A stretch of 64,000 nucleotides of DNA from Armatimonadota bacterium (GTDB lineage: Bacteria; Armatimonadota; SYMT01): positions 192,001 to 256,000 of the forward strand of contig JAWLHY010000003.1 in the NCBI GenBank assembly GCA_041690135.1, read 5' to 3'. Shown here one piece after another: positions 1 through 64,000 of the stretch. The translations under genes were made by a program, and so were the position numbers. Below the pieces are notes generated by a model. That model ran no database searches. It saw only the letters and a list, made by a program, of their open reading frames with translations, and was not told the origin of the DNA. Position 1 is the stretch's first letter; each line of letters starts with the position of its first letter.

Positions 1-520
1 CCCGGGGCGACACTTCACCCTGCTCCAGCAGCGCCAGCACGCACGCGTGCCGCTCAGGATTGAGCCTTCGCTGCATCAGCTTCCCGAACTCGGCCTGTAC
101 CAGCGCGACCCACTCATCCCCCGTTTCGCCGGCCAGGAGGACGTGGTGCCGGGCCTCGTCAGCCAGGGCCGGTGAGCGCTGTGAGAAGGTAACTACCAGC
201 GATTCCGGGACATCGGCGCGGGCCAGGACGGCCCCGGACACGAACTCCGGGAGCTTCCGCATGAAGTCCGGGTCTTCGAGCAGCAGGAGGGGAAGGACCG
301 GGTTCTCCAGCAGTGCCTCCGGAAACTGCTCGAAGGCTTGCCGGAGGAGACTCGGCGGCGCGTTGGGGTTCCGGGCGATCGCGGCCCGCAACTCCCGGCG
401 CAGGGCACGCCGGAAATCCCACCCGTCGAAGAGCTCCTCCAGCCGCTCCGGCGGCGTGGATGGGTCGGCCGCATCCAGCCGCGCCCGCTCGATCTCCAGA
501 ACCAGGTCACGCTTCGACAC
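1..520 (-). CDS. LRV/HEAT-like repeat protein, N-terminal part (runs off the left edge)
   Basis: Not in the ORF track. Read by hand from GTG 520 (GAGGAG upstream): VSKRDLVLEIERARLDAADPSTPPERLEEL...AAIARNPNAPPSLL...LLENPVLPLLLLEDPDF...ADEARHHVLLAGE, clearly paralogous to the N-terminus of 4700..6775. Confidence 0.8.
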   Translation of the reverse strand, partial: MSKRDLVLEIERARLDAADPSTPPERLEELFDGWDFRRALRRELRAAIARNPNAPPSLLRQAFEQFPEALLENPVLPLLLLEDPDFMRKLPEFVSGAVLARADVPESLVVTFSQRSPALADEARHHVLLAGETGDEWVALVQAEFGKLMQRRLNPERHACVLALLEQGEVSPR

Positions 521-928
521 GAGAGTGGATGATGCTCCTCGACATCGGTGAGCGTGCCAGCGCAATGCTGGCACCCAACAACTGGCGTCTCAACTTTCGG
601 CTCCTTTCCGCTGGATGGAGCGAGGGTCCTCCTCTCCATCACACCTGCTCGCACGGCAGTTCCCAACGCCAAACCGCATCACCCGGGCTGACCAGACGAC
701 TTCCTGCGATGCAATGTGATGCAACGTTGCGGATCCCGAACATCTGCTAAATTAGTTCGAAGTTAGGTGTTCACACTAATTTTCTTAAGAAAGTACTGAG
801 ATTTGGCACATGCGACGGTTACCGGGAGGTAGGTAGCACTGTTAGGGTGCAAAGTAGAGTAAGCCCAGCCAATCAGGCGGCAGGAGTGCTAACCTGCCAC
901 GGGTTCTCTCAATTGTGGAGGGAGTCAG

Positions 929-1732
929 ATGAACCAGCGAAAGGGGTTCACGCTCATCGAGCTACTGGTGGTGATTGCCATCATAGCCATCTTGGCCGCA
1001 ATACTTTTCCCGGTCTTCGCACGAGCGCGTGAGGCGGCCCGCGCGACCAGTTGCAAGAGCAATCTCAAGCAGCTTGCGCTCGGCATCTCCATGTACGTGC
1101 AGGACTACGACGAGCTGTACATGAGCCGCAGCATGCCGTTCGTCGGCACTGCAGGCACCCACTGGGGATACGCGATTGCTCCGTACACGAAGAACCTGAA
1201 CATCCACCAGTGTCCTTCGAACCCGCAGCGGAACGCGAATACCAGCCAGGCGCCTCCACCGGGCTCCGGGCTCCCGCAGATGAAACGGTCCTACGGAGTC
1301 AACGCCTGGTTCCTCCAGGACCCCGGCTTCAATGGCCAGGTGATGAACAACTACAACGTGGGACAGGCCCAGATTGCCGATCCGGCCGAACGGATTATGA
1401 TTGGCGAGCTCATGGACGGGCACAACGACTACGTCGGCGGAATCTGGAACGGCACAGGTAACTACGCGGCAACGACCCGGCCACCGACCAGCCGTGGTTT
1501 CGCCGGACATAGCGGCATGATGAACGTGGCCTTCTTCGACGGCCACGTGAAAGCTATGAAGCCAAGTCAGACCGTGAGCGGCAAGCTGATGTGGGTTCCG
1601 AACATGCAGAGTGCGGACCCCGCCCAGTGCCCCAACTTCACCACGGGCGTGCGCGCTTCCGGGACGGCCAGTGCCCAGCAGTGTACGGACCTCAAGCTCG
1701 GTATGCAGGCGCTTGAGGCCGTTTGGAACTAG
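929..1732 (+). CDS. Prepilin-type N-terminal cleavage/methylation protein, DUF1559/H-X9-DG family (#1)
   Basis: KG|[50 protein letters not shown]; GGAG RBS upstream. Confidence 0.93.
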
Positions 1733-1843
1733 ATGGCGAGAACACTCTGAACGCCGACTTCGTAAGAGAGGGGGGAGGGCGCTTCGCTCCTCCCTCCTCT
1801 TGCGGAATACTACGCCGCACCGCTCCGCACCGGTCTCTTCTGC

Positions 1844-3019
1844 ATGTCGCTGCGCATTCTCATCCTGGCCGCCTCGGTACTGATCAGTATTGGAGCCGCC
1901 GTTCTCCTCTTGGGAGGTAGCCGCCCTCCCTCGCAAGACCTGGCGACGGCCCAGCGTCGGCTCGAGGCAGGTACCGCCAGCCCGGCCGAAATCGTGGCGC
2001 TGGGAGAGAAGTTCCTCCAACGCGGGGAGCTCTTGAAAGCCGCCGAAATGGGGTTTCGCGCCCGCAAGGCCGATCCACGGCTTCCCGCACCCCACCTCCT
2101 TCTCGCTACGCTCTACACGCAAAGCCAGGAGCCGGAGAAGGCGCGTGCCTCCTACCAGGATGCCGTCCGGGTCGCTCCCGAATTACTCGTCCCCCGGCTT
2201 AACCTGGCCCGCTTCGAACTTGAGCAGCGGAACGGCCCAGCCGCGCTGGAGCACGCGCAGGCGGCCGTCAACATCGACCGGAACAGCGCCGAGGCGTGGC
2301 TCCTCGCCGGCAGGATACAGCGCCTGTTCAAGAGCGACGGGACCTCCGCGTCCTCCTACCGCCGCGCGATTACCCTCAACCCGGAGCTGGCCGAGGCCCA
2401 TCTGGAGTTGGGGGTGCTGTCGCTGGATTTCGACAAGTACTCGGAGGCCGTCGCTCCGTTGGAGCGCGCCTACGAATTGGGCCTGCGTACCCCACAACTG
2501 ATGTCCTGCCTGGCACTGGCCCTGGTGGCGGGACCGGGCGGCGACGACGCCGCTACGCGCGCCGAGCAGTTGCTGAAGGAAGCGGGAAGGCCGGAGATGC
2601 CGGCCTCCTGGTTTGCCCAGGGTCTGCTGCACCACCGCAGCCGGGACCTCCCGCGGGCCTGTGAAACATTCGAAAGGGTCCTGCGCGCTAACCCCCGCAA
2701 TGAACGCGCCCAGTATGCACTCGCCATGGCTTACCGCGATGCCGGGCGGAAGACGCTGGCCCAAAAGGCCATACGGCGTCACGATCTCCTGGTGCGTCGG
2801 CGCCAAGCCTTACGGCAGTTCTCCCAGGGAATCACCGAGGAACCCAATTCACCCTCCCGGCGCAAGGCCTATGGACAGGCGCTGTTCGAGATCGGGGACT
2901 TCCGGGCGGCGGAAGCGCAATTCCGCGCCTGGTGCGAATTGGCGTCGAAGAACGCGGAAGCCAAACAGTGGCTGCGCCGGGCTCGGGAAAAGCTGCGCGA
3001 ACAAGACGGGGCTCGATGA
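1844..3019 (+). CDS. Membrane-anchored or secreted TPR repeat protein
   Basis: N-terminal hydrophobic segment; repeated TPR patterns (AEAWLLAG, AEAHLELG, AQYALAMAY). Confidence 0.85.
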   Translation: MSLRILILAASVLISIGAAVLLLGGSRPPSQDLATAQRRLEAGTASPAEIVALGEKFLQRGELLKAAEMGFRARKADPRLPAPHLLLATLYTQSQEPEKARASYQDAVRVAPELLVPRLNLARFELEQRNGPAALEHAQAAVNIDRNSAEAWLLAGRIQRLFKSDGTSASSYRRAITLNPELAEAHLELGVLSLDFDKYSEAVAPLERAYELGLRTPQLMSCLALALVAGPGGDDAATRAEQLLKEAGRPEMPASWFAQGLLHHRSRDLPRACETFERVLRANPRNERAQYALAMAYRDAGRKTLAQKAIRRHDLLVRRRQALRQFSQGITEEPNSPSRRKAYGQALFEIGDFRAAEAQFRAWCELASKNAEAKQWLRRAREKLREQDGAR

Positions 3020-4683
3020 GTAACCGATACCCTTCCCGCACCACGTTCGCCATACTGGCCGCTGCCGCAAGTTTGACCGGCTGCCAACCCCCCCGGCAGT
3101 CTCAGCGTGCCCCGGCTCCGGAGACTCCGCAGTTCGTGAATCGGACCGCGGAGTCCGGGATCGACTTCGAGCAACGCAGCGGTGCGGAGAAGGTTCTCGA
3201 TATCGTGCAGACTTCCGCCGGCGGGGTTGGGGTCCTCGACTACGATGGCGACGGTTGGCTGGATCTCTACTTTGTGCAGGGGCAACACCGGAACGGCGCG
3301 GGCGGCGGTAACCGGCTATACCGGAACCGCGGCAACGGCACCTACGAGGATGTTACCGAACGCGCCGGGGTGCGCGGTCGCGGCTACGGCATGGGCTGCG
3401 CGGTCGGCGATTTCAATGCGGATGGATGGCCGGACCTCTTCGTCTGCAACCACGGAACCAGCCAACTGTTTCAGAACCGCGGTGATGGAACCTTTGAGGA
3501 TGTCACCGCGAAGACCGCCGCGGACGTGCGGGGGTGCAGCATCAGCGCGGTGTTCACCGACCTCGACCAGGATGGCTGGCCGGACCTGTACGTCGCCCGC
3601 TACATCCGCCTGGCGCCGGACAGTCGCATGCTCTGCACCAGCAGCGGCCTGCCGGTGAGCTGCGATCCGCAGGCCTACCCCGCGCAGCCCGGCGTGTTTC
3701 TCCGCAACGAGCAGGGCCGCCGCTTCGTGGACCGGACTCTTCCGGCGGATCTCCTGAATGAGGGCCGGGGAATGGCGGCCCTGGCGGCGCACCTGAACGA
3801 CGACTCCCGGTTGGACCTGTTCATTACCAATGACACGAGCGCCAACGCCCTGTTCCTGGCGAAGCCCGGTGGCAGCTTCGAGTCGGCGGGCGCGCTCTCC
3901 GGGGTAGCTTACGGCGAGTTGGGGGTGGCCGAAGCCAACATGGGGTGTGATGCCGGCGATTTCAACGGGGACGGCCGGCTCGATCTTTTTGTGGGCGTGA
4001 TGCAGGACCGCGCCAGCCTGCTGTTCCGGAATGAAGGCGGCGGGCTGTTTACCCTGGTGACCCGCGAGGCTGGGTTGGCCGAGGCCAGTAGTCCCGTCGT
4101 CACCTGGGGAGTGGGTTTCCTGGATTTCGATCAGGACGGCGACCTCGATCTCTTCCAGGCGAACGGGCACGTCAACACCCTCGCCGCGGAGGTCAACCCG
4201 ACGCACCGCTTTCTGCAGCCACGTCAGCTCTTCGAGAATGACGGAGCGGGGCGGTTTACGGATGCGAGCGCACGCGGCGGCCCCGCCATGACCACCCCCG
4301 CCGCGGGTCGCGGCGCCGCCTTCGGTGACCTGGACAACGACGGGGATGTAGACATCGTGGTGAACAACCTGGATGGCCCGCCGTCCGTGCTCTTCAACCA
4401 GGCGGAGAAGTCCGGAAGCCACTGGCTGCAGATACGCCTGGTGGGGAAGCATCCCAATTCCAGCCCTGAGGGCACGCTGGCACGGCTTTCCGTTGGTGAA
4501 CGCACCCTAACCCGCCACCTCCACCGCGGCTACAGCTATGCATCCGCCAGCGACCCCCGGCTCCACTTCGGCCTGGGACCCGCCACCCAGGTGGGACCGC
4601 TCGTCGTCACCTGGCCGGACGGTACTCGCCAGGAAGTCGCCGTACCGGGCATCGACCGGGAGTTGACCGTGCGCCAGCCCTAG
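3016..4683 (+). CDS. CRTAC1/ASPIC-UnbV family FG-GAP repeat lipoprotein
   Basis: ATG 3016 overlaps the TPR stop (ATGA); lipobox LTGC; DYDGDGWLDL, DFNGDGRLDL and DLDNDGDVD repeats; C-terminal YASASDPRLHFGLG...VTWPDG. Confidence 0.9.
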   Translation: MSNRYPSRTTFAILAAAASLTGCQPPRQSQRAPAPETPQFVNRTAESGIDFEQRSGAEKVLDIVQTSAGGVGVLDYDGDGWLDLYFVQGQHRNGAGGGNRLYRNRGNGTYEDVTERAGVRGRGYGMGCAVGDFNADGWPDLFVCNHGTSQLFQNRGDGTFEDVTAKTAADVRGCSISAVFTDLDQDGWPDLYVARYIRLAPDSRMLCTSSGLPVSCDPQAYPAQPGVFLRNEQGRRFVDRTLPADLLNEGRGMAALAAHLNDDSRLDLFITNDTSANALFLAKPGGSFESAGALSGVAYGELGVAEANMGCDAGDFNGDGRLDLFVGVMQDRASLLFRNEGGGLFTLVTREAGLAEASSPVVTWGVGFLDFDQDGDLDLFQANGHVNTLAAEVNPTHRFLQPRQLFENDGAGRFTDASARGGPAMTTPAAGRGAAFGDLDNDGDVDIVVNNLDGPPSVLFNQAEKSGSHWLQIRLVGKHPNSSPEGTLARLSVGERTLTRHLHRGYSYASASDPRLHFGLGPATQVGPLVVTWPDGTRQEVAVPGIDRELTVRQP

Positions 4684-4699
4684 AACCTGCCGGCCGGCT

Positions 4700-6775
4700 T
4701 CACTCCGGCTCCCAAGCCCTCGGGGGTACCTCTCCCGCCAGTTGCGACCGTGCCGCGGCCCGGACGAGGCGGTTCCCGTCGCACGCGAGACGGCTGAGTA
4801 GCTCGGGGCCTGCCTTCGGGTTCAGTGCCACGGCCAGGCGGCATTCCCAATAGCGGTGAATTGCCCCCTTCCGGAGGCCCTCCGCCGGCTGCTCCGGATG
4901 GGAAAGCGCCAGGAGCTGGCACAGGTCCAGGCCGTGCTCGCTGGCCTGGCAGAGGGCGGCCCCCCGGAGCGCCGCTTCCGTCGCCGCTGACCGCCGGGGA
5001 TGGCGCCGGACCGCGCGGCGCACTTCGAGATCAGCATCGCCGGCCAGGCGGTTCAGGATCTCCGGTGGGAGTTCCGGCTTGCGGGCCACTACCAACCGCA
5101 CCTCCGTGGCCTGCGCCCCGGCGAGGCACTCCAGTACCGCAAAAGTCCCGTGCATGGCAACCAGTGCTTCCGCCACCGTATCGCTCCAGCACTGCGCGGT
5201 CAGCCGGTCCAAGTGTTCGGGAGTCAGGCGGGGATTACCGGCGAGGGAGAAGAGGATCCGGGGAGTGCTGCTCTGCGAAAGGCGCTCCAACGCGGCCTCC
5301 GGTGCGGAAGGATTGCCGGCCACCGCCGCCCGGACCTCCCACTGGAGATCCTGCGAGAGCAGGTCCAGCATTTCCGCCGCTTCTGCCGGGTTCGCCGCGA
5401 TCTCTCGACGCCGGCGCATCCCCAGCCCCTGAAGGCGCTCAGCGGGGGGCCGCTGCCGGTCCGGCTCGCTCGGGAGCGAGCCGGCAGCCACCGAGTTGGC
5501 CTCATACCCAGGGGGTAGTGCGTGTGATACTGCCCCGTGAATGGAAGGATCGCCCGCAGCCATCCGCGCCCTCCCAGGTAAGGGGCGCTGTCGCGTCCGG
5601 TACTCCCCATCAAGCCGCTGCTTCCGAACCTCTGCCGGGGCGGCCGGGTTCCTCACCGCGCCCAGCCGCACCGCAGGCTCGACATCCGACGCCAGCGCAA
5701 TAAGCGCCTCCGCCGGACACGCGGGGTTCCGCGCCACGGCACTCCGTACCCTTTCCGCAGTATCGCCAGCCAGTTGGGTCAACCGTTCCCCAGGAGTGGT
5801 CGGGTGGCGTCCGACGGCGGCTCGAATCCGCGCCTCGGGATCCTCGGCCAGGCGCGCCAGTAGTTCCGGCCCCGCCGACGGGTTGCGAGCCACCGCCAGG
5901 CGCACCCGCAGGTAGCGGGATCCCGCCAGGTCCGCCAGGACCTCCGGAGGCGTGGCGGGGTGCGCGGCCACCTCGCGCTGGACGGTCAGGTCTCCCACCT
6001 CCGCCAGGCGCGCCAGAAGGTGCGGGGGCGTGCGCGGATGGCGGGCCGCAAGACGGCGCAGCCAACCGTCGTTCCCGGCCAGCCAGCACAGGGGTTCGGG
6101 ATCGACCTCCGGGTCCGGCGCCCCTCTTCCGCGAAGGTCGCGGGTTCCGGTGACCTTCCGCAGCAAATCCAGCAGCGGCCGGTAGGCGGCATTCCGGGTG
6201 GCGCCGCGGAGCAGGACCTGTCGCACCGGATAGGCGGAGCTGGCGCCGACCGCGCGGGCCGCCACTTCCACCGGAACCAACCCGAGTTCGATCAATTCGA
6301 GCAGGAACGGCGACAGGTGCAACGACGGGGCCCGCAGGACATTGTGGGCCTCTTCCCTCCACTCCGCGCCGGCTTCTCCCGCCAGGCGCACGTGCTGGGC
6401 GGCTTCGGTAGCCAGCCGGGGTTCCCGGTGGGCCAGGAGCGCCGAGAGGAAGAAGTGGGGGAGGTCCTCTTCACGGAGGAGGTTCTGCAGGGCCGCCCGG
6501 TCACAACGGGAAAGGAAACCCGGATCTTCCAGCAGATAGAGCGGCAGCGCCGGGTTCTTCAGCGCCTGGAGCGCGGGCCCGTCGAAGAAGAGGAAGCAAA
6601 GGATCTCCGGCGGGAGGTTGGGATTGGCCGCCGCGCCACAGATCACCGGGGATTGTTTGCGATCCGCATCCAGTTCTTCCCGGCAGAGCTCGACCAGGCG
6701 CGCGGAGGGCGTGGTCGGATCGGCCGCTTCCTGCAGACGGCGCGCTTGCGAGCTGCGCTTTCCCTGCTTTGGCAT
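4700..6775 (-). CDS. LRV/HEAT-like repeat protein
   Basis: Many 'VR.AVA.(N/H)P.TP.E.L..LA.D' repeats; AGGAG upstream. Confidence 0.85.
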   Translation of the reverse strand: MPKQGKRSSQARRLQEAADPTTPSARLVELCREELDADRKQSPVICGAAANPNLPPEILCFLFFDGPALQALKNPALPLYLLEDPGFLSRCDRAALQNLLREEDLPHFFLSALLAHREPRLATEAAQHVRLAGEAGAEWREEAHNVLRAPSLHLSPFLLELIELGLVPVEVAARAVGASSAYPVRQVLLRGATRNAAYRPLLDLLRKVTGTRDLRGRGAPDPEVDPEPLCWLAGNDGWLRRLAARHPRTPPHLLARLAEVGDLTVQREVAAHPATPPEVLADLAGSRYLRVRLAVARNPSAGPELLARLAEDPEARIRAAVGRHPTTPGERLTQLAGDTAERVRSAVARNPACPAEALIALASDVEPAVRLGAVRNPAAPAEVRKQRLDGEYRTRQRPLPGRARMAAGDPSIHGAVSHALPPGYEANSVAAGSLPSEPDRQRPPAERLQGLGMRRRREIAANPAEAAEMLDLLSQDLQWEVRAAVAGNPSAPEAALERLSQSSTPRILFSLAGNPRLTPEHLDRLTAQCWSDTVAEALVAMHGTFAVLECLAGAQATEVRLVVARKPELPPEILNRLAGDADLEVRRAVRRHPRRSAATEAALRGAALCQASEHGLDLCQLLALSHPEQPAEGLRKGAIHRYWECRLAVALNPKAGPELLSRLACDGNRLVRAAARSQLAGEVPPRAWEPE

Positions 6776-6783
6776 GGCGTCTC

Positions 6784-8133
6784 CTAACCTTTGGGGAACG
6801 TCATCGGGGTATCCGGGAGCGGCTCACCCGCCAGCTTTACCAGCGCGGTTGCCCGGACCAACCGGTTCCCGTCCTCACTCAGCAGGAGCACCAACGTCCG
6901 GGGAGCCTCTGGATGCAGCAAGACCCCCAGGCGGTCCGACCACTCGAGGGAGGCTGCCGCGCGCTCCAGAACCTGCAGCGGGGTGCCGGCGCGGGAAAGC
7001 GCCCAGTACCGGCAGAGCGGCTCCGGAGCACGGGCTGCCTCTTCCAGGACCCTCCTTTGGAGAGTAGCTTGCTCCTCTTCCGTCCGGTCCTGGCGCCGAA
7101 AGAGCGCCACCTGGACCACCGGGTCCGTGTCCCGCAGCAGTTCCCGGCGCATCCACGCCGGCAATTCCGGATGCGCGGCGGCCGCCCGCCGCACCTCACG
7201 GGAAGGAAATCCGGAGTTCCGTTGCCGCGCCAGCTGGCGCCAGATCTGCTCCAGGAGTTCCGCCGTGGCATGGGGGTGCTTCGCCAGCCTTTCCACCAGC
7301 GGCAAGTCACCTACCCCACGCCGTTCGGAAAGGCGCAGCAGGACCTGGGCTTCCGAGGTGGGGTTCTTCGCCAGGCGCTCCCACACCGTCCTGGAGGGAT
7401 CTTCCACCAGGCGCATCCGGATCTCATGGGGAGTAGAAGGATTACTCGCCACGGCTTCCCGCACCGCACTGCGGGTGTCCGCAGCCAGGATGAAGAGTTC
7501 TTCCGGTGATGCCGCCGGATCGCGCGCGCGCTTGACCCTGAGGTTCGGCGGCATACCTTCGACCGGTGAGAGTACTCCTGGCTTTGTGGATGCTGCGTTG
7601 GCACCGGATCGCAGCCGCCTCGCACCCGGTTTCCGGGCCGGGTGAGTGACCGGACCGGACGGTGCGGCACCGATCTCCTCCAGCGCCAACCAGTGGTCAC
7701 TTCGGACGAGCGGCTGCCTCCCCAGCTCTTCCCGCAGTTCCGCTCGCCAGTCGCCGTCCTGCTTCGCGAGAGATACGTGCAGCCGGGCCGCGGTGGCGAC
7801 CTCCGGAGCCGGGTGTTCCAGGAGGATGCGTGCCCAAACGGCCGGCGCGTCCGCCCGGCAAAGGATCTGTTGCAGGGCGAAGGCCGGCGAACGATGGAAG
7901 CACTCCGGCTGTTCCATGAACAGGAGCGGGACCACTGGGTTCAGCATCACCCGGTACGGATGCCACGGCAGCAGCCACTGGAGAACCTCCAGGGGAGTAT
8001 TGGGGTTCCCGGCAATGCTGTTCAACTGGGCGCTGCGCGGGCCCTGGAGGTTGTAATAGGCGCAGGCGGCGGCAAGCAAGAGATGCGGAGGGAATTCCGG
8101 GTTCTCGTAGATCGCGCTATCGCAGCCACTCAT
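6784..8133 (-). CDS. LRV/HEAT-like repeat protein
   Basis: Same repeat type and C-terminal DGNRLVRA motif as its neighbour; start trimmed to ATG 8133 because the longer ORF overlaps the DHDPS-like gene. Confidence 0.75.
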   Translation of the reverse strand: MSGCDSAIYENPEFPPHLLLAAACAYYNLQGPRSAQLNSIAGNPNTPLEVLQWLLPWHPYRVMLNPVVPLLFMEQPECFHRSPAFALQQILCRADAPAVWARILLEHPAPEVATAARLHVSLAKQDGDWRAELREELGRQPLVRSDHWLALEEIGAAPSGPVTHPARKPGARRLRSGANAASTKPGVLSPVEGMPPNLRVKRARDPAASPEELFILAADTRSAVREAVASNPSTPHEIRMRLVEDPSRTVWERLAKNPTSEAQVLLRLSERRGVGDLPLVERLAKHPHATAELLEQIWRQLARQRNSGFPSREVRRAAAAHPELPAWMRRELLRDTDPVVQVALFRRQDRTEEEQATLQRRVLEEAARAPEPLCRYWALSRAGTPLQVLERAAASLEWSDRLGVLLHPEAPRTLVLLLSEDGNRLVRATALVKLAGEPLPDTPMTFPKG

Positions 8134-9193
8134 CGCGGTGCTCCCGGACGAAGGCATCGTCGTTCTGGTCCGGATAGGCGCGGTAGACGCGATCGATCTC
8201 CTCCGCCTGGCCGGGGGAGAGGCCTTCGCGCTCGTCCAGGCACCAGGTGCCCGCAAGCAAGCCCTGCCGCCGCAGCACCTCGTGCAGGCCGGCGATGCAG
8301 CCATGGAACCCATGCGCCGCATCGAAGAAGGCGGCGTTGGCATCGGTGACCTGCACCGCGCGGCTCAGCCAGGCGGCATCGATCCGCGGCTCCGCGCGGG
8401 CGGCCTTCACTTCTTCCAGGAGTTGAACCGCCTTCCGGGCCCACACCGCCCAGTGGCCCAGCAGTCCCCCGGCGATCCGCAGGCGGACGCTCTGACCCTC
8501 CACCGGAAGCTCCCAGGTGGTGAGGAGATCCAGCACGATGTTGTCGTCGTTGCCGGTGTAGAGGGCGATGTCGTCGCGCCCGGACTCGGCCACGGCGCGG
8601 ACCACGTCCAGCGTCTGGTAACGGTTGAACGGCGCCATCTTGATCGCCACGACGTTGGGAATCTCCACGAAGCGGCGCCAGAACTCGTACCGGAAGACCC
8701 GTCCGCCGACCGCCGGCTGCAAATAGAACCCGAACACCGGGATCGTGTCCGCCACCGTCCGGCAGTGCTGGAGGACGGCTTCGTCCGGCTGCTCCTTCCA
8801 GGCGGAGAGGCTGAGCAGCCCGGCGTGATAGCCATACCGGCGCGCCGTTTCCGCTTCGCGGAACGCCTGCGCGGTATCGCCGCAGAGGCCCGCGATCTTC
8901 GCTACCGGCGCGCCGCCGTCGGGGCGTTCCGCGTCCACCGTTACGGAGGCCAGCTCCAGCACCGGCGCGTACAGACCGCGCTCGCGAATGGTGAACTGCG
9001 TGGTGTGCACCCCCACCGCTACCCCGCCCACGCCGGCCGCGAAGTAGTACCGGGTGAGGGCACGCTGCCGCCGCTCATCCAATTCCCGCTCGGCCGTCAG
9101 CGCCAGGGGATGAGCGGGAATCACCTGCCCCGCCAGAAGGTGAGCCCGCAAAGCTGCCGGATCGAAGAGAGACACTGACTTGGGGCCTGTCAT
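8117..9193 (-). CDS. Dihydrodipicolinate synthase-like class I aldolase/dehydratase family protein
   Basis: VIPAHPLAL, GVHTTQF, FYLQPAVGG, AIKMAPF (Schiff-base Lys), YTGNDD. Confidence 0.85.
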   Translation of the reverse strand: MTGPKSVSLFDPAALRAHLLAGQVIPAHPLALTAERELDERRQRALTRYYFAAGVGGVAVGVHTTQFTIRERGLYAPVLELASVTVDAERPDGGAPVAKIAGLCGDTAQAFREAETARRYGYHAGLLSLSAWKEQPDEAVLQHCRTVADTIPVFGFYLQPAVGGRVFRYEFWRRFVEIPNVVAIKMAPFNRYQTLDVVRAVAESGRDDIALYTGNDDNIVLDLLTTWELPVEGQSVRLRIAGGLLGHWAVWARKAVQLLEEVKAARAEPRIDAAWLSRAVQVTDANAAFFDAAHGFHGCIAGLHEVLRRQGLLAGTWCLDEREGLSPGQAEEIDRVYRAYPDQNDDAFVREHRDEWLR

Positions 9194-9301
9194 GAAAAGG
9201 CTTTCCCTGGTCCTGGCCCGTACGGGCATCGCAGTTTGCAGGTGCAAGTTACGGAGATTGACAAGTAAGTCGCACCTCTGCACTGGGTATGGCCGGTTTC
9301 A

Positions 9302-9351
9302 AGTCCGCGAAGGCGGACTTCGGTCAGTCAGCCACGGATTTGAATCCGTGG
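9302..9351 (+). repeat. Double-hairpin REP-like element, copy 1 (homologous to 36252..36301)
   Basis: AGTCCGCGAAGGCGGACTT plus CCACGGATTTGAATCCGTGG; 46 of 50 nt identical to the second copy. Confidence 0.85.
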
Positions 9352-9354
9352 GGC

Positions 9355-10404
9355 TCAATACTTTCCGTCGCGGGTTTCGTAATGCGTCGGCTTCCCCAGC
9401 AGCCGCCCGCCGCGCGAGAGCCAGCCGGCGACCCAGCCGATCAGGATATCCAACGGTACGGTGGGGTAGCCGAACAGGGCGTGAGCGCGGCCGGCATTGG
9501 AAAGGAGGGCCGTCTCCGCTTCCGTCCCCACGATCCGCGGCTCCCGTCCGAACAACTCTCCAAAGCGCTGTGCGAGCACCCGGACCGAGACGGTCTCCGG
9601 CCCGGTGACGTTCAACGCCAGCGGCGGCGCGGAGGCGTGCGCCAGGCACTGCAGCGCCTGGGCGCCGGCATCCCCCTGCCAGATCACATTGACGTAGCCC
9701 ATCGTCACGTCCACCGGTTCGCCGGCCAGGACCTTCTGCGCCACGTCCACCAGCACCCCGTAGCGCAGGTCGATGGCGTAGTTGAGGCGGAAAAGGACCA
9801 TCGGCGTGCCCTGGGCCCGCGAGAAATAGGTCAGGATCCGCTCCCGGCCGACGCACGAGTTGGCGTAATCGCCCAGCGGTCCCAGTGGGTCTTCCTCCCG
9901 CGATCCCCCGGAGGCCACCGGCACGTTCGGATAGACGCACCCGGTGGAGAAGGCGACGATCCGCGACCCCGCAAACCGCTCGGCGACCAAGGCAGGCACG
10001 TAGGTGTTCATGTGCCAAGTGGCGTCTGGCGCGTCCGTGGTCCCGAACTTTTGCCCGGCCATAAAGACCACGTTGGGGACCTCGGGAAGGCCCGCCACCT
10101 CACCGCGGTCCGTCAGGTCAGCGCGGACCGGCGCTACGCCCACCGCTTCCAGCCCCGCCCGTACCGCCGGGTCCGAAAACCGCGCGACCGCGATGACTCT
10201 CTGGTCCCGGCGGCCCACTTCGTCCAGCGCCCGCCGGGCCATCCGCGCCAGGGTCGGCCCCATCTTCCCGCCCGCCCCCAGGATCAGCAGGTCGCCCTCC
10301 AGCTCCGCAAACGTGGCCAGGAGGCCGGACGTCGGTCGTGAGAGGAGCTCTTCCAGGGCCGCTTCATCGGCCGGTGCTTCGATGGGGAGAAAGGGGGAAG
10401 GCAT
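9355..10404 (-). CDS. NAD-dependent epimerase/dehydratase (extended SDR)
   Basis: LILGAGGKMG Rossmann motif; MAGQKFG, FSTGCVY, YANSCVGRE, RLNYAIDLRYG. Confidence 0.88.
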   Translation of the reverse strand: MPSPFLPIEAPADEAALEELLSRPTSGLLATFAELEGDLLILGAGGKMGPTLARMARRALDEVGRRDQRVIAVARFSDPAVRAGLEAVGVAPVRADLTDRGEVAGLPEVPNVVFMAGQKFGTTDAPDATWHMNTYVPALVAERFAGSRIVAFSTGCVYPNVPVASGGSREEDPLGPLGDYANSCVGRERILTYFSRAQGTPMVLFRLNYAIDLRYGVLVDVAQKVLAGEPVDVTMGYVNVIWQGDAGAQALQCLAHASAPPLALNVTGPETVSVRVLAQRFGELFGREPRIVGTEAETALLSNAGRAHALFGYPTVPLDILIGWVAGWLSRGGRLLGKPTHYETRDGKY

Positions 10405-10599
10405 GGATCGATTGTACCACACCGGATGGGAGATCTCACCACGGAGACACAGAGACACGGAGAGCACACGGAGAGAGTCAATCGTGATGGAGAGCTCTTG
10501 CAACCAACCGGGCAACAGGCACGCGGTAGCGGGCGATGTCATCTTGATTCGTCACCTACGTCCTCCTGACGCAAGCCCGCCCGCATGGGTGAAGGCTCT

Positions 10600-10729
10600 C
10601 CTTACGACCCTGCCCCCGCTTCCCGTCTCGCCAACCCTGCCTCCGTCCAGGGCCTTTGTGTAGAGTCGCCGATTGCATCGGCACCTTGCGACCCTGCTCC
10701 CGCTTCCCGGCCCGCCAACCCCGCCCCCG
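10600..10729 (+). repeat. Two imperfect 46-bp direct repeats, 84-bp period
   Basis: 10600..10645 vs 10684..10729, 6 mismatches. Confidence 0.8.
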
Positions 10730-10868
10730 GCTCCGGGCACGATCCCGGAATACAATCCTGGACCTATGGCTGAAGGTACGACCGTCGCGAACTCCGTGGT
10801 GAACGGCGGCGACAGCGGTACAATTGGGGTAGCGGACCGCCACGAGCAGTGAGGACGGAGGGAATCGG

Positions 10869-11087
10869 ATGACACAAACAGCGGAGCCGGTCATCAGCCC
10901 CGCGCCACAGTCGCGCGAGCCACTATTCCGGGAGATTACTCTCCGGAACTTCCTCTCCTTCGGCCCGGATACCGACTAGCAAACCAAGATGCGTCGCCTG
11001 GACGAGGATGAACTCTCCCACTGGCTGAAGAAATACCGGCTGGGTGAGCTCTGGACCAGTGGCGAACTGGGCGGCAAGCGCTGGTGA
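10869..11087 (+). pseudogene. Internally deleted AAA/ABC ATPase (COG4637/AAA_21-like) remnant
   Basis: GGAGG RBS, ATG 10869; reads MTQTAEPVISPAPQSREPLFREITLRNFLSFGPDTD*QTKMRRLDEDELSHWLKKYRLGELWTSGELGGKRW*, i.e. family-like N- and C-termini joined in frame with no Walker motifs. Confidence 0.75.
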
Positions 11088-11115
11088 AGGTGACGAACTT
11101 TTTCGAGGGTAGTTG

Positions 11116-12417
11116 ATGTCTTTTGAGATCGAATCGCCGGAGCGCCGGCGGGTGTTACTGGCCGGCCTAGGCCTGGCGGGGCTCGCGATAACAGGAGCCG
11201 TACCCGGCCGGAGCGCGGAAACAAGCAGCACAGGCTGGCAGCCGGACCCGAAGCTGCAGGCGGACCTGGAGCGGCGAAAGGTATCGTGGCTGTACCGGGA
11301 AGAAGGGGTGCCGAGCTACACCCTGCCGGACCCGCTGCTCTGCGCCGACGGCGCCCGCGTGAAGAACCGGCGGGAGTGGGAGCGGAAACGCCGCCCGGAG
11401 ACGCTGGAGCTGTTCCGGGAGCACGTCTACGGGCGGTCCCCCGGCAAGCCCGCCGACGTGCGGTTCGAAGTGCTGGAAACGGATCCCCAGGCGCTGGAAG
11501 GGAAAGCGACCCGGAAGCGAGTGAAGATCACTACCACGGATGCCGGGAAGGCGTTCGCGTTCGAGACGTCGCTCCTCGTTCCCAATATCCGCAAGGGACG
11601 GGTGCCGGCGTTCATCCTGATCAACAACCGCGGGGTGAGCAGCGCCGATCCCACCCGCCAGCAGAAGGACGGCTTCTGGCCCGCCGAGGAGATCATCGCC
11701 CGCGGCTATGCAACCGCCGTGTTCCGAACCAACGACGTCGATCCGGACAGCAAGGATGAGACGCTCCGACCGAAAGGAGTCCGTGGGGTATGGCCCGCAG
11801 GCAGCGGCACGCCGGGCGAGGACGCCTGGGCGACGCTGGGCGCGTGGGCCTGGGCCGCAAGCCGCGTGCTGGACTACCTCCTGACGGAGCCCGCCATCAA
11901 CGGCAAGCGGGTCGCGGTGATCGGACACTCGCGCGGCGGCAAGACCGCGCTCTGGGCGGGGGCGCAAGACGAACGGTTCGCCCTGGTGATCTCCAACGAC
12001 TCCGGCTGCGGCGGCGCTGCTCTCAGCCGACGCAAGTTCGGGGAGACGGTGGCGGTCATCAACCGCAGCTTCCCCTACTGGTTCAACGGCAACTTCAAGA
12101 AGTACAACAGCCGGGAAGCGGAGCTCCCTATCGACCAGCACCAGTTGATGGCCCTGATCGCCCCCCGGGCCCTCTACGTCGCCAGTGCCGACGCCGACCT
12201 CTGGGCCGATCCGCGCGGCGAGTTCCTGTCGCTGGCACACGCCTCTCCCGTCTTCGGCCTCTACAGAAACCCACCGGTGAAGCCGGACGAAATGCCACCG
12301 CTCGACGCCCCGCTGGTCCGCGGCCGGGTCGGGTACCACGTCCGCAGGGGCATCCACAACCTCACGCCCTACGACTGGGAGCAGTACATGAACTTCGCCG
12401 ACCGTCTCTGGCGGTAG
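11116..12417 (+). CDS. CE15-like glucuronoyl/acetylxylan esterase with Tat signal
   Basis: ERRRVLL signal; YTLPDPL, WAWAASRVLDYL, GHSRGGK (catalytic Ser), DLWADPRGE, HNLTPYDW. Confidence 0.88.
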   Translation: MSFEIESPERRRVLLAGLGLAGLAITGAVPGRSAETSSTGWQPDPKLQADLERRKVSWLYREEGVPSYTLPDPLLCADGARVKNRREWERKRRPETLELFREHVYGRSPGKPADVRFEVLETDPQALEGKATRKRVKITTTDAGKAFAFETSLLVPNIRKGRVPAFILINNRGVSSADPTRQQKDGFWPAEEIIARGYATAVFRTNDVDPDSKDETLRPKGVRGVWPAGSGTPGEDAWATLGAWAWAASRVLDYLLTEPAINGKRVAVIGHSRGGKTALWAGAQDERFALVISNDSGCGGAALSRRKFGETVAVINRSFPYWFNGNFKKYNSREAELPIDQHQLMALIAPRALYVASADADLWADPRGEFLSLAHASPVFGLYRNPPVKPDEMPPLDAPLVRGRVGYHVRRGIHNLTPYDWEQYMNFADRLWR

Positions 12418-12440
12418 GTGTATGTTCCACGGATACCCGG

Positions 12441-13055
12441 TTATGGGATGCGCCTGGCGAGCGTGGAACCCGGGTCGTAGATCTCGATGAAGCTGTTGGG
12501 GGCGAGCAGGTCGCAGAAGAAGACGAAGCAATAACCGCCACCCGGCACGGCTGACTGGTAGCGAATTCCCTGTGCGGTAGCCGAGTCACAGACGGCCTGT
12601 CCCAACGATTGCGTCGGAGACAGGTTCCCAGCCGCCTGGAAGAGGCGGTACGGGCTGGCAAGCTCTGCCCGATTAGTCCCGAGGTTCGCCTGGACCGTCG
12701 GGTCGGACACGTCCAGGACTCGTTCAGCTTCCACTCTTGCCGTAAAGAGGACCGTTGCCGGTGGTCCAGGTACGGCCGCGGGATTGATCTGCTGAACCGC
12801 CAGATAGGCCTGATTCGCTTCCAGGTCGGCGGTCTGGCGGTCCTCTGCAAAGTAGATGGACGGCATCCCCCCGAGCGGGGTAAACCGGGCGCCCTTCCTG
12901 GGAGCTCCCTCGCAGAACAGGGGGTTCGGCGCGTAGACAACGGGGCTTCCTACCCCGTGGAGTGCCGCGTAATTGATGGCGCGATACAACGTGCCACGAA
13001 ACGGCTGGACGGGGAGACGGGGCAAGACCTTAAGGAGTTCCGGATAGGCTAGCAT
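12441..13055 (-). CDS. RES-domain toxin (NAD+ phosphorylase/mART family)
   Basis: LYRA, GARFTP, IYFAED..A..EA, VLDVSDP, TQSLG, GIRYQSA: the R, E and S residues are present. Confidence 0.88.
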   Translation of the reverse strand: MLAYPELLKVLPRLPVQPFRGTLYRAINYAALHGVGSPVVYAPNPLFCEGAPRKGARFTPLGGMPSIYFAEDRQTADLEANQAYLAVQQINPAAVPGPPATVLFTARVEAERVLDVSDPTVQANLGTNRAELASPYRLFQAAGNLSPTQSLGQAVCDSATAQGIRYQSAVPGGGYCFVFFCDLLAPNSFIEIYDPGSTLARRIP

Positions 13056-13849
13056 CAGGCCGGTTGACCCACGAGCAAGTCTTCCAGCAACTCCGCTACC
13101 ACTTCTCCCTGGCCGGAAGCAAGCAACTCGATTGGGGTCTTGCCGTCCAACTGCGGATTACGGACGTTGAGCCAGATGCGAAGCCCCTCCCGGGTCCCCA
13201 CCAGATGCCGTAATGCCGTGGCAATCCGCTCGAAGAGTGCCAGGCCCTTCTGCAGGCCGGGCGCGTCGGGGGTCTTCGAAACAGTCTGCGGATTCCGGCC
13301 CAGCAACATGGCGATACGACGCACCGGGAGACCAAACAGCTCGCTCACCCTGCGAGCGTCCAGCCGCCCACTCTCTGGATTGTGCAGGTCGAAAGCCACG
13401 TGTTCCAGCGGAGGATTGCCGACCGCTGGAACCGGACCTTGATTCCCAACAGGTTCCCGATGCTCGCGCTGCCGGGCTCCCAGGAGGCGATCTACCCGGT
13501 ACACAAGTTCCTCGAAATCCAGGGGGGATCGGACAAAGTCGGTGGCCGGCTCCTCGATAATCTCTGCCAGGCTTTCGTCCTTCAGGTCAGCTTCGAGGAT
13601 CAACATCGGCAGATCCGGCTGACGAACCTGGACCTCTCGGAGCGCGCGACGCGATTCCCCACTGGCCAGCTTGCTCCAATCCCACAGGACCATATCCACG
13701 GCGCCCAGCGTGCTGGCCCACTCGCGGTTCACCAGTGCCGGGGGCCGTACATATACCGATGTCGAATGCCAACGGCTTTCGAGGCGCCGGATCAGGTCCA
13801 GGTCGTCATCTACCAGGAGAAAGGTAAGCCCCTGTGCTGTTCCAGCCAT
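13055..13849 (-). CDS. Xre/MbcA/ParS-type antitoxin with N-terminal atypical receiver domain
   Basis: FLLVDDD...VLWD...DFVRSP receiver fold; HTH-like middle; C-terminal WLNVRNPQLDGKTPIELL; TGATG coupling to the RES gene. Confidence 0.85.
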   Translation of the reverse strand: MAGTAQGLTFLLVDDDLDLIRRLESRWHSTSVYVRPPALVNREWASTLGAVDMVLWDWSKLASGESRRALREVQVRQPDLPMLILEADLKDESLAEIIEEPATDFVRSPLDFEELVYRVDRLLGARQREHREPVGNQGPVPAVGNPPLEHVAFDLHNPESGRLDARRVSELFGLPVRRIAMLLGRNPQTVSKTPDAPGLQKGLALFERIATALRHLVGTREGLRIWLNVRNPQLDGKTPIELLASGQGEVVAELLEDLLVGQPA

Positions 13850-14150
13850 GTGTCAACCTTTCGCGGAATTCCTCGGTCCCTGGAGAACTGTACACCCGAT
13901 TCTTACCCAATGGCAACTCCATGTCCACTTCGTGTCTCGCATTCCCCGGCCTCCTGCCGGCATTACGTTCAGAAGCGCCTCCGGAGGGGGCCCTATAAGG
14001 ATTCAACCGGTTCTTGAGGGGAAGATCAGATACCATATTCCGGTTCAGGGGTGGAACTCTCGCGGCCCCGGATCACGAATTTCACCCCGGTAGTACCCGC
14101 GGGAAGCCCCTCGGGGAGCGGGAAGGGACGTTGGGAAGGGCAGTACGCGG

Positions 14151-15221
14151 ATGGGTACCCAGACGGTTTACAACGTTAACATTATTTCGGACACGGTCCT
14201 GCCAACCCCCCGGGAGGTGATGAGCGGCCTTCCGCTGACGGAAGCGCTGCAGGACCGTCTGGTGGGGTACCGCATCGCCCTGCAGCGGATTCTCGACCGG
14301 GAGGACCCGCGCCTGTTTGTGGTGGTGGGGCCCTGCTCCATCCACGATCCGGAGTCCGCGCTGGAGTACGCCGGCCGCCTGGCTCGCCTCGCCGAAGAGG
14401 TGAAGGACAGCATGCTGCTGGTGATGCGCGTCTACTTCGAGAAGCCGCGCACCGTGGCCGGGTGGAAGGGCCTCATCAACGATCCCTACCTGGACGACTC
14501 GTTCCGCATCGAGGAAGGTCTGGTCCGCGCCCGCACCCTGCTCCTGCAGCTCGCCGAGCTGGGCCTGCCCGTGGCGACCGAGGCCCTCGACCCGATCACG
14601 CCCCAGTACCACGGCGACCTGATCTCCTGGACCGCCATCGGCGCCCGCACCACGGAGTCGCAGACGCACCGGGAGATGGCGAGCGGCCTTTCCACCCCCG
14701 TCGCATTCAAGAACGGCACCGACGGCAACATCGAGGTGGCGATCAACGCGATCCGCTCTTCATCCACGCCCCACCGTTTCCTCGGCATCAACGTGGACGG
14801 CCAGGTTTCCGTGTTCCACACCCGCGGCAACCGCTACGGGCACGTGATGCTCCGGGGCGGCAAGCAGCCGAACTACGACGCCGAAAGCGTCGCCGCCGTT
14901 GAGGCCCGCCTGAAGGCCGCCGGTCTCCCGGCGAACATTACCGTGGACTGCAGCCACGGCAACTCCTCCAAGGACCACCGCCGTCAGCCCCTCGTTTTTC
15001 GGGATTGCGTGGACCAGATCCTCGCCGGAAACCGCTCGATCGTCGGCCTGATGCTGGAGAGCCACCTCTCCGAAGGCCGCCAGGACATCCCGGCGGACAA
15101 GTCGGAGCTGAAGTACGGAGTCTCCGTCACCGACGCCTGCATCGACTGGGAAACCACCGCGGAGCTGCTCCGCGAAGCGCACCAGAAGCTCGCTCCGGTG
15201 GTCGCCGCCCGACGGAAGTAA
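14151..15221 (+). CDS. aroG: 3-deoxy-7-phosphoheptulonate (DAHP) synthase, class I alpha (AroF/G/H type)
   Basis: GPCSIHD, MRVYFEKPRT, GWKGLINDP, IGARTTESQTHRE, VDCSHGNS, YGVSVTDAC. The isoform name is uncertain. Confidence 0.93.
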   Translation: MGTQTVYNVNIISDTVLPTPREVMSGLPLTEALQDRLVGYRIALQRILDREDPRLFVVVGPCSIHDPESALEYAGRLARLAEEVKDSMLLVMRVYFEKPRTVAGWKGLINDPYLDDSFRIEEGLVRARTLLLQLAELGLPVATEALDPITPQYHGDLISWTAIGARTTESQTHREMASGLSTPVAFKNGTDGNIEVAINAIRSSSTPHRFLGINVDGQVSVFHTRGNRYGHVMLRGGKQPNYDAESVAAVEARLKAAGLPANITVDCSHGNSSKDHRRQPLVFRDCVDQILAGNRSIVGLMLESHLSEGRQDIPADKSELKYGVSVTDACIDWETTAELLREAHQKLAPVVAARRK

Positions 15222-15917
15222 AGGCGCGCGCCGGACTCACCCCGAGCTGAACCTCGGGGCTCAAATACGGATCGGCTGCAGTTGCACTGCAGCCGGAACA
15301 CTTCGTGCGCAGGCATACGCCCGTACGGGTTGCACTGCGCCGCTCCCGTCCTGATCTGGCAGTGGCGACCCGGGCGACCAGGGGCGCCTGTTGCACCACA
15401 CATCGCTGCGGTGCAACCCGCCACCCCTTCGGGGTACCCGGCGTACGCTTGCGGGCCAGAGCCATTCGCGGGCAGCCTAACTGCCCACGATCGGATCTAC
15501 CCAGTAGCGCTCCCTTGGGGGAATGATCCAGGCGGGTAATCCAAGCGGGTCGCCCTCGGCATTGGGTGCCGCAGCAGGTTCTGCAAAGCGGGCGAACGGG
15601 GGCGAAGGTCGCGATGCGGAGACCAGGGGGATTGCCCTAGCTTCGCCGGGTAAACTCGCACTCGCTAAGGGACTGCTCAACAATATCCGCTACAGTTGGG
15701 CGAGTGACGACCCACAAGTGGGTGCCCCGGCTACACACGGCGAAGCCGACACCCCCACGGGGCGTAAACCTCCGTCGGCTGGGAACCACGTAGCCGTTAT
15801 TCCTTGACGGGTCCTAAGTGGTGCATCTAGCAAGTGGCGATCAGATTCGCACGTCGCTGAAACACGTCCGGCGGCTTAGGTTGGGACTCGTCCGGCAAGC
15901 CTGCTAAAGCGGCACTT

Positions 15918-16066
15918 GTAGGGAACGTCTCGCCGCAGCGTTCCGCCGTTGTGGAAGGTGATGCCGTCCTGCCAACTCGTTGCGGTTCGCGCCCAAGACC
16001 GGTCCGGGTTGGCACAACCGCTTCAGCTTCACCGATTGCGGAATGGAGCGGCGTCACATTCCCTAC
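15918..16066. repeat. REPIN/MITE-like element with GTAGGGAA...TTCCCTAC inverted ends, copy 1
   Basis: Its reverse complement aligns end to end with 39875..40022. Confidence 0.85.
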
Positions 16067-16109
16067 TGTACGGGCGTGTCAGGCCGTTCTGACTTCTGGT
16101 ACTGAGTCC

Positions 16110-16328
16110 TCAGGAACGGCCCGTCTGGAGCGCCCGTGCGGCCTCGTGAACCAGTTCATCGAGGCCAGGGCCGCCGGCTTCCAGGTACTCCAGGAGCTGG
16201 CGGCGCATGCGGGGCTCCCAGAACTTTGCGAAGTGGTCCGCGATGCCGGCGACCGCTTCTTCGTGGGGATAGGCCGCGAAGTACCGGGCGATCGAGTTCG
16301 CCTTGTGGACCATCACCGAAGGCTCCAT
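16110..16328 (-). CDS. fdsD: NAD-dependent formate dehydrogenase delta subunit
   Basis: KANSIARYF...IADHFAKFWEPRMR; lies directly after fdsA. Confidence 0.9.
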   Translation of the reverse strand: MEPSVMVHKANSIARYFAAYPHEEAVAGIADHFAKFWEPRMRRQLLEYLEAGGPGLDELVHEAARALQTGRS

Positions 16329-16331
16329 CGT

Positions 16332-19310
16332 TTACCCCTGTGTCCTCGCCGGCTCTTTCGTTCCGATGGTCACCGCGGGTGCGCCGGCCCCGTGGCTCCC
16401 GTTCTTTCCGTTGCCGCCGTTCGGGTGATTGCCGTTGCTGCCGTTGCTCCCCTCGCTTCCACTGCTCCCAGGGGCCGCATCCGCCGCTAACTGCGTCGTG
16501 CGGCGACGCTGCTCCTGGTACTCGGTTTGCCAGGCCGAGGGCTGGTGGGTCTTGCGCACCTGGACGGCCGTGACCTTGTACTCGGGACAGTCGGTGGCCC
16601 AGTCGGTAAACTCGGTGGTGACCACGTTGGCCGCCGTCTTCGGGTGGTGGAAGGTGGTGTAGACGATCCCCGGCTGCATCCGGTCGGAGATCCGGGCGTG
16701 CAGGGTGGTTTCCCCGGCCCGGCTGCACAGCGCCACCAGGTCGCCGTCCTGGATGCCGCGCACTTCGGCGTCCCAGGGATGGATCTCCAGCACGTCCTCA
16801 CTGTGCCACACCTCGTTGGCGGTGCGGCGGGTCTGGGCCCCCACGTTGTACTGGGAGAGAATCCGGCCCGTGGTAAGCAGCAGCGGGAAGCGCGAGGTGG
16901 TCCGCTCTTCGGTGGGGACGTACTGGGTGATCATAAAGCGCCCCTTGCCGCGGACGAAACCGTCCACGTGCATCACGGGCGTGCCTTCCGGGGCCTGGTC
17001 GTTACAGGGCCACTGCACGCTGCCCAGGCGGTCCAGCTTCTCGTAGGTGACCCCGGCGAAGGTGGGGGTGAGCCGGGCGATTTCATCCATGATCTCGGAT
17101 GGATGCCGGTACTGCATCGGGTAGCCGAGGGCGTTGGAGAGCGCCATGGTGATCTCCCAGTCGGCCATCCCGTTGCGCGGCGGCATCACCTTCCGCACCC
17201 GGCCCAGGCGCCGCTCCGCGTTGGTGAAGGTGCCGTCCTTCTCCAGGAAGGAGGAGCCGGGCAGGAACACGTGCGCGAAGCCTGCCGTCTCGTTCAGGAA
17301 CAAGTCCTGGACGACCACGCACTCCATGGCGGACATGGCGGCGGTCACGTGGCGGGTGTTGGGATCGGACTGCACCACGTCTTCTCCCTGGACGTAGAGG
17401 CCCTTGAAGGTACCCGCCATCGCGGCATCGAACATGTTGGGGATGCGCAGGCCCGGCTCGCGCTCGAGCGGCACTCCCCACAGCGCCTCGAACGACTCCC
17501 GCACCGCCGTGTCGCTCACGTGACGGTAGCCGGGGAACTCGTGCGGGAAGGAGCCCATGTCGCAGGACCCCTGCACGTTGTTCTGGCCCCGCAGGGGGTT
17601 CACGCCGGTCCCCAGCTTGCCGATGTTGCCCGTAAGCATCGCCAGGTTGGCCATACCCATCACCATCGTGGAGCCCTGGCTGTGCTCCGTTACGCCCAGA
17701 CCGTAGTAGATGGCCGCGTTCCCGCCGGTGGCGTAAAGGCGGGCGGCGCCGCGCAGGTCGGCGGCGGGGACGCCGGTGATCGCTTCCATCGCCTCGGGCG
17801 AGTTGGCCGGGTCGGAGATGAAGGCGAGCCAGCGGTCGAACGCTTCCGCCTCGCACCGCTCCCGGATGAACTCCAGGTTGGCCAGCCCCTCGGTCACCAC
17901 CGTGTGGGCGATGGCGTTGATGGCGGCAACGTTGGTGCCGGGCCGGAGCGCCAGGTGGTAGTCCGCCCGGATGTGCGGCTGCTGCACCAGGTCGATCCGG
18001 CGGGGATCGATCACGATGAGGCGAGCCCCCGCGCGCAGACGGTGCTTCATGTGCGAGGCGAATACGGGGTGCGCGTCCGTAGGGTTGGCGCCGATGACCA
18101 CGATCACGTCGGCGTGATCCACCGAATCAAAATGCTGCGTGCCGGCGGAGGTGCCGAAGGTCGCCTTGAGGCCGTAGCCGGTGGGCGAGTGGCAGACCCG
18201 GGCGCAGGTGTCCACGTTGTTGTTGCCGAAGGCGGCGCGGACCAGCTTCTGGACCAGGTACGTCTCTTCGTTCGTGCAGCGGGAGGAGGTGATGCCCCCG
18301 ACCGCATCCCGGCCGTACTGCTCCTGGATGCGCCGGAACTCCGCGGCCGCGTAGCCGATGGCCTCTTCCCAGCTCACCTCCCGCCAGGGGTCCGTGATCT
18401 TCCGGCGGATCATGGGCTTGAGGATCCGCTCCCGGTGGGTGGCGTAGCCCCAGGCGAAGCGCCCCTTCACGCAGGAGTGCCCGTGGTTCGCCTGCCCGTC
18501 CTTGTACGGCACCATCCGCACCACTTCGTTGCTCTGCATCTCGGCCTTGAAGGTGCAGCCGACCCCGCAGTAGGCGCAGGTCGTGACGACGCTGTGCTCC
18601 GGCTGGCCCTTCTCGACGACGGACTTCTCGATGAGGGTAGCGGTCGGGCAGGCCTGCACGCAGGCGCCGCACGAGACGCACTCCGAGTTGAGGAACGGCT
18701 GCCCGCCGGGCGAGATCTTCGATTGGAAGCCCCGGCCGAGCACCGTGAGGGCGAAGGTCCCCTGTACTTCCTCGCAGGCGCGCACGCAGCGGGAGCAGAC
18801 GATGCACTTGGCGGGATCGAAGGTGAAGTAGGGGTTCGACTCGTCTTTCGGCTCTTCCAGGTGGTTGGCGCCGGCGTAGCCGTACCGCACTTCCCGCAGG
18901 CCCACCACCCCCGCCATATCTTGCAGCTCGCAGTCGCCGTTGGCGGGGCAGGTGAGACAATCGAGCGGGTGGTCGGAGATGTAGAGCTCCATCACGCCGC
19001 GGCGGAGGCGGGCGAGCCGTTCGGAGCGGGTGCGCACCTGCATGCCCGCCTCCACCGGCGTGGTGCAGGAAGCGGGAGTGCCGCGGCGACCTTCGATCTC
19101 GACCAGGCAAAGACGACAGGAACCGAACGGCTCCAGGCTATCGGTCGCACAGAGCTTCGGGATCTGCGTGCCGGCCACCATTGCCGCGCGCATCACCGAT
19201 GTGCCGGAAGGAACCGTCACCTCCTGGCCGTCGATGGAGAGCGTGACCCAGGCGCCGGGGACCGCTCCCCGGGGCGGGGTGCCGAAATCGGTTTCCTTAA
19301 TCAGCGTCAT
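16332..19310 (-). CDS. fdsA: NAD-dependent formate dehydrogenase alpha subunit (Mo-bisPGD, Cys ligand)
   Basis: N-terminal Fe-S motifs (CRLC, HPLDCLTC, CIVCSRC), CAYCGVGC, CARVCHSP, RGQNNVQG, molybdopterin-dinucleotide C-terminus. Confidence 0.96.
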   Translation of the reverse strand: MTLIKETDFGTPPRGAVPGAWVTLSIDGQEVTVPSGTSVMRAAMVAGTQIPKLCATDSLEPFGSCRLCLVEIEGRRGTPASCTTPVEAGMQVRTRSERLARLRRGVMELYISDHPLDCLTCPANGDCELQDMAGVVGLREVRYGYAGANHLEEPKDESNPYFTFDPAKCIVCSRCVRACEEVQGTFALTVLGRGFQSKISPGGQPFLNSECVSCGACVQACPTATLIEKSVVEKGQPEHSVVTTCAYCGVGCTFKAEMQSNEVVRMVPYKDGQANHGHSCVKGRFAWGYATHRERILKPMIRRKITDPWREVSWEEAIGYAAAEFRRIQEQYGRDAVGGITSSRCTNEETYLVQKLVRAAFGNNNVDTCARVCHSPTGYGLKATFGTSAGTQHFDSVDHADVIVVIGANPTDAHPVFASHMKHRLRAGARLIVIDPRRIDLVQQPHIRADYHLALRPGTNVAAINAIAHTVVTEGLANLEFIRERCEAEAFDRWLAFISDPANSPEAMEAITGVPAADLRGAARLYATGGNAAIYYGLGVTEHSQGSTMVMGMANLAMLTGNIGKLGTGVNPLRGQNNVQGSCDMGSFPHEFPGYRHVSDTAVRESFEALWGVPLEREPGLRIPNMFDAAMAGTFKGLYVQGEDVVQSDPNTRHVTAAMSAMECVVVQDLFLNETAGFAHVFLPGSSFLEKDGTFTNAERRLGRVRKVMPPRNGMADWEITMALSNALGYPMQYRHPSEIMDEIARLTPTFAGVTYEKLDRLGSVQWPCNDQAPEGTPVMHVDGFVRGKGRFMITQYVPTEERTTSRFPLLLTTGRILSQYNVGAQTRRTANEVWHSEDVLEIHPWDAEVRGIQDGDLVALCSRAGETTLHARISDRMQPGIVYTTFHHPKTAANVVTTEFTDWATDCPEYKVTAVQVRKTHQPSAWQTEYQEQRRRTTQLAADAAPGSSGSEGSNGSNGNHPNGGNGKNGSHGAGAPAVTIGTKEPARTQG

Positions 19311-19346
19311 TGCAGATTCCTCTCTCCCAGCCCGATCCGGACCCGG

Positions 19347-20897
19347 TCACGAGACCGGCCGGGAGAAGTCTTCCGGAAAATGGCGGACGGCGCTCCGCAC
19401 GGGAAGGGGGGTGAGCCCTCCGAGGGCGCAGAGCGACGCATCGGTCATAACCTCACAGAGATCCTCGAGCAGCACAAGGTTTCGCTCGCGTTCCCGGCCG
19501 GCCATGATGTGTTCGATCACCTCCACGCCCCGCGTCGAGCCGATGCGGCAGGGGGTGCACTTGCCGCAGCTCTCCGCGGCGCAGAACTCCATGGCGAACC
19601 GGGCCTGCCGCGCCAGGTCCACGGTGTCGTCGAAGACGACGATACCGCCGTGCCCCAGCAGACCGCCCCGGGCGGCGAACGCCTCGTAATCCAGCGGCGT
19701 GTCGAGCAGCTCTTCCGGGAAGTACGCGCCGAGCGGTCCCCCCACCTGCACGGCTCGGAACGGGCGCCCAGAGGCGGTGCCGCCGCCATACTCGAAGATC
19801 GCCTCCCGCAGCGTGAGGCCGAACGCCTTCTCCACCAGGCCCCCGCGGCGGAGGTTGCCGGCGAGCTGGAACGGCATCGTCCCGCGGGAGCGCCCCATCC
19901 CGAAATCGGCGTAGAACTCCGCGCCCCGGTCCAGGATGATCGGGACGGTCGCCAGGGAGAGCACGTTGTTGACCACAGTCGGCCGGCCGAAGAGGCCCTG
20001 GATGGCGGGCAACGGCGGCTTGAACCGGATCGTGCCCCGCTTCCCTTCCAGGCTCTCCAGCAGGGAGGTCTCCTCGCCGCAGATGTAGGCCCCCGCCCCG
20101 AGCCGCACGTCGATCTCGAAGCGGTGCTCGCTGCCACGGATCCCGTCGCCCAGCCAGCCGGCCGCGCGCGCCGCTTCCACCGCCTGCCGGAACGCGGCGA
20201 AGGCGTGGGGGTATTCGGACCGGATGTAGACGTACCCCTGCTCCGCCCCGACGGCCAGCCCGGCGATGACCATCCCCTCGATCAGGCTGAACGGGTCGCC
20301 TTCCATCAGCATGCGGTCCGCAAAGGTGCCGCTGTCGCCTTCGTCCGCATTGCAGACGATGTACTTGGGCCCTTCGGGCTGCTGGAGCACGGTCCGCCAC
20401 TTGATGCCCGTGGGGAAGCCCGCCCCGCCGCGCCCGCGCAGCCCGGACCGGGTAACTTCCTCGACGATTTCTGCGGAAGAAAGGGAGAGCGCCCGGTCCA
20501 ACCCCCGCAGGCCGCCATGGGCCACGTAGTCCTCGACCGAAAGCGGGTCCGTCACGCCGCAGCGGGCGAACGTCAACCGCTCCTGGCACTGGAGGTAGGG
20601 AATCTCTTCCGTCGGCCCCAGGTAGAGCGAGGCGGCGGTTCCTCCGGGACGGGTCTCCGGGAAGCCGCCCGCGAAAAGGGCGGGCACGTCTTCCGGCCGC
20701 ACGGGCCCGTAGGCGATCCGCCCCGCGTCCGTTTCCACTTCGACCAGCGGCTCGAGCCAGAAGAGGCCCCGGGAGCCGTTCCGCACGAGCTGGATTTCCC
20801 GGCCCGCCGCCGCGGCCTCGCGGGCGATGGCGGCCGCCACGGCCTCGGCGCCCACGGAGAGCGCGGCGGCATCGCGGGGAACGAACACCCGGATCAT
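19347..20897 (-). CDS. fdsB: Formate dehydrogenase beta subunit (NuoF-like, FMN/NADH binding)
   Basis: GLRGRGGAGFP, NADEGDSGTFADR, GAGAYICGEET, CGKCTPCRIG; ATG 20897 overlaps the fdsG stop. Confidence 0.95.
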   Translation of the reverse strand: MIRVFVPRDAAALSVGAEAVAAAIAREAAAAGREIQLVRNGSRGLFWLEPLVEVETDAGRIAYGPVRPEDVPALFAGGFPETRPGGTAASLYLGPTEEIPYLQCQERLTFARCGVTDPLSVEDYVAHGGLRGLDRALSLSSAEIVEEVTRSGLRGRGGAGFPTGIKWRTVLQQPEGPKYIVCNADEGDSGTFADRMLMEGDPFSLIEGMVIAGLAVGAEQGYVYIRSEYPHAFAAFRQAVEAARAAGWLGDGIRGSEHRFEIDVRLGAGAYICGEETSLLESLEGKRGTIRFKPPLPAIQGLFGRPTVVNNVLSLATVPIILDRGAEFYADFGMGRSRGTMPFQLAGNLRRGGLVEKAFGLTLREAIFEYGGGTASGRPFRAVQVGGPLGAYFPEELLDTPLDYEAFAARGGLLGHGGIVVFDDTVDLARQARFAMEFCAAESCGKCTPCRIGSTRGVEVIEHIMAGRERERNLVLLEDLCEVMTDASLCALGGLTPLPVRSAVRHFPEDFSRPVS

Positions 20898-21394
20898 GCT
20901 TCGGCCCTCACTTCCCGGACCAGGGCGTCCGCGCGCTCGGGGGAGACCCGCCCGTAAAGCTGGTGGTCCAGCAGCACCGCCGGGGAGAGCGCGCAGTTGC
21001 CCAGGCAGTAGACCGTTTCCAGGGTGAGGGCGCCGTCCGGCGTGGTCTCGCCCATAGCGATCCCCAGGCGCTCCTGCAGGTGCGCGACTAGCGCCTCGCA
21101 GCCCATCGACTGGCACGCCTCCGCCCGGCAGACTTTCAGCACGTGCCGGCCGGCGGGCTCCCGGCGGAAATCGTGGTAGAACTCGATCACCCCCACGACC
21201 TCGGCCCGGGAAAGGACCAGGGCGTCCGCGATCAACGGCACGGCCGGATCGGGAATGTAGCCGAACGCCTCCTGCAGGGCATGAAGCATCGGCAGCGCCG
21301 CCCCCGGCACCGCCTTCCAGGCCGCGATGATCTCCTGTGCCCGCGCCGGGTCCCACTCGCCGGCCGCTTCCGGGCTCCGGCCGTTAACGGACAT
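20894..21394 (-). CDS. fdsG: Formate dehydrogenase gamma subunit (NuoE-like, 2Fe-2S)
   Basis: CRAEAC...CLGNC; GAGGT RBS before ATG 21394. Confidence 0.93.
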   Translation of the reverse strand: MSVNGRSPEAAGEWDPARAQEIIAAWKAVPGAALPMLHALQEAFGYIPDPAVPLIADALVLSRAEVVGVIEFYHDFRREPAGRHVLKVCRAEACQSMGCEALVAHLQERLGIAMGETTPDGALTLETVYCLGNCALSPAVLLDHQLYGRVSPERADALVREVRAEA

Positions 21395-21489
21395 CGGCAC
21401 ACCTCACTCGAAAGCCCCCTTGCTTCCGCACTTCCCACTGCTGTCTCACCGCTACTGCCTCACGCTTCCTTGCGTCCTGCCGTAATGGG

Positions 21490-22371
21490 TCATCCCGGAG
21501 AGTTTTGAGGATGCTCTATCCGCTCCGGGTGACTGTAAAGATTGAACCGTTCCGCCCGGACCCACCCCACCAGCGTGATCCCGAAGCGCTCCGCCAGTTG
21601 GACGGCCAGGCTGGACGGCGCCCCCACGGAGGCCACCACCGGAAAGCCCCACACCAGCGCCTTCTGGAGCAGTTCGAAGCTGGCCCGCCCGCTCAACAGC
21701 AGGATCGGCTCCGCCGGCGCCGGGGCTTCCCCCAGGAAGAGCGCCCCAATCAGCTTGTCCAGGGCATTGTGTCTACCTACATCTTCGCGCACGAGCCGCA
21801 GACCCCCTTCCCGATCGAAAAGAGCCGCGGCGTGCAGACCGCCCGTGAGGTCGAAAGTAGGCTGGGCGGCGCGGAGGGTTTCCGGCAGGTTCATCAACAC
21901 CTCCGGCGCGACCCGGTACCCCACGGGCAGCGATGGGTGGTCCACCGCAACCTCCAGCGCTTCCAGCGAGCTCTTGCCGCAGACCCCGCAACTGGAGGTG
22001 GTGTAGAAGTGGCGCTGGAGCCGGCCGAGATCCACCTCCACCTCGGGACGCAGCTCGACCCGGACCCCGTTCGGCGAACCTGCGTCGCCTTCGGAGCCGT
22101 CGCCGCCGCGGATCTCCAGCAGCTCGTCCCGGCTCTGGACGATCCCTTCCGTGAAGAGGAACCCCGCCGCCAGCTCGCGGTCATGACCGGGAGTCCGCAT
22201 GGTCAGCGACACCGGACGGCGGCTGCGGGCGTTCAGCGGCCCGTAGCCGAGCCGGATCTCCAGCGGCTCCTCGACGGCCAGCACGTCCTCGAAGGCGCGG
22301 CGGCAGCCCCGCTCCACCCGGAGGACGGAACGGGCCAGGGTCGTCCGGTCTTGAGAAGCTGCGTCGCTCAG
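21490..22371 (-). CDS. fdhD: Formate dehydrogenase accessory sulfurtransferase
   Basis: EEPLEI, MRTPGHD, SSCGVCG, TGGLHAA, EDVGRHNALDK, SGRASFE. Start uncertain: CTG 22371 or GTG 22317. Confidence 0.92.
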   Translation of the reverse strand: MSDAASQDRTTLARSVLRVERGCRRAFEDVLAVEEPLEIRLGYGPLNARSRRPVSLTMRTPGHDRELAAGFLFTEGIVQSRDELLEIRGGDGSEGDAGSPNGVRVELRPEVEVDLGRLQRHFYTTSSCGVCGKSSLEALEVAVDHPSLPVGYRVAPEVLMNLPETLRAAQPTFDLTGGLHAAALFDREGGLRLVREDVGRHNALDKLIGALFLGEAPAPAEPILLLSGRASFELLQKALVWGFPVVASVGAPSSLAVQLAERFGITLVGWVRAERFNLYSHPERIEHPQNSPG

Positions 22372-22457
22372 GATGACCTCACCAAACCTGGGGTATTCCG
22401 GCTATCCCCTTCCACTCCTACCATACCACAGGTTTGCAGCCGCTTCGACGGCGTGGG

Positions 22458-23423
22458 TCAACGCGCCTGGGGCACGTTGCGGTATTTGGCGTGGCAACCG
22501 CCGCAGCCCGCGGCGATCTTACCCAGCGCCATGCTGGCGGCTTCCAGGCGACCGGCCCGGAGGTTGGCCTCCAGCGCCTTGCCTTCCCGCTCCCCCTCCG
22601 TCATCCAGTTCCGGTAGTCGGTGGGATGCTTCCGGACCTCCTCGGTGCGGTTGAGCTCGGTGTAAAGTTCCTGGAGTTGCAGCGCTTCGTAGGCGGCGTC
22701 GGTACCCGGCTGGGCCTTCCAACCCGCCTTCTGGAGCTTCAGCAGCGTATCGAACCGCTTTTCGATCTGCACCATCGCCTCCACCAGCTGGGGCGTGGGG
22801 GCAATCTCCCGGAACTCGACCTTCAGCCGGTCCAACTCTTCCCGGGTGGGCGGATGGTAGGCGCGCACGTCCCCATAGAGCCCAATGTAGTTCTTGCCCG
22901 TACCGGCCCTCTCCAGTTCTTGCACCGCCTGTTCGTTGGGGATCCCGTCCAGGGCGATCCGGGCAAAGGCCGCCCCCGCCGGGCTCCGGTGCTTGCCGTG
23001 GTGGCAGTGCAGGTAGACCGGCCCCGGAAGGTCGCGGACCGCCTTCACCAGCACGTTGGCGGTCGGCGTGGGGCACCCGTCGTAACCGAAGGGGACGTGG
23101 ACGTACCGCATCCCGTACTTCCGGGCCGTTTTCACGTCCGGCTTCTCGCCGTCCACGGTGATGATCGTCTTGACCCCCAGCCGCTGGAGCACCTGGAAAC
23201 CTTCCTCCCCAACCGGCACGCCGCCCGAATAGAGTTTCTCGGAGAGCCGGATCACGTTATGCAGCGCGGAATAGTCCACCGGCTTCTGCCCAACCGGCAG
23301 CGGCCCGGCGGGGAGGTCGGCGGCGAGGGAAAGCGCGGCGCAGAGCAGCAGCATGCAGGTGAGCGTGGCGAACGTCGCGTATGTCGCGGTAGTCGGGCGG
23401 CGCTCCCGGAAGCGAAACAGCAT
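22458..23423 (-). CDS. Secreted PTP/DSP-fold protein fused to a cytochrome c'-like C-terminal domain
   Basis: Signal peptide; VYLHCHHGKHRS (HCx2Gx2RS P-loop); C-terminal CGGCHAKYR heme-binding motif. Confidence 0.8.
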   Translation of the reverse strand: MLFRFRERRPTTATYATFATLTCMLLLCAALSLAADLPAGPLPVGQKPVDYSALHNVIRLSEKLYSGGVPVGEEGFQVLQRLGVKTIITVDGEKPDVKTARKYGMRYVHVPFGYDGCPTPTANVLVKAVRDLPGPVYLHCHHGKHRSPAGAAFARIALDGIPNEQAVQELERAGTGKNYIGLYGDVRAYHPPTREELDRLKVEFREIAPTPQLVEAMVQIEKRFDTLLKLQKAGWKAQPGTDAAYEALQLQELYTELNRTEEVRKHPTDYRNWMTEGEREGKALEANLRAGRLEAASMALGKIAAGCGGCHAKYRNVPQAR

Positions 23424-23573
23424 CAAGATCTCACAGGGGGCGGAAAGTGGCAGCCATCCAGCCGTGTGAACAGCGTGCGAAAAGTACTACCGTTGCCGGC
23501 AGTAGAGTATACGAGAACAGCAAGCGAGAGGTTACGTAGGCTTCGCGGATCAGGATGAGGATTGGGGGAGTTT

Positions 23574-23719
23574 GACACGGAAGCCACGGATCGGACGGAT
23601 CGCCACGGATTTGACCGAAGGATGGGGCATGCTTTAGGCCACTGTCATCCGGGATGCTGTAGGGGAAGTGCCGCTGTCCCTTCCCCAAGCCGTGAACAAG
23701 CACCCGTTGACCCACCGTG
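23574..23719 (+). repeat. Composite dispersed repeat, copy 1 (homologous to 30444..30582)
   Basis: Shared order of blocks: GACACGGA..CACGGATCG.ACGGAT.GCCACGGA, then GTAGGGGAA..CGCTG.CCCTTCCCCA, then CCGT.GACCCACCGTG. Confidence 0.75.
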
Positions 23720-23768
23720 CGTGCCCCTTGTCGGTGAAAACCGGTGTGGGCAGTTCGGAAAGCGGCGG

Positions 23769-24035
23769 TTACCACCAGTAGGCCCGCACCACCCCCAGAT
23801 CCAGCCGCTGCATGCGACTTCCGGCCCAGGTGTCGCCATCGGGAATTCGGCTCACCGCAAAGGAGCACTCCCACAACCTCGCCCGGGTGGGGTCGAGGGC
23901 CGGCACCACCCACACCCAACGGGCGGGGCGATGCCGGGCAAGAATTGCACCGGCACCGCCCACCATCCCCATAGCCAGGACTGCACCCCAGACCCATGCG
24001 GTTCCCACGCGCCTCGTCCCGTCCTTGCCATGCAC
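23769..24035 (-). CDS. Small putative membrane protein
   Basis: GGAGG upstream; hydrophobic WVWGAVLAMGMVGGAGAIL; follows pilin-like gene #2. Confidence 0.45.
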   Translation of the reverse strand: MHGKDGTRRVGTAWVWGAVLAMGMVGGAGAILARHRPARWVWVVPALDPTRARLWECSFAVSRIPDGDTWAGSRMQRLDLGVVRAYWW

Positions 24036-24138
24036 CTCCGGCCTCCCTTCCCTATCCCCCTCTTCCCTTCTTCCCTCTCTTTGCGGCTTTGCGTCCCATA
24101 CGGGGCGTATGCCTTGGCGCGAGACCCTACGGGAGCAG

Positions 24139-24816
24139 TTACTGCCGCGGATCGTAGGCGCCGGACCAGACCTGCGGGCGAGGCGGGTTGTTCCAGGTAC
24201 GCGACCACTGGACCCACTTGGCGTGGCCGTCGCAGTAGCTCACGTTGAAGCCGCCCTGGTGCCGGTAGAGCGCCAGTTCCTTCGTTTCGTTCTTCGCGGC
24301 GTCCCAGGTCATGTTCTGCATGAAGCCGCTGGTCCGCTCCGCGGGAGATCCCCAGTAGAACGGGTGGAAGTGGTCACGGTCGATGTTCTCCGCGCTTTCC
24401 GCCAGGTAGATCACGCTGGCCGGGCTCTGGATGGCGGCCAGGGTGCCGTAGCTGTTGGCGCCGGCCATCCAGGCATTGAGGAAATAGGAGGAGCGGCGCG
24501 GGTTGGTGGGGGAGGTCCAGGTGGTGCTGGTGTCGCTGGGGCAGCGCAGCATCTGCCGATTCTTGATGTACGGCTGAACCGTGTCCGTCCAGGAGTTGCT
24601 CGGCATGGGGTAGGTGGTCAGGGGCAGGGACTCGTCATAGTCTTGCGTGTACTGCATGAACGCCATACCGATCTGACGGCAGTTGGAGAGGCACGAAGTA
24701 CCGCGCGCTTTGTCGCGCGCCTGGGCGAAGACGGGGAATAGGATCGCGGCCAGGATGGAGATAATCGCGATCACGACGAGCAATTCGATCAAGGTGAAAC
24801 CACGACGACGGGTCAT
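24139..24816 (-). CDS. Prepilin-type DUF1559/H-X9-DG protein (#2)
   Basis: MTRRRG|[35 protein letters not shown]. Confidence 0.92.
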
Positions 24817-25110
24817 GGAAGTCGCTCCGTAACTGGACGTGGACACGACGCCGGAGGTCTCCCGACCGGGGAGAACCGTCTCAACGGCCTTGCGTCCGAT
24901 CTCGTTGAAGCACCGCGCGCTCCCGAGGGTCCACATCAAAGACCCATGTGAATGAAGCACGCCCGCTGACCCTCGGCCGGTAGACGCACAGCGGGCTCAC
25001 AAGTCACTCGGAGTGGAGACAAGGGCGACGCAGCGTCGTTCGGCGGAGATCAACGGTGTCGGTGAGCGGCAGACCAGAGGATTGCAAAAACCATCAGCGT
25101 TGCCCCTAAA

Positions 25111-25156
25111 AACCTCACCCCCCCAGCCCCCTCTCCGACCCAGAGAGGGGGAGCCC
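25111..25156. repeat. CCTCACCCCC..CCCCTCTCC..GAGAGGGGGAG REP-like element
   Basis: Near-identical inverted copy at about 34262..34304. Confidence 0.7.
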
Positions 25157-25424
25157 GTATCCAAAGCGGGTTCGATTTGGCGGTGGCGTAGCGATTCCTC
25201 GCCTGCTCTATAGCAGGGGACCTCGCGAGTTAGATTTAGCTCCCTGAACGCCGCGCTTCCAAGGGGTTATGGGAGTAACTGAGCAGACCCGATCCGACCC
25301 TGCGCCGCGCTAACCCCGCAGGGGTTTCACTTTGCAGTAGCCTCGGAATTCCATTCCGTGGCGGGCGGTGGTGACCCGCATCCGCCAGGGATTCTGGAGC
25401 CATTCAGTTGCTCACACGCACCCC

Positions 25425-25841
25425 TTAACCGAGGCCCGTCAGGCGGGGAGGTGGAGTCAGGGCGCCGGGGAAGCCGGCCAGGGCTCGCTGGTCGCCCGTG
25501 GAGTAAGCCACACCGGTGAACGGCGGGGCCGGAGCAGGCGAAGCGGTGGTCGGCAGGGCGAGCGGCTGCCAGCCGAAGGTGGCGAGCACCTCGGGGGCCG
25601 TACCGCCGTCGCACGGAAGCTGGGTGAACCGGCACCCTTCCTCTCCGTGACCGTCGGCGCAGCAGCAGTCTTTCACCTGGTGGACGTCGGCGCGGCAGGA
25701 GCAGGTGTGCTCTCGCTCGACGGCGCACGCCAGGGGGACGGAAGGCGCGGGGAGCAGCGGCAGCACCATACCGACGATGCCATAAGCGAGCATCGCCAGG
25801 AGGGCCAACCAGAGAGTTCCACGCTGCCTTCTGCGTATCAC
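25425..25841 (-). CDS. Cys/His-rich small membrane or secreted protein ending in a PPPR motif
   Basis: Basic plus hydrophobic N-terminus; HTCSC...DCCC..GH....C; C-terminal TPPPRLTGLG. Confidence 0.7.
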   Translation of the reverse strand: MIRRRQRGTLWLALLAMLAYGIVGMVLPLLPAPSVPLACAVEREHTCSCRADVHQVKDCCCADGHGEEGCRFTQLPCDGGTAPEVLATFGWQPLALPTTASPAPAPPFTGVAYSTGDQRALAGFPGALTPPPRLTGLG

Positions 25842-26082
25842 AAGCGGATTATACCTGAGAGATCCCGCTTATCCCAATAATGTTTCGTCGAGGACGGGAG
25901 CTTTCCTGTTGCTTCTGCTGCTGGATTACCCTCTGACGAAGGGGGAAGTGAAGGGTTCGTTGCGAGAATATGGAAAATATGGACAGCCTGGCAGGAATTC
26001 ACCTGCCAGGTCGGGAATTTGAGATCGGCGGACGGGGATCGGCTCCGGTCCGTAGTCATCGTTCGAGAGGAAGACAGCCACT

Positions 26083-26307
26083 GTGGCCTGCAAATTCTTT
26101 CGCCGCTCCTACCCCATTCTGATGCTCAGTTCCCTGCTGCTCGTGGGCTGTGGGTCCGATCCCGGAACTCCCACCACGCCGCAGGAGGCCACGCAGCAAG
26201 ATGCGCTGACGCAGCAGGGTGCGCAAAACGCCAATGCACCTACTGCGGCTGAGTCGTCCCAGGATGCCTTGACGCGCCAGGGGCAGGGCGCCTCCGGCGG
26301 AAACTGA
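26083..26307 (+). CDS. Small lipoprotein
   Basis: Lipobox LLVG|C; internal repeat QDALTQQG/QDALTRQG. Confidence 0.7.
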   Translation: MACKFFRRSYPILMLSSLLLVGCGSDPGTPTTPQEATQQDALTQQGAQNANAPTAAESSQDALTRQGQGASGGN

Positions 26308-26378
26308 CCGCACTTACCCGCGGGAGGGGTGCTCGCAACAGCGCACCAGCACCCTTTTAGGACAAAGGAGACTCTTCC

Positions 26379-27098
26379 ATGAACCGTAAACGAGGGTTTA
26401 CCCTCATTGAACTTCTCGTAGTCATCGCTATCATCGCCATCCTCGCCGCCATCCTGTTCCCCGTTTTTGCCAGGGCGCGTGAAGCCGCTCGCAAGAGTAG
26501 TTGCCAGAGCAACCTCAAGCAACTTGCAAACGGGATGATGATGTACATCCAGGACTACGACGAAACCCTGCCGCGCCACTACAACCCAGGCGGAGGCCTT
26601 GCCCCTCGCTACCCCCGCGATGGGGAGCAGTGGATCAATACCGGCGACTGGTTCGATCCGCATGACCAGATTTTCCCGTACGTCAAGAACCGCGAGGTCT
26701 ACGCGTGCCCGAGTAGCGCGCGCGCTCGCACCGGTACTAACTGGCGTTACGAGCACGATCTTGCCTGGAACACTTCCGCAGTGAATGGCCGGGCACTGGC
26801 CACGCTGGAGAGGCCGGCGGAAACGCTTTTCTCCAGTGACACCGACTGGGAGTATCTTCAGACGAACCTGTGGGCCGAGGCTTGCGGCGGGGCCTATCCC
26901 AACAACCCGTGGGGTGCCGTTCCGGGCGGCCGTTTCAAGAGCCGCCACTCTGGCCAGTTGAACGTGCTCTGGGGTGACGGGCACGTGAAGTCTATGAAGA
27001 TCAGCCAGATCAAATACAGCGAACTCTCACCGGGATACACCGGCACCGGCAACGTGCCGCCGCCAAATAACGTACCCGCCTGCGATTACGCACGGTAG
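26379..27098 (+). CDS. Prepilin-type DUF1559/H-X9-DG protein (#3)
   Basis: AAGGAG RBS; RG|[34 protein letters not shown]. Confidence 0.93.
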
Positions 27099-27120
27099 TC
27101 CACCACTACCTTTCAAAGGG

Positions 27121-27170
27121 CAAAGCGCCAGGCTCGGACAACCGTCCAAGCCTGGCGCTTTGTTGTTCTT
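27121..27170. terminator. Intrinsic, probably bidirectional, terminator
   Basis: Perfect 14-bp stem CAAAGCGCCAGGCT/AGCCTGGCGCTTTG followed by a T-rich run, between convergent genes. Confidence 0.8.
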
Positions 27171-27216
27171 CACCCTTGCAAAGACGGACTCCCATCCTCA
27201 CGCGCGATCCGATTCC

Positions 27217-27882
27217 TCAGGTCATCTTGGTGTCAGCAGTCTTCACCAGAATGACCTCCAGCGTTCGGGGGCCGTGGACGCCCTTGATACGCGTCATCTC
27301 GATGTCGGAAGTGGCGGAGGGGCCGGAAATGGTGGTGAGCGGGGCCGGCGCCAGGGCGGTCATCCGGCGGATCGCCTCGGGGACCGTCTCCACGACCTGC
27401 TCTTCCCGCACCACGCAGAGGTGATAGTCCGGCACCAGGGTGAGCGCGCGGCGACCGTGTTCCGGGGAGTGGCGGACCACCAGCGTTCCGGTCTCCGCGA
27501 TCGCCAGGGCACAGCCGGTCAGCACCCCTTCGCTGGCATCGAGATCCCCGTAAGACATCCCGTCGTCACGGAGGAAGCGGTAGCCGCCGGGCAGCCACGC
27601 GTCTGGAAGCTCCAGGGGGATCAGCAGGCCCTCTTTGCCGCGCTCCGCGAGGATGCGAGCGATCACCTCGGGCAGTTCCGCCTCGACGCACCGGTGGACG
27701 GCGGCGTTGTAGTCGCGGAGGCGCTCCTCGAACCGGTCCAGCCGCTCGGCCGGGCTGAACGCGGGCGCGGCGCGGTAATTCCGCGGCAGGGCCGCGTACT
27801 CCCCGGCCCGTTGGTCGGGTCGGCGGTCCGCTTCCAGGGCACGGCGGACCCTTCCCAGGACCTCCTCGCGGGCCGCGCTCAT
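27217..27882 (-). CDS. lutC: Lactate utilization protein C (LUD domain)
   Basis: MSAAREEVLGRV, AIAETGTLV, ISGPSATSDIEM.RIKGVHGPR. Confidence 0.92.
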   Translation of the reverse strand: MSAAREEVLGRVRRALEADRRPDQRAGEYAALPRNYRAAPAFSPAERLDRFEERLRDYNAAVHRCVEAELPEVIARILAERGKEGLLIPLELPDAWLPGGYRFLRDDGMSYGDLDASEGVLTGCALAIAETGTLVVRHSPEHGRRALTLVPDYHLCVVREEQVVETVPEAIRRMTALAPAPLTTISGPSATSDIEMTRIKGVHGPRTLEVILVKTADTKMT

Positions 27883-29309
27883 GATTGCTTCTCCCCGTCC
27901 CGGCGCTCCCACCACTGCCGGAACGATTCCGGCGGGACGGCCGCCAGGTCGCGGAAGGCGGTCCAGGCCCCCAGCGGTCCCGGCAGGTTTTGCAGCTTCT
28001 CCCCGCGCTTGAACGGAAGCTGGCCGATCCGCACCAGGGAATGAGCGCCGGAGAGCCGGCCGGCATCCCCCATCGCGAAGGCCGCCCCCTTCATCGCAAG
28101 CTGCTCGGAAAGCGGCGTACCCCCGGCCTCGACGACCTTCGTCCGCAGGTGGATCAGGATCTCCGGGATGTTGATCCGGACGGGGCAGACTTCGTAGCAG
28201 GCGCCGCAAAGGGACGAGGCGTACGGCAGCGACTGCGAATGCTCCATCGCCTGGAGCTGCGGCGTGAGGATGGCGCCGATGGGGCCGCCATAGACGGAGC
28301 CGTAAGCGTGGCCGCCGGTCTGGCGGTAGACGGGGCAGATGTTGAGACACGCGCCGCACCGGATGCACGCCAGCGTCTCCCGCGATTCGGCGTCGGCGAG
28401 GACGTTCGTCCGGCCGTTGTCGAGCAGCACCACGTGGAATTCCCGTGGTCCGTCGCCCGGGGTGACGCCTGTCCAGAGGGAGTTATAGGGGTTCATCCGC
28501 TCGCCGGTCGCGGAGCGGGGCAGGAGCTGCAGGAATACTTCCAGGTCCTGGAAGGTGGGGACGATCTTCTCGATCCCGACGAGACTGATCAGCACTTCCG
28601 GAAGGGAGAGGCACATCCGCCCGTTCCCCTCGGACTCGACCACGCACACGGTCCCGGTCTCCGCCACGGCGAAGTTGGCGCCGCTGATACCGACCTTCAC
28701 CCGCAGGAACTTCTCCCGGAGGTACTGACGCGCGGCGGTGGTGAGGTCCTCCGGCTCGTAGCCGAGGTGGTCCAACCCCATCTTCTTGAGGAAGATCTCG
28801 CGGATCTCCAACCGGTTCCGGTGGAGCGCGGGAACCACGATATGCGAGGGCCGGTCTTCTCCCAGTTGCACGATCAGGTCGGCCAGGTCGGTTTCGTAGG
28901 GCGTGATCCCGGCCGCTTCCAGCGCCACGTTCAGCCGGGTCTCATCCGAAGTCATGGTCTTGACCTTGATGACCTCGTCCTGCCCGTGTTTTTGAATGAG
29001 GCCCACGATGATCCGGTTCGCCTCGTCCGCGTCCCGAGCCCAGTGGACGTGACCGCCGGCCTGGGTGCAGGCCGCCTCGAACTGCTCCAGGTAGTGATCC
29101 AGGTGGCGCAGCGTGTGGCCCTTGATCGCGCTGGCGGAGGCGCGGAGCTCTTCCCAGTCCGGCATCTCGCCGACCACGCGGCCGCGCTTGGTCCGGATCA
29201 CGTCCGTCGCGCGGCGGACGTTGCTGCGGAGTTGGGAGTCCGCCACGAGCTCCTTCGCGGCGGTGGGAAAGCTGGGGGCCTCGGCGGCCTGGCCGACGCG
29301 CACGCTCAT
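27879..29309 (-). CDS. lutB: Lactate utilization Fe-S protein B
   Basis: ETDLA, PSHIVVPALH, ESEGNGR, CIRCGACLNICP, SSLCGACYEVCP. Confidence 0.94.
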   Translation of the reverse strand: MSVRVGQAAEAPSFPTAAKELVADSQLRSNVRRATDVIRTKRGRVVGEMPDWEELRASASAIKGHTLRHLDHYLEQFEAACTQAGGHVHWARDADEANRIIVGLIQKHGQDEVIKVKTMTSDETRLNVALEAAGITPYETDLADLIVQLGEDRPSHIVVPALHRNRLEIREIFLKKMGLDHLGYEPEDLTTAARQYLREKFLRVKVGISGANFAVAETGTVCVVESEGNGRMCLSLPEVLISLVGIEKIVPTFQDLEVFLQLLPRSATGERMNPYNSLWTGVTPGDGPREFHVVLLDNGRTNVLADAESRETLACIRCGACLNICPVYRQTGGHAYGSVYGGPIGAILTPQLQAMEHSQSLPYASSLCGACYEVCPVRINIPEILIHLRTKVVEAGGTPLSEQLAMKGAAFAMGDAGRLSGAHSLVRIGQLPFKRGEKLQNLPGPLGAWTAFRDLAAVPPESFRQWWERRDGEKQS

Positions 29310-30052
29310 GACCGCACCTCGGCGGGGTCGGTGGAGGCGAGGATCTCCGCCAGGTGGACCGTGCGCACGCCGGTCCGCTGCCGGCTCAGCGCGCCCCCGA
29401 TGTGCATCAGGCAGGAGTTATCGCCGCCGGTGCAGACTTCCGCGCGGGTAGAGAGGATGCAGTGCGTCTTCTCCGAGAGCATGGCGCCGGAGACGTCCGC
29501 GTTCTTGACCGCGAAAGTGCCGCCGAACCCGCAGCACTGGTCGCTGTTCGGCAGCTCGACCAGGGTGAGGCCGCGGACCTGGCGGAGCAACTGCACCGGC
29601 TTATCTCCCACCCCCAGTGAGCGCAGGGCGTGACAAGAGGTGTGGAGCGTAACCGTGTGGGGATAGAACGCCCCCACGTCGGTGACTCCCAGGCGGTCCA
29701 CCAGCAACTCCGAGAACTCGTACACCCGCGAGACGACCGCTTCCACCTGCCGCGCGAGCTCCGGATCGTCCAGACCGGCGGCCATCTTCGGGTAGTGCTC
29801 CCGGATCATGGAAACGCAGGAAGAGGAAGGGCAGCAGATCACCTCGGCGTCCGCGAACACCTCCACGAAGTGGCGCATCAGGTCCCGCGCTTCCTTCCGG
29901 TAGCCGCTGTTGTAGTGCATCTGCCCGCAGCAGGTCTGGGCCGCACGGAACTCGACCCGGTGCCCCAGCCGCTCGAGGACGGCTACCACGGCCTTCCCCG
30001 TCTCCGGAAACATAACGTCGTTGTAGCAGGTGATAAAGAGCGAAATGAGCAC
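29306..30052 (-). CDS. lutA: Lactate utilization protein A (CCG domains)
   Basis: LFITCYND, QTCCGQ, HTSCH, CCGFGGTF, SCLMHI. Confidence 0.93.
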   Translation of the reverse strand: MLISLFITCYNDVMFPETGKAVVAVLERLGHRVEFRAAQTCCGQMHYNSGYRKEARDLMRHFVEVFADAEVICCPSSSCVSMIREHYPKMAAGLDDPELARQVEAVVSRVYEFSELLVDRLGVTDVGAFYPHTVTLHTSCHALRSLGVGDKPVQLLRQVRGLTLVELPNSDQCCGFGGTFAVKNADVSGAMLSEKTHCILSTRAEVCTGGDNSCLMHIGGALSRQRTGVRTVHLAEILASTDPAEVRS

Positions 30053-30131
30053 GGCGGCCCCAGTCCCGTCCCGTCCAATTGCCGGCACACCCAGCCAGTA
30101 TAGGGTCCCCGGGGGAGCGGGTCAATTGACG

Positions 30132-30191
30132 GATTAGGAAGAAGATGAGGATGAAGATGAAGATGAAGATCAGGATAAGGATAAGGATAAG
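30132..30191 (+). repeat. Degenerate hexamer tandem tract (GATAAG/GATGAA), 10 units
   Basis: gattag gaagaa gatgag gatgaa gatgaa gatgaa gatcag gataag gataag gataag. Confidence 0.85.
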
Positions 30192-30443
30192 GAGGCCGGC
30201 GGCAGGGCCTGTGTCTGTTTGACCGCTGCCGGGAAGAGCTTTCGGCTCAGAGGAACGTGGTCGCTGCCGGCCTCCAAAGGTAGCAGAGGGGCTTGTCCCC
30301 GTTGGTCACGGCACACGCACGAGGTGCACCTCGTCTGCGTTACTGCTCACGGGCCGCCCCCGCTAAGGTTGCGGAAATTGCGAACGAGGTGACCCACCTC
30401 CGAACTGGTCACGGTGCCGCGGGTTGCGCCGCACGAAGGCGTG

Positions 30444-30582
30444 GACACGGATAACACGGATCGAACGGATGGCCACGGAGCCGCACGAGAACACCGTCTG
30501 CCTTTCCGCGGACGAAGAGCCGTAGGGGAACGGTCGCTGCCCCTTCCCCAGAGGTTGGATCCGCAACCGTCGACCCACCGTG
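30444..30582 (+). repeat. Composite dispersed repeat, copy 2
   Basis: Block-wise homology to 23574..23719. Confidence 0.75.
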
Positions 30583-30805
30583 AAGCCGGCTCAGAGTCCC
30601 TCCGGCCAACGCTCCGAGTGCATGCCAGTGGATATCACCTTTCGCACGCTCGGCCCCCTGCCCACCAATCTCGGGGAATCCCGTTGCCTTTGCGGCTGTT
30701 TGGTATCAAGCCGGCATACCGGCTCGCCAGCAGGTCATTCGCCATCCAAGTTCTGGTGGTCCGCGCCCGCTCTGCGTTGCAGTGGGTTGGCTCATGGTGA
30801 ACGGC

Positions 30806-30865
30806 ACGGACTCTGTTCCCGCACCTGGAGATGTAGGGCGGAGGCTCCGTCCCCGCCGCGCCTTG
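30806..30865 (+). repeat. Dispersed GTAG-REP-containing repeat (homologous to 48796..48869)
   Basis: ACGG.CTCTGTTC..GCACCTG.AGA.GTAGGGCGG...GTCCCCGCCG.GCCTTG in both places. Confidence 0.7.
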
Positions 30866-31037
30866 ATCTAGCACTCGTCCTGCCGTGTGAGCCACCATTC
30901 ACCCCGGCTTATACGAACCCGCAAGGCAACTGGCCTACTCGCCGACTTCGTCGGGTGCGGTGGAACCCAACCGTTCGATGAATGCCTCGCCGGGCCAGTT
31001 CCTCGACGGGAAATACCCTTCGAACCGGACCACTGCT

Positions 31038-31982
31038 TCAAGCATCCAGTTCCGCAGTAATTGTGCCATCCCCCAGTATTTCGTTAGCGATGCGGATACC
31101 ATCGCGCCACATGCGGGGGTAGTCGCCGTACTCCACGCCCGCTGCTAGCCCGACCGGATACAAGCCCCCACTTTCGATCGCCCGTTTCGCTTGAGAGACA
31201 TCGCCAAAGAACTCCCACATAGGACTCGGGCCGTCCGCGGGGAAAAGCAGCTCACAGCGAAGTTCTCGCGGTCCACCGCTGTTCTCAAACAGAACTCCGT
31301 CGATCCTGCCCGCTTCATCTTGGTGCAGCCTGAGGTAGCGACACCCGAAGTGAACATTCACGTTGGGAAGAGCCGGAACGACCTGACCGATAAGCTGCCT
31401 GGCGGCTGGCGACGTTTTCTCCAGGCTGGACCGGTAGCAGCTCAAGAGTACATTCACCTGACCGGCTTTCCTTGCGGCGTTGGCAGCTTGCTCCAGGGCA
31501 TATGCGCCCGAGCCCAGGATCACGAGATGGCGGGAGTTGATGTCGCGGGGATCCGCGGTGGCCGAGAAGATCACCCCTCCGCCCCAGCTATACTCCGACA
31601 GTTCCGCACGTGATGGGAGCCCGATGGGAACGGTCGGGTAACCGTGTGGCGCAAACACCGCCCCGGACACGATAAACTCCCTCCCCTGGAAACTGCGAAG
31701 GGTCAAGCTTTTGTCCACATGGATCTCAAGCTGCTCCGCATCGAGAAGCTCCTCGTCGATTCTCACTCTCCCCGTTCGAACCAACGCCGCGAATGATACG
31801 TCCCTGAACGCCGCGCCTGGCATGGGAGAGTCGGTGAGAGGAGTCGGTGCTACGCTATGAGCGTCCCGGAGTGAACCGGTTACGCCGGCCGTGGTCAAGA
31901 GGACGACGGAGAGCCCGGCGGCTGCCAGGGCATGCGCAGCCGCTACGCCGCTCACGCTCTCTCCAATCACCAGATACTCCAT
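31038..31982 (-). CDS. Degenerate thioredoxin-reductase-like FAD/NAD(P)-binding protein
   Basis: YLVIGESVSGVAAA, GGGVIFSATAD, LVILGSGAYALEQA; TrxB-like layout without the CxxC motif. Confidence 0.6.
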   Translation of the reverse strand: MEYLVIGESVSGVAAAHALAAAGLSVVLLTTAGVTGSLRDAHSVAPTPLTDSPMPGAAFRDVSFAALVRTGRVRIDEELLDAEQLEIHVDKSLTLRSFQGREFIVSGAVFAPHGYPTVPIGLPSRAELSEYSWGGGVIFSATADPRDINSRHLVILGSGAYALEQAANAARKAGQVNVLLSCYRSSLEKTSPAARQLIGQVVPALPNVNVHFGCRYLRLHQDEAGRIDGVLFENSGGPRELRCELLFPADGPSPMWEFFGDVSQAKRAIESGGLYPVGLAAGVEYGDYPRMWRDGIRIANEILGDGTITAELDA

Positions 31983-32380
31983 CGCTGTCGCGCCTCCGGT
32001 CCGCTGGGTACGCTCGACGCCATCCTCCACCCTTGACCCGGTTCAAAAGCTCCTTCCGACTGGGCGATGCAGTCGAAGAACTCCGTCTTGACGAGGTAAT
32101 CGACAGCTCTCTCGATCCAACTTATGGTGATTTCCGGGATGACGACCAATCCGGGCTCCGCTATGCACGGGTTCCCGGAGTCTACTTCCACCTGGAGGTC
32201 CTGCTTAAGTCGCCCGGGGTCTCGGAAATCCAGGAGATACCGGCGCCCATCGCTCAGCACCACCTGCACGTCGGCCAGGTAGCCACGATCGTACGCCTGC
32301 GCAATCGCGGCGTCATCGCACCACTCCGGAAGGGCGATCTGAAATCCAGGGGGAGTATCGGGGTGAGTTGTGTCCGCCAT
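31967..32380 (-). CDS. Hypothetical protein, possibly immunity-like
   Basis: Acidic small protein with DPGRLKQDL...CIAEPGLVVIPEIT; function inferred only. Confidence 0.6.
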   Translation of the reverse strand: MADTTHPDTPPGFQIALPEWCDDAAIAQAYDRGYLADVQVVLSDGRRYLLDFRDPGRLKQDLQVEVDSGNPCIAEPGLVVIPEITISWIERAVDYLVKTEFFDCIAQSEGAFEPGQGWRMASSVPSGPEARQRWSIW

Positions 32381-32514
32381 ATCGCTTCTCACATTATCTC
32401 GGAAGAAGCACGCCGCACGTAGAGCAACGCGGGATGGGAGTGGGCTCGGCCACCCGCCGTCATCCTGCTAAAGCGCTTCGTTCCCCAGCATGGAAAACAG
32501 CGAGAAAGCGCAGG

Positions 32515-32532
32515 ATTTAGCCTGGACTAAAT
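32515..32532. promoter_or_regulatory. Palindromic operator resembling a DtxR/MntR-family metal box
   Basis: ATTTAG-CCTGGA-CTAAAT in an AT-rich patch upstream of pilin-like gene #4. Confidence 0.55.
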
Positions 32533-32847
32533 AATTTTTCCCAGTAGCGGTGACATGGCGCCTCGGGTGTGCTACATAAGAGTGCGGAAGCACCGGAGCA
32601 CCCCACTGCCGGACTGGCGTTTCTCCCACTGCCATGGGAATTCCGCCGGGGCGAGGGGCCGCTGCCGGATGGCCCGCAAGATTGATCTTCGTCTCGACAA
32701 CGCCGCGCGCCACTGCCATGGAGCGCGGCGAGGAGCGGGAGGTGGTAGGACTACTCCCTGACCGGTGGTCCCCCTACCCCTTCCGGCTCCTCCACGACCC
32801 ACGGCGGACAGGTCCCAGGTTTCCGCCGTGTTCGGAGGAACTTGAAC

Positions 32848-33594
32848 ATGACCGGACGTGCCCGGCGAGCGTTCACCTTGATTGAACTGCTCGTCGTGAT
32901 CGCGATTATCGCGATCCTCGCTTCCATCCTCTTCCCGGTATTCGCCCGCGCCCGGGAGGCCGCCCGCGCTTCCAGTTGCGTCAGCAACTTGAAGCAGATC
33001 GGTTTGTCGTTCCAGATGTACAGCCAGGACTACGACGAGATGGTCCCCATCATGTCGTACTCGGGTGCACCGGGAATGACCACACCGGACAACTTCGGCT
33101 CGTACCGCTGGTTCTGGTTGCTGCAGCCGTACATCAAGAACCTGGAAGTCCGCCGTTGCCCCTCGGACCGCAACGATCCCAGCGGCTGGAACAACCCGCA
33201 GGGGGCCAACTTCGGCTATTACCTGGGGCTCTTCCTCTCCTACGGCTACAACGCCGAATACTTCTCGCCCGATCCGGATACGGTGTTCGGACCCCTGCCG
33301 CAGACCCCGATCTCCATGGCGGCGGTGGCCGCTCCGGCCGATACGATCGCCTTCGCCGACACCACCTACAGCACGGCCGGCGGCTCGGGGCAGCCGGACT
33401 CGGCGTTCCACAACGGCTACTACCGCATCTACCCGCCGGCCCAGTGGACCGGGGCGCCGCCGTTGACCCGGAGCTCCTTCGGGTATCTCTGGCCGCGGCA
33501 TAACGAGAAGCTCAACGTGTTGTGGGCGGATGGGCACGTGAAGTCGTCCTCGATCGACGCGCTCCGCGACCCGGCGCTGTGGGATCTGCAGTAG
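32848..33594 (+). CDS. Prepilin-type DUF1559/H-X9-DG protein (#4)
   Basis: GGAGG RBS; RRA|[35 protein letters not shown]. Confidence 0.93.
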
Positions 33595-33596
33595 CC

Positions 33597-33812
33597 ATGG
33601 CCACCCAAACCGAGAACTCTCGACCGGGCCTCCCCCTCTGGCTGCCGATCGTGGGGGTAGTGATCGCCGTGCTCGTGCTCACGCTGGTGGTCCTGCGGAA
33701 TGCGAACCCCACGGGCAAGGTGGGTGTAACCGCCCCCGCGGGAGCGACTCCCAACCGCATGCCAGACGAAGGCGACGTGATCCGGGCCCAGCAGGCGCAG
33801 GGGAAGAAGTAG
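33597..33812 (+). CDS. Small single-TM protein
   Basis: Starts 2 nt after the pilin-like stop; LWLPIVGVVIAVLVLTLVVL. Confidence 0.7.
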   Translation: MATQTENSRPGLPLWLPIVGVVIAVLVLTLVVLRNANPTGKVGVTAPAGATPNRMPDEGDVIRAQQAQGKK

Positions 33813-33814
33813 GA

Positions 33815-34156
33815 ATGGCCATGCACCAGCAAGTCAAGCCCTGGCATATCGCGCTGGGAGTGCTGGTGGCCGTGGCCGTGCTCTTCGGGATCGGGAGCCG
33901 GGCGCTGCGTCCGGCCCCGATCCGCTCCCAGGCCCCCGCGGGAACGAACCCCCTCCACTACGAGGTGGAGTTCGGCCCCCGGCCCGGACAGCTCGAGGAG
34001 ATGAAGCGCGCCGGGCTCGTCCCGGCCGACGCCATTGACGATGGACGCGGCCACTTCGTCTCCCCGTCGCGGCTGACCCCGGCGGAGCGGGAGCTCGCCG
34101 CGCAGCTGGTCGCCCGACGGCAAAGGAACTCACCGCAGAGACGCAGAGGACGCTGA
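33815..34156 (+). CDS. Small single-TM protein
   Basis: Starts 2 nt after the previous stop; WHIALGVLVAVAVLFGIG. Confidence 0.7.
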   Translation: MAMHQQVKPWHIALGVLVAVAVLFGIGSRALRPAPIRSQAPAGTNPLHYEVEFGPRPGQLEEMKRAGLVPADAIDDGRGHFVSPSRLTPAERELAAQLVARRQRNSPQRRRGR

Positions 34157-34566
34157 GAAGATGCGGAGAGAAGTGCGGAGAGATGTGAGGAGAGACAGGT
34201 TGATCTCAGTGACGCTGGTGCGTGGACTCCGCACTGTACTCAATATCAGGTTCTGAACGTGGGCTCCCCCTCTCTGCGTCGGAGAGGGGGTAAGGGGGTG
34301 AGGTTACCGTGGGAACCGTACCCTTCAAAGTTCAAGCACGGATTGTCCCCGTTCGTTACGGTGGATGCGTGTGGTAGATCGTAGGCCGAATTGATTGCGG
34401 TCAATCCGGCACGGGTTGCGAACCGCGAGATAAGTGCACGCATATTCGGGCTTGCGAACGTTTCGGAGAACACCGCCGGCCCAAGCCGGCGGCGGGATGA
34501 CGTCGCAGTTCGACAGCGACGCGAAGAACTTGTATTACTCAGATCAGGAAGCACCTGGAGAGGATC

Positions 34567-35973
34567 ATGATGAACCGGACACTGAAAACCCTCGGCACGC
34601 AGCGTTGGCTGCTGGCCGGACTGCTGGCGGCGGCGCTGCCTTCCGCCGCTTCCGCCCACTTCGTGTGGGTCGAGCCCGCTCCCGACGCGAAGGGCGCCGT
34701 GCGCGTTTGTTTCGGGGAATACCCGGACCTGCGCGAAGGGAAGGAACTGCTGGAGAAGGTCCAGCGCGTGAAGCTGGTGGCGCTGGACGGCAAGACCCGC
34801 CGCGAGCTGAAGGCGGAAGATCGCCCCGATCATTTCCTCTACCCGGGCCAGGGCGGCGCGCCGGTAACGGTGGCTTCCCTCGACTACGGGATCCTGCAGC
34901 GCGGGGAGACGCCTCCCTATCTCCTGCGGTACGAATCGCAGCTTCTGGGCACGCCGGGTAAGGCCCTGAGCGTGGCGGAAGTCGCCCGCCTCAGCGCCCT
35001 GCCGACCGGCCTGCGCGTGGGGGTTTCCGTCCAGCCCGCCGGCCCCAAGTCGCTGCAACTCCTGGTGAAGCTGGACGGCAAGCCGGTCGCCGCCGAAGTG
35101 TCCCACCTGGCGCCCCAGGAGAGTGAGATGCAGAAGCTCACGGCCGGCACGGATGGCAAGGTCGTGATTCCCGCCGCCGCGGGCGGATGGCATCACCTGC
35201 GCATCAAGGCGGAGGATGCCCGCCCCGCCAGCTTTGAGGGCAAGGAAGGCAAGTTCACCCGGACCTACCTCTCCCTGATGTTCCAGACCTCCGGGGCGCC
35301 GGCGGCCACCGTGGCGACCGCCGCCAGCACGACGGCGGCCCCGAAGCCGGATGCGGAAGCCGTGCGCCTGCTGCACGAGGCCCACGTGGCCCGCGCCAAC
35401 TACCCGGCCGACTTCCCCGGCTTCACCGCGGACGCGGTGTTCTCCGCCAACGGCCGCACGACCCGCGGGAAGATCACGGTCGACCGCGAGTTCAACATCA
35501 CCTACGCCCTGGGCGACAAGGACCTGGAGAACACCCTGCGCCCCTCGTTCGGCTCGCTGATGATGCACCGCCGGGCGGGCAGCGAAGGCGGCGCGCCGGA
35601 GTACCCCGCCACCTGGCGCGACGCGGAGACGCATCCCCTCGGCCGCGCGATTAACCTGAACGACAAGTACGGCAGCTTCTACCGGGTGCGCGACCGCCAG
35701 ATCATGCAGGTCAACCGGAACATGGGCAAGCAGCGGTTCACCACCAACGTGCTGGAGAACGAGGAAACGAAGTACGGATTCCTGCCGCGCGCGTGGACAG
35801 TGGCGTACTATGAGAATGACACCAACGCGATGACGCGCGTCTCCACCACCCGGGTGACCTGGACCTGGAAGGGCGAGCTCTTCCTGCCCGCCACGCTGGA
35901 CACCGTGGTGGCCCACGACGAGGGGACCGATGTCACCAAGCTGGTGCTGTCCAACCACCAGTTGCTGAAGTAA
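34567..35973 (+). CDS. Secreted DUF4198-like plus DUF3386-like fusion protein
   Basis: Signal ending ASA|HFVWVEP (DUF4198-like mature His1); C-terminal half A..LL.EA...RANYP.DFPGF.A...SFYRVRDRQIMQVNR (DUF3386-like). Confidence 0.72.
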   Translation: MMNRTLKTLGTQRWLLAGLLAAALPSAASAHFVWVEPAPDAKGAVRVCFGEYPDLREGKELLEKVQRVKLVALDGKTRRELKAEDRPDHFLYPGQGGAPVTVASLDYGILQRGETPPYLLRYESQLLGTPGKALSVAEVARLSALPTGLRVGVSVQPAGPKSLQLLVKLDGKPVAAEVSHLAPQESEMQKLTAGTDGKVVIPAAAGGWHHLRIKAEDARPASFEGKEGKFTRTYLSLMFQTSGAPAATVATAASTTAAPKPDAEAVRLLHEAHVARANYPADFPGFTADAVFSANGRTTRGKITVDREFNITYALGDKDLENTLRPSFGSLMMHRRAGSEGGAPEYPATWRDAETHPLGRAINLNDKYGSFYRVRDRQIMQVNRNMGKQRFTTNVLENEETKYGFLPRAWTVAYYENDTNAMTRVSTTRVTWTWKGELFLPATLDTVVAHDEGTDVTKLVLSNHQLLK

Positions 35974-36036
35974 CGGCCCGCGCCCAAAGGCGCGGCCCCA
36001 GGTCTCCGGGCGACGCGCATGCGTCCGGAGAAAGCG

Positions 36037-36093
36037 GAAGCCGGAGCAGAGTTGGACCACTCCCTGACCCAAGTCCATTCTTGCTCCGGCTTC
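36037..36093 (+). terminator. Long hairpin, candidate terminator
   Basis: 12-bp arms GAAGCCGGAGCA/TGCTCCGGCTTC with further inner pairing. Confidence 0.5.
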
Positions 36094-36251
36094 TGTCTAT
36101 TGAGACTGTCTATTGCTCCATCCGCTTTTGAGAATTGACAAAGAGAGTTCCGAGAGCTAACGGGACCCGGGTCCGGGTGCTCGGCGTCGGCCGAAATGCC
36201 CAGCGCCTGAAGCAGAGTCTTGCAAAGCCGCCACCCACACTGCCCCAGGGG

Positions 36252-36378
36252 AGTCCGCGTAGGCGGACTTCGTTCAGTCAGCCCCGGATTTGAATCCGGG
36301 GAGATGAACGCCCGCGTATCTACCTGTGGGTGTGGTGGAGACTTCGGTCAGCCAAGCCCGGATCTGAATCGGGGAGAT
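36252..36378 (+). repeat. Double-hairpin REP-like element, copy 2, plus a degenerate tandem copy
   Basis: 36252..36301 matches 9302..9351; partial third copy at about 36340..36378. Confidence 0.85.
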
Positions 36379-36424
36379 GGCTTGACCCGAAGACCCTATT
36401 GGCGGCGGACCTTGCCGGAGACAG

Positions 36425-37546
36425 ATGTCTATGACCACGATTGATTTTCTACAACAACTGCAGCGGAACTCACCGCATGAAAGCATCCGGGGCCTGTGCC
36501 TGGCCGGTCTGCTGACCGTACTCCTACCCGCCGGCGCCACCCTGGCCCAGGGAACCCCCGGGACGGGCCAGGCGTCTTCCGCCAAGCAGGAAGCCCCCAT
36601 CGACCTGGAAGCGCTGGCCCGGACCACGGGCCTGAAGGGCACGATGCACGGGGCCAACAGGCAGCTCGGCACCTTCGTCTTCACCTGGGCGCACCCCAAG
36701 GGGTTCTTCCGGAACGAAAACCTCTCGCTCGTCGCGAGCACTCCCGAAATCGAGGCGAAGCTCGCCGCCCTGGAGCGACACCAGGCAGCCGTGGTGTGGG
36801 GCAAGCTGGTGCGGGTCACCGCCGGTCAGTCCCACGTGATGGTGGATCGCCTGGAGCCGGGTGAAAAGTGGAACCCCGGCGTCCAGACCGAGGCCCGGGA
36901 GCGCATCGATCCGCAAAAGCTGGCCCGCCGGCTGGCCGGGCGCGACCGGCTGGAGGCACTGGTCCACGCCATCTCCACGGACGGCAGCGCCCTGGTGGTG
37001 GAGTACCGCGACGAGGTCCTCCCGGTGCAGGTGCCGCCCTCCGAGGAGCTGCGCAAGCAGGTGGCGGGGCTGTATCGCGGCGACCGGATCCGCTTCCGGT
37101 ATCGCATTGCCGAATACCCGAAGCGGCCGCTGCACCTGGTCCTCACGGCGGAGCCCGGCGCCACGGAAAGCCCGCTGGAAGTGCGGGATGCCCTGCACGC
37201 TCAGCACGACCAGGAACGCACGGTGGAGGGCAACCTGGTGCTCTTCCCGAAGAGCCCGGCGCTGCGCCGGACGATCTGGGGGGTGGAATCCAAGGGCCCC
37301 GACGGGCTACACCGCTACTACACGATCTTCAACTTTAACGATCTCAAGGACCAGGATGCGATCGACGCGGTTCTGCAGGCCGCATGGGATTCGCGGAAGC
37401 AGGGGGTAAAGGATGCCCGCAACAAGTACGTGCACAGCCGCGTGCAGGTGCGGGTGACCGGCAAGGTGAGCAATCCGGCCCACAACCAGGCCAACCCCAC
37501 CCTGATCACCACCGCGGAGTCGGTCACGGTAACCGCGCCGCGTTAG
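36425..37546 (+). CDS. Secreted hypothetical protein (beta-rich, possibly tandem OB-like domains)
   Basis: Long ORF with host-like codon use and a signal-like LCLAGLLTVLLPAGATLA; start uncertain. Confidence 0.75.
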   Translation: MSMTTIDFLQQLQRNSPHESIRGLCLAGLLTVLLPAGATLAQGTPGTGQASSAKQEAPIDLEALARTTGLKGTMHGANRQLGTFVFTWAHPKGFFRNENLSLVASTPEIEAKLAALERHQAAVVWGKLVRVTAGQSHVMVDRLEPGEKWNPGVQTEARERIDPQKLARRLAGRDRLEALVHAISTDGSALVVEYRDEVLPVQVPPSEELRKQVAGLYRGDRIRFRYRIAEYPKRPLHLVLTAEPGATESPLEVRDALHAQHDQERTVEGNLVLFPKSPALRRTIWGVESKGPDGLHRYYTIFNFNDLKDQDAIDAVLQAAWDSRKQGVKDARNKYVHSRVQVRVTGKVSNPAHNQANPTLITTAESVTVTAPR

Positions 37547-37660
37547 AATGAGGTCGGCTACGGTTTCTCATCCACTGCGGGACGCCACGCCGTGAACATG
37601 TGCCCGGATCGCGCCGGGCGCCAGTCGAACTCTTCCGGATTCGCGATGAAAGTAGAGATC

Positions 37661-38536
37661 ATGCACTCTTATCCGTTCATCCCCCGGCGCCGTACCGGCG
37701 CCGCACTTCTGCTCTCTCTCGGTCTCATCGCCACCGCCGGTGCGGAACCCGTGGGGAAAGGCGGCGTTACCGTCCGGAAGTGGGCCGATGGGCTCGGGGG
37801 ACCGCAGGGCCTCGTACGGGGCGCCGACGGCAGTATCCTGGTGGTTGAGCACGATGCGGGAAAGGTATCTCGCTACTCGCAGGGCGGGATGAAGCTCGGT
37901 ACGCTGGCGGAAGGTCTGAAGTCGCCCTCCTGGGCGCTGCTGCACGATGGGGCGCTCTTTGTGGCCGAGCGAAAAGGGAACTCGGTGGCGCGCATCACTC
38001 CTGGGGGAGAGGTTGTCCGGTTGGAAGGGGAGGTTGTCGACCCGCTGGGGATCATTTCGGACCCCAAGCAGCCCCGCGCGTTCCTGGTCGTCTCCCACCG
38101 TCAGTCTCAGGTCCGGCGGTTCGTCTGGGACGGGGGCGCTAAGCGCTTCAGCCTCCAGAGTGAGGCAGTGGTGGTTCCCGCCGGAGGTGCCAAGTATGGC
38201 TGGCGCGACCTGGCCGCCGCGCCGGACGGCACTCTGTTTTTCACGGATGAGGTGGCTCACGCGGTCCTCCGGCGAAAGCCAGGCGGAGAGGTGGAGTCCT
38301 GGGCTACCGGGCTCGCCAGCCCGAGCGGCCTGGCGTATTCTCCTGGCGGGGAACTGTACGTCTCCGAGGAAGGGGGTCGCGTCTCGCGATTGGCCGCCGA
38401 CGGAACGCCGACGGTCCTGGCCGAGGGCCTGGGAGCCGCCCGGGAGATCCTTTTCCTGGATGCGCGGAACCTGCTCGTTTCCGATCGGAAGGGTGGGGCC
38501 GTGTGGAAAGTCACCTTGCCGGCGGGCAAGCCCTGA
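37661..38536 (+). CDS. Secreted NHL/SMP-30-like beta-propeller protein
   Basis: Repeats GLGGPQGL, GLKSPSWA, GLASPSGLA; signal peptide. Confidence 0.8.
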   Translation: MHSYPFIPRRRTGAALLLSLGLIATAGAEPVGKGGVTVRKWADGLGGPQGLVRGADGSILVVEHDAGKVSRYSQGGMKLGTLAEGLKSPSWALLHDGALFVAERKGNSVARITPGGEVVRLEGEVVDPLGIISDPKQPRAFLVVSHRQSQVRRFVWDGGAKRFSLQSEAVVVPAGGAKYGWRDLAAAPDGTLFFTDEVAHAVLRRKPGGEVESWATGLASPSGLAYSPGGELYVSEEGGRVSRLAADGTPTVLAEGLGAAREILFLDARNLLVSDRKGGAVWKVTLPAGKP

Positions 38537-38599
38537 TCCGCCGTCCGCCGCCTGGCCGGTAACTCCGGCCGCCCGTGCCTTTTTGAAAGAACGGAAGAG

Positions 38600-39817
38600 A
38601 TGATGAACGCCTGGACGTTGGCCGCCCTGCTTTTGCTGGCGGCACCGGCGGAGAATGGCCGCGTGTGGAGCGGGTTCCGGGGGAACGGTGCGAGCCACTC
38701 AACAGCCCGCAACCTACCCCTGAAATGGGCCGAGCAGGAGAACGTCGCCTGGCAGGTGGACCTGCCGGGGCACGGGCAGTCCAGCCCGGTGGTGTGGGAG
38801 AACCGCGTCTTCGTCACCGCGGTGGACGGCGAGATGCAAGACCGTCTGCTCGTGCGCTGCCTCGACCTGGCGACGGGCAAAACGCTCTGGGACCGGGAGT
38901 TCAAGGCGTCGCAGGGCGTCAAGAGCAGCGATTACGTGAGCAAGGCCGCCCCCACCCCCGCCGTGGATGCCGAGCGGCTGTACCTCTTCTTTGAGTCGGG
39001 AGATCTCCTGGCCCTCACCCACGCGGGCGAGCCGGTCTGGCAGCGCTCGCTGGTCCGCGACTACGGCGCGATCAAGAGCAACCACGGGCTCGGCACCTCT
39101 CCGGTGCTCACCCGGAACGGGCTGCTGCTCTGGATCAGCCACGAAGGCGGAGCGTACCTGCTCTCGGTCAATCCGAAAACCGGGCAGAACCGGTGGAAGC
39201 GAGACCACCCCTTCGGCGCGGGCTGGGCCACGCCTCTGGTCTTGGAGCACGCCGGCCGCTCCCTCGTGCTGGTGACCTCTAGCGGTCGCGTGGATGCCTT
39301 CGACCTGGCCACCGGCGAGCCCCGGTGGCACCTCACCGGCCTGAAAGGGAACACCGTCCCCTCCCCGTCCCCGGCCGGCGACCGCGTCGTCATCGGTTCC
39401 AGCGACCCGGGCTCCACGCTGACGGTGCGCCTCGACGGCCAGGGCGATGTTACCGGAAGCCACATCACCTGGCGGCAGCCGGACGTGAACTGCTCCTTCG
39501 GCTCACCGCTGGTGTACCAGGACTGCGTCTACCTGGTCAACCGGGCCGGCGTGGCGTACTGCCTTGACCTGGCGACCGGTAAGCCCCACTGGGACACCCG
39601 CCTGGGCGCCTCGGCCTGGGCCTCTCCCCTCGCGGTGGGCGATCGGGTCTACTTCTTCGACACCAACGGTGGCACGACCGTCGTCAAGGCGGGACCGAAA
39701 CTGGAGAAGCTGGCCGAGAATCGCCTTCCGGCCGTGGGCCGGGTGTACGGCATCGCCGCCGTCGACGGCGCGATCCTCATCCGCAGCGCCGGACGCCTCA
39801 CCCGGGTGGGCAAGTGA
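38600..39817 (+). CDS. PQQ-like (BamB-like) beta-propeller repeat protein
   Basis: WSGFRG, LPG.GQSSPVVW, CLDLATGK..W repeats, WASPL. Confidence 0.88.
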   Translation: MMNAWTLAALLLLAAPAENGRVWSGFRGNGASHSTARNLPLKWAEQENVAWQVDLPGHGQSSPVVWENRVFVTAVDGEMQDRLLVRCLDLATGKTLWDREFKASQGVKSSDYVSKAAPTPAVDAERLYLFFESGDLLALTHAGEPVWQRSLVRDYGAIKSNHGLGTSPVLTRNGLLLWISHEGGAYLLSVNPKTGQNRWKRDHPFGAGWATPLVLEHAGRSLVLVTSSGRVDAFDLATGEPRWHLTGLKGNTVPSPSPAGDRVVIGSSDPGSTLTVRLDGQGDVTGSHITWRQPDVNCSFGSPLVYQDCVYLVNRAGVAYCLDLATGKPHWDTRLGASAWASPLAVGDRVYFFDTNGGTTVVKAGPKLEKLAENRLPAVGRVYGIAAVDGAILIRSAGRLTRVGK

Positions 39818-39874
39818 AGATAAGGACGGGTGGATAAGGATAAAGATAAGGAAGCTACGTTAGCCAACGGGACG

Positions 39875-40022
39875 GTAGGGAATGTGACGCCGTTCCATTC
39901 CGCAGTCACTGGAGTTGAAGTCGTTGGGCCAAACCGGACTGGTCTTGGGCTCAGACCGCTACACTTCGGCGGGACGGGATCAGCCCCAGGCCGACGGAAC
40001 GCTACGGCGAGACGTTCCCTAC
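39875..40022. repeat. REPIN/MITE-like element, copy 2
   Basis: GTAGGGAATGTGACGCCG...CGGCGAGACGTTCCCTAC; inverted homolog of 15918..16066. Confidence 0.85.
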
Positions 40023-40130
40023 CACTACCGCTGTCATAGGCTCATGATCGGGGCTCTACCCGCTCCTTACCTTTATCCTTATCCTCCCGCCCCGCTCCTT
40101 ATCCTCCCCCTTCATTGTCCTTATCCTTAT

Positions 40131-41357
40131 CTATCCCCGGGTCTTCCGCATCAACGCCCACGCCACCATCAGGGTGACCGGGCCGTAGAGGAAGAGGACG
40201 CGGTAATCGCGGCCGGCGAGGGCCAGCACCCCGCCGGCCGCGACCGGCCCGAGGATCGCCGCCAACTGCTGGGCCAGCAGGTAGAGACCCGTGTAGGCCC
40301 CCTCCCGGCGCGGAGGGGCGAAGTCCAGCACCATCGGCAGCAGGTTCGCCAGGATGAGCGACCACGCCAGCCCGGCGCAAACGAGCATGGCCCCCACCAG
40401 CGGGGCCGTCCGCAGGAAGAAACCGGTCGAAAGCACGAGGGCCAGCAGGGCGATTCCCCATTGGATGGCGCGCCGCCGGCCGAAGCGCCCACCCGCCGCC
40501 CCCGCCGGAAGCGCCCCCAGGACCACCGAGAGGGCGAAACAGCCCAGGAGCATGGTGGCAGAACCCGGCTCCAGCTTCAGGAAGTCCACGGCATAGGACG
40601 TGAAGAACGTCTCGATTGCCGTGAACTCCAGGAACGAAAAGAAGACGGCGCCGAGAAGCAATAGCGCGGACCGGTCGTGGTCGCCCAGCACGGTCCGCAG
40701 GCTGGCGAGGAGCCCCGGCTCTTCCCCGGTGGGCGCTTCGGGGCACTCCGGCTCCCGCACGTGGGTCAGCACCATCCCGCACGCCAGCAGCATCCCCACG
40801 GCGCCGAAGAGGAAGGCGATCAGGGGGGAGCGCTTTGCCAGCGCGCCGCCCACCACCAGCGCCAGCACCCCACCCACTCCGCTCATCAGGCCCAGGATAC
40901 CGTTCGCCTGCGACCGGTGCTCCGGCGGGGTGAGGTCCGGCATCAGGGCGGTGAGGGGTGTCCGGAAGAGATCCATCGCCAGCAGGGTCGCCACAATGGC
41001 CGCCATGAAGAGGGGGAGGGGCTGCCCCAGGGCCAGTGGGATCGCCGCAAACGCCACGGCGGCGAGCGGAGCGCCGACCATGATGAACGGCTTCCGCCTG
41101 CCCCAGCCGGTGCGGGTACGGTCCGACCAGGCCCCCACGTACGGCAGGATCAACAATGCCGCGAGGTTGTCCAGCGTCATCACGAACCCGGTCATCGGGG
41201 GACTGAGCGCATAGCCCGGTCCCGGCGACCCGGTCTGGAAGTCCGGGCGCCCGGTTTGCAGGAACACCGGCACCAGCGAGTTATAGATCGGCCAGACCAG
41301 GGTCACCCCCAGCATGCCGAACCCCAGGAGCCAGATTCTGCCGTAAGGAAATTTCAT
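40131..41357 (-). CDS. MFS transporter (sugar/glycoside, SLC45-like)
   Basis: About 12 hydrophobic segments; GAWSDRTRTGWGRRKPF; ALMPDLTP. Confidence 0.88.
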   Translation of the reverse strand: MKFPYGRIWLLGFGMLGVTLVWPIYNSLVPVFLQTGRPDFQTGSPGPGYALSPPMTGFVMTLDNLAALLILPYVGAWSDRTRTGWGRRKPFIMVGAPLAAVAFAAIPLALGQPLPLFMAAIVATLLAMDLFRTPLTALMPDLTPPEHRSQANGILGLMSGVGGVLALVVGGALAKRSPLIAFLFGAVGMLLACGMVLTHVREPECPEAPTGEEPGLLASLRTVLGDHDRSALLLLGAVFFSFLEFTAIETFFTSYAVDFLKLEPGSATMLLGCFALSVVLGALPAGAAGGRFGRRRAIQWGIALLALVLSTGFFLRTAPLVGAMLVCAGLAWSLILANLLPMVLDFAPPRREGAYTGLYLLAQQLAAILGPVAAGGVLALAGRDYRVLFLYGPVTLMVAWALMRKTRG

Positions 41358-41512
41358 GAGAATGCCGGTTAGTGCTCGTCGGGTTGGAGTATAGCCTGGA
41401 ACGTTCCACAATCGCAGGACCCAAGTTCGTTACGAGACGCTTGTTTCAGGGGTTCGCATCCGCCTGGAAATGCTACAGTTCTATGAGCAGATTTTCGGAA
41501 AGGGGTAGGGCC

Positions 41513-42754
41513 ATGGCAAGCGAGGAGATCCAGAACGGCCGGCGACGGGTGCTGCAGTGGCTGGGCGCGGGCACGTTGGGGCTGGGCGCCCGGCAGGGGT
41601 GGGCGCAAGAGAGCGTCGGCGGTCTCCGGGTGGTGACCGGCTTTCCGGGAGGCTCGGCCCGCGTCGAGCGCCTGGACGCGGCGGCGCAGAGCGTTCACCT
41701 CTCCCCCACGCCCTATCCGGACCGCGGCTGGGATTGCTGGTGGTATTGCCGGCTGGAGGGTCTCCGCCCGGGTGAAAAGCTCACGCTGAGCGTCGGCGGG
41801 CATGGGTTTGCGCGGGCAGACCGGGCAATGTTCAGCCCGGACAACCGGAACTGGCGCCACTCCGCGCCCGGCCGCAAGGAAGGCAACCGGATGGTCTACG
41901 AGCTGCAGCCGGAGACCTCGGAGCTGTGGGTCGCCTGGGGGCCTCCTTTCACCCTGGCCGATGCCCGGGCGCTGGTCGGAAAGGCCGCACGCGACTGTCC
42001 CGCGGCCTCAGCGTTCGAGTTGTGCAAGAGCCGGGAAGGGCGATCGGTCCCGGCCCTCCGGGTCTGCGCGGTGGGGCCCAACGAGCCCCGGCGGCTGGGG
42101 ATCTGGGTGCAGGCCCGGCAGCACGCCTGGGAGAGCGGCTCGTCCTACGTCTGCCGTGGCTTAACGGAGTGGCTCGTGTCCGATGATCCCCGGGCCGCGG
42201 ACTTGCGACGGAAGGCGCTGGTCACGATCGTCCCGATCATGGACGTGGATAACGTGGAGCGTGGGGCCGGGGGCAAGAACCAGAAGCCGCAGGACCACAA
42301 CCGCGACTGGAGCGCCGCGCCGCACTGGCCGGAGGTCCGCGCCGCCCAGGCGGAGATCCGCCAACAGGCGGGGACCGGCGGGTTCGACATGTTCGTCGAC
42401 CTCCACAACCCGGCGCCAAACGACCGGGAGCCCGAGTTCTTCCTGACTCCCAAGGAACTGCTGTCGGAGCGGGGCCGCCGGAACCTCGCGCGCTTCCTCT
42501 CCCTGGCGAAGAGCGAGATGACGGGGCCTCTGACTTACCGCGGAAAAATCCGCGAAACCGGCGCCGGCTACGACGCGAACTGGGAGAAGATCAGCAAAAT
42601 CTGGGTGACCCGAAACACGCCGGACCACGTGCTTACCGCCACGCTGGAAACCGCCTGGAACACGCCCCAGAGCACCCCCGCGGCCTACATGCGCCTCGGC
42701 CGGGAGCTGGGCCTGGCGATCGAGAGTTACTTCCGCGAAGATACCCGAAAGTAA
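41513..42754 (+). CDS. Tat-exported M14 (cytosolic-carboxypeptidase-like) zinc peptidase
   Basis: GRRRVLQW signal; ARQHAWE (HxxE), DHNRDW, FVDLHNP, TLET. Confidence 0.85.
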   Translation: MASEEIQNGRRRVLQWLGAGTLGLGARQGWAQESVGGLRVVTGFPGGSARVERLDAAAQSVHLSPTPYPDRGWDCWWYCRLEGLRPGEKLTLSVGGHGFARADRAMFSPDNRNWRHSAPGRKEGNRMVYELQPETSELWVAWGPPFTLADARALVGKAARDCPAASAFELCKSREGRSVPALRVCAVGPNEPRRLGIWVQARQHAWESGSSYVCRGLTEWLVSDDPRAADLRRKALVTIVPIMDVDNVERGAGGKNQKPQDHNRDWSAAPHWPEVRAAQAEIRQQAGTGGFDMFVDLHNPAPNDREPEFFLTPKELLSERGRRNLARFLSLAKSEMTGPLTYRGKIRETGAGYDANWEKISKIWVTRNTPDHVLTATLETAWNTPQSTPAAYMRLGRELGLAIESYFREDTRK

Positions 42755-42760
42755 AGAGCC

Positions 42761-43456
42761 ATGCCGGATTTCGACCGCATCACGCACCTTACTTTCGACT
42801 GCTACGGGACCCTGATCGATTGGGAAGCCGGGATCCTGGAAGCCGTGCGCCCGGTGCTGGAACGGCACGGAGTCGCCGCCGCGAATGAGGAGATTCTCCG
42901 GGCCTATGTCCGCCTGGAAGCGGAATTGGAAGCGGGCCCCTATCGGCCTTACCGGGAGATCCTGCGGGGCGTGTTGACCGGAATGGGGCCTGTCTTCGGG
43001 TTCTCCCCCACGGAGGCGGACCGGGAGGCTCTGCCCGGTTCCATCGGGCAGTGGCCGCCCTTCCCGGACACGGTGGAGGCGCTCCGGCGACTGAAGCAAC
43101 GGTACGCGCTCGTCATCCTCTCCAACATCGACGACGCGCTGTTCGCCCGCACGGCCCCGCACCTGGGCGTGGAGTTCGATGCGGTCATCACGGCGCAGCA
43201 GGTCGGCAGCTACAAGCCCGCCCCGGCGAACTTCCGGGCGGCCCTGGAGCGGCTGGCCGTGCCCCGGGAGCAGGTGCTCCACGTGGCCCAAAGCCTGTAT
43301 CACGACCACGTCCCCGCCAAAGCCCTGGGTCTCCGCACGGTATGGGTGAACCGTCCCAGCCGTTTAACAGGTACCGGCGTGGCGCCACCGGCCGACGTGC
43401 AGCCGGACCTGGAAGTGCCGAACCTGCAGTCTCTGGTGAGGCTGATGGGACTATAG
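42761..43456 (+). CDS. HAD-superfamily hydrolase (haloacid dehalogenase type II-like)
   Basis: FDCYGTLIDW, LSNID, YKP, HVAQSLYHD. Confidence 0.9.
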   Translation: MPDFDRITHLTFDCYGTLIDWEAGILEAVRPVLERHGVAAANEEILRAYVRLEAELEAGPYRPYREILRGVLTGMGPVFGFSPTEADREALPGSIGQWPPFPDTVEALRRLKQRYALVILSNIDDALFARTAPHLGVEFDAVITAQQVGSYKPAPANFRAALERLAVPREQVLHVAQSLYHDHVPAKALGLRTVWVNRPSRLTGTGVAPPADVQPDLEVPNLQSLVRLMGL

Positions 43457-43934
43457 CCACGACATGCACCGGGGCTTGTGCACTCTCTGCCGCCCCTCCA
43501 GGGCTTGGAGCTATTCGCCGCAATTCCGGGGGCTCACGCCCCCGGCTAGTCTCTTACACCCCTCCGGGGCTCCAGGTGTTGCTGGTCCCTCGCGTCGCGG
43601 CAGCCCTTCTAGCCTTTATGGATGCTGTTGGGAAATTCGATCACGGGCAGTGCAACTGCGGAAGCCTGTGGTTTCGCAGTTGCTGCGGATCACCCAGATC
43701 GCGACTGTCGGCCCCAGTTCGGGAGCGGCGCAGTGCAACTGCGCACGAGACGCTTCCCTCCAGTGCCTTTCCTCCCATGCCTTTGCATCAGTGCCCTTCC
43801 TTCCGCGTTCTTCCGTGTGTTCCGCGGGCATATCTCCCCTTCCGGCGGTCTTAACACTTTCTTCATCCTGTCAGCGTCTACTCCACACAGAAGGGCGGCC
43901 GTGAGGTCGGGTCGGTCTTCGCAGAGGGGGAGAG

Positions 43935-45179
43935 ATGTTAGCAGTCAGTCCGAAGGTGCTCCAGGTGGCCGCCGCGGGTTTGCTCCTGGGCGGGGCCGTG
44001 ACGGCGCAGACGCTGTCGCAGAAGCCGGTCGTGCTCGAGAGTTCGAACCCGGCCCAGATCCGCGAGCTGGCGCTGCGGGTAGAGACCCAGCAGAGCCTCG
44101 CCGGAGCCGGCCCGCTCACCGCGCCCGAGGGATCTTTTGCGGAGACCCCGAGGCCCGTGGTTCCTCCCCCTTCCCGGCTGGAGAAGCCCGTCGCCGTGGC
44201 ACGGAGGCCCGCGCCGTCGCCCCCACAGGCGCTCACCCGACCGGCGCCGGTGCGCGAGGAGAAACCGGTCACGGCCCCGGCCCCGCCGCCCCCGCCGGTA
44301 GACCCGATCCGGAATGTGGCATTGATGGGTGTCACGCACGCCAATGGGGAGGACTCCGCCTGGCTGGTGGACTTGAGCGACCAGGAACGAGAGATCGTGA
44401 ACGTCGGCGACCGGGCCTTCGGGTTCACCATCAAAGCCATCGAACCGGAGAGTGTGGTACTGACGCGGAACGGTGACGATTTCGAGCTGCGACTGGGTCA
44501 GAAGCAGATCGCGAGCGCCTCGAACGGTGGCGGCGCTACCTACGCTGCGGCCAGTGGGGAGGGGGGTGAAGGCCCTGGCGGTGCTGGCGGTGAGGGTCGG
44601 CGGGGGCGCGGCGGCTTTCCCGGCTTCGGCGGTCCCGGCGGGGAGGGTTTCGGTGGGCGGTTCTCCCGCTCCGGCGGGGGGTTCAGCGGCTTCGGTGGCC
44701 GCGGCTCGCGCTCGGGGGGAGACCGGGGCTCCCGGTACTCCAGCTCAAGCTCGGGCAGCTACGGCAGTAGCGGTTCCGACTCCTCGCGCAGCAGCCGGTA
44801 CAGCTCCGATAGCTCCCGTTCGGGCCGCTACGGTGGCTCCTCCGGGGGTTATAGTCGCAGCTCCTCGGGTGGTTTCGGGCGCGGTTCCAGTTTTGGCGGA
44901 TCCGGGTTGGGTGGCTTCGCGGGGAACAATGGGGGAGGCAATAACAGCCAGTTCTCCAGCAGTGGCGCCGTCAGCTCGACTTCGAATCCGCAGACCGCCC
45001 GCCGTCGGGGAGCGCGCCTGAGCACGGGAAGCGATCCCATCGAGACTCCAGCCCCGATCTCCAATCCGCAGACCACCCGACGCATGGGTTCCGCCGGCAG
45101 CGCGGGGGCCGCCTTCGGACAGGACTCCGGCACGGTCGGCAGCCTGCGGTCGACTAACGGCGGGCGACAGGGGCGGTAA
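43935..45179 (+). CDS. Secreted protein with a PilP/GspC-like beta domain and Gly/Ser/Arg-rich tail
   Basis: Pro-rich linker; ALMGV....SAWLVD.....IVNVGD...FTIKAIEPESVVL; long low-complexity C-terminus. Confidence 0.65.
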   Translation: MLAVSPKVLQVAAAGLLLGGAVTAQTLSQKPVVLESSNPAQIRELALRVETQQSLAGAGPLTAPEGSFAETPRPVVPPPSRLEKPVAVARRPAPSPPQALTRPAPVREEKPVTAPAPPPPPVDPIRNVALMGVTHANGEDSAWLVDLSDQEREIVNVGDRAFGFTIKAIEPESVVLTRNGDDFELRLGQKQIASASNGGGATYAAASGEGGEGPGGAGGEGRRGRGGFPGFGGPGGEGFGGRFSRSGGGFSGFGGRGSRSGGDRGSRYSSSSSGSYGSSGSDSSRSSRYSSDSSRSGRYGGSSGGYSRSSSGGFGRGSSFGGSGLGGFAGNNGGGNNSQFSSSGAVSSTSNPQTARRRGARLSTGSDPIETPAPISNPQTTRRMGSAGSAGAAFGQDSGTVGSLRSTNGGRQGR

Positions 45180-45196
45180 GAACTCCCTCGGCCGTC

Positions 45197-47776
45197 TCAA
45201 CGCCGGCCACAGCAGCGTTCGATTTCGGCGAGAAGACGAGGAACATCGAGCGGCTTCGCGAGGGAGAGGGCCGTCCGGAGATAACCGGCGGCGGGGGCGG
45301 GGTCCTGCGCGCCGGACACGATGACGACCGGAATATCGGCCAGGGCCGGGTCCCTCTCCTGCTCCGCGCGGAACACCCAGCCGTTCATTCCCGGCATCAC
45401 CAGGTCCAGGAGGATCAGGTCCGGGCGATGCCCCTGGCGCAGGTATTCCAGACCCTGGCGCCCTCCGGAGGCCGTAGTCACCTGGTAACCCTCCGCCTCA
45501 AGGACTTCCGCCAGGCTCTCCCGGGCCGCGGGATCGTCGTCCACGATCAAAATGCGGCATGGCCTGGCGCGCCAGGGCCCGGCGTCGAGCACGGCACGGA
45601 CCTTGGCCGCGAGCTCGTCGGGGGTAAACGGCTTCTGAATGAAATGGGTGGAAGGCCCTTCCACGCCGCCGCGGACCACGGCATCGTCGGTGTAGCCGCT
45701 CATATAGAGAACACTCAGGTCGGGCAGCCATTCGGTTAGCTTCTCAGCGAGCGCCCGGCCGTTCAAGCTCCCCGGCATTACCACATCCGTCAGCAGCAAG
45801 TGAATCGTCCCGGCGTACTCCCCGGCGATACGCAAGGCCTCATCGCCGTCTCGCGCCAGGAGCACCTGGTATCCGTAACTCTCCAGCACGCTGTGGACCA
45901 GCCGGCGGACGAGGTCCTCATCTTCCACCAGCAGCACGGTCTCCGTCCCACCCGCCGGCGTGGGCGCCTTTACATCCCGGTTTTCCGGCACGCCGGCCGC
46001 TCGGGGCAGAAAGATATCGAAAGTGGTGCCTACGCCCGGCTCGCTTTCCACATGGATGTGGCCGCCCGCTTGCTGGACGATGCCGAAGACGGTCGCCAAC
46101 CCCAGGCCTGTTCCCAGGCCCGCCGGCTTGGTGGTGAAGAACGGTTCGAAGATATGCTCGCGCGTCTCCACGTCCATGCCGCAGCCAGTATCGGTGACCG
46201 ACAGCCGGACGTACCGGCCGGGCTCCAGGTCCGAGAAACCTCGAGCCGGGCTCTCCGTCCACTCCACGTTTCGTACCCCGAGCGAGAGGGTGCCGCCGTG
46301 GGGCATGGCATCGCGACTGTTCACCGCCAGGTTCAGGAGAAGTTGCTCCACCTGGGTAGGGTCGACGTGAACGTAAGTGGGCAGTGTGTCGAGCTCCGTC
46401 CGCAGGCGAATGTCCTCCCCGATGAGGCGGCCCAGCATCCTCTGGAGGTCGCCCACGATCTCGCGAAGGTCAACGACCCGCGGGTCCAGCACCTGCTTGC
46501 GGCTGAACGCGAGTAGCTGGCGCGTGAGGTTGGCGGCGCGCTCACCCGCGCGGGAAATCTCGCGGAGGGGCCCCCGGAGAGGGCTCTCCTCGGGCAGGCT
46601 CGACAGCAGCATTTCGCTGTAGCCGGTGATAACCCCCAGCATGTTGTTGAAGTCGTGCGCCACGCCCCCAGCCAGGCGTCCGACCGCCTCCATCTTCTGG
46701 GCCTGACGGAACTGCTCTTCCAGTTCCCGGGCTTCCGTCACATCGCGGGTCACCGTCAGTACGCGGGAGATCGTACCGTCCGGCTCGGGAAACGGCGCCG
46801 CGTGCGTTTCGAGGGTGAGCCGCCGCCCCTTCAGGGTGATCACGTCGACGTTGAACGCGCGGGTCTCACCCCGGAACACGGCATTCAAGATCTCCCGCAC
46901 TCGGACGCGGTGCTCCGTCGCGATGAGGTCGAAGACACAGCGCCCCAGTACGTCGGCGGCATCTTCGGCGTCCAGCATCTCCAGTCCGGCGCGATTGGAG
47001 CGGAGCACCGTGCCGTCCGTCGCGATCAGCTTCAGGCAAGCTGGTTCCGTCTCCAGGATAGTCCGCAGTTCCGTCTCACTGCGGCGGAGATCACTGACAT
47101 CGGTCCGGTATTGCCGCTCCCGGTCTTCGAGCTGTCGCCGAACCCGCTCGCGCTCATACACCCGCCCCAACTGAACGCCAAGGTGGGTCAGTACGTCCAA
47201 CACGCGCGCGTCCGGCTCGACCCGCTCGGAAGTCAGGAACTCCAGAACGGCGACCACTTCCGCCCCCACCAGTACCGGAAATCCGGCTCCGGTACGCAAA
47301 CCCGCCACGCGCCCGCTTTCGCGCCGAGGGCTCTCCGGGGCATGGATGAGGTCGGAAAGCCAGACGGCCTCGCACCGGGAGCATACCTGTCCCGGGAGAT
47401 CCTCACCCGGCGCGAAAAGTCCGGGTTCCGAGGCCTGAAGGAACGAGCGATAGCGGTCGCCCTCTTCCGCGCAGTAGTGTGAGGCAAGCACCAGCCGAGC
47501 CGCCTCCGGAGAGGGCTCCACCCGGTAGGCCAGCCCGAGGGGCCACTCCAGCGTCTGGCCGACGAGCGAAAGAGTTACCGCCAATGCGCGCTCCGGGTCC
47601 TCTTCCTGGGTCGCAAGATCGACGATCCGCCGGGTGAGGTCCCGCAGCCTATCGCGCAGGCGCACGCCAGCGTCTCCATGGGAGGGCGAACCCCCCGCCG
47701 CTCCTGGCGTTCCGTCCATCCCTTCTGCGGGCGGTAGACCGGTCCCGTCTCCACCCATTGCCTTCGGCCGAACCAT
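45197..47776 (-). CDS. Cytoplasmic hybrid histidine kinase GAF-PAS-HisKA-HATPase-REC-REC
   Basis: GLPG-like GAF, PAS, QKMEAVGRLAGGVAHDFNN, NSRDAM, DTGCGM, GTGLGL, and two receivers (LLTDVVMP, ILLDLVMP). Confidence 0.93.
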   Translation of the reverse strand: MVRPKAMGGDGTGLPPAEGMDGTPGAAGGSPSHGDAGVRLRDRLRDLTRRIVDLATQEEDPERALAVTLSLVGQTLEWPLGLAYRVEPSPEAARLVLASHYCAEEGDRYRSFLQASEPGLFAPGEDLPGQVCSRCEAVWLSDLIHAPESPRRESGRVAGLRTGAGFPVLVGAEVVAVLEFLTSERVEPDARVLDVLTHLGVQLGRVYERERVRRQLEDRERQYRTDVSDLRRSETELRTILETEPACLKLIATDGTVLRSNRAGLEMLDAEDAADVLGRCVFDLIATEHRVRVREILNAVFRGETRAFNVDVITLKGRRLTLETHAAPFPEPDGTISRVLTVTRDVTEARELEEQFRQAQKMEAVGRLAGGVAHDFNNMLGVITGYSEMLLSSLPEESPLRGPLREISRAGERAANLTRQLLAFSRKQVLDPRVVDLREIVGDLQRMLGRLIGEDIRLRTELDTLPTYVHVDPTQVEQLLLNLAVNSRDAMPHGGTLSLGVRNVEWTESPARGFSDLEPGRYVRLSVTDTGCGMDVETREHIFEPFFTTKPAGLGTGLGLATVFGIVQQAGGHIHVESEPGVGTTFDIFLPRAAGVPENRDVKAPTPAGGTETVLLVEDEDLVRRLVHSVLESYGYQVLLARDGDEALRIAGEYAGTIHLLLTDVVMPGSLNGRALAEKLTEWLPDLSVLYMSGYTDDAVVRGGVEGPSTHFIQKPFTPDELAAKVRAVLDAGPWRARPCRILIVDDDPAARESLAEVLEAEGYQVTTASGGRQGLEYLRQGHRPDLILLDLVMPGMNGWVFRAEQERDPALADIPVVIVSGAQDPAPAAGYLRTALSLAKPLDVPRLLAEIERCCGRR

Positions 47777-48056
47777 AACGTTCCCCCGGTAACCCGCTTC
47801 AGGTACGGATAGCCGGCTTGAAGTTGATTAATGCCACTGTTTACCCACGCCGGATGCAGGGCCTAACCGGGAGTATGGCGGGCAAGCGCGCCGGAGACTC
47901 ATCCTTTGGTTGACATGGTTCCTGGCTACAGAACGGCTTCTCTCCTGGCAACCGTGCATGCTCCCCGTCTCCAGGGGGAAACGCGTCCGCAACGTCGTAT
48001 AACCTAGGAGGCTCCCTCGTCCGGGATGCCGGTGGAGTTACCGGTGGAGTTAAAGG

Positions 48057-48749
48057 ATGAACCGGTCCCTGTTGTTGGAATCGGCGGAATTGCGCGGGGG
48101 TGCCACCCGCGAGGAAATCGACCAGGCGGAGACGGAGTTGGGATTGACGCTCCCCTCGGAGTATCGCGCATTGCTCGCGGAATCCAACGGTCTCCGTCCC
48201 CAGGGCGGTCATACGGACCGCTACGACCTGGCGTTGTTCGCCGCGGCGGAACTGGCCGAGATGAACACGGCCTACGAGGTGCCGGACTACCTGCCCGGCC
48301 ACCTGCTGATCGGGCTGGATGGCGGAGGACGCGGTATCTTCCTGGACACGGCGGCGGAACCGAGCCCCGTCTACCTCTGTGAAATGGGCGCGCTTTTCCC
48401 GGACGATCTGCGCCGGCTGGCGGATAGCCTGGAGGCTTGGATGCGGACCGGCTGGGATCTGGGTGATCCGGAACCTACCCGGCACCCGGAGCGGATCGAC
48501 ATTTACCTGCTCCGCCCGCCGGCCGCCGGGATGAAGGCGCTGGTCCGCATCCTCAAGCTCCTGGACCAGAACGTTTCCATGAGCGAGTACCGGAAGATCC
48601 TGGCGAGCACGCCTTACCGCCTGGTACGGAACGTGACGTACATGCCCTACAGCTGGCGCTGCGCCGAATTCAACCAGGAAGATCCCTGCCTGGGCGCCTT
48701 TGAAGTGGACCGGCCGGACTGTCCCGTAGCCATCGGCCGCCGCGGGTGA
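48057..48749 (+). CDS. SMI1/KNR4 (SUKH) family protein
   Basis: GATREEIDQAETELGLTLPSEYRALLAESNG, IGLDGGG, LADSLEAW; AAGGA RBS. Confidence 0.85.
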   Translation: MNRSLLLESAELRGGATREEIDQAETELGLTLPSEYRALLAESNGLRPQGGHTDRYDLALFAAAELAEMNTAYEVPDYLPGHLLIGLDGGGRGIFLDTAAEPSPVYLCEMGALFPDDLRRLADSLEAWMRTGWDLGDPEPTRHPERIDIYLLRPPAAGMKALVRILKLLDQNVSMSEYRKILASTPYRLVRNVTYMPYSWRCAEFNQEDPCLGAFEVDRPDCPVAIGRRG

Positions 48750-48958
48750 TGATGGGCCAGTGATCATGCAAATTCCCATTTGCCCGGCAAATGGGACGGG
48801 CTCTGTTCTTGCACCTGTAGAAGTAGGGCGGGATCTCCCCTACGGGCAAGCTGTCCCCGCCGGGCCTTGGGTTAGCCCCCGTCGTGCAGTGTGGGGCGCC
48901 GCTCACCTGCCGGAGTTCATGGAACTGCTCGGTTACTCCGGCTCCCCTCGGAGGAACC

Positions 48959-49369
48959 TCAAGCCTCGACTTCGCCGATCTCGGCGTAGAGCCGCCGCGC
49001 CTGTTGCTGCCACCAGCAACGCGCGGCCCGGCCAACGGCTATCAGCACCGCGCCGAGGGGGAGGGTCCCCGCCGCGACACAGGCTCCGCCGACCCCGGTG
49101 ACGCCAGCAACAAGCACCCAGGGGCCGACGAGCCAGCCAAGGAGGATCGCCCCCACCCCCGACCAGAAGAACCAGATCAGGCCGGTCCAACCGATCTGAA
49201 CGAGCGTCCTCCCGTGACCTTCCAGCTCGCAGGCGGAGGCGATCCGGCGCCGCACCCAAATGCGCCGGTTTTCTCGCCAGAGGCGATCCCGCGCCAGTGC
49301 GGCCGCGAGGCGCTCGCCATGGTTCACGACCGGTTTCGTGTCTGAGTTCTGATACGCTTCCAACATCAT
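48959..49369 (-). CDS. Hypothetical membrane protein
   Basis: Several hydrophobic segments; no family recognised. Confidence 0.45.
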   Translation of the reverse strand: MMLEAYQNSDTKPVVNHGERLAAALARDRLWRENRRIWVRRRIASACELEGHGRTLVQIGWTGLIWFFWSGVGAILLGWLVGPWVLVAGVTGVGGACVAAGTLPLGAVLIAVGRAARCWWQQQARRLYAEIGEVEA

Positions 49370-49491
49370 CCGCCAGGGGCGTGCGAGACGCCCGCCCCAC
49401 CCCTACCTTACCGGCTACCGTGGCGGGCGAGAGGCCTGTGTCTCCAGCCACCGACCCCTTATCCCCAACCCCGACCCCGCCCGAAGGGCCG

Positions 49492-50010
49492 CTATTCCCC
49501 CCGGCTGGGATCGCGCACGGGGGCGTCGCTGCGGCGGGCGCTGGCGAGGAGCCAGCGGCGGGCCGAGGCGGCGGTGGTCTCCGTGATCCAGCCAAAAGCG
49601 AACAGCGCCAGGCCGGCGAACAGCAGCAGATGCCCTGCGACGGCAAGGTACTCCGTCCAGTTTCCCGTGGCGAACAGGGGCAGCAGCAGGGCCATGGAAC
49701 TCCCTCCGACTCCCGCCAGCATCCCTAGCGCGCCCAGGCGGAAGCGCCGGTGCCCGGAGTTCTCCCAGTTCCAGGTCGTATCGATCCACTGCTGCATGGT
49801 GCGCGTGCGGTCCCGGCGCCACTTCCCATCGCGGCGGCGGGCGACTTCCAGTTGCGCGGCCCGCGAGCCCTGCTCCGCAGCGGAGGGCACGCCGGTGCGG
49901 GCTTTCTCCGGCGGTAGGATGTTGCCGGCGTCCCACAACCGGTCATACTGCTCGCGGTTCCGAGTACGCGTCTTACGGCTTTCCGCTCGGTAAAAGTATC
50001 GGGCTGGCAA
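49492..50010 (-). CDS. Hypothetical membrane protein
   Basis: Two hydrophobic segments in the C-terminal half; start uncertain. Confidence 0.45.
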   Translation of the reverse strand: MPARYFYRAESRKTRTRNREQYDRLWDAGNILPPEKARTGVPSAAEQGSRAAQLEVARRRDGKWRRDRTRTMQQWIDTTWNWENSGHRRFRLGALGMLAGVGGSSMALLLPLFATGNWTEYLAVAGHLLLFAGLALFAFGWITETTAASARRWLLASARRSDAPVRDPSRGE

Positions 50011-50109
50011 GGCGGGTTCCTCGCGGCTCTAACTCATCCTCTGAATCTATAGATGTCCGGAACCTACCTCCGGCAAAGGGTTTTCTCGGAGCCAAGGGGA
50101 TTCTGTCCT

Positions 50110-50775
50110 TTACTGCTCCTGCCACTCCAGGAGCCGGCGGTAGGCATAATCCGCATCCACCCGGAGCCACTCGCCCGCGGCGGCCTCCTGGGCGCCCAGC
50201 CAATCCCCCAGTGCCGTTTCCAGTTGCTGGAGACCCGCTTCCCAGCCGATGCCCAGCCGCTGTACTTCGCCGTCGTCGGCGAGCATGGTGAGCATCACGG
50301 TCTTTTCGCCGGTTTCGGAGGTTTCTTGACCCTCATAGTAAAGGCCGGCCACCGGTGTTTCCCCCATCTGGTTCGCCACCAGAACTTTCACGATCTCAAA
50401 GATCCGATCGTCCCATCCGTCTTCGAACAGGAGCACCTTCTCGATGAGATCGTTGGGGTTGGCGACGGTGCGCAGCCGGTATTTCGTACCGGCCTGCTCG
50501 AACAACTCCGCCGTTACCTGGCCCAGTTCACCCGGTTCGGCCCCTTCCGTCTGGACCCAGACCATGAACTGCCGCTCCATATCATGGTAGAGCAGGCCTG
50601 TGTCTACGGGGGCTTGCGTGCCGCATTCCTCGCAGTGGAACAGGTTCAGGGAGCCGCTCAATACCCGGTCCCGGAGTTCCGGGTCGAGCGTGACGTTCAC
50701 CGAACGCCAGGCCTGGAACTGCTGGGGATGCGAGCATTGGGGGCAGGTGATGTCGAGGGTGATCGGAAGGCTCAT
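50110..50775 (-). CDS. CpXC domain-containing protein
   Basis: ITCPQC...SVNVTLDPELR...FHCEECG...LYHDME...DLIEKV; AGGAG RBS. Confidence 0.85.
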   Translation of the reverse strand: MSLPITLDITCPQCSHPQQFQAWRSVNVTLDPELRDRVLSGSLNLFHCEECGTQAPVDTGLLYHDMERQFMVWVQTEGAEPGELGQVTAELFEQAGTKYRLRTVANPNDLIEKVLLFEDGWDDRIFEIVKVLVANQMGETPVAGLYYEGQETSETGEKTVMLTMLADDGEVQRLGIGWEAGLQQLETALGDWLGAQEAAAGEWLRVDADYAYRRLLEWQEQ

Positions 50776-51018
50776 GCTTTCTCCTGTGCGGGGCGCCGGT
50801 ATCCTCTACCAGTTGGCGGTTCGCCGGCCGAACCCTCTTTGGTAGAACCCCTCCCAGCCGTTCTGCGTCTGCGTCCTTGCCGCAGGCGGTCTCCGGCCCG
50901 AGTGCCACTTCCCAGCCTATCCTCAGGGAAGCCCAGCCGAAACCCCTTTCCGGAACAAGGCTTCCCGGCCGGACGCGGCGAACTCCCACTTATTGCAGTT
51001 GTCGATGGAGACCGAGCT

Positions 51019-52932
51019 ATGGCGCGTACGGAACGGAGTAGGAAGCACTGGCCCGCGGTAGCCCTGGCCCTGATGGGCCTGGGCCTCACGGTGGTGGCGG
51101 GCACGGCGGCACGACCGGGAACGGCCCAGGAGATGCCGGGAGACCGTCCCAACATCCTGTGGTTGACCTGCGAGGATATGGGACCGCACATCGGCCCTTA
51201 TGGGGACATGTACGCCGTTACTCCCAATCTGGACCGGTTCTCCACCCGCAGCCTTCGTTATCTGAATGCGTGGTCCAACGCTCCGGTGTGCGCTCCGGCT
51301 CGAACCGTGCTGATCTCCGGGATGTATGGGCCGTCCACCGGTTCCGAGCACATGCGCAGCCAGGTCCGCCTGCCGGCGGGCTTCAAGATGTACCCGCAGT
51401 TCCTCCGTGAGGCGGGCTACTACTGCACCAATAACAGCAAGGAAGACTACAACCTGGAGAAGCCGGGCCAGGTGTGGGATGAGTCCTCCGGCAAGGCGCA
51501 CTGGAAGAACCGCAAGCCGGGCCAACCATTTTTCGCCATCTTCAACAGCACGATCACGCACGAGAGCCAGATGCGCAAGCGCCCGCATCGCCTCGTCCAC
51601 GACCCCGCGAAAGCTCGGATTCCAGCCTACCATCCCGACACCCCGGAGAGCCGCCACGACTGGGCCCAGTATTACGACAACATCACGACCATGGACCGGC
51701 AGGTCGGCGATCGGCTCAAGGAGTTGGAGGAGGCCGGCCTGGCGGATAACACCATCGTCTTCTTCTACTCCGACCATGGCTCCGGCATGCCCCGCAACAA
51801 GCGGTGGCCCTACAACTCCGGTCTGCAGGTCCCGCTGATCGTTCACTTCCCCGAGAAGTACCGCCACCTGGCGCCCAAAGAGTACCGGCCCGGCGCTACC
51901 ACGGACCGGCTCGTCAGCTTTGTGGACTTCGCGCCCACTCTCCTCAGCCTGGTGGGCCTCCGACCGGCGGAATATCACCAGGGGCACGCGTTCATGGGCA
52001 AGCACGAGGCGGCTCCGCAGCGGTACGCTTACGGCTTCCGCGGCCGGATGGATGAGCGCGTCGACCTGGTACGCAGCGTGCGAGACGACCGCTACGTGTA
52101 CATCCGCAACTACATGCCGCACCGGATCTACGGCCAGTACATCTCCTATATGTTCGAAACGCCCACCACGGCCGTGTGGAAACAGCTCTTCGACGCCGGC
52201 AAGCTGAACGAGGCCCAGTCGCACTTCTGGCGCGAGAAACCCGTGGAGGAGTTGTATGACCTGCGGAACGACCGGGACGAGGTGAAGAACCTGGCCGGCT
52301 CCCCCGCGCACCGGGAGGTTCTGGAGCGACTCCGCAAGGCCCAGCGGGACCTGGCGGTGCGCGTCCGCGACCTCGGCTTCCTGCCGGAAGGGGAGATGCA
52401 CCGCCGGGCGGAAGGCTCCACCCCCTACGAGATGGGACACGACGGCCGGAAGTATGCTGTCGAAGAGGTGATCCGCGCGGCCGAGCTGGCCAGCATGCCG
52501 GGGAAGAACGACCTCGGGCGGGTCAAGGAACTGCTGAACGACCCGGACAGCGCGGTCCGCTACTGGGCGGCCACGGGTCTCCTGATTCGCGGGGCGGCCG
52601 GGGTAGCCGGCGCCCGCCCCGAGCTGGCGAAGGCGTTGACGGACCGCTCGCCCTTTGTCCGCGCCGCGGCCGCCGAGGCCCTGGCGAAACACACCACCGG
52701 CGAAGAGCTGGAGCGCTCCCTGGCGACGCTCCTGGAGCTCGCCTCACCGCAGAAGGAAGGGGTCTTCGCCTCCATACAGGCCCTGGCGGCCCTGGATGAA
52801 TTGGATAAGAAAGCCAGTACCTGTCTACCGATCCTGAAGCAGCTCGACCCGAAGGACGCCGCCGCGCCTCCTCGGACCGGCGGCTACGTTCCCCGGCTCC
52901 TCGAGAAGAGCATCGCGGACCTGGAGAACTGA
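51019..52932 (+). CDS. Formylglycine-dependent sulfatase with C-terminal HEAT repeats
   Basis: RPNILW, CAPAR (CxPxR), SDHG, VSFVDFAPT, ELYDL; HEAT-like DPDSAVRYWAA. Confidence 0.92.
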   Translation: MARTERSRKHWPAVALALMGLGLTVVAGTAARPGTAQEMPGDRPNILWLTCEDMGPHIGPYGDMYAVTPNLDRFSTRSLRYLNAWSNAPVCAPARTVLISGMYGPSTGSEHMRSQVRLPAGFKMYPQFLREAGYYCTNNSKEDYNLEKPGQVWDESSGKAHWKNRKPGQPFFAIFNSTITHESQMRKRPHRLVHDPAKARIPAYHPDTPESRHDWAQYYDNITTMDRQVGDRLKELEEAGLADNTIVFFYSDHGSGMPRNKRWPYNSGLQVPLIVHFPEKYRHLAPKEYRPGATTDRLVSFVDFAPTLLSLVGLRPAEYHQGHAFMGKHEAAPQRYAYGFRGRMDERVDLVRSVRDDRYVYIRNYMPHRIYGQYISYMFETPTTAVWKQLFDAGKLNEAQSHFWREKPVEELYDLRNDRDEVKNLAGSPAHREVLERLRKAQRDLAVRVRDLGFLPEGEMHRRAEGSTPYEMGHDGRKYAVEEVIRAAELASMPGKNDLGRVKELLNDPDSAVRYWAATGLLIRGAAGVAGARPELAKALTDRSPFVRAAAAEALAKHTTGEELERSLATLLELASPQKEGVFASIQALAALDELDKKASTCLPILKQLDPKDAAAPPRTGGYVPRLLEKSIADLEN

Positions 52933-52970
52933 CACTGTAAAGGTTCCAGGCCCGACGTACATCATCCGGA

Positions 52971-53951
52971 CTAGCGAAGTAGCCCCGTGACCAGGGCGGC
53001 GCCTTCTCCGGCGTGGATCATCGGCAGGCCGCGAAGCATGGCCACGCACCCGTCGCGGGGGGACCGGATCTCCTCAAGGACTTCGCCGTCCAGGGCGAGG
53101 ATGCGCCCCAGCCGGTCCCCCGCATTCACTCCCTGAAGTAGCTCCACGTCGGCCGCGAAATATCCGGATGTTCCCGCGGGGATGGGAAGATCCAGGTTCC
53201 CGGAGCCGAGCAGGTGATGGCGCAACGGCACGACCTCCGGTTCTCCGGGGAGCATGCCGAGATGCCGCATCACGTTGACGACCCCGCGCTGGAAGCATTC
53301 CACGTCCTCGGGCCGGGTGCGCCCCGCCCCGGGCGCCTCGGTGTACAGCCAGGGCACGCCCAGGTCCGTGGCCGTTGAGACGGTGCGGCCGGTGGCGCTC
53401 GGGTCCGGAGGATGGCCCCAGATAACCTCGCAGCCGAACGCCCGCGCCGCCGCCTCGGAAGCGCGGCCCAGCGGGGTGTTGTCCCGGGCGTAACCCACCA
53501 GGGTCGGCATGGAGTACTGGATGCCGGCGCTGTGAAGGTCGATCAGGAAGTCCGCCCGCGCGAGGATCTCCTGGGTGATGGCGTGCGCGATCCGCTCGGT
53601 GATCGTCCCGTCGGGTCGCCCCGGAAAGACGCGGGCGAGATTCAGGCCGTCGATCGAGCTGCAGCGCGTGGCCGCCTGGAACGCGGGGACATTGCAGACC
53701 GGCACGGCCAGCAGACGTCCCTGGAGCTGTCCCGGATCGAGGGCGCGAAACAACTCGGGAATGGCGCGGATGCCTTCGTACTCATCCCCGTGGACACCGG
53801 CCAGTAGCGCGAGGGTGGGGCCGTCTTCCCTCCCCCGTGCGGCGAGCACCGGTAGGCAGAGCTCGCTTCCGCCGGGGAGGCGACTAATGGAGAGGACCTG
53901 GGAGACTCGGCTGTGCGGTTCCAGAGCGTCGAGACAAAAGGAAGTGGACAT
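52971..53951 (-). CDS. Succinylglutamate desuccinylase/aspartoacylase family protein
   Basis: GVHGDEYEG, NLARVFPG, IDLHSA, biotinyl-like C-terminus. Confidence 0.9.
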   Translation of the reverse strand: MSTSFCLDALEPHSRVSQVLSISRLPGGSELCLPVLAARGREDGPTLALLAGVHGDEYEGIRAIPELFRALDPGQLQGRLLAVPVCNVPAFQAATRCSSIDGLNLARVFPGRPDGTITERIAHAITQEILARADFLIDLHSAGIQYSMPTLVGYARDNTPLGRASEAAARAFGCEVIWGHPPDPSATGRTVSTATDLGVPWLYTEAPGAGRTRPEDVECFQRGVVNVMRHLGMLPGEPEVVPLRHHLLGSGNLDLPIPAGTSGYFAADVELLQGVNAGDRLGRILALDGEVLEEIRSPRDGCVAMLRGLPMIHAGEGAALVTGLLR

Positions 53952-54117
53952 CGGGAAGGATCCTTGGGAAGTGTTGCTATAACAGGTATAGCAGAATGCT
54001 CCGGTCTATCGAGCCGGTGTGAGACTGTTGGTCCGTTCCGCGCCAGGAGATGCGGGGCCTGCGTGATGCATCGTCCGTCCGGCTGTTGTCCGGTGGGCGT
54101 GCGCTTGCCCCCGGCCC

Positions 54118-54316
54118 GCCCCGACCCTGAACGGTCGGGCTCTGTAACGGCACCGTCCCCGCCTGCGCGGGCACGCCTGACGCGCCGACCAAACGCAACG
54201 ACGGGAGTGGTGCCTACGCACCGTCGGCATTCTCCACCGCCATCCCGGAGATGAGACGAACGCCCACGGAGGTGGGCAGCGTGCCGTACCAGAGCCCGAC
54301 CGTTCAGGGTCGGGGC
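54118..54316. repeat. REP doublet with perfect 27-bp inverted repeats
   Basis: 54118..54144 GCCCCGACCCTGAACGGTCGGGCTCTG is the exact reverse complement of 54290..54316; each arm is itself a hairpin. Confidence 0.9.
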
Positions 54317-54377
54317 TCTACCCCGCGCACGTGAGGGGATTTTGGCCATGGCAGTCATAGGGCCTCGGGAGATTCGT

Positions 54378-56981
54378 ATGCATACCCATCGCACCCCACT
54401 GATGTTGGTTCTATCGGCCACCGCAATTGCCCTCACGTTGAGTGGGGGGCGCCAGCCGGCACGCGCCGATGCGGCAGCAGACATTCCTCGCCTTTCCCCA
54501 CGCAATACCGAAGCCCCCTTCTGCTACCGGCCGGGCGAGACCCGCCGCTGGCCCATTCTCCGGGGTATGTGGGCTGGAGTGGGAGAGGGAAGCGGTAAGC
54601 CCGAGGTGGTCTTCACGGCGCGGCAGGGCGATACGGTCCGGGGACGGGGACCGCTCGTGCGGGTAGACGGGGTGCGCGTGCGCCTGGGAGACGAGGGTCG
54701 GCTGGAAATCTCCGCTCCCGCAGCAGGCTCGAACCCCGCGTTCGACCTGGACGTGGAGCAGAAGCTTCCCGGCGGCGAGGTGGTAAAGCAGACCCTCCGG
54801 GTCCGCGCCGCACCGCCGCCGCGACCGCTCTCTTATTATGCGGACTTCGGCGATGAGCTGATCCGGTTCTTTATGGACGGCAGCGGCCAATACCGGCCGA
54901 TCGAAGAGGATGCCTTCGACCAGTACTTCCGGCGCCTGCAGGCACAGGGGATTACGCGGCTCATCGTGTGGCTGAGCCCCTTCCCGTTCGCGGCCGATCG
55001 CCGGGCCTATGACCCGAAGGATTGGGAACGGTACGAGCAGCGCGCGCGGGCGATCCTGGACTACCCGGACTTGAGCCGGGTGCTGGCGGGCCGGAGTGGG
55101 TTCACTTCGTGGGGCTGGCTGCGGCAGCTCATGGCGACCCACTTCCTGCCCGAGTTCGGGCCGATGCTGGGCCGCAGCGCGGAGAATCACGGCATCCGGC
55201 TGTCGGTCAGCTTCCGCCCCTTCGAGCCGGCCGTGAGCAAATATTACGAGGTCCCCACCTTCGGCCCGGAGGGGGAGTGGGACGGGTGGTTCTTCCCCCT
55301 GGCCTCCCCGGCGGTGACGGAGCATGCGGAGGACGTCTGCTTCGCCCACTACCGGGAGGTGCTCCGGAAGATGGGGCGAGCGGAGTACGGGGAGATCGGC
55401 GAGCTCCGGTTCACCGGCGCGGAGCGGGCGTCGGAGTTCATGAAGAGTTGGGAAGAGGGGAAGTCCCGTCTGCGGATCTTCGCCAGCCCGTACCCGCCGC
55501 AGCAGAGCGACTCTTTTGTCCTGCAGCGCCAGAAGGACGGGGGCTATCGTTTGGTCCGCTGGAAGGACGTGGAAGCCCGCGCCGATGCCCGCCGGCTGGA
55601 GTTGACCGGTTACCGGCTGCGGCTCGACCCGGACGGAAGCCTCCGGGTAACCGGGCTCCGGGTGCCGTCCCATTTCCGTTATCTGCTGGTCACCACCGAG
55701 GGTCCCGAGGCCGCCTCTCCCGCGCCGGACGCGGAGTCCCCCATCACCGTCTGGTCGCGGGCCGGAACGCCGCTGGGACGGCTCAACACCTACTGGGCCC
55801 TGGATGAGAGCACGCCGGAGGGGAAGAAGACCCGCGTGGCCGGGATCCCCGCCGACGGCGAGTACTACAGCCAGTTCTACGCCACGGAGGCGAGCGGGGA
55901 TCAGCACCGCGGCAAGGGCCAGGTGCCCCTGGCCGGGCGCACGCTGGTGGTGGACCGGGGCGACCTGTGGTCGCCGGAGATGGTCGACTTCCGCCGCCCG
56001 GCGGCCCGCGACTATGTGGTCCGGGAACTGCGCTACCTGCTGTCGCTGCCCGGCTTCGACGAGATCTTCCTCAACACTCGCAGTCACACGCAGCTCGCGG
56101 CCTCGACCGCGGATGGCGTGGAAGGCCTTCGTCCCATCGCGCGGTACCGGGCAGAGCGCAAGCCGTACTACCACCTAGGTCTCGACCGGGCTTACGCACC
56201 CCTCTCCGTGGCCGGTGATCCCCGGCTGAAGAAGCTGGCCGGCTCCTCCGATACCGTGGACCGGATCACCACCTGGCAGCCCGGGGAATGGGAAGAGCCT
56301 TGCCAGACGGCAAGCTCCCCCTTCGCGTGGCGGTATGCCCGGAACCAGGCCGTGGCGGAAGGGATGCGGAGCCTGGTGCGGGACCTGGAGCGTGCCTTCC
56401 CACGCACTCGCCTCCGCGTGGTGATCCCCGAGGGGGAAGCGGCCGTGCGGACCGTCGAACGGGAGTTGGAGCAGATGGAGCGTCCCGGAGGCGGCAAGTT
56501 CGGCAAGGCCTACTACAACCAGTTGTGGAACTCGGTGAACCACATCCCCGCGATCGGGGAGGGGATGGCCATGGTGGACCTGTCCGGCCTGCGGGCCGAA
56601 CCGGTGTTCCTCGGCATCCGCTACCTGCCGGACCCGCAGCCGCTGCGGCTCTTCCTGCGCGAGCAGTTGCGCGACCTGGCGGACAACCGGGGCTCGCGCT
56701 TCCGTGGCCCGCGCAGCTACTTCTACGAGGGCCACGAGACCCTCACCTACGCGGGCGACGGCAAGGTGACCACTCCGGAGCGCGCCACCGCGAAGCGCGG
56801 GCGGGAGGAGCGCATCTGCTATCTGCTCTCGCACCCGGCGGAGATCAATGAGGTCATCCTTTACGAGGCCGCCGACTGGGCCTACTTCATGCCGCTCGAC
56901 GATCCCGATTTCTGCGGCCACGGCTATCTCGACCGGCGAGCCGAGGTGCTGAAGGCGGGCGGCTGGAACGTCAGCCCTTGA
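54378..56981 (+). CDS. Large secreted hypothetical protein, possible GH-like TIM barrel
   Basis: Signal peptide; GITRLIVW, VDFRRPAARDYVVRELRYLL...FDEIFLN resembles a GHL10/DUF187-type segment. Confidence 0.75.
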   Translation: MHTHRTPLMLVLSATAIALTLSGGRQPARADAAADIPRLSPRNTEAPFCYRPGETRRWPILRGMWAGVGEGSGKPEVVFTARQGDTVRGRGPLVRVDGVRVRLGDEGRLEISAPAAGSNPAFDLDVEQKLPGGEVVKQTLRVRAAPPPRPLSYYADFGDELIRFFMDGSGQYRPIEEDAFDQYFRRLQAQGITRLIVWLSPFPFAADRRAYDPKDWERYEQRARAILDYPDLSRVLAGRSGFTSWGWLRQLMATHFLPEFGPMLGRSAENHGIRLSVSFRPFEPAVSKYYEVPTFGPEGEWDGWFFPLASPAVTEHAEDVCFAHYREVLRKMGRAEYGEIGELRFTGAERASEFMKSWEEGKSRLRIFASPYPPQQSDSFVLQRQKDGGYRLVRWKDVEARADARRLELTGYRLRLDPDGSLRVTGLRVPSHFRYLLVTTEGPEAASPAPDAESPITVWSRAGTPLGRLNTYWALDESTPEGKKTRVAGIPADGEYYSQFYATEASGDQHRGKGQVPLAGRTLVVDRGDLWSPEMVDFRRPAARDYVVRELRYLLSLPGFDEIFLNTRSHTQLAASTADGVEGLRPIARYRAERKPYYHLGLDRAYAPLSVAGDPRLKKLAGSSDTVDRITTWQPGEWEEPCQTASSPFAWRYARNQAVAEGMRSLVRDLERAFPRTRLRVVIPEGEAAVRTVERELEQMERPGGGKFGKAYYNQLWNSVNHIPAIGEGMAMVDLSGLRAEPVFLGIRYLPDPQPLRLFLREQLRDLADNRGSRFRGPRSYFYEGHETLTYAGDGKVTTPERATAKRGREERICYLLSHPAEINEVILYEAADWAYFMPLDDPDFCGHGYLDRRAEVLKAGGWNVSP

Positions 56982-57819
56982 CCGCTCCGAGCTGGATCCC
57001 TTCCACGAAGAACCGCTGCCCGAGAACGAAGATGAGCAGCATCGGGGCGATCATGATGAGGGATCCGGCCATCAGCAGCGGCCACTGGACCGAATGCAGC
57101 TCCTGAAAGGCGGAAAGCGCCACCGGCAGGACATACAGCTCCTGCCGGTGGGTCACCACCAGCGGCCAGAGGAAGCTGGTCCAGGCGCCCAGGAAGGTGA
57201 AGATGCCGAGGGTGGCTACCCCCGGCTTGGCGAGCGGCAGTACGACCCGCGCGAAGACACCGAAATGGCCGCAGCCGTCGATGCGCGCCGCCTCCTCGAT
57301 CTCCACCGGCAGATGCAGGAAGAACTGGCGGAGCATGAAGGTCCCGTAGGGGCTGAACATCGCCGGCAGGATCAGCGCCTGGTAGGTGTTCACCCAGCCC
57401 AACTCGCGCATCAGGATGAACAGCGGGATCAACGTGACGGTAGCCGGGATCATGAGCGTACCCAGGTAGGCGAGGAACACCGTGTCCCGACCCCGCCATG
57501 CCAGCCGGGCGAAGGCGAAGGCGGCCATCGCGCTGGTGAGCACCGTTCCCAGGGTGATCGTCCCGGCCACAAGCATGCTGTTCAGAAAAGCACGTCCCAA
57601 CTGCGCCTCGTTCCACGCCTGCAGGAAGTTCTGCGGATAGGCGGGCCGGGGGAGGAGCCGCGCGGGGTCCAGGATCGGCTGGTCGGGCGACTTGAGCGCC
57701 GTCGCGACCATCCAGACCAGCGGCGCCGCCATCGTCAGGCCCACCAGGACCAGCAGCGCCACGGTGACGGCGCGAGTTACGGGGGACGGTTCTCCGAGAC
57801 GAGAGTGACGAGTCTTCAC
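56971..57819 (-). CDS. Carbohydrate ABC transporter permease (MalG-like)
   Basis: EIEEAARIDG, FFVEGIQLGAVKG; GTGA coupling to the upstream permease. Confidence 0.93.
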   Translation of the reverse strand: MKTRHSRLGEPSPVTRAVTVALLVLVGLTMAAPLVWMVATALKSPDQPILDPARLLPRPAYPQNFLQAWNEAQLGRAFLNSMLVAGTITLGTVLTSAMAAFAFARLAWRGRDTVFLAYLGTLMIPATVTLIPLFILMRELGWVNTYQALILPAMFSPYGTFMLRQFFLHLPVEIEEAARIDGCGHFGVFARVVLPLAKPGVATLGIFTFLGAWTSFLWPLVVTHRQELYVLPVALSAFQELHSVQWPLLMAGSLIMIAPMLLIFVLGQRFFVEGIQLGAVKG

Positions 57820-58766
57820 GCGGAGGCCCTCCCGCCCATGCGCCAGGTGAGGGCCGTCAGGGCGAACACCAGCAGGAACAGCGTGACGGCGATGGCCGCC
57901 GCGTAGCCCATGTGGAACCAGCGAAAACCCTGCTGGAAGATGTAGTAGCTCACCGTGGTGGTCGCCCCGTCCGGCCCGCCACGGGTCATGATGTAGGCCG
58001 AGTCGAAGCCGCCCTGGAAGCCGTGGATGAGGGACATCACCCCGATGAAGAAGGTGGTGGGCCCTAACACCGGCCAGGTCACGTGGCGAAACCGGGCCCA
58101 GGGTCCGGCGCCGTCCAGGGCCGCCGCCTCCAGCAGCTCCCGCGGCACGTCCTGCAGTGCGGCCAGGTACAGCACCATGTTCGTGCCGCCCGCCGCCGCC
58201 CACAGCGTCATCAGCATGATCCCCGGCTTCGACCACTCGTAGCTCTTCAGCCAGCCGGGACCCACAATCCCGATGCGGGCCAGCGCCCAGTTGATCAGTC
58301 CCGCGTCCGGGTTCAGCAGCCACTGCCAGAGGACGTAGATCCCTACCCCCACACAGAGCGACGGGAGGAAGTAGAGGGTCCGGAAGAAGACCTGCGACCG
58401 CCCGCCCCGGTGCAGCAGCAGCGCCAGCCCCAGGGAAGCGGCGACGTTGACGGGGATCCCCAGCATGAGGAACAGGGTGTTGCCCGTGAAGCGCCAGAAC
58501 CGGGGATCGTTCGGCGCCCAGCGGTCCTCACCCGGCACCGGATGGAAACCGAGCAGGTCGACGAAATTGCGCAGCCCGACGAATTTCGGTGGGGTGAAGA
58601 GATTCCACTCGTAGAGGCTCAGGAGCAGGGTCGCCCCGACCGGCAGCAGTGTGAACAGGAGGAAGCCCGCCAGGTTCGGCGCCAGGAACAGGGCGGCGGC
58701 GCCGGCCTCTCCCGTGGGCCGCAGTCCGCGCCGCTTCTTCGGTTTCATGGGGACGGAGGGGTTCAT
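57816..58766 (-). CDS. Carbohydrate ABC transporter permease (MalF-like)
   Basis: FVGLRNF, LEAAALDGA, MTRGGP, MGYAAA. Confidence 0.93.
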   Translation of the reverse strand: MNPSVPMKPKKRRGLRPTGEAGAAALFLAPNLAGFLLFTLLPVGATLLLSLYEWNLFTPPKFVGLRNFVDLLGFHPVPGEDRWAPNDPRFWRFTGNTLFLMLGIPVNVAASLGLALLLHRGGRSQVFFRTLYFLPSLCVGVGIYVLWQWLLNPDAGLINWALARIGIVGPGWLKSYEWSKPGIMLMTLWAAAGGTNMVLYLAALQDVPRELLEAAALDGAGPWARFRHVTWPVLGPTTFFIGVMSLIHGFQGGFDSAYIMTRGGPDGATTTVSYYIFQQGFRWFHMGYAAAIAVTLFLLVFALTALTWRMGGRASA

Positions 58767-58777
58767 TTCGAGGATCG

Positions 58778-60034
58778 TCAGTTCCGGCGGGAGAGCACTT
58801 CGCGGATGGAAACGGCCGCCTGTCGCATGGCGACTTCCGGCGTGGCCCGGCGGGAGAGCACGCGGTCGAAGGCGCTGCCGTAGAGGGAGCGGATCTCCGA
58901 GAGGTTCGCTACCCGCGCGTCGGCGCGAAGCCGCCCGGCCCCGCGCCGCAGCACGCGCAGGTCCGGCCGGCCCCGACCGTATTCCTCCACCATCCGGTCC
59001 ATCAGGCGACGGTTCACCGGCACCACGTGGTCCGCCAGCGGCCAGAGCGCATCGGAAGTCAGCAGATGACGCATCAGCTTCCAGGCGAGATCCGGGTGGC
59101 GCGTGGCTCGGGAGATGCAAAAGCCCTGGCTCGAACCCCAGTGCGCCCGGTGCGGCGCTGCGGGGGGAGGGGCGATGTTCCAGCGCATTCCCGCCAGGCG
59201 CTTCCGCAGGTCCGGCATCAGCCAGGTGTGGCCGTAGAACATCGCCGTCTTGCCGCCCTGGAAGGCGACCATCGCCTCCTGCTCGTCCAGGTCGGAGAAG
59301 AGGACCGCGGGGGAGACCCGCCAGCGGTGGATCAGGTCGAGGCTGAACTGCAGGTAGCGCCGCATCTCCGGGCTATCGACGGCCGGCGTCGTGCCGTCCG
59401 GCGTGAGGAGCGCGGCGCCGAACGGTTCAAAGCTGAGGCCACCGCGGTAGCCCCACTGCTCCGGCCGCCCGTCGCCGTTCCGGTCGAGGGTCAGGGCGCG
59501 GGCCTTCTCCACCAGGTCCTCGGTGGTCCAGCCCTCCGCGGGGTAGGAGACGCCCGCCGCGTCGAACAGGGCCTCGTTGTAGACCACGAAATCCATGTCC
59601 ACGCCGAACGGGAAGCCGTACAGCCGGCCCCCGAAACGGTACCAGTCCACTACCTCGCGGAGGAAGCGGTCCGGGGCCAGCGCCGGCTCGGCCCGGACCC
59701 GTTCGTCCAGGTCCAGGAACACGCCCCGCTGGGCGAACTCCCCGAAGCCCATTCCCATCCAGAGGACGTCGGGCGCGTCTCCCGCGGCCATCAGCACCAG
59801 CAGCTTGCCGTAGTAATCGTCCCCCGTAATGGGCAGCGGCCGCACCCGCACGCCGGGGGTCGCGGCCTCGAATTTTGCCAGCGCCTCGCCGTAAATCCGG
59901 CCCCGCGCGGCGGAGGCGGGGAAGGCGAAGACCAGCTCGGGAGGACCGGTGTCCCGGCGGCGCGTACAGCCCGCCAGGCCGCACCATGCCGGCGCCGATA
60001 ACAGCAGGGCTCGCCGGTCCATCCGGGTCCTCAC
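58778..60034 (-). CDS. Sugar ABC transporter substrate-binding lipoprotein (family 1)
   Basis: DRRALL plus LAG|C; AAGDAPDV, YNEALFDAAGV.YP, FQGGKTAM. Confidence 0.9.
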   Translation of the reverse strand: MRTRMDRRALLLSAPAWCGLAGCTRRRDTGPPELVFAFPASAARGRIYGEALAKFEAATPGVRVRPLPITGDDYYGKLLVLMAAGDAPDVLWMGMGFGEFAQRGVFLDLDERVRAEPALAPDRFLREVVDWYRFGGRLYGFPFGVDMDFVVYNEALFDAAGVSYPAEGWTTEDLVEKARALTLDRNGDGRPEQWGYRGGLSFEPFGAALLTPDGTTPAVDSPEMRRYLQFSLDLIHRWRVSPAVLFSDLDEQEAMVAFQGGKTAMFYGHTWLMPDLRKRLAGMRWNIAPPPAAPHRAHWGSSQGFCISRATRHPDLAWKLMRHLLTSDALWPLADHVVPVNRRLMDRMVEEYGRGRPDLRVLRRGAGRLRADARVANLSEIRSLYGSAFDRVLSRRATPEVAMRQAAVSIREVLSRRN

Positions 60035-61320
60035 CGCGTCCCGAGGCGGATGAGATACGGCTCGCTCGCTTTATAGCCGCCCGTGTGCCGGAGCATCGGG
60101 AGCATCAGGTCCCCCGTTTCCCGGTCCTCCCACACCGCCGTGTGGGTGCAAAGCTCCACCCCTTCTGTGTCCTCCGGCCGGCGCTCGTCGATGGTGAGCA
60201 CGCTCTCCCGGATCAGCATCAGGCTCCGGGGATCGACTTCCCCCACCACCAGCGGGGAGCGGGGGTCGTTGGCGCGCGGGTTCGTGGGGCTGATGTTGCC
60301 GATCCAATAATACCGGCCGTTGGAATGGCGCAGGAGCTGCGACATGCTGCTGGGGGAATGGAACGGCGTGCCGTCGGTGTACTTCCAGGGCTCGGGCTTC
60401 GACCAGCGGTAGCCCCCATCCCGCGACACGGAGTACCACTTGTAACCCGGAAGCCGGTACTCGGGGTCCTTCGAGCCGCCGTTGCTGCCGCGCATCACCA
60501 TCAACAGCCGACCGTCGGGCAGTTCGGTGATCGTCGGCTCGATCATCCCGCGGGAAGTGCGCGCCGGGTCGCCCTGGACCCGCTCCGAAACTTCCCACTC
60601 CAGGCGGTTGCCCGGCTTCCAGGTGCCGATCAGCACCACGACATCGGTGTAGGTGAACCCGCCGCCCGGCGAGGAGAGTTCTCCGTCCGGCCCGAGGGTG
60701 CAGACCTGGGCCGGCACGAGGATCTTTCCCCCGCGGGTCCGCAGCAGCAGGGAGCCCGCATCCCCCATGAAGATTCCGTTCTTGCCCGTCCAGACCCCCT
60801 CGAAGGGATGCTTCTCTGTGTAGTCACCCTTCTGCACGATCGGCTCGTCGAAGAGGTAGGTTCGGCCGCCGTCCGTGGAGACCCGGTAGCGAAGGTAGTA
60901 GGTCTTCAAGGCGATTGACGGCTCGATGAGCTTTGGGTCGAGCCCCGGCGTGTCCATGGAGTTCAGGACCATCACCACGCGGCCGTTGCTCGGGTCGACA
61001 AAGAGAGGGTGGGGCTCGCGGCGGTAGCCAGCGGGGAGCTTCCCGTCGAAGTCCGGCTGGGGAACGAAAGCCCGCCAGGTCCGGCCGTTATCCGGGGAGT
61101 AGCCGCCCGCCGCCAGGAGCTCCGTGCCCTTCCGCTTCAGGTAGACGCCGTTGGCCAGGGGCGATGCGGAAGCCAGCTTCTGACGCAGTTTGAGGGTGAG
61201 CTTGCCGGGCTTGCGTGCCGCCTTTCCGGGTGCGGACCCGGCGAGGGCGGTGTTCCCCGTGCTTCCCATTACGGTGAACAGGGCGGTTCCCAAAAGAACG
61301 ATCCATCCGCGGCGTTGCAT
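60031..61320 (-). CDS. BNR/Asp-box sialidase-like protein
   Basis: Asp boxes SPDNGRTW, STDGGRTY, SRDGGYRW; EPT..ELPDGRLLMVMR; signal peptide. Confidence 0.85.
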   Translation of the reverse strand: MQRRGWIVLLGTALFTVMGSTGNTALAGSAPGKAARKPGKLTLKLRQKLASASPLANGVYLKRKGTELLAAGGYSPDNGRTWRAFVPQPDFDGKLPAGYRREPHPLFVDPSNGRVVMVLNSMDTPGLDPKLIEPSIALKTYYLRYRVSTDGGRTYLFDEPIVQKGDYTEKHPFEGVWTGKNGIFMGDAGSLLLRTRGGKILVPAQVCTLGPDGELSSPGGGFTYTDVVVLIGTWKPGNRLEWEVSERVQGDPARTSRGMIEPTITELPDGRLLMVMRGSNGGSKDPEYRLPGYKWYSVSRDGGYRWSKPEPWKYTDGTPFHSPSSMSQLLRHSNGRYYWIGNISPTNPRANDPRSPLVVGEVDPRSLMLIRESVLTIDERRPEDTEGVELCTHTAVWEDRETGDLMLPMLRHTGGYKASEPYLIRLGTR

Positions 61321-61326
61321 CCGATC

Positions 61327-62328
61327 TTACTCCTTCTCTCCCGGCGCCGTGGCTTCCGGCAGATAGCGGCGCGGGAACTTGACGACCACCGTGTAGCGCG
61401 GCGAGACGATGTTGCAAAGGCGGGTCCGTCCCACCTGGCCGAGCACGTGGAAGGCGTCCCAGCGGTCGTAGCCGTGCTCATCCTCGAGCCAGAGCACCAT
61501 GCTCGCGTGCGCGACCCGGACGATGTCGTGGAGCGAGCGGCCGCTGGCGACGGTCATGATCCACTCCGCGTCGATCAGGCGGGGCCAGGTGAGGGGATGC
61601 GCCTTGAGCAGGTCCACCCGGAAGCGGACGCGGGCCGTCGTTTCGAGGGCGCCCCCGAGTACCTCGCCATCGGACTGGGCGGCATGGGCATCGCCGAACA
61701 TCAGCAATCCGCCGGGCACGAACACCGGCAGGTGCATGGTGACGCCGGTGCGGACCTCGGGGCAGTCCAGGTTGCCGCCATGGTTGCCCGCGTCCACGGT
61801 GTGGATCGCCTCGCCCCAGCGCGGCGCCACGCCCACGCACCCCAGGAACGGGTGCGTGGGGATCTCCACCCGGCCGATCCGACTCCCCGGCAGCTCGATC
61901 CGGGCTGTGTCGCGTTCCGGCCCCGCCAGCTCCCAGTGGTAGGCGCGCCCGGAGATCGGCGGCTTGAGACCGGTGGGCCCGACGAACATCATGTCGTCAC
62001 CGAGGAGGCCCAGGTGGCCGTTCACCGCGCCGAAGGCGGTCGGCCGGTTCAGCGCGATCTCCTCGAAGTGGACCACGAGCGTATCCCCCGGCTCCGCGCC
62101 CTCCACGTGGAACGGACCCGTCACGCCGTTGTACTCCAGCAGGCTCTCTCCCGGCTGCCGGCGCTCCCGGGGGATCGTTTCGCCGTCCGGATCGCCGTTG
62201 TCGGAGTCGACGGTCCAGGTTTCCACACGGTCTCCCGGCCGCAGTCGGAGTGCCGGCGGGTGGGCCGCGTAGGTGTAGTAGAACCGCTCCGGCTCGAACC
62301 GGATCACACTCGCCGGCTGCACGCTCAT
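61327..62328 (-). CDS. Acetamidase/formamidase family protein
   Basis: TGPFHVEGAEPGD, PFLGCVGVAP, GGNLD, GDAHAAQSDGE; ATGA coupling. Confidence 0.9.
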   Translation of the reverse strand: MSVQPASVIRFEPERFYYTYAAHPPALRLRPGDRVETWTVDSDNGDPDGETIPRERRQPGESLLEYNGVTGPFHVEGAEPGDTLVVHFEEIALNRPTAFGAVNGHLGLLGDDMMFVGPTGLKPPISGRAYHWELAGPERDTARIELPGSRIGRVEIPTHPFLGCVGVAPRWGEAIHTVDAGNHGGNLDCPEVRTGVTMHLPVFVPGGLLMFGDAHAAQSDGEVLGGALETTARVRFRVDLLKAHPLTWPRLIDAEWIMTVASGRSLHDIVRVAHASMVLWLEDEHGYDRWDAFHVLGQVGRTRLCNIVSPRYTVVVKFPRRYLPEATAPGEKE

Positions 62329-64000
62329 ACCCATTCCACCTCCACGCTCCGGACGCGGGGAGTGTTGCCGCCGTTCACCGCGCCCAACGCCAGCCGGTAC
62401 TGGACCCAGGGGCCACCACTCACCGGCTCCGGCAGTTCTTCCGGACGCTCGAACCAGGACGCCGCACCGGACGGCCCGAACCACGGCGCTGATGCCAACC
62501 CCTCCCGCGAGGATGCCAGGCGGACCTGTCCCCGCACCCAGGTTTTCGGCTGGAGGTCCGCTTCCCAGCGGAGGGCACGGACGGCGGTACCCGGGGGCAG
62601 TTCATAGGGATCGGAGGTGTAGAACTCTTCGGGGCCCCGGTCCATGAGGTTGCCCGGGTCGACCGCCAGCATGCCGTGCGGGCCGAACGTCGGCAGCCAG
62701 GTGATCCCGCCCGGCGAGAACCCTTCGGGGCCGTTCCACCATACCTGGGAGTGCCCCGAGTGGTTGCCGTAGGTCTTGTGGTTGGCCACGGCCAGGTCGA
62801 TCCAGCCGTCCTCGTTGAAGTCGGCGGCCAGGATGCCGCAGGAGGAGTGGGTGAAGAAGCGACTCACCCGCTGCTCGGAGAAATGTCCGCCGGGGGCTCC
62901 CCAATAGAGGAAGGCGTCCAGGTCGCGGTACCGGCCGCTGTTGTAGGAGGTGGCGAAGAGGTCCAGCACCCCGTCGTTGTTGAAGTCGGCGATCGACACG
63001 GAGTTCGCGGTGTGGGCGGGAAGCTGGGTACGCCGTTCTTCCCGGTATCCTTCCGGACCGCCCCAGTAGATGTAGAGCGAGGACTCGCACCGCCAGCTCT
63101 TACTGAGGCTCTGGTGCCCGCCGAGCACGAGATCGAGGTAGCCGTCGCCGTCCAGGTCGGCCGCCTGCGCGCAGATCACTCCTTCCGCGGCGAGCCAGGT
63201 GGCGCGCTCCAGGCTGAACCCCTCCGGCCCGCCCCACAGGATCAGGCACCGGGGTCCGCAGCACTGGGAGACGAACAGGTCCAGCCAGCCGTCCCCGTTG
63301 AAGTCCGCCGCCAGGAGCCAGCGGGGCTCCGAGTAGGCGGCGCCGTCCGCCAGTGGGTCCCAGTTGATCCGGTCCGGCTCGGTCGCATCCGGGGCGCGTG
63401 GGTCAAGGGAGATCCGCTGGGGGTTATCGAGGTCGAGCCCGCCGGGGCCGCCGCGGAAGATCAGCAGGACCGGGTTGGCGAACCCGACCACCGCCAGGTC
63501 GAGGTAGCCGCAGCGGCGGAAGTCGCCCGTGGCGCAGCCATGTGCGCGGCGGGTCGGGAGGATCTGCTTCCGCTCCGGCGCGAACCCCTCCGGGCCACCC
63601 CAGTAAAGGAAGGAGCCGGGGTCCAGGTGCGGCGCGTCCTCGGCGCAGTTGCAGATCAGGATGTCGGCCCAGCCGTCGTCGTCGAAGTCGGCGGCCAGCG
63701 CGGCGGGCGCGGACCACCCCGGCAGCTCCGCGCGTCGCTCCGGCTGGAACCCGTCCGGCCCGCCATAATAGACGAACGCCGGGATATCGCCCCGCACCCG
63801 GCCGCCACAGTGATTGATCCACAGCACCTGCGGCTCCGGCTCGTCGCAGGTCCGCCCCACCAGGGCCGTCGTGGCGTCGTGGGTGGGAAAGAGCACCGGC
63901 TCCGGAAGGAGACCCCCGGGGCTCCCCCGGTAGACCCGGGATTCGGTGCTGTGGAGGATGTCCGTCCGTCCCTGCGCCACGATCACCTCGGCGCAGCCGT
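62325..64000 (-). CDS. FG-GAP/VCBS repeat protein, C-terminal part (runs off the right edge)
   Basis: Repeats ADF(N/D)xDG(W/Y)xD(L/I) with YWGGPEG; frame open to the window edge. Confidence 0.85.
   Translation of the reverse strand, partial: GCAEVIVAQGRTDILHSTESRVYRGSPGGLLPEPVLFPTHDATTALVGRTCDEPEPQVLWINHCGGRVRGDIPAFVYYGGPDGFQPERRAELPGWSAPAALAADFDDDGWADILICNCAEDAPHLDPGSFLYWGGPEGFAPERKQILPTRRAHGCATGDFRRCGYLDLAVVGFANPVLLIFRGGPGGLDLDNPQRISLDPRAPDATEPDRINWDPLADGAAYSEPRWLLAADFNGDGWLDLFVSQCCGPRCLILWGGPEGFSLERATWLAAEGVICAQAADLDGDGYLDLVLGGHQSLSKSWRCESSLYIYWGGPEGYREERRTQLPAHTANSVSIADFNNDGVLDLFATSYNSGRYRDLDAFLYWGAPGGHFSEQRVSRFFTHSSCGILAADFNEDGWIDLAVANHKTYGNHSGHSQVWWNGPEGFSPGGITWLPTFGPHGMLAVDPGNLMDRGPEEFYTSDPYELPPGTAVRALRWEADLQPKTWVRGQVRLASSREGLASAPWFGPSGAASWFERPEELPEPVSGGPWVQYRLALGAVNGGNTPRVRSVEVEWV

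Follow-up and report, generated by a model that had tools for sequence, protein, structure and literature searches.

RES-Xre toxin-antitoxin systems, represented by NatRT of P. aeruginosa, MbcTA of M. tuberculosis, ParST, Xre-RES of P. putida and VPA0769/0770, pair an antitoxin, encoded by the first gene of a coupled unit, with a RES toxin whose fold carries a common set of Arg, Tyr, Glu and Ser residues. The NatR chain of 8qnl_A comprises 127 residues, and MbcA ends at residue 113 (PMC6436930), which fits the statement of an earlier note on the present DNA that the studied RES-Xre antitoxins have no receiver domain. A receiver joined to an HTH_Xre domain is found in DigR of Myxococcus xanthus, a regulator of a rare type, whose kinase is encoded elsewhere in the genome (PMC3509222). 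The locus described here, from an Armatimonadota bacterium, has the toxin fold, the Arg/Tyr/Glu/Ser residues and the antitoxin-first coupled order of the RES-Xre systems, and its antitoxin follows the domain order of DigR-type regulators, with an N-terminal receiver, a linker and a C-terminal HTH of the Xre kind.

The locus lies on the minus strand of the window, which is the whole stretch of 64,000 nucleotides that was analysed (contig JAWLHY010000003.1, positions 192,001 to 256,000). The antitoxin gene occupies 13055-13849 (13058-13849 without the TGA stop at 13055-13057) and encodes 264 residues, comprising the receiver, the linker and an Xre/NatR/MbcA/ParS-type antitoxin. The RES-domain toxin gene is placed directly downstream at 12441-13055 (12444-13055 without the stop) and encodes 204 residues, including R25, R57, Y68, E79 and S168. 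Because the coding strand reads TGATG at 13053-13057 (CATCA on the plus strand), the antitoxin stop and the toxin start share base 13055. The TGATG-coupled two-gene unit reported by the earlier note is therefore present, with both ORFs on the minus strand and translationally coupled by the one-base overlap. The G+C content of the module is 62.7%, as compared to 66.8% for the window, and its neighbours in the window are housekeeping genes, with no histidine kinase adjoining it and no synteny between the window and the locus of the closest relative. The gene-pair, receiver and motif features are not a chance pattern, and we consider it very probable that the locus is a RES-Xre module.

The toxin was identified by profile and fold comparisons. 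The Pfam RES family (PF08808, COG5654) matches residues 42-181 with 58.1 bits (cut-off 23.2), and the 12 best Foldseek matches of the AF2 model (pLDDT 91.5, pTM 0.89) are all solved RES toxins, namely MbcT, NatT, ParT, P. putida RES and VPA0770, with E-values from 3.5e-9 (MbcT) to 3.7e-4 and a low identity of 17-20%. Among 28 aligned toxins, no variation is seen at R25, R57, Y68, T75 and E79 and hardly any at S168; the R, E and S motifs previously noticed in the second protein thus correspond to R57, E79 and S168. In the profile alignment to MbcT (E 0.0023), R57, Y68 and E79 coincide with R47, Y58 and E69, while S168 and R25, both outside the alignment coverage, presumably match S126 and R27. 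The R47A and Y58A mutations each abolish the toxicity of MbcT (PMC6436930). Since the score against NF049844 (Res_ParT_toxin) is 12.6 bits, below the cut-off of 110, the toxin represents a distinct RES subfamily; the antitoxin is likewise below the cut-off of its NCBIfam subfamily. Single-sequence PDB searches returned noise for both proteins, the toxin matching cytochrome b559 (E 0.08) better than MbcT (E 0.24) and the last 119 residues of the antitoxin matching ankyrin and designed repeats, so that both profiles and folds are required. The toxin is a RES-family ART-like enzyme that, by homology, most likely consumes NAD+ or ADP-ribosylates a target with NAD+, and we infer its toxicity, its NAD+ chemistry and its neutralisation by the antitoxin.

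With an extra 131-residue receiver plus linker, the antitoxin has roughly double the length of the solved RES-Xre antitoxins. The counterpart of these proteins lies in its C-terminal half, where residues 136-262 of the AF2 model superpose on the whole of NatR (8qnl_A; Z 11.2, rmsd 4.9, 113 of 127 residues aligned), a Z that for helical proteins is inconclusive taken alone. The Pfam family Xre_MbcA_ParS_C (PF09722, COG5642) matches residues 212-256 with 30.3 bits (cut-off 24.5), within the putative toxin-binding C-terminal domain and tail (residues 197-264; 13058-13261, minus strand). The preceding Xre-like HTH part (residues 151-196; 13262-13399, minus strand) has near-invariant G161, R162, K192, T193 and P194 in alignments A1 and A3, modelled helices at 165-172, 176-183 and 187-192, and a weak HTH_38 match at 173-192 (17.6 bits, cut-off 27). 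NF049845 (Xre_ParS_antitoxin) scores 26.2 bits over residues 167-259, below its cut-off of 90. In agreement with the earlier description of an HTH-like region followed by an Xre/MbcA/ParS-type C-terminus, both the profile and the fold comparison of this half, which that note had proposed as a check, identify residues ~151-264 of the model as a complete NatR/MbcA/ParS-type antitoxin. The mean pLDDT of the whole antitoxin model is 90.7. On the other hand, its pTM is 0.58 and the arrangement of the domains is undefined, the inter-domain linker (residues 132-150; 13400-13456, minus strand) having a block pLDDT of 54-61. The length of this linker ranges from 9 to 41 residues in 12 homologues.

The complex of the two proteins was modelled with an ipSAE of 0.87, as compared to 0.41 for the best control. 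Of 80 solved complexes, 58 reach the mark passed by this model, as do 2 of 110 mismatched pairs; the pass may partly reflect likeness, since related complexes have been solved. The runs share at least 89% of their contacts, with a partner pLDDT of at least 86. The confident interface is formed by antitoxin residues 211-264 only, together with toxin residues 25-28, 56-57, 68-70, 75-76, 79-84 and 168-171, and the C-terminal domain and tail of the antitoxin are thus predicted to cover the active-site cleft of the toxin. A C-terminal tail over the toxin active site has likewise been reported for MbcA (PMC6436930). No receiver residue falls within the confident interface of the 1:1 model, which is blind to contacts exclusive to higher-order complexes and leaves the unnamed residues uncertain rather than free. 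The absence of the receiver from this interface argues against the gating model that follows from the earlier note, in which the pseudo-receiver is a sensor that would bind a ligand, or a partner or phage protein, and thereupon free the toxin; the pair would be a signal-gated or abortive-infection system.

The N-terminal domain (residues 8-131; 13457-13828, minus strand) is modelled with a CheY-like (beta-alpha)5 topology. D14-D16, D57, E86 and S108-P109 are located at the ends of beta1 (8-13), beta3 (53-57), beta4 (82-87) and beta5 (103-107), respectively. The best Foldseek matches are receiver domains (top match 2rdm_A, E 8.6e-6, TM 0.73 on the target), 118 residues align with 3jte_A (VIA Z 13.5, rmsd 2.6), and a comparison of the family profile with the PDB recovers classical two-component receivers (E 1.1e-21). 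Pfam Response_reg (PF00072) aligns with residues 11-119 over profile positions 2-110 of 111 at 16.0 bits, below the cut-off of 30.2, while weak NCBIfam matches to OmpR/PhoB/NtrC-type regulators cluster on residues ~50-134, the alpha3-alpha5 part. The receiver-like N-terminus suspected from D14-D16 and D57 therefore stands, in the translation as well as in the structure and HMM comparison of residues 1-125, and in the model this genuine receiver fold is carried by a flexible linker. Equally correct was the reading of the domain as atypical, with E86 at the Thr/Ser position and S108 at the Lys position.

In CheY, the Thr/Ser and Lys residues are needed for the phosphorylation-driven switch; the present receiver has lost both of these, which couple phosphorylation to the conformational change. 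Ser at the Lys position is also the family consensus in the family-profile alignment to PleD. Atypical receivers are known from PleD domain 2, AmiR, VpsT and RssB, all among the matches, which similarly miss catalytic residues and have no adjacent kinase; further atypical or pseudo-receivers are the PsR domains of KaiA and CikA, HP1043 and ChxR. The present receiver differs in retaining the acceptor Asp and the acidic pair, and none of these proteins is known to be an antitoxin. With D14, D15, D16 and D57 kept, the receiver might still be a working phospho-acceptor, in which a distantly encoded orphan histidine kinase or a small donor such as acetyl phosphate phosphorylates D57 and thereby changes the dimerisation, DNA binding or stability of the antitoxin, coupling the module to a signal. 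E86 and S108 in place of Thr/Ser and Lys speak against this reading.

The conservation of the receiver bears on a further explanation, that the domain is a passive or decaying appendage, serving solubility or stability, of a simple selfish addiction module. The closest homologue, P0002, is 89% identical to the antitoxin as a whole; identity is 95% in the receiver and 47% in the linker, which points to constraint on the receiver but not on the linker, and the receiver is probably functional. The confident model, the retention of the receiver fold across phyla and the beta5-alpha5 motif (D104, V106, P109, E114, R118 and L122, invariant in 13 sequences) also argue against a passive appendage. Relative to the Xre part, the receiver changes more quickly, a point against the explanation that we prefer below.

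The antitoxin matches 524 clusters (50% identity) at E<=1e-10. Among 140 long homologues, PF09722 is matched in 129, Response_reg in 66 (E<=0.01, best E 7.5e-25) and the PF20432 Xre-like-HTH in 11. In a locus scan built on the 13 closest sequences, 23 loci whose antitoxin is receiver-positive could be assessed, and 19 of them have a RES gene directly downstream, as do 14 of 15 genome loci; these counts answer the earlier call for a survey of receiver plus Xre/MbcA architectures next to RES genes. The one-base stop/start overlap recurs in 10 of the 19 scanned RES loci, and in the other nine the toxin starts between -36 and +38 bases from the end of the antitoxin ORF. The combination of a receiver-fused antitoxin and a RES gene is thus a member of a large family and not a rarity, with a patchy distribution (16 of 401 genomes of the phylum). 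The only match in the protein atlas is a 61-member PF09722 cluster, and no fused form of greater length (463-2000 aa) was scored among 8000 candidates, which is weak evidence. One soil-metagenome DNA run contains 0.06 of the sequence words, with no RNA run among those listed.

The catalytic residues of these receivers are variably preserved. Among 136 receiver-positive proteins, the acceptor Asp is found in 95, Thr/Ser in 42, Lys in 23 and all three in 11. P0083 and P0110 are examples of family members that keep Asp/Thr/Lys. The ancestor was probably a true receiver, given the 11 members with a complete set and the 66 homologues that match Response_reg, and this favours a working phospho-acceptor. 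Most related receivers are degenerate, the majority having lost even more catalytic residues than the present one. State changes on the tree of the Xre part number 22 for Asp, 25 for Thr/Ser and 9 for Lys, and such repeated loss is as expected of a passive appendage. The toxin gene is also damaged or absent in some relatives (frameshifted in L091, truncated in L089, missing in L093, split in L011 and short in L006), and a receiver-less antitoxin is paired with the same toxin family in L033; both observations are consistent with a selfish addiction module. Weighed against the conserved fold and motif, a passive or decaying role seems very unlikely.

The acidic pocket also bears on phosphorylation. 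In the closest clade (P0001-P0005 and P0007), the whole pocket, DDD or DDN, and the acceptor Asp are kept, which suggests selection for metal or phosphoryl binding; this fits a working phospho-acceptor and counts against the explanation that we prefer below. The acceptor position is, however, Ser in P0006 and His in the fragment P0061 within the same close clade. Among 15 homologues of the same phylum, the acceptor position is Asn in four, Lys is found in none, and neither Asp nor Glu occupies the first two pocket positions in nine, five of which read GAG. Nor does a recurrent histidine kinase lie beside the module: of the 107 ORFs that flank the 15 genome loci, two match HATPase_c, and the 56 ORFs from the flanks of scanned relatives include one such match at most. 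The absence of a kinase from the neighbourhood says little, since the kinase of DigR lies elsewhere in its genome; DigR also shows that an orphan kinase can serve a regulator of the receiver-HTH_Xre type (PMC3509222). On balance, phosphorylation of D57 as the working signal is judged rather unlikely.

A receiver-like domain also invites comparison with cRec, whose predicted substrate is ADP-ribose cyclic phosphate and which never occurs with a kinase (PMC9503650, PMC6436930). Given that RES enzymes can produce ADP-ribose-1''-phosphate (PMC9503650, PMC6436930), the N-terminal domain might be a cRec-like enzyme that processes the ADP-ribose phosphate products of the toxin. The family make-up is against this identity, as the profile matches classical two-component receivers (E 1e-21), a complete Asp/Thr/Lys set persists in some members and conservation of the active-site residues is lacking among the relatives. 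The flank context is against it as well, Nudix, 2H and RNA-repair genes being absent among the 25 families listed per flank set. We therefore set the cRec identity aside as extremely improbable.

The flanks also inform the gated release of the toxin. The 56 flanking ORFs of some relatives include three integrases, two reverse transcriptases and two SIR2_2 proteins, and the lower G+C content of the module and its patchy distribution are both consistent with a mobile accessory element. Together with a conserved receiver that is invariably attached to the antitoxin, these features would suit a signal-gated or abortive-infection system. Against them stand the neighbours of the module, which are housekeeping genes both in the present window and at most of the 15 genome loci, and the finding of no conserved partner gene. 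Both proteins are also without a match in PADLOC-DB 2.0 (no family for either at E<=1). With the receiver outside the confident interface, direct gating by the pseudo-receiver appears quite improbable.

The logic of a response regulator, in which the receiver controls the dimerisation and DNA binding of the HTH part, fits the data at least as well as direct gating. Both antitoxin halves align loosely with StyR and FixJ in Foldseek. As compared to receiver-HTH regulators, the present protein has a receiver without Thr/Ser and Lys and an output domain that doubles as an antitoxin, extended for binding of the toxin. We slightly favour, as a whole, a two-gene type II RES-Xre operon whose receiver is a dimerisation or regulatory module. 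The toxin would consume NAD+ or perform NAD+-dependent ADP-ribosylation, by homology to MbcT, NatT, ParT and P. putida RES, and antitoxin residues 211-264 would cover its cleft. The receiver would not hold the toxin; probably working without canonical phosphorylation, it would act as in a receiver-HTH response regulator, setting the oligomeric state and operator binding of the antitoxin and hence the antitoxin-to-toxin balance. This tuning role of the receiver is put forward tentatively, as a reading that falls just short of an even chance.

Upstream of the antitoxin gene, a consensus scan found two overlapping sigma-70-like promoter matches (13887-13927, minus strand), as compared to a mean of 0.4 sites in shuffles of the region; they are a lead only, without conservation support. 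No conserved operator was found in the upstream region, where neither the single palindrome, the 8-bp GGAATTCC at 13865-13872, nor the short imperfect repeats exceed what chance would give. Between 9 and 17 kb of the window, scans for Rfam families and tRNAs gave no matches.

In the open literature, we found no paper describing a receiver-fused Xre/MbcA/ParS antitoxin, and the words 'receiver' and 'CheY' are absent from Makarova 2009. The receiver-fused RES-Xre architecture is apparently undescribed, though it may be listed in subscription journals, supplements or domain-architecture databases.

The way in which type II toxins become free of their antitoxins has long been a matter of dispute, for which a natural receiver-antitoxin fusion provides a ready-made test case. 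It is conceivable, if unlikely, that throughout a widespread class of receiver-fused Xre/ParS antitoxins a two-component-type input governs the release of an NAD+-consuming RES toxin, by phosphorylation where Asp/Thr/Lys are kept and by a partner or ligand in degenerate members such as the present one. If so, signalling would have toxin activation as a direct output; should the receiver serve dimerisation alone, the family would add modestly to the outputs of atypical receivers. Because one RES-Xre core carries receivers that range from apparently phosphorylatable to fully degenerate, matched comparisons between family members could reveal whether a signal acts on the toxin, on the operator or on neither of them. 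The receiver-fused variant could thereby link cell signalling to toxin control.

The two genes lie on the minus strand of the window, with the antitoxin ORF at 13055-13849 (264 aa) and the toxin ORF at 12441-13055 (204 aa). The plus strand reads CATCA at 13053-13057. Read on the coding strand this is TGATG, in which the antitoxin stop codon overlaps the toxin start codon by one base, and the TGATG-coupled two-gene unit described in an earlier note is confirmed. Pfam assigns antitoxin residues 212-256 to Xre_MbcA_ParS_C (30.3 bits, cut-off 24.5) and toxin residues 42-181 to RES (58.1 bits, cut-off 23.2). Response_reg matches antitoxin residues 11-119 over profile positions 2-110 of 111, yet reaches only 16 bits as compared to its cut-off of 30.2. 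NCBIfam matches to the RES/Xre subfamilies of antitoxins and toxins, and to many response regulators, stayed below threshold, and a PADLOC search of the module proteins found nothing. At its core, this is an ordinary RES-Xre module.

The AF2 model of the antitoxin (140-sequence alignment as input; mean pLDDT 90.7) has a clean (beta-alpha)5 topology at residues 8-131, followed by a low-confidence linker (block pLDDT 54-61) and a helical C-terminal half. With a pTM of 0.58, the model does not define how the receiver half and the C-terminal half are placed with respect to one another. All of the Foldseek matches listed were receiver domains and response regulators, with 115 matches at E≤0.001 and 2rdm_A as the best (E 8.6e-6, TM 0.73 on target). 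In VIA-align, run over 48,161 chains, 118 residues aligned with 3jte_A (Z 13.5, rmsd 2.6), and many other receivers came next. The family profile matched PDB receivers with a best E of 1.1e-21 (PleD), and 59 of the 60 matches listed were receivers or response regulators, the other being a de novo protein. By its predicted fold, the antitoxin N-terminus is a receiver, as the earlier note had proposed. D14 and D15, D57, E86 and S108-P109 sit at the ends of beta1, beta3, beta4 and beta5, respectively, in the model, so the residues read from the sequence (a D14-D16 pocket with D57, E86 at the Thr/Ser position and S108 at the Lys position) were correctly assigned: the acidic pocket and the acceptor Asp are present, while Thr/Ser and Lys are lost.

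Residues 136-262 of the model superpose on the whole of NatR as seen in the structure of the NatRT complex (8qnl_A, Z 11.2, rmsd 4.9, 113 of 127 residues aligned; VIA-align). The Xre/MbcA/ParS-type C-terminus claimed previously is borne out by this superposition and by Pfam, and the C-terminal half, as modelled, is a complete antitoxin. The toxin model (pLDDT 91.5, pTM 0.89) had solved RES toxins as all of its best 12 PDB matches, namely MbcT, NatT, ParT, P. putida RES and VPA0770. Across 28 aligned toxins, R25, R57, Y68, T75 and E79 show no variation and S168 almost none, and the reported R, E and S motifs are indeed retained (R57, E79, S168). R57, Y68 and E79 pair with MbcT R47, Y58 and E69 in the profile alignment. 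According to PMC6436930, MbcT loses its toxicity on R27A, R47A or Y58A substitution, and its active site is blocked by the C-terminus of MbcA. Judged by its sequence and model, the toxin looks active.

The 1:1 antitoxin-toxin model scored an ipSAE of 0.87, as compared to 0.41 for the best control. Of 80 solved complexes, 58 reached this mark, as did 2 of 110 mismatched pairs, and the pass may partly reflect likeness, because related complexes are solved. The runs share at least 89% of contacts, with partner pLDDT of at least 86. The confident interface takes in only residues 211-264 of the antitoxin, which meet the catalytic cleft of the toxin (residues 25-28, 56-57, 68-70, 75-76, 79-84 and 168-171). 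Receiver contacts in larger assemblies could still be compatible with this model.

Searching 1.84 billion cluster representatives yielded 910 clusters of antitoxin homologues at E≤0.001, with 524 clusters at E≤1e-10. Among the 191 homologues collected, 140 have at least 105 residues ahead of the Xre part; 129 of these 140 match PF09722 and 66 match PF00072 (E≤0.01; best E 7.5e-25). An HMM made from the family's own receivers picks out 136 of the 191. The fusion is a family and not an isolated case. These 136 carry the acceptor Asp in 95 cases, Thr/Ser in 42 and Lys in 23, with all three in only 11; the Asp-only pattern of the query is common to 48, and 34 keep none. In a FastTree phylogeny restricted to the Xre part (133 rows, with few columns and many open forks), the states change frequently: Asp 22 times, Thr/Ser 25 and Lys 9. 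The query falls in a well-supported clade of 13 rows (11 Asp-only, one with none, one Asp plus Thr), and the Lys-bearing receivers gather in two clades apart from it. The closest clade keeps the pocket (DDD or DDN plus Asp), with exceptions at the acceptor position in homologue P0006 (Ser) and the fragment P0061 (His). Among the 15 homologues from the window's phylum, none has Lys, four carry Asn in place of the acceptor, and in nine the first two positions of the pocket hold neither Asp nor Glu (GAG in five).

In other long Xre/ParS antitoxins (alignment A3 of the homologues; loci L022, L035 and L046), different N-terminal domains replace the receiver. Single members carry ArsR/MarR-type HTHs, VpsR, Cas3_HD or Sigma70_r2 (Pfam), and several have roughly 150 residues without an assignment. 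To judge from these sequences, domains appear to be exchanged at the N-terminus of this antitoxin family.

The pairing of the two genes is conserved. Of the 46 loci obtained by pattern scans, 39 are distinct; 24 of the distinct loci have a receiver-positive antitoxin, 23 of them with assessable downstream DNA. A RES ORF lies directly downstream in 19 of the 23; it is absent in L004, L020, L021 and L025, two of which have less than 400 bases of room. Pfam confirmed RES in 32 of 39 downstream ORFs, the window's own included. Among 401 sampled genomes of the phylum, 16 from six families, again including the window's own, had full-length matches. Fifteen of these loci were inspected. A further genome locus is a duplicate of a scanned one and was counted once; the metagenome and genome sets may otherwise overlap. 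RES lies directly downstream in 14 of the 15 (12 intact, L091 frameshifted, L089 truncated) and not in L093.

Damaged or missing toxins beside an intact fused antitoxin (a frameshift in L091, a toxin of about half length in both L089 and L006, a split one in L011 and none in L093) follow the usual pattern of toxin-antitoxin decay. At L001 1330-2540 (contig C2, ~195.1-196.3 kb), the only other RES gene of the genome itself (216 aa) has the reverse order, with the toxin first and, 114 bases on, a 148-aa Xre-like ORF that lacks a receiver and any PF09722 match at E≤0.001. In L003, the locus of the closest relative, the pair (1394-2889) is flanked by 84-base direct repeats, 94% identical, at 757-840 and 3128-3211, which may mark the edges of a cassette or may be an intergenic element that recurs; the window's module has no such flanking repeat.

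The neighbours in the window are a glucuronyl-esterase-like hydrolase, DAHP synthase, FdsD and a formate dehydrogenase subunit. Since the module has a lower G+C content than the window (62.7% vs 66.8%), the closest relative's locus shows no synteny and only 2 of 40 relatives have a strong match, the module behaves as a small accessory cassette. Among the 25 most frequent flanking families listed, integrases (3), reverse transcriptases (2) and SIR2_2 (2) occur in the 56 ORFs around scanned loci, where HATPase_c is not among families with at least two members; it occurs in 2 of 107 ORFs around the 15 genome loci. No kinase partner recurs beside the module among these families. The module adjoins DAHP synthase (14151-15221), and chorismate mutase/prephenate dehydratase genes flank 2 of the 15 genome loci (L086-L100), which is probably coincidental or due to common descent of closely related genomes. 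The ~0.9 kb (15222-16109) that separates DAHP synthase from fdsD holds no ORF above 146 aa and no Rfam or tRNA match.

The receiver is 95% identical to that of the nearest homologue, as compared to 47% for the linker (9-41 residues long among 12 homologues), so the receiver is under constraint and, in that sense, functional. In beta5-alpha5, D104, V106, P109, E114, R118 and L122 do not vary among 13 sequences. In CheY and OmpR/PhoB-type regulators, the phosphorylation switch is driven by the Thr and Lys that are missing here, and dimers usually form through the alpha4-beta5-alpha5 face. The antitoxin shares its order of receiver, linker and HTH with DNA-binding response regulators. Regulators combining a receiver with HTH_Xre exist, such as DigR (PMC3509222). 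By analogy, we therefore favour a role in which the receiver would support antitoxin dimerisation and operator binding, i.e. autoregulation, largely independently of canonical phosphorylation. A phospho- or metal-dependent role, which the acidic pocket retained in the query's clade keeps in play, is less likely.

No description of a receiver-fused Xre/MbcA/ParS antitoxin was found in the literature searched, and the labels that these proteins carry in source databases go no further than 'response regulator', 'CheY-like' or 'MbcA/ParS/Xre antitoxin family protein'. Family members that keep Asp, Thr and Lys would be better test subjects than the window's copy.
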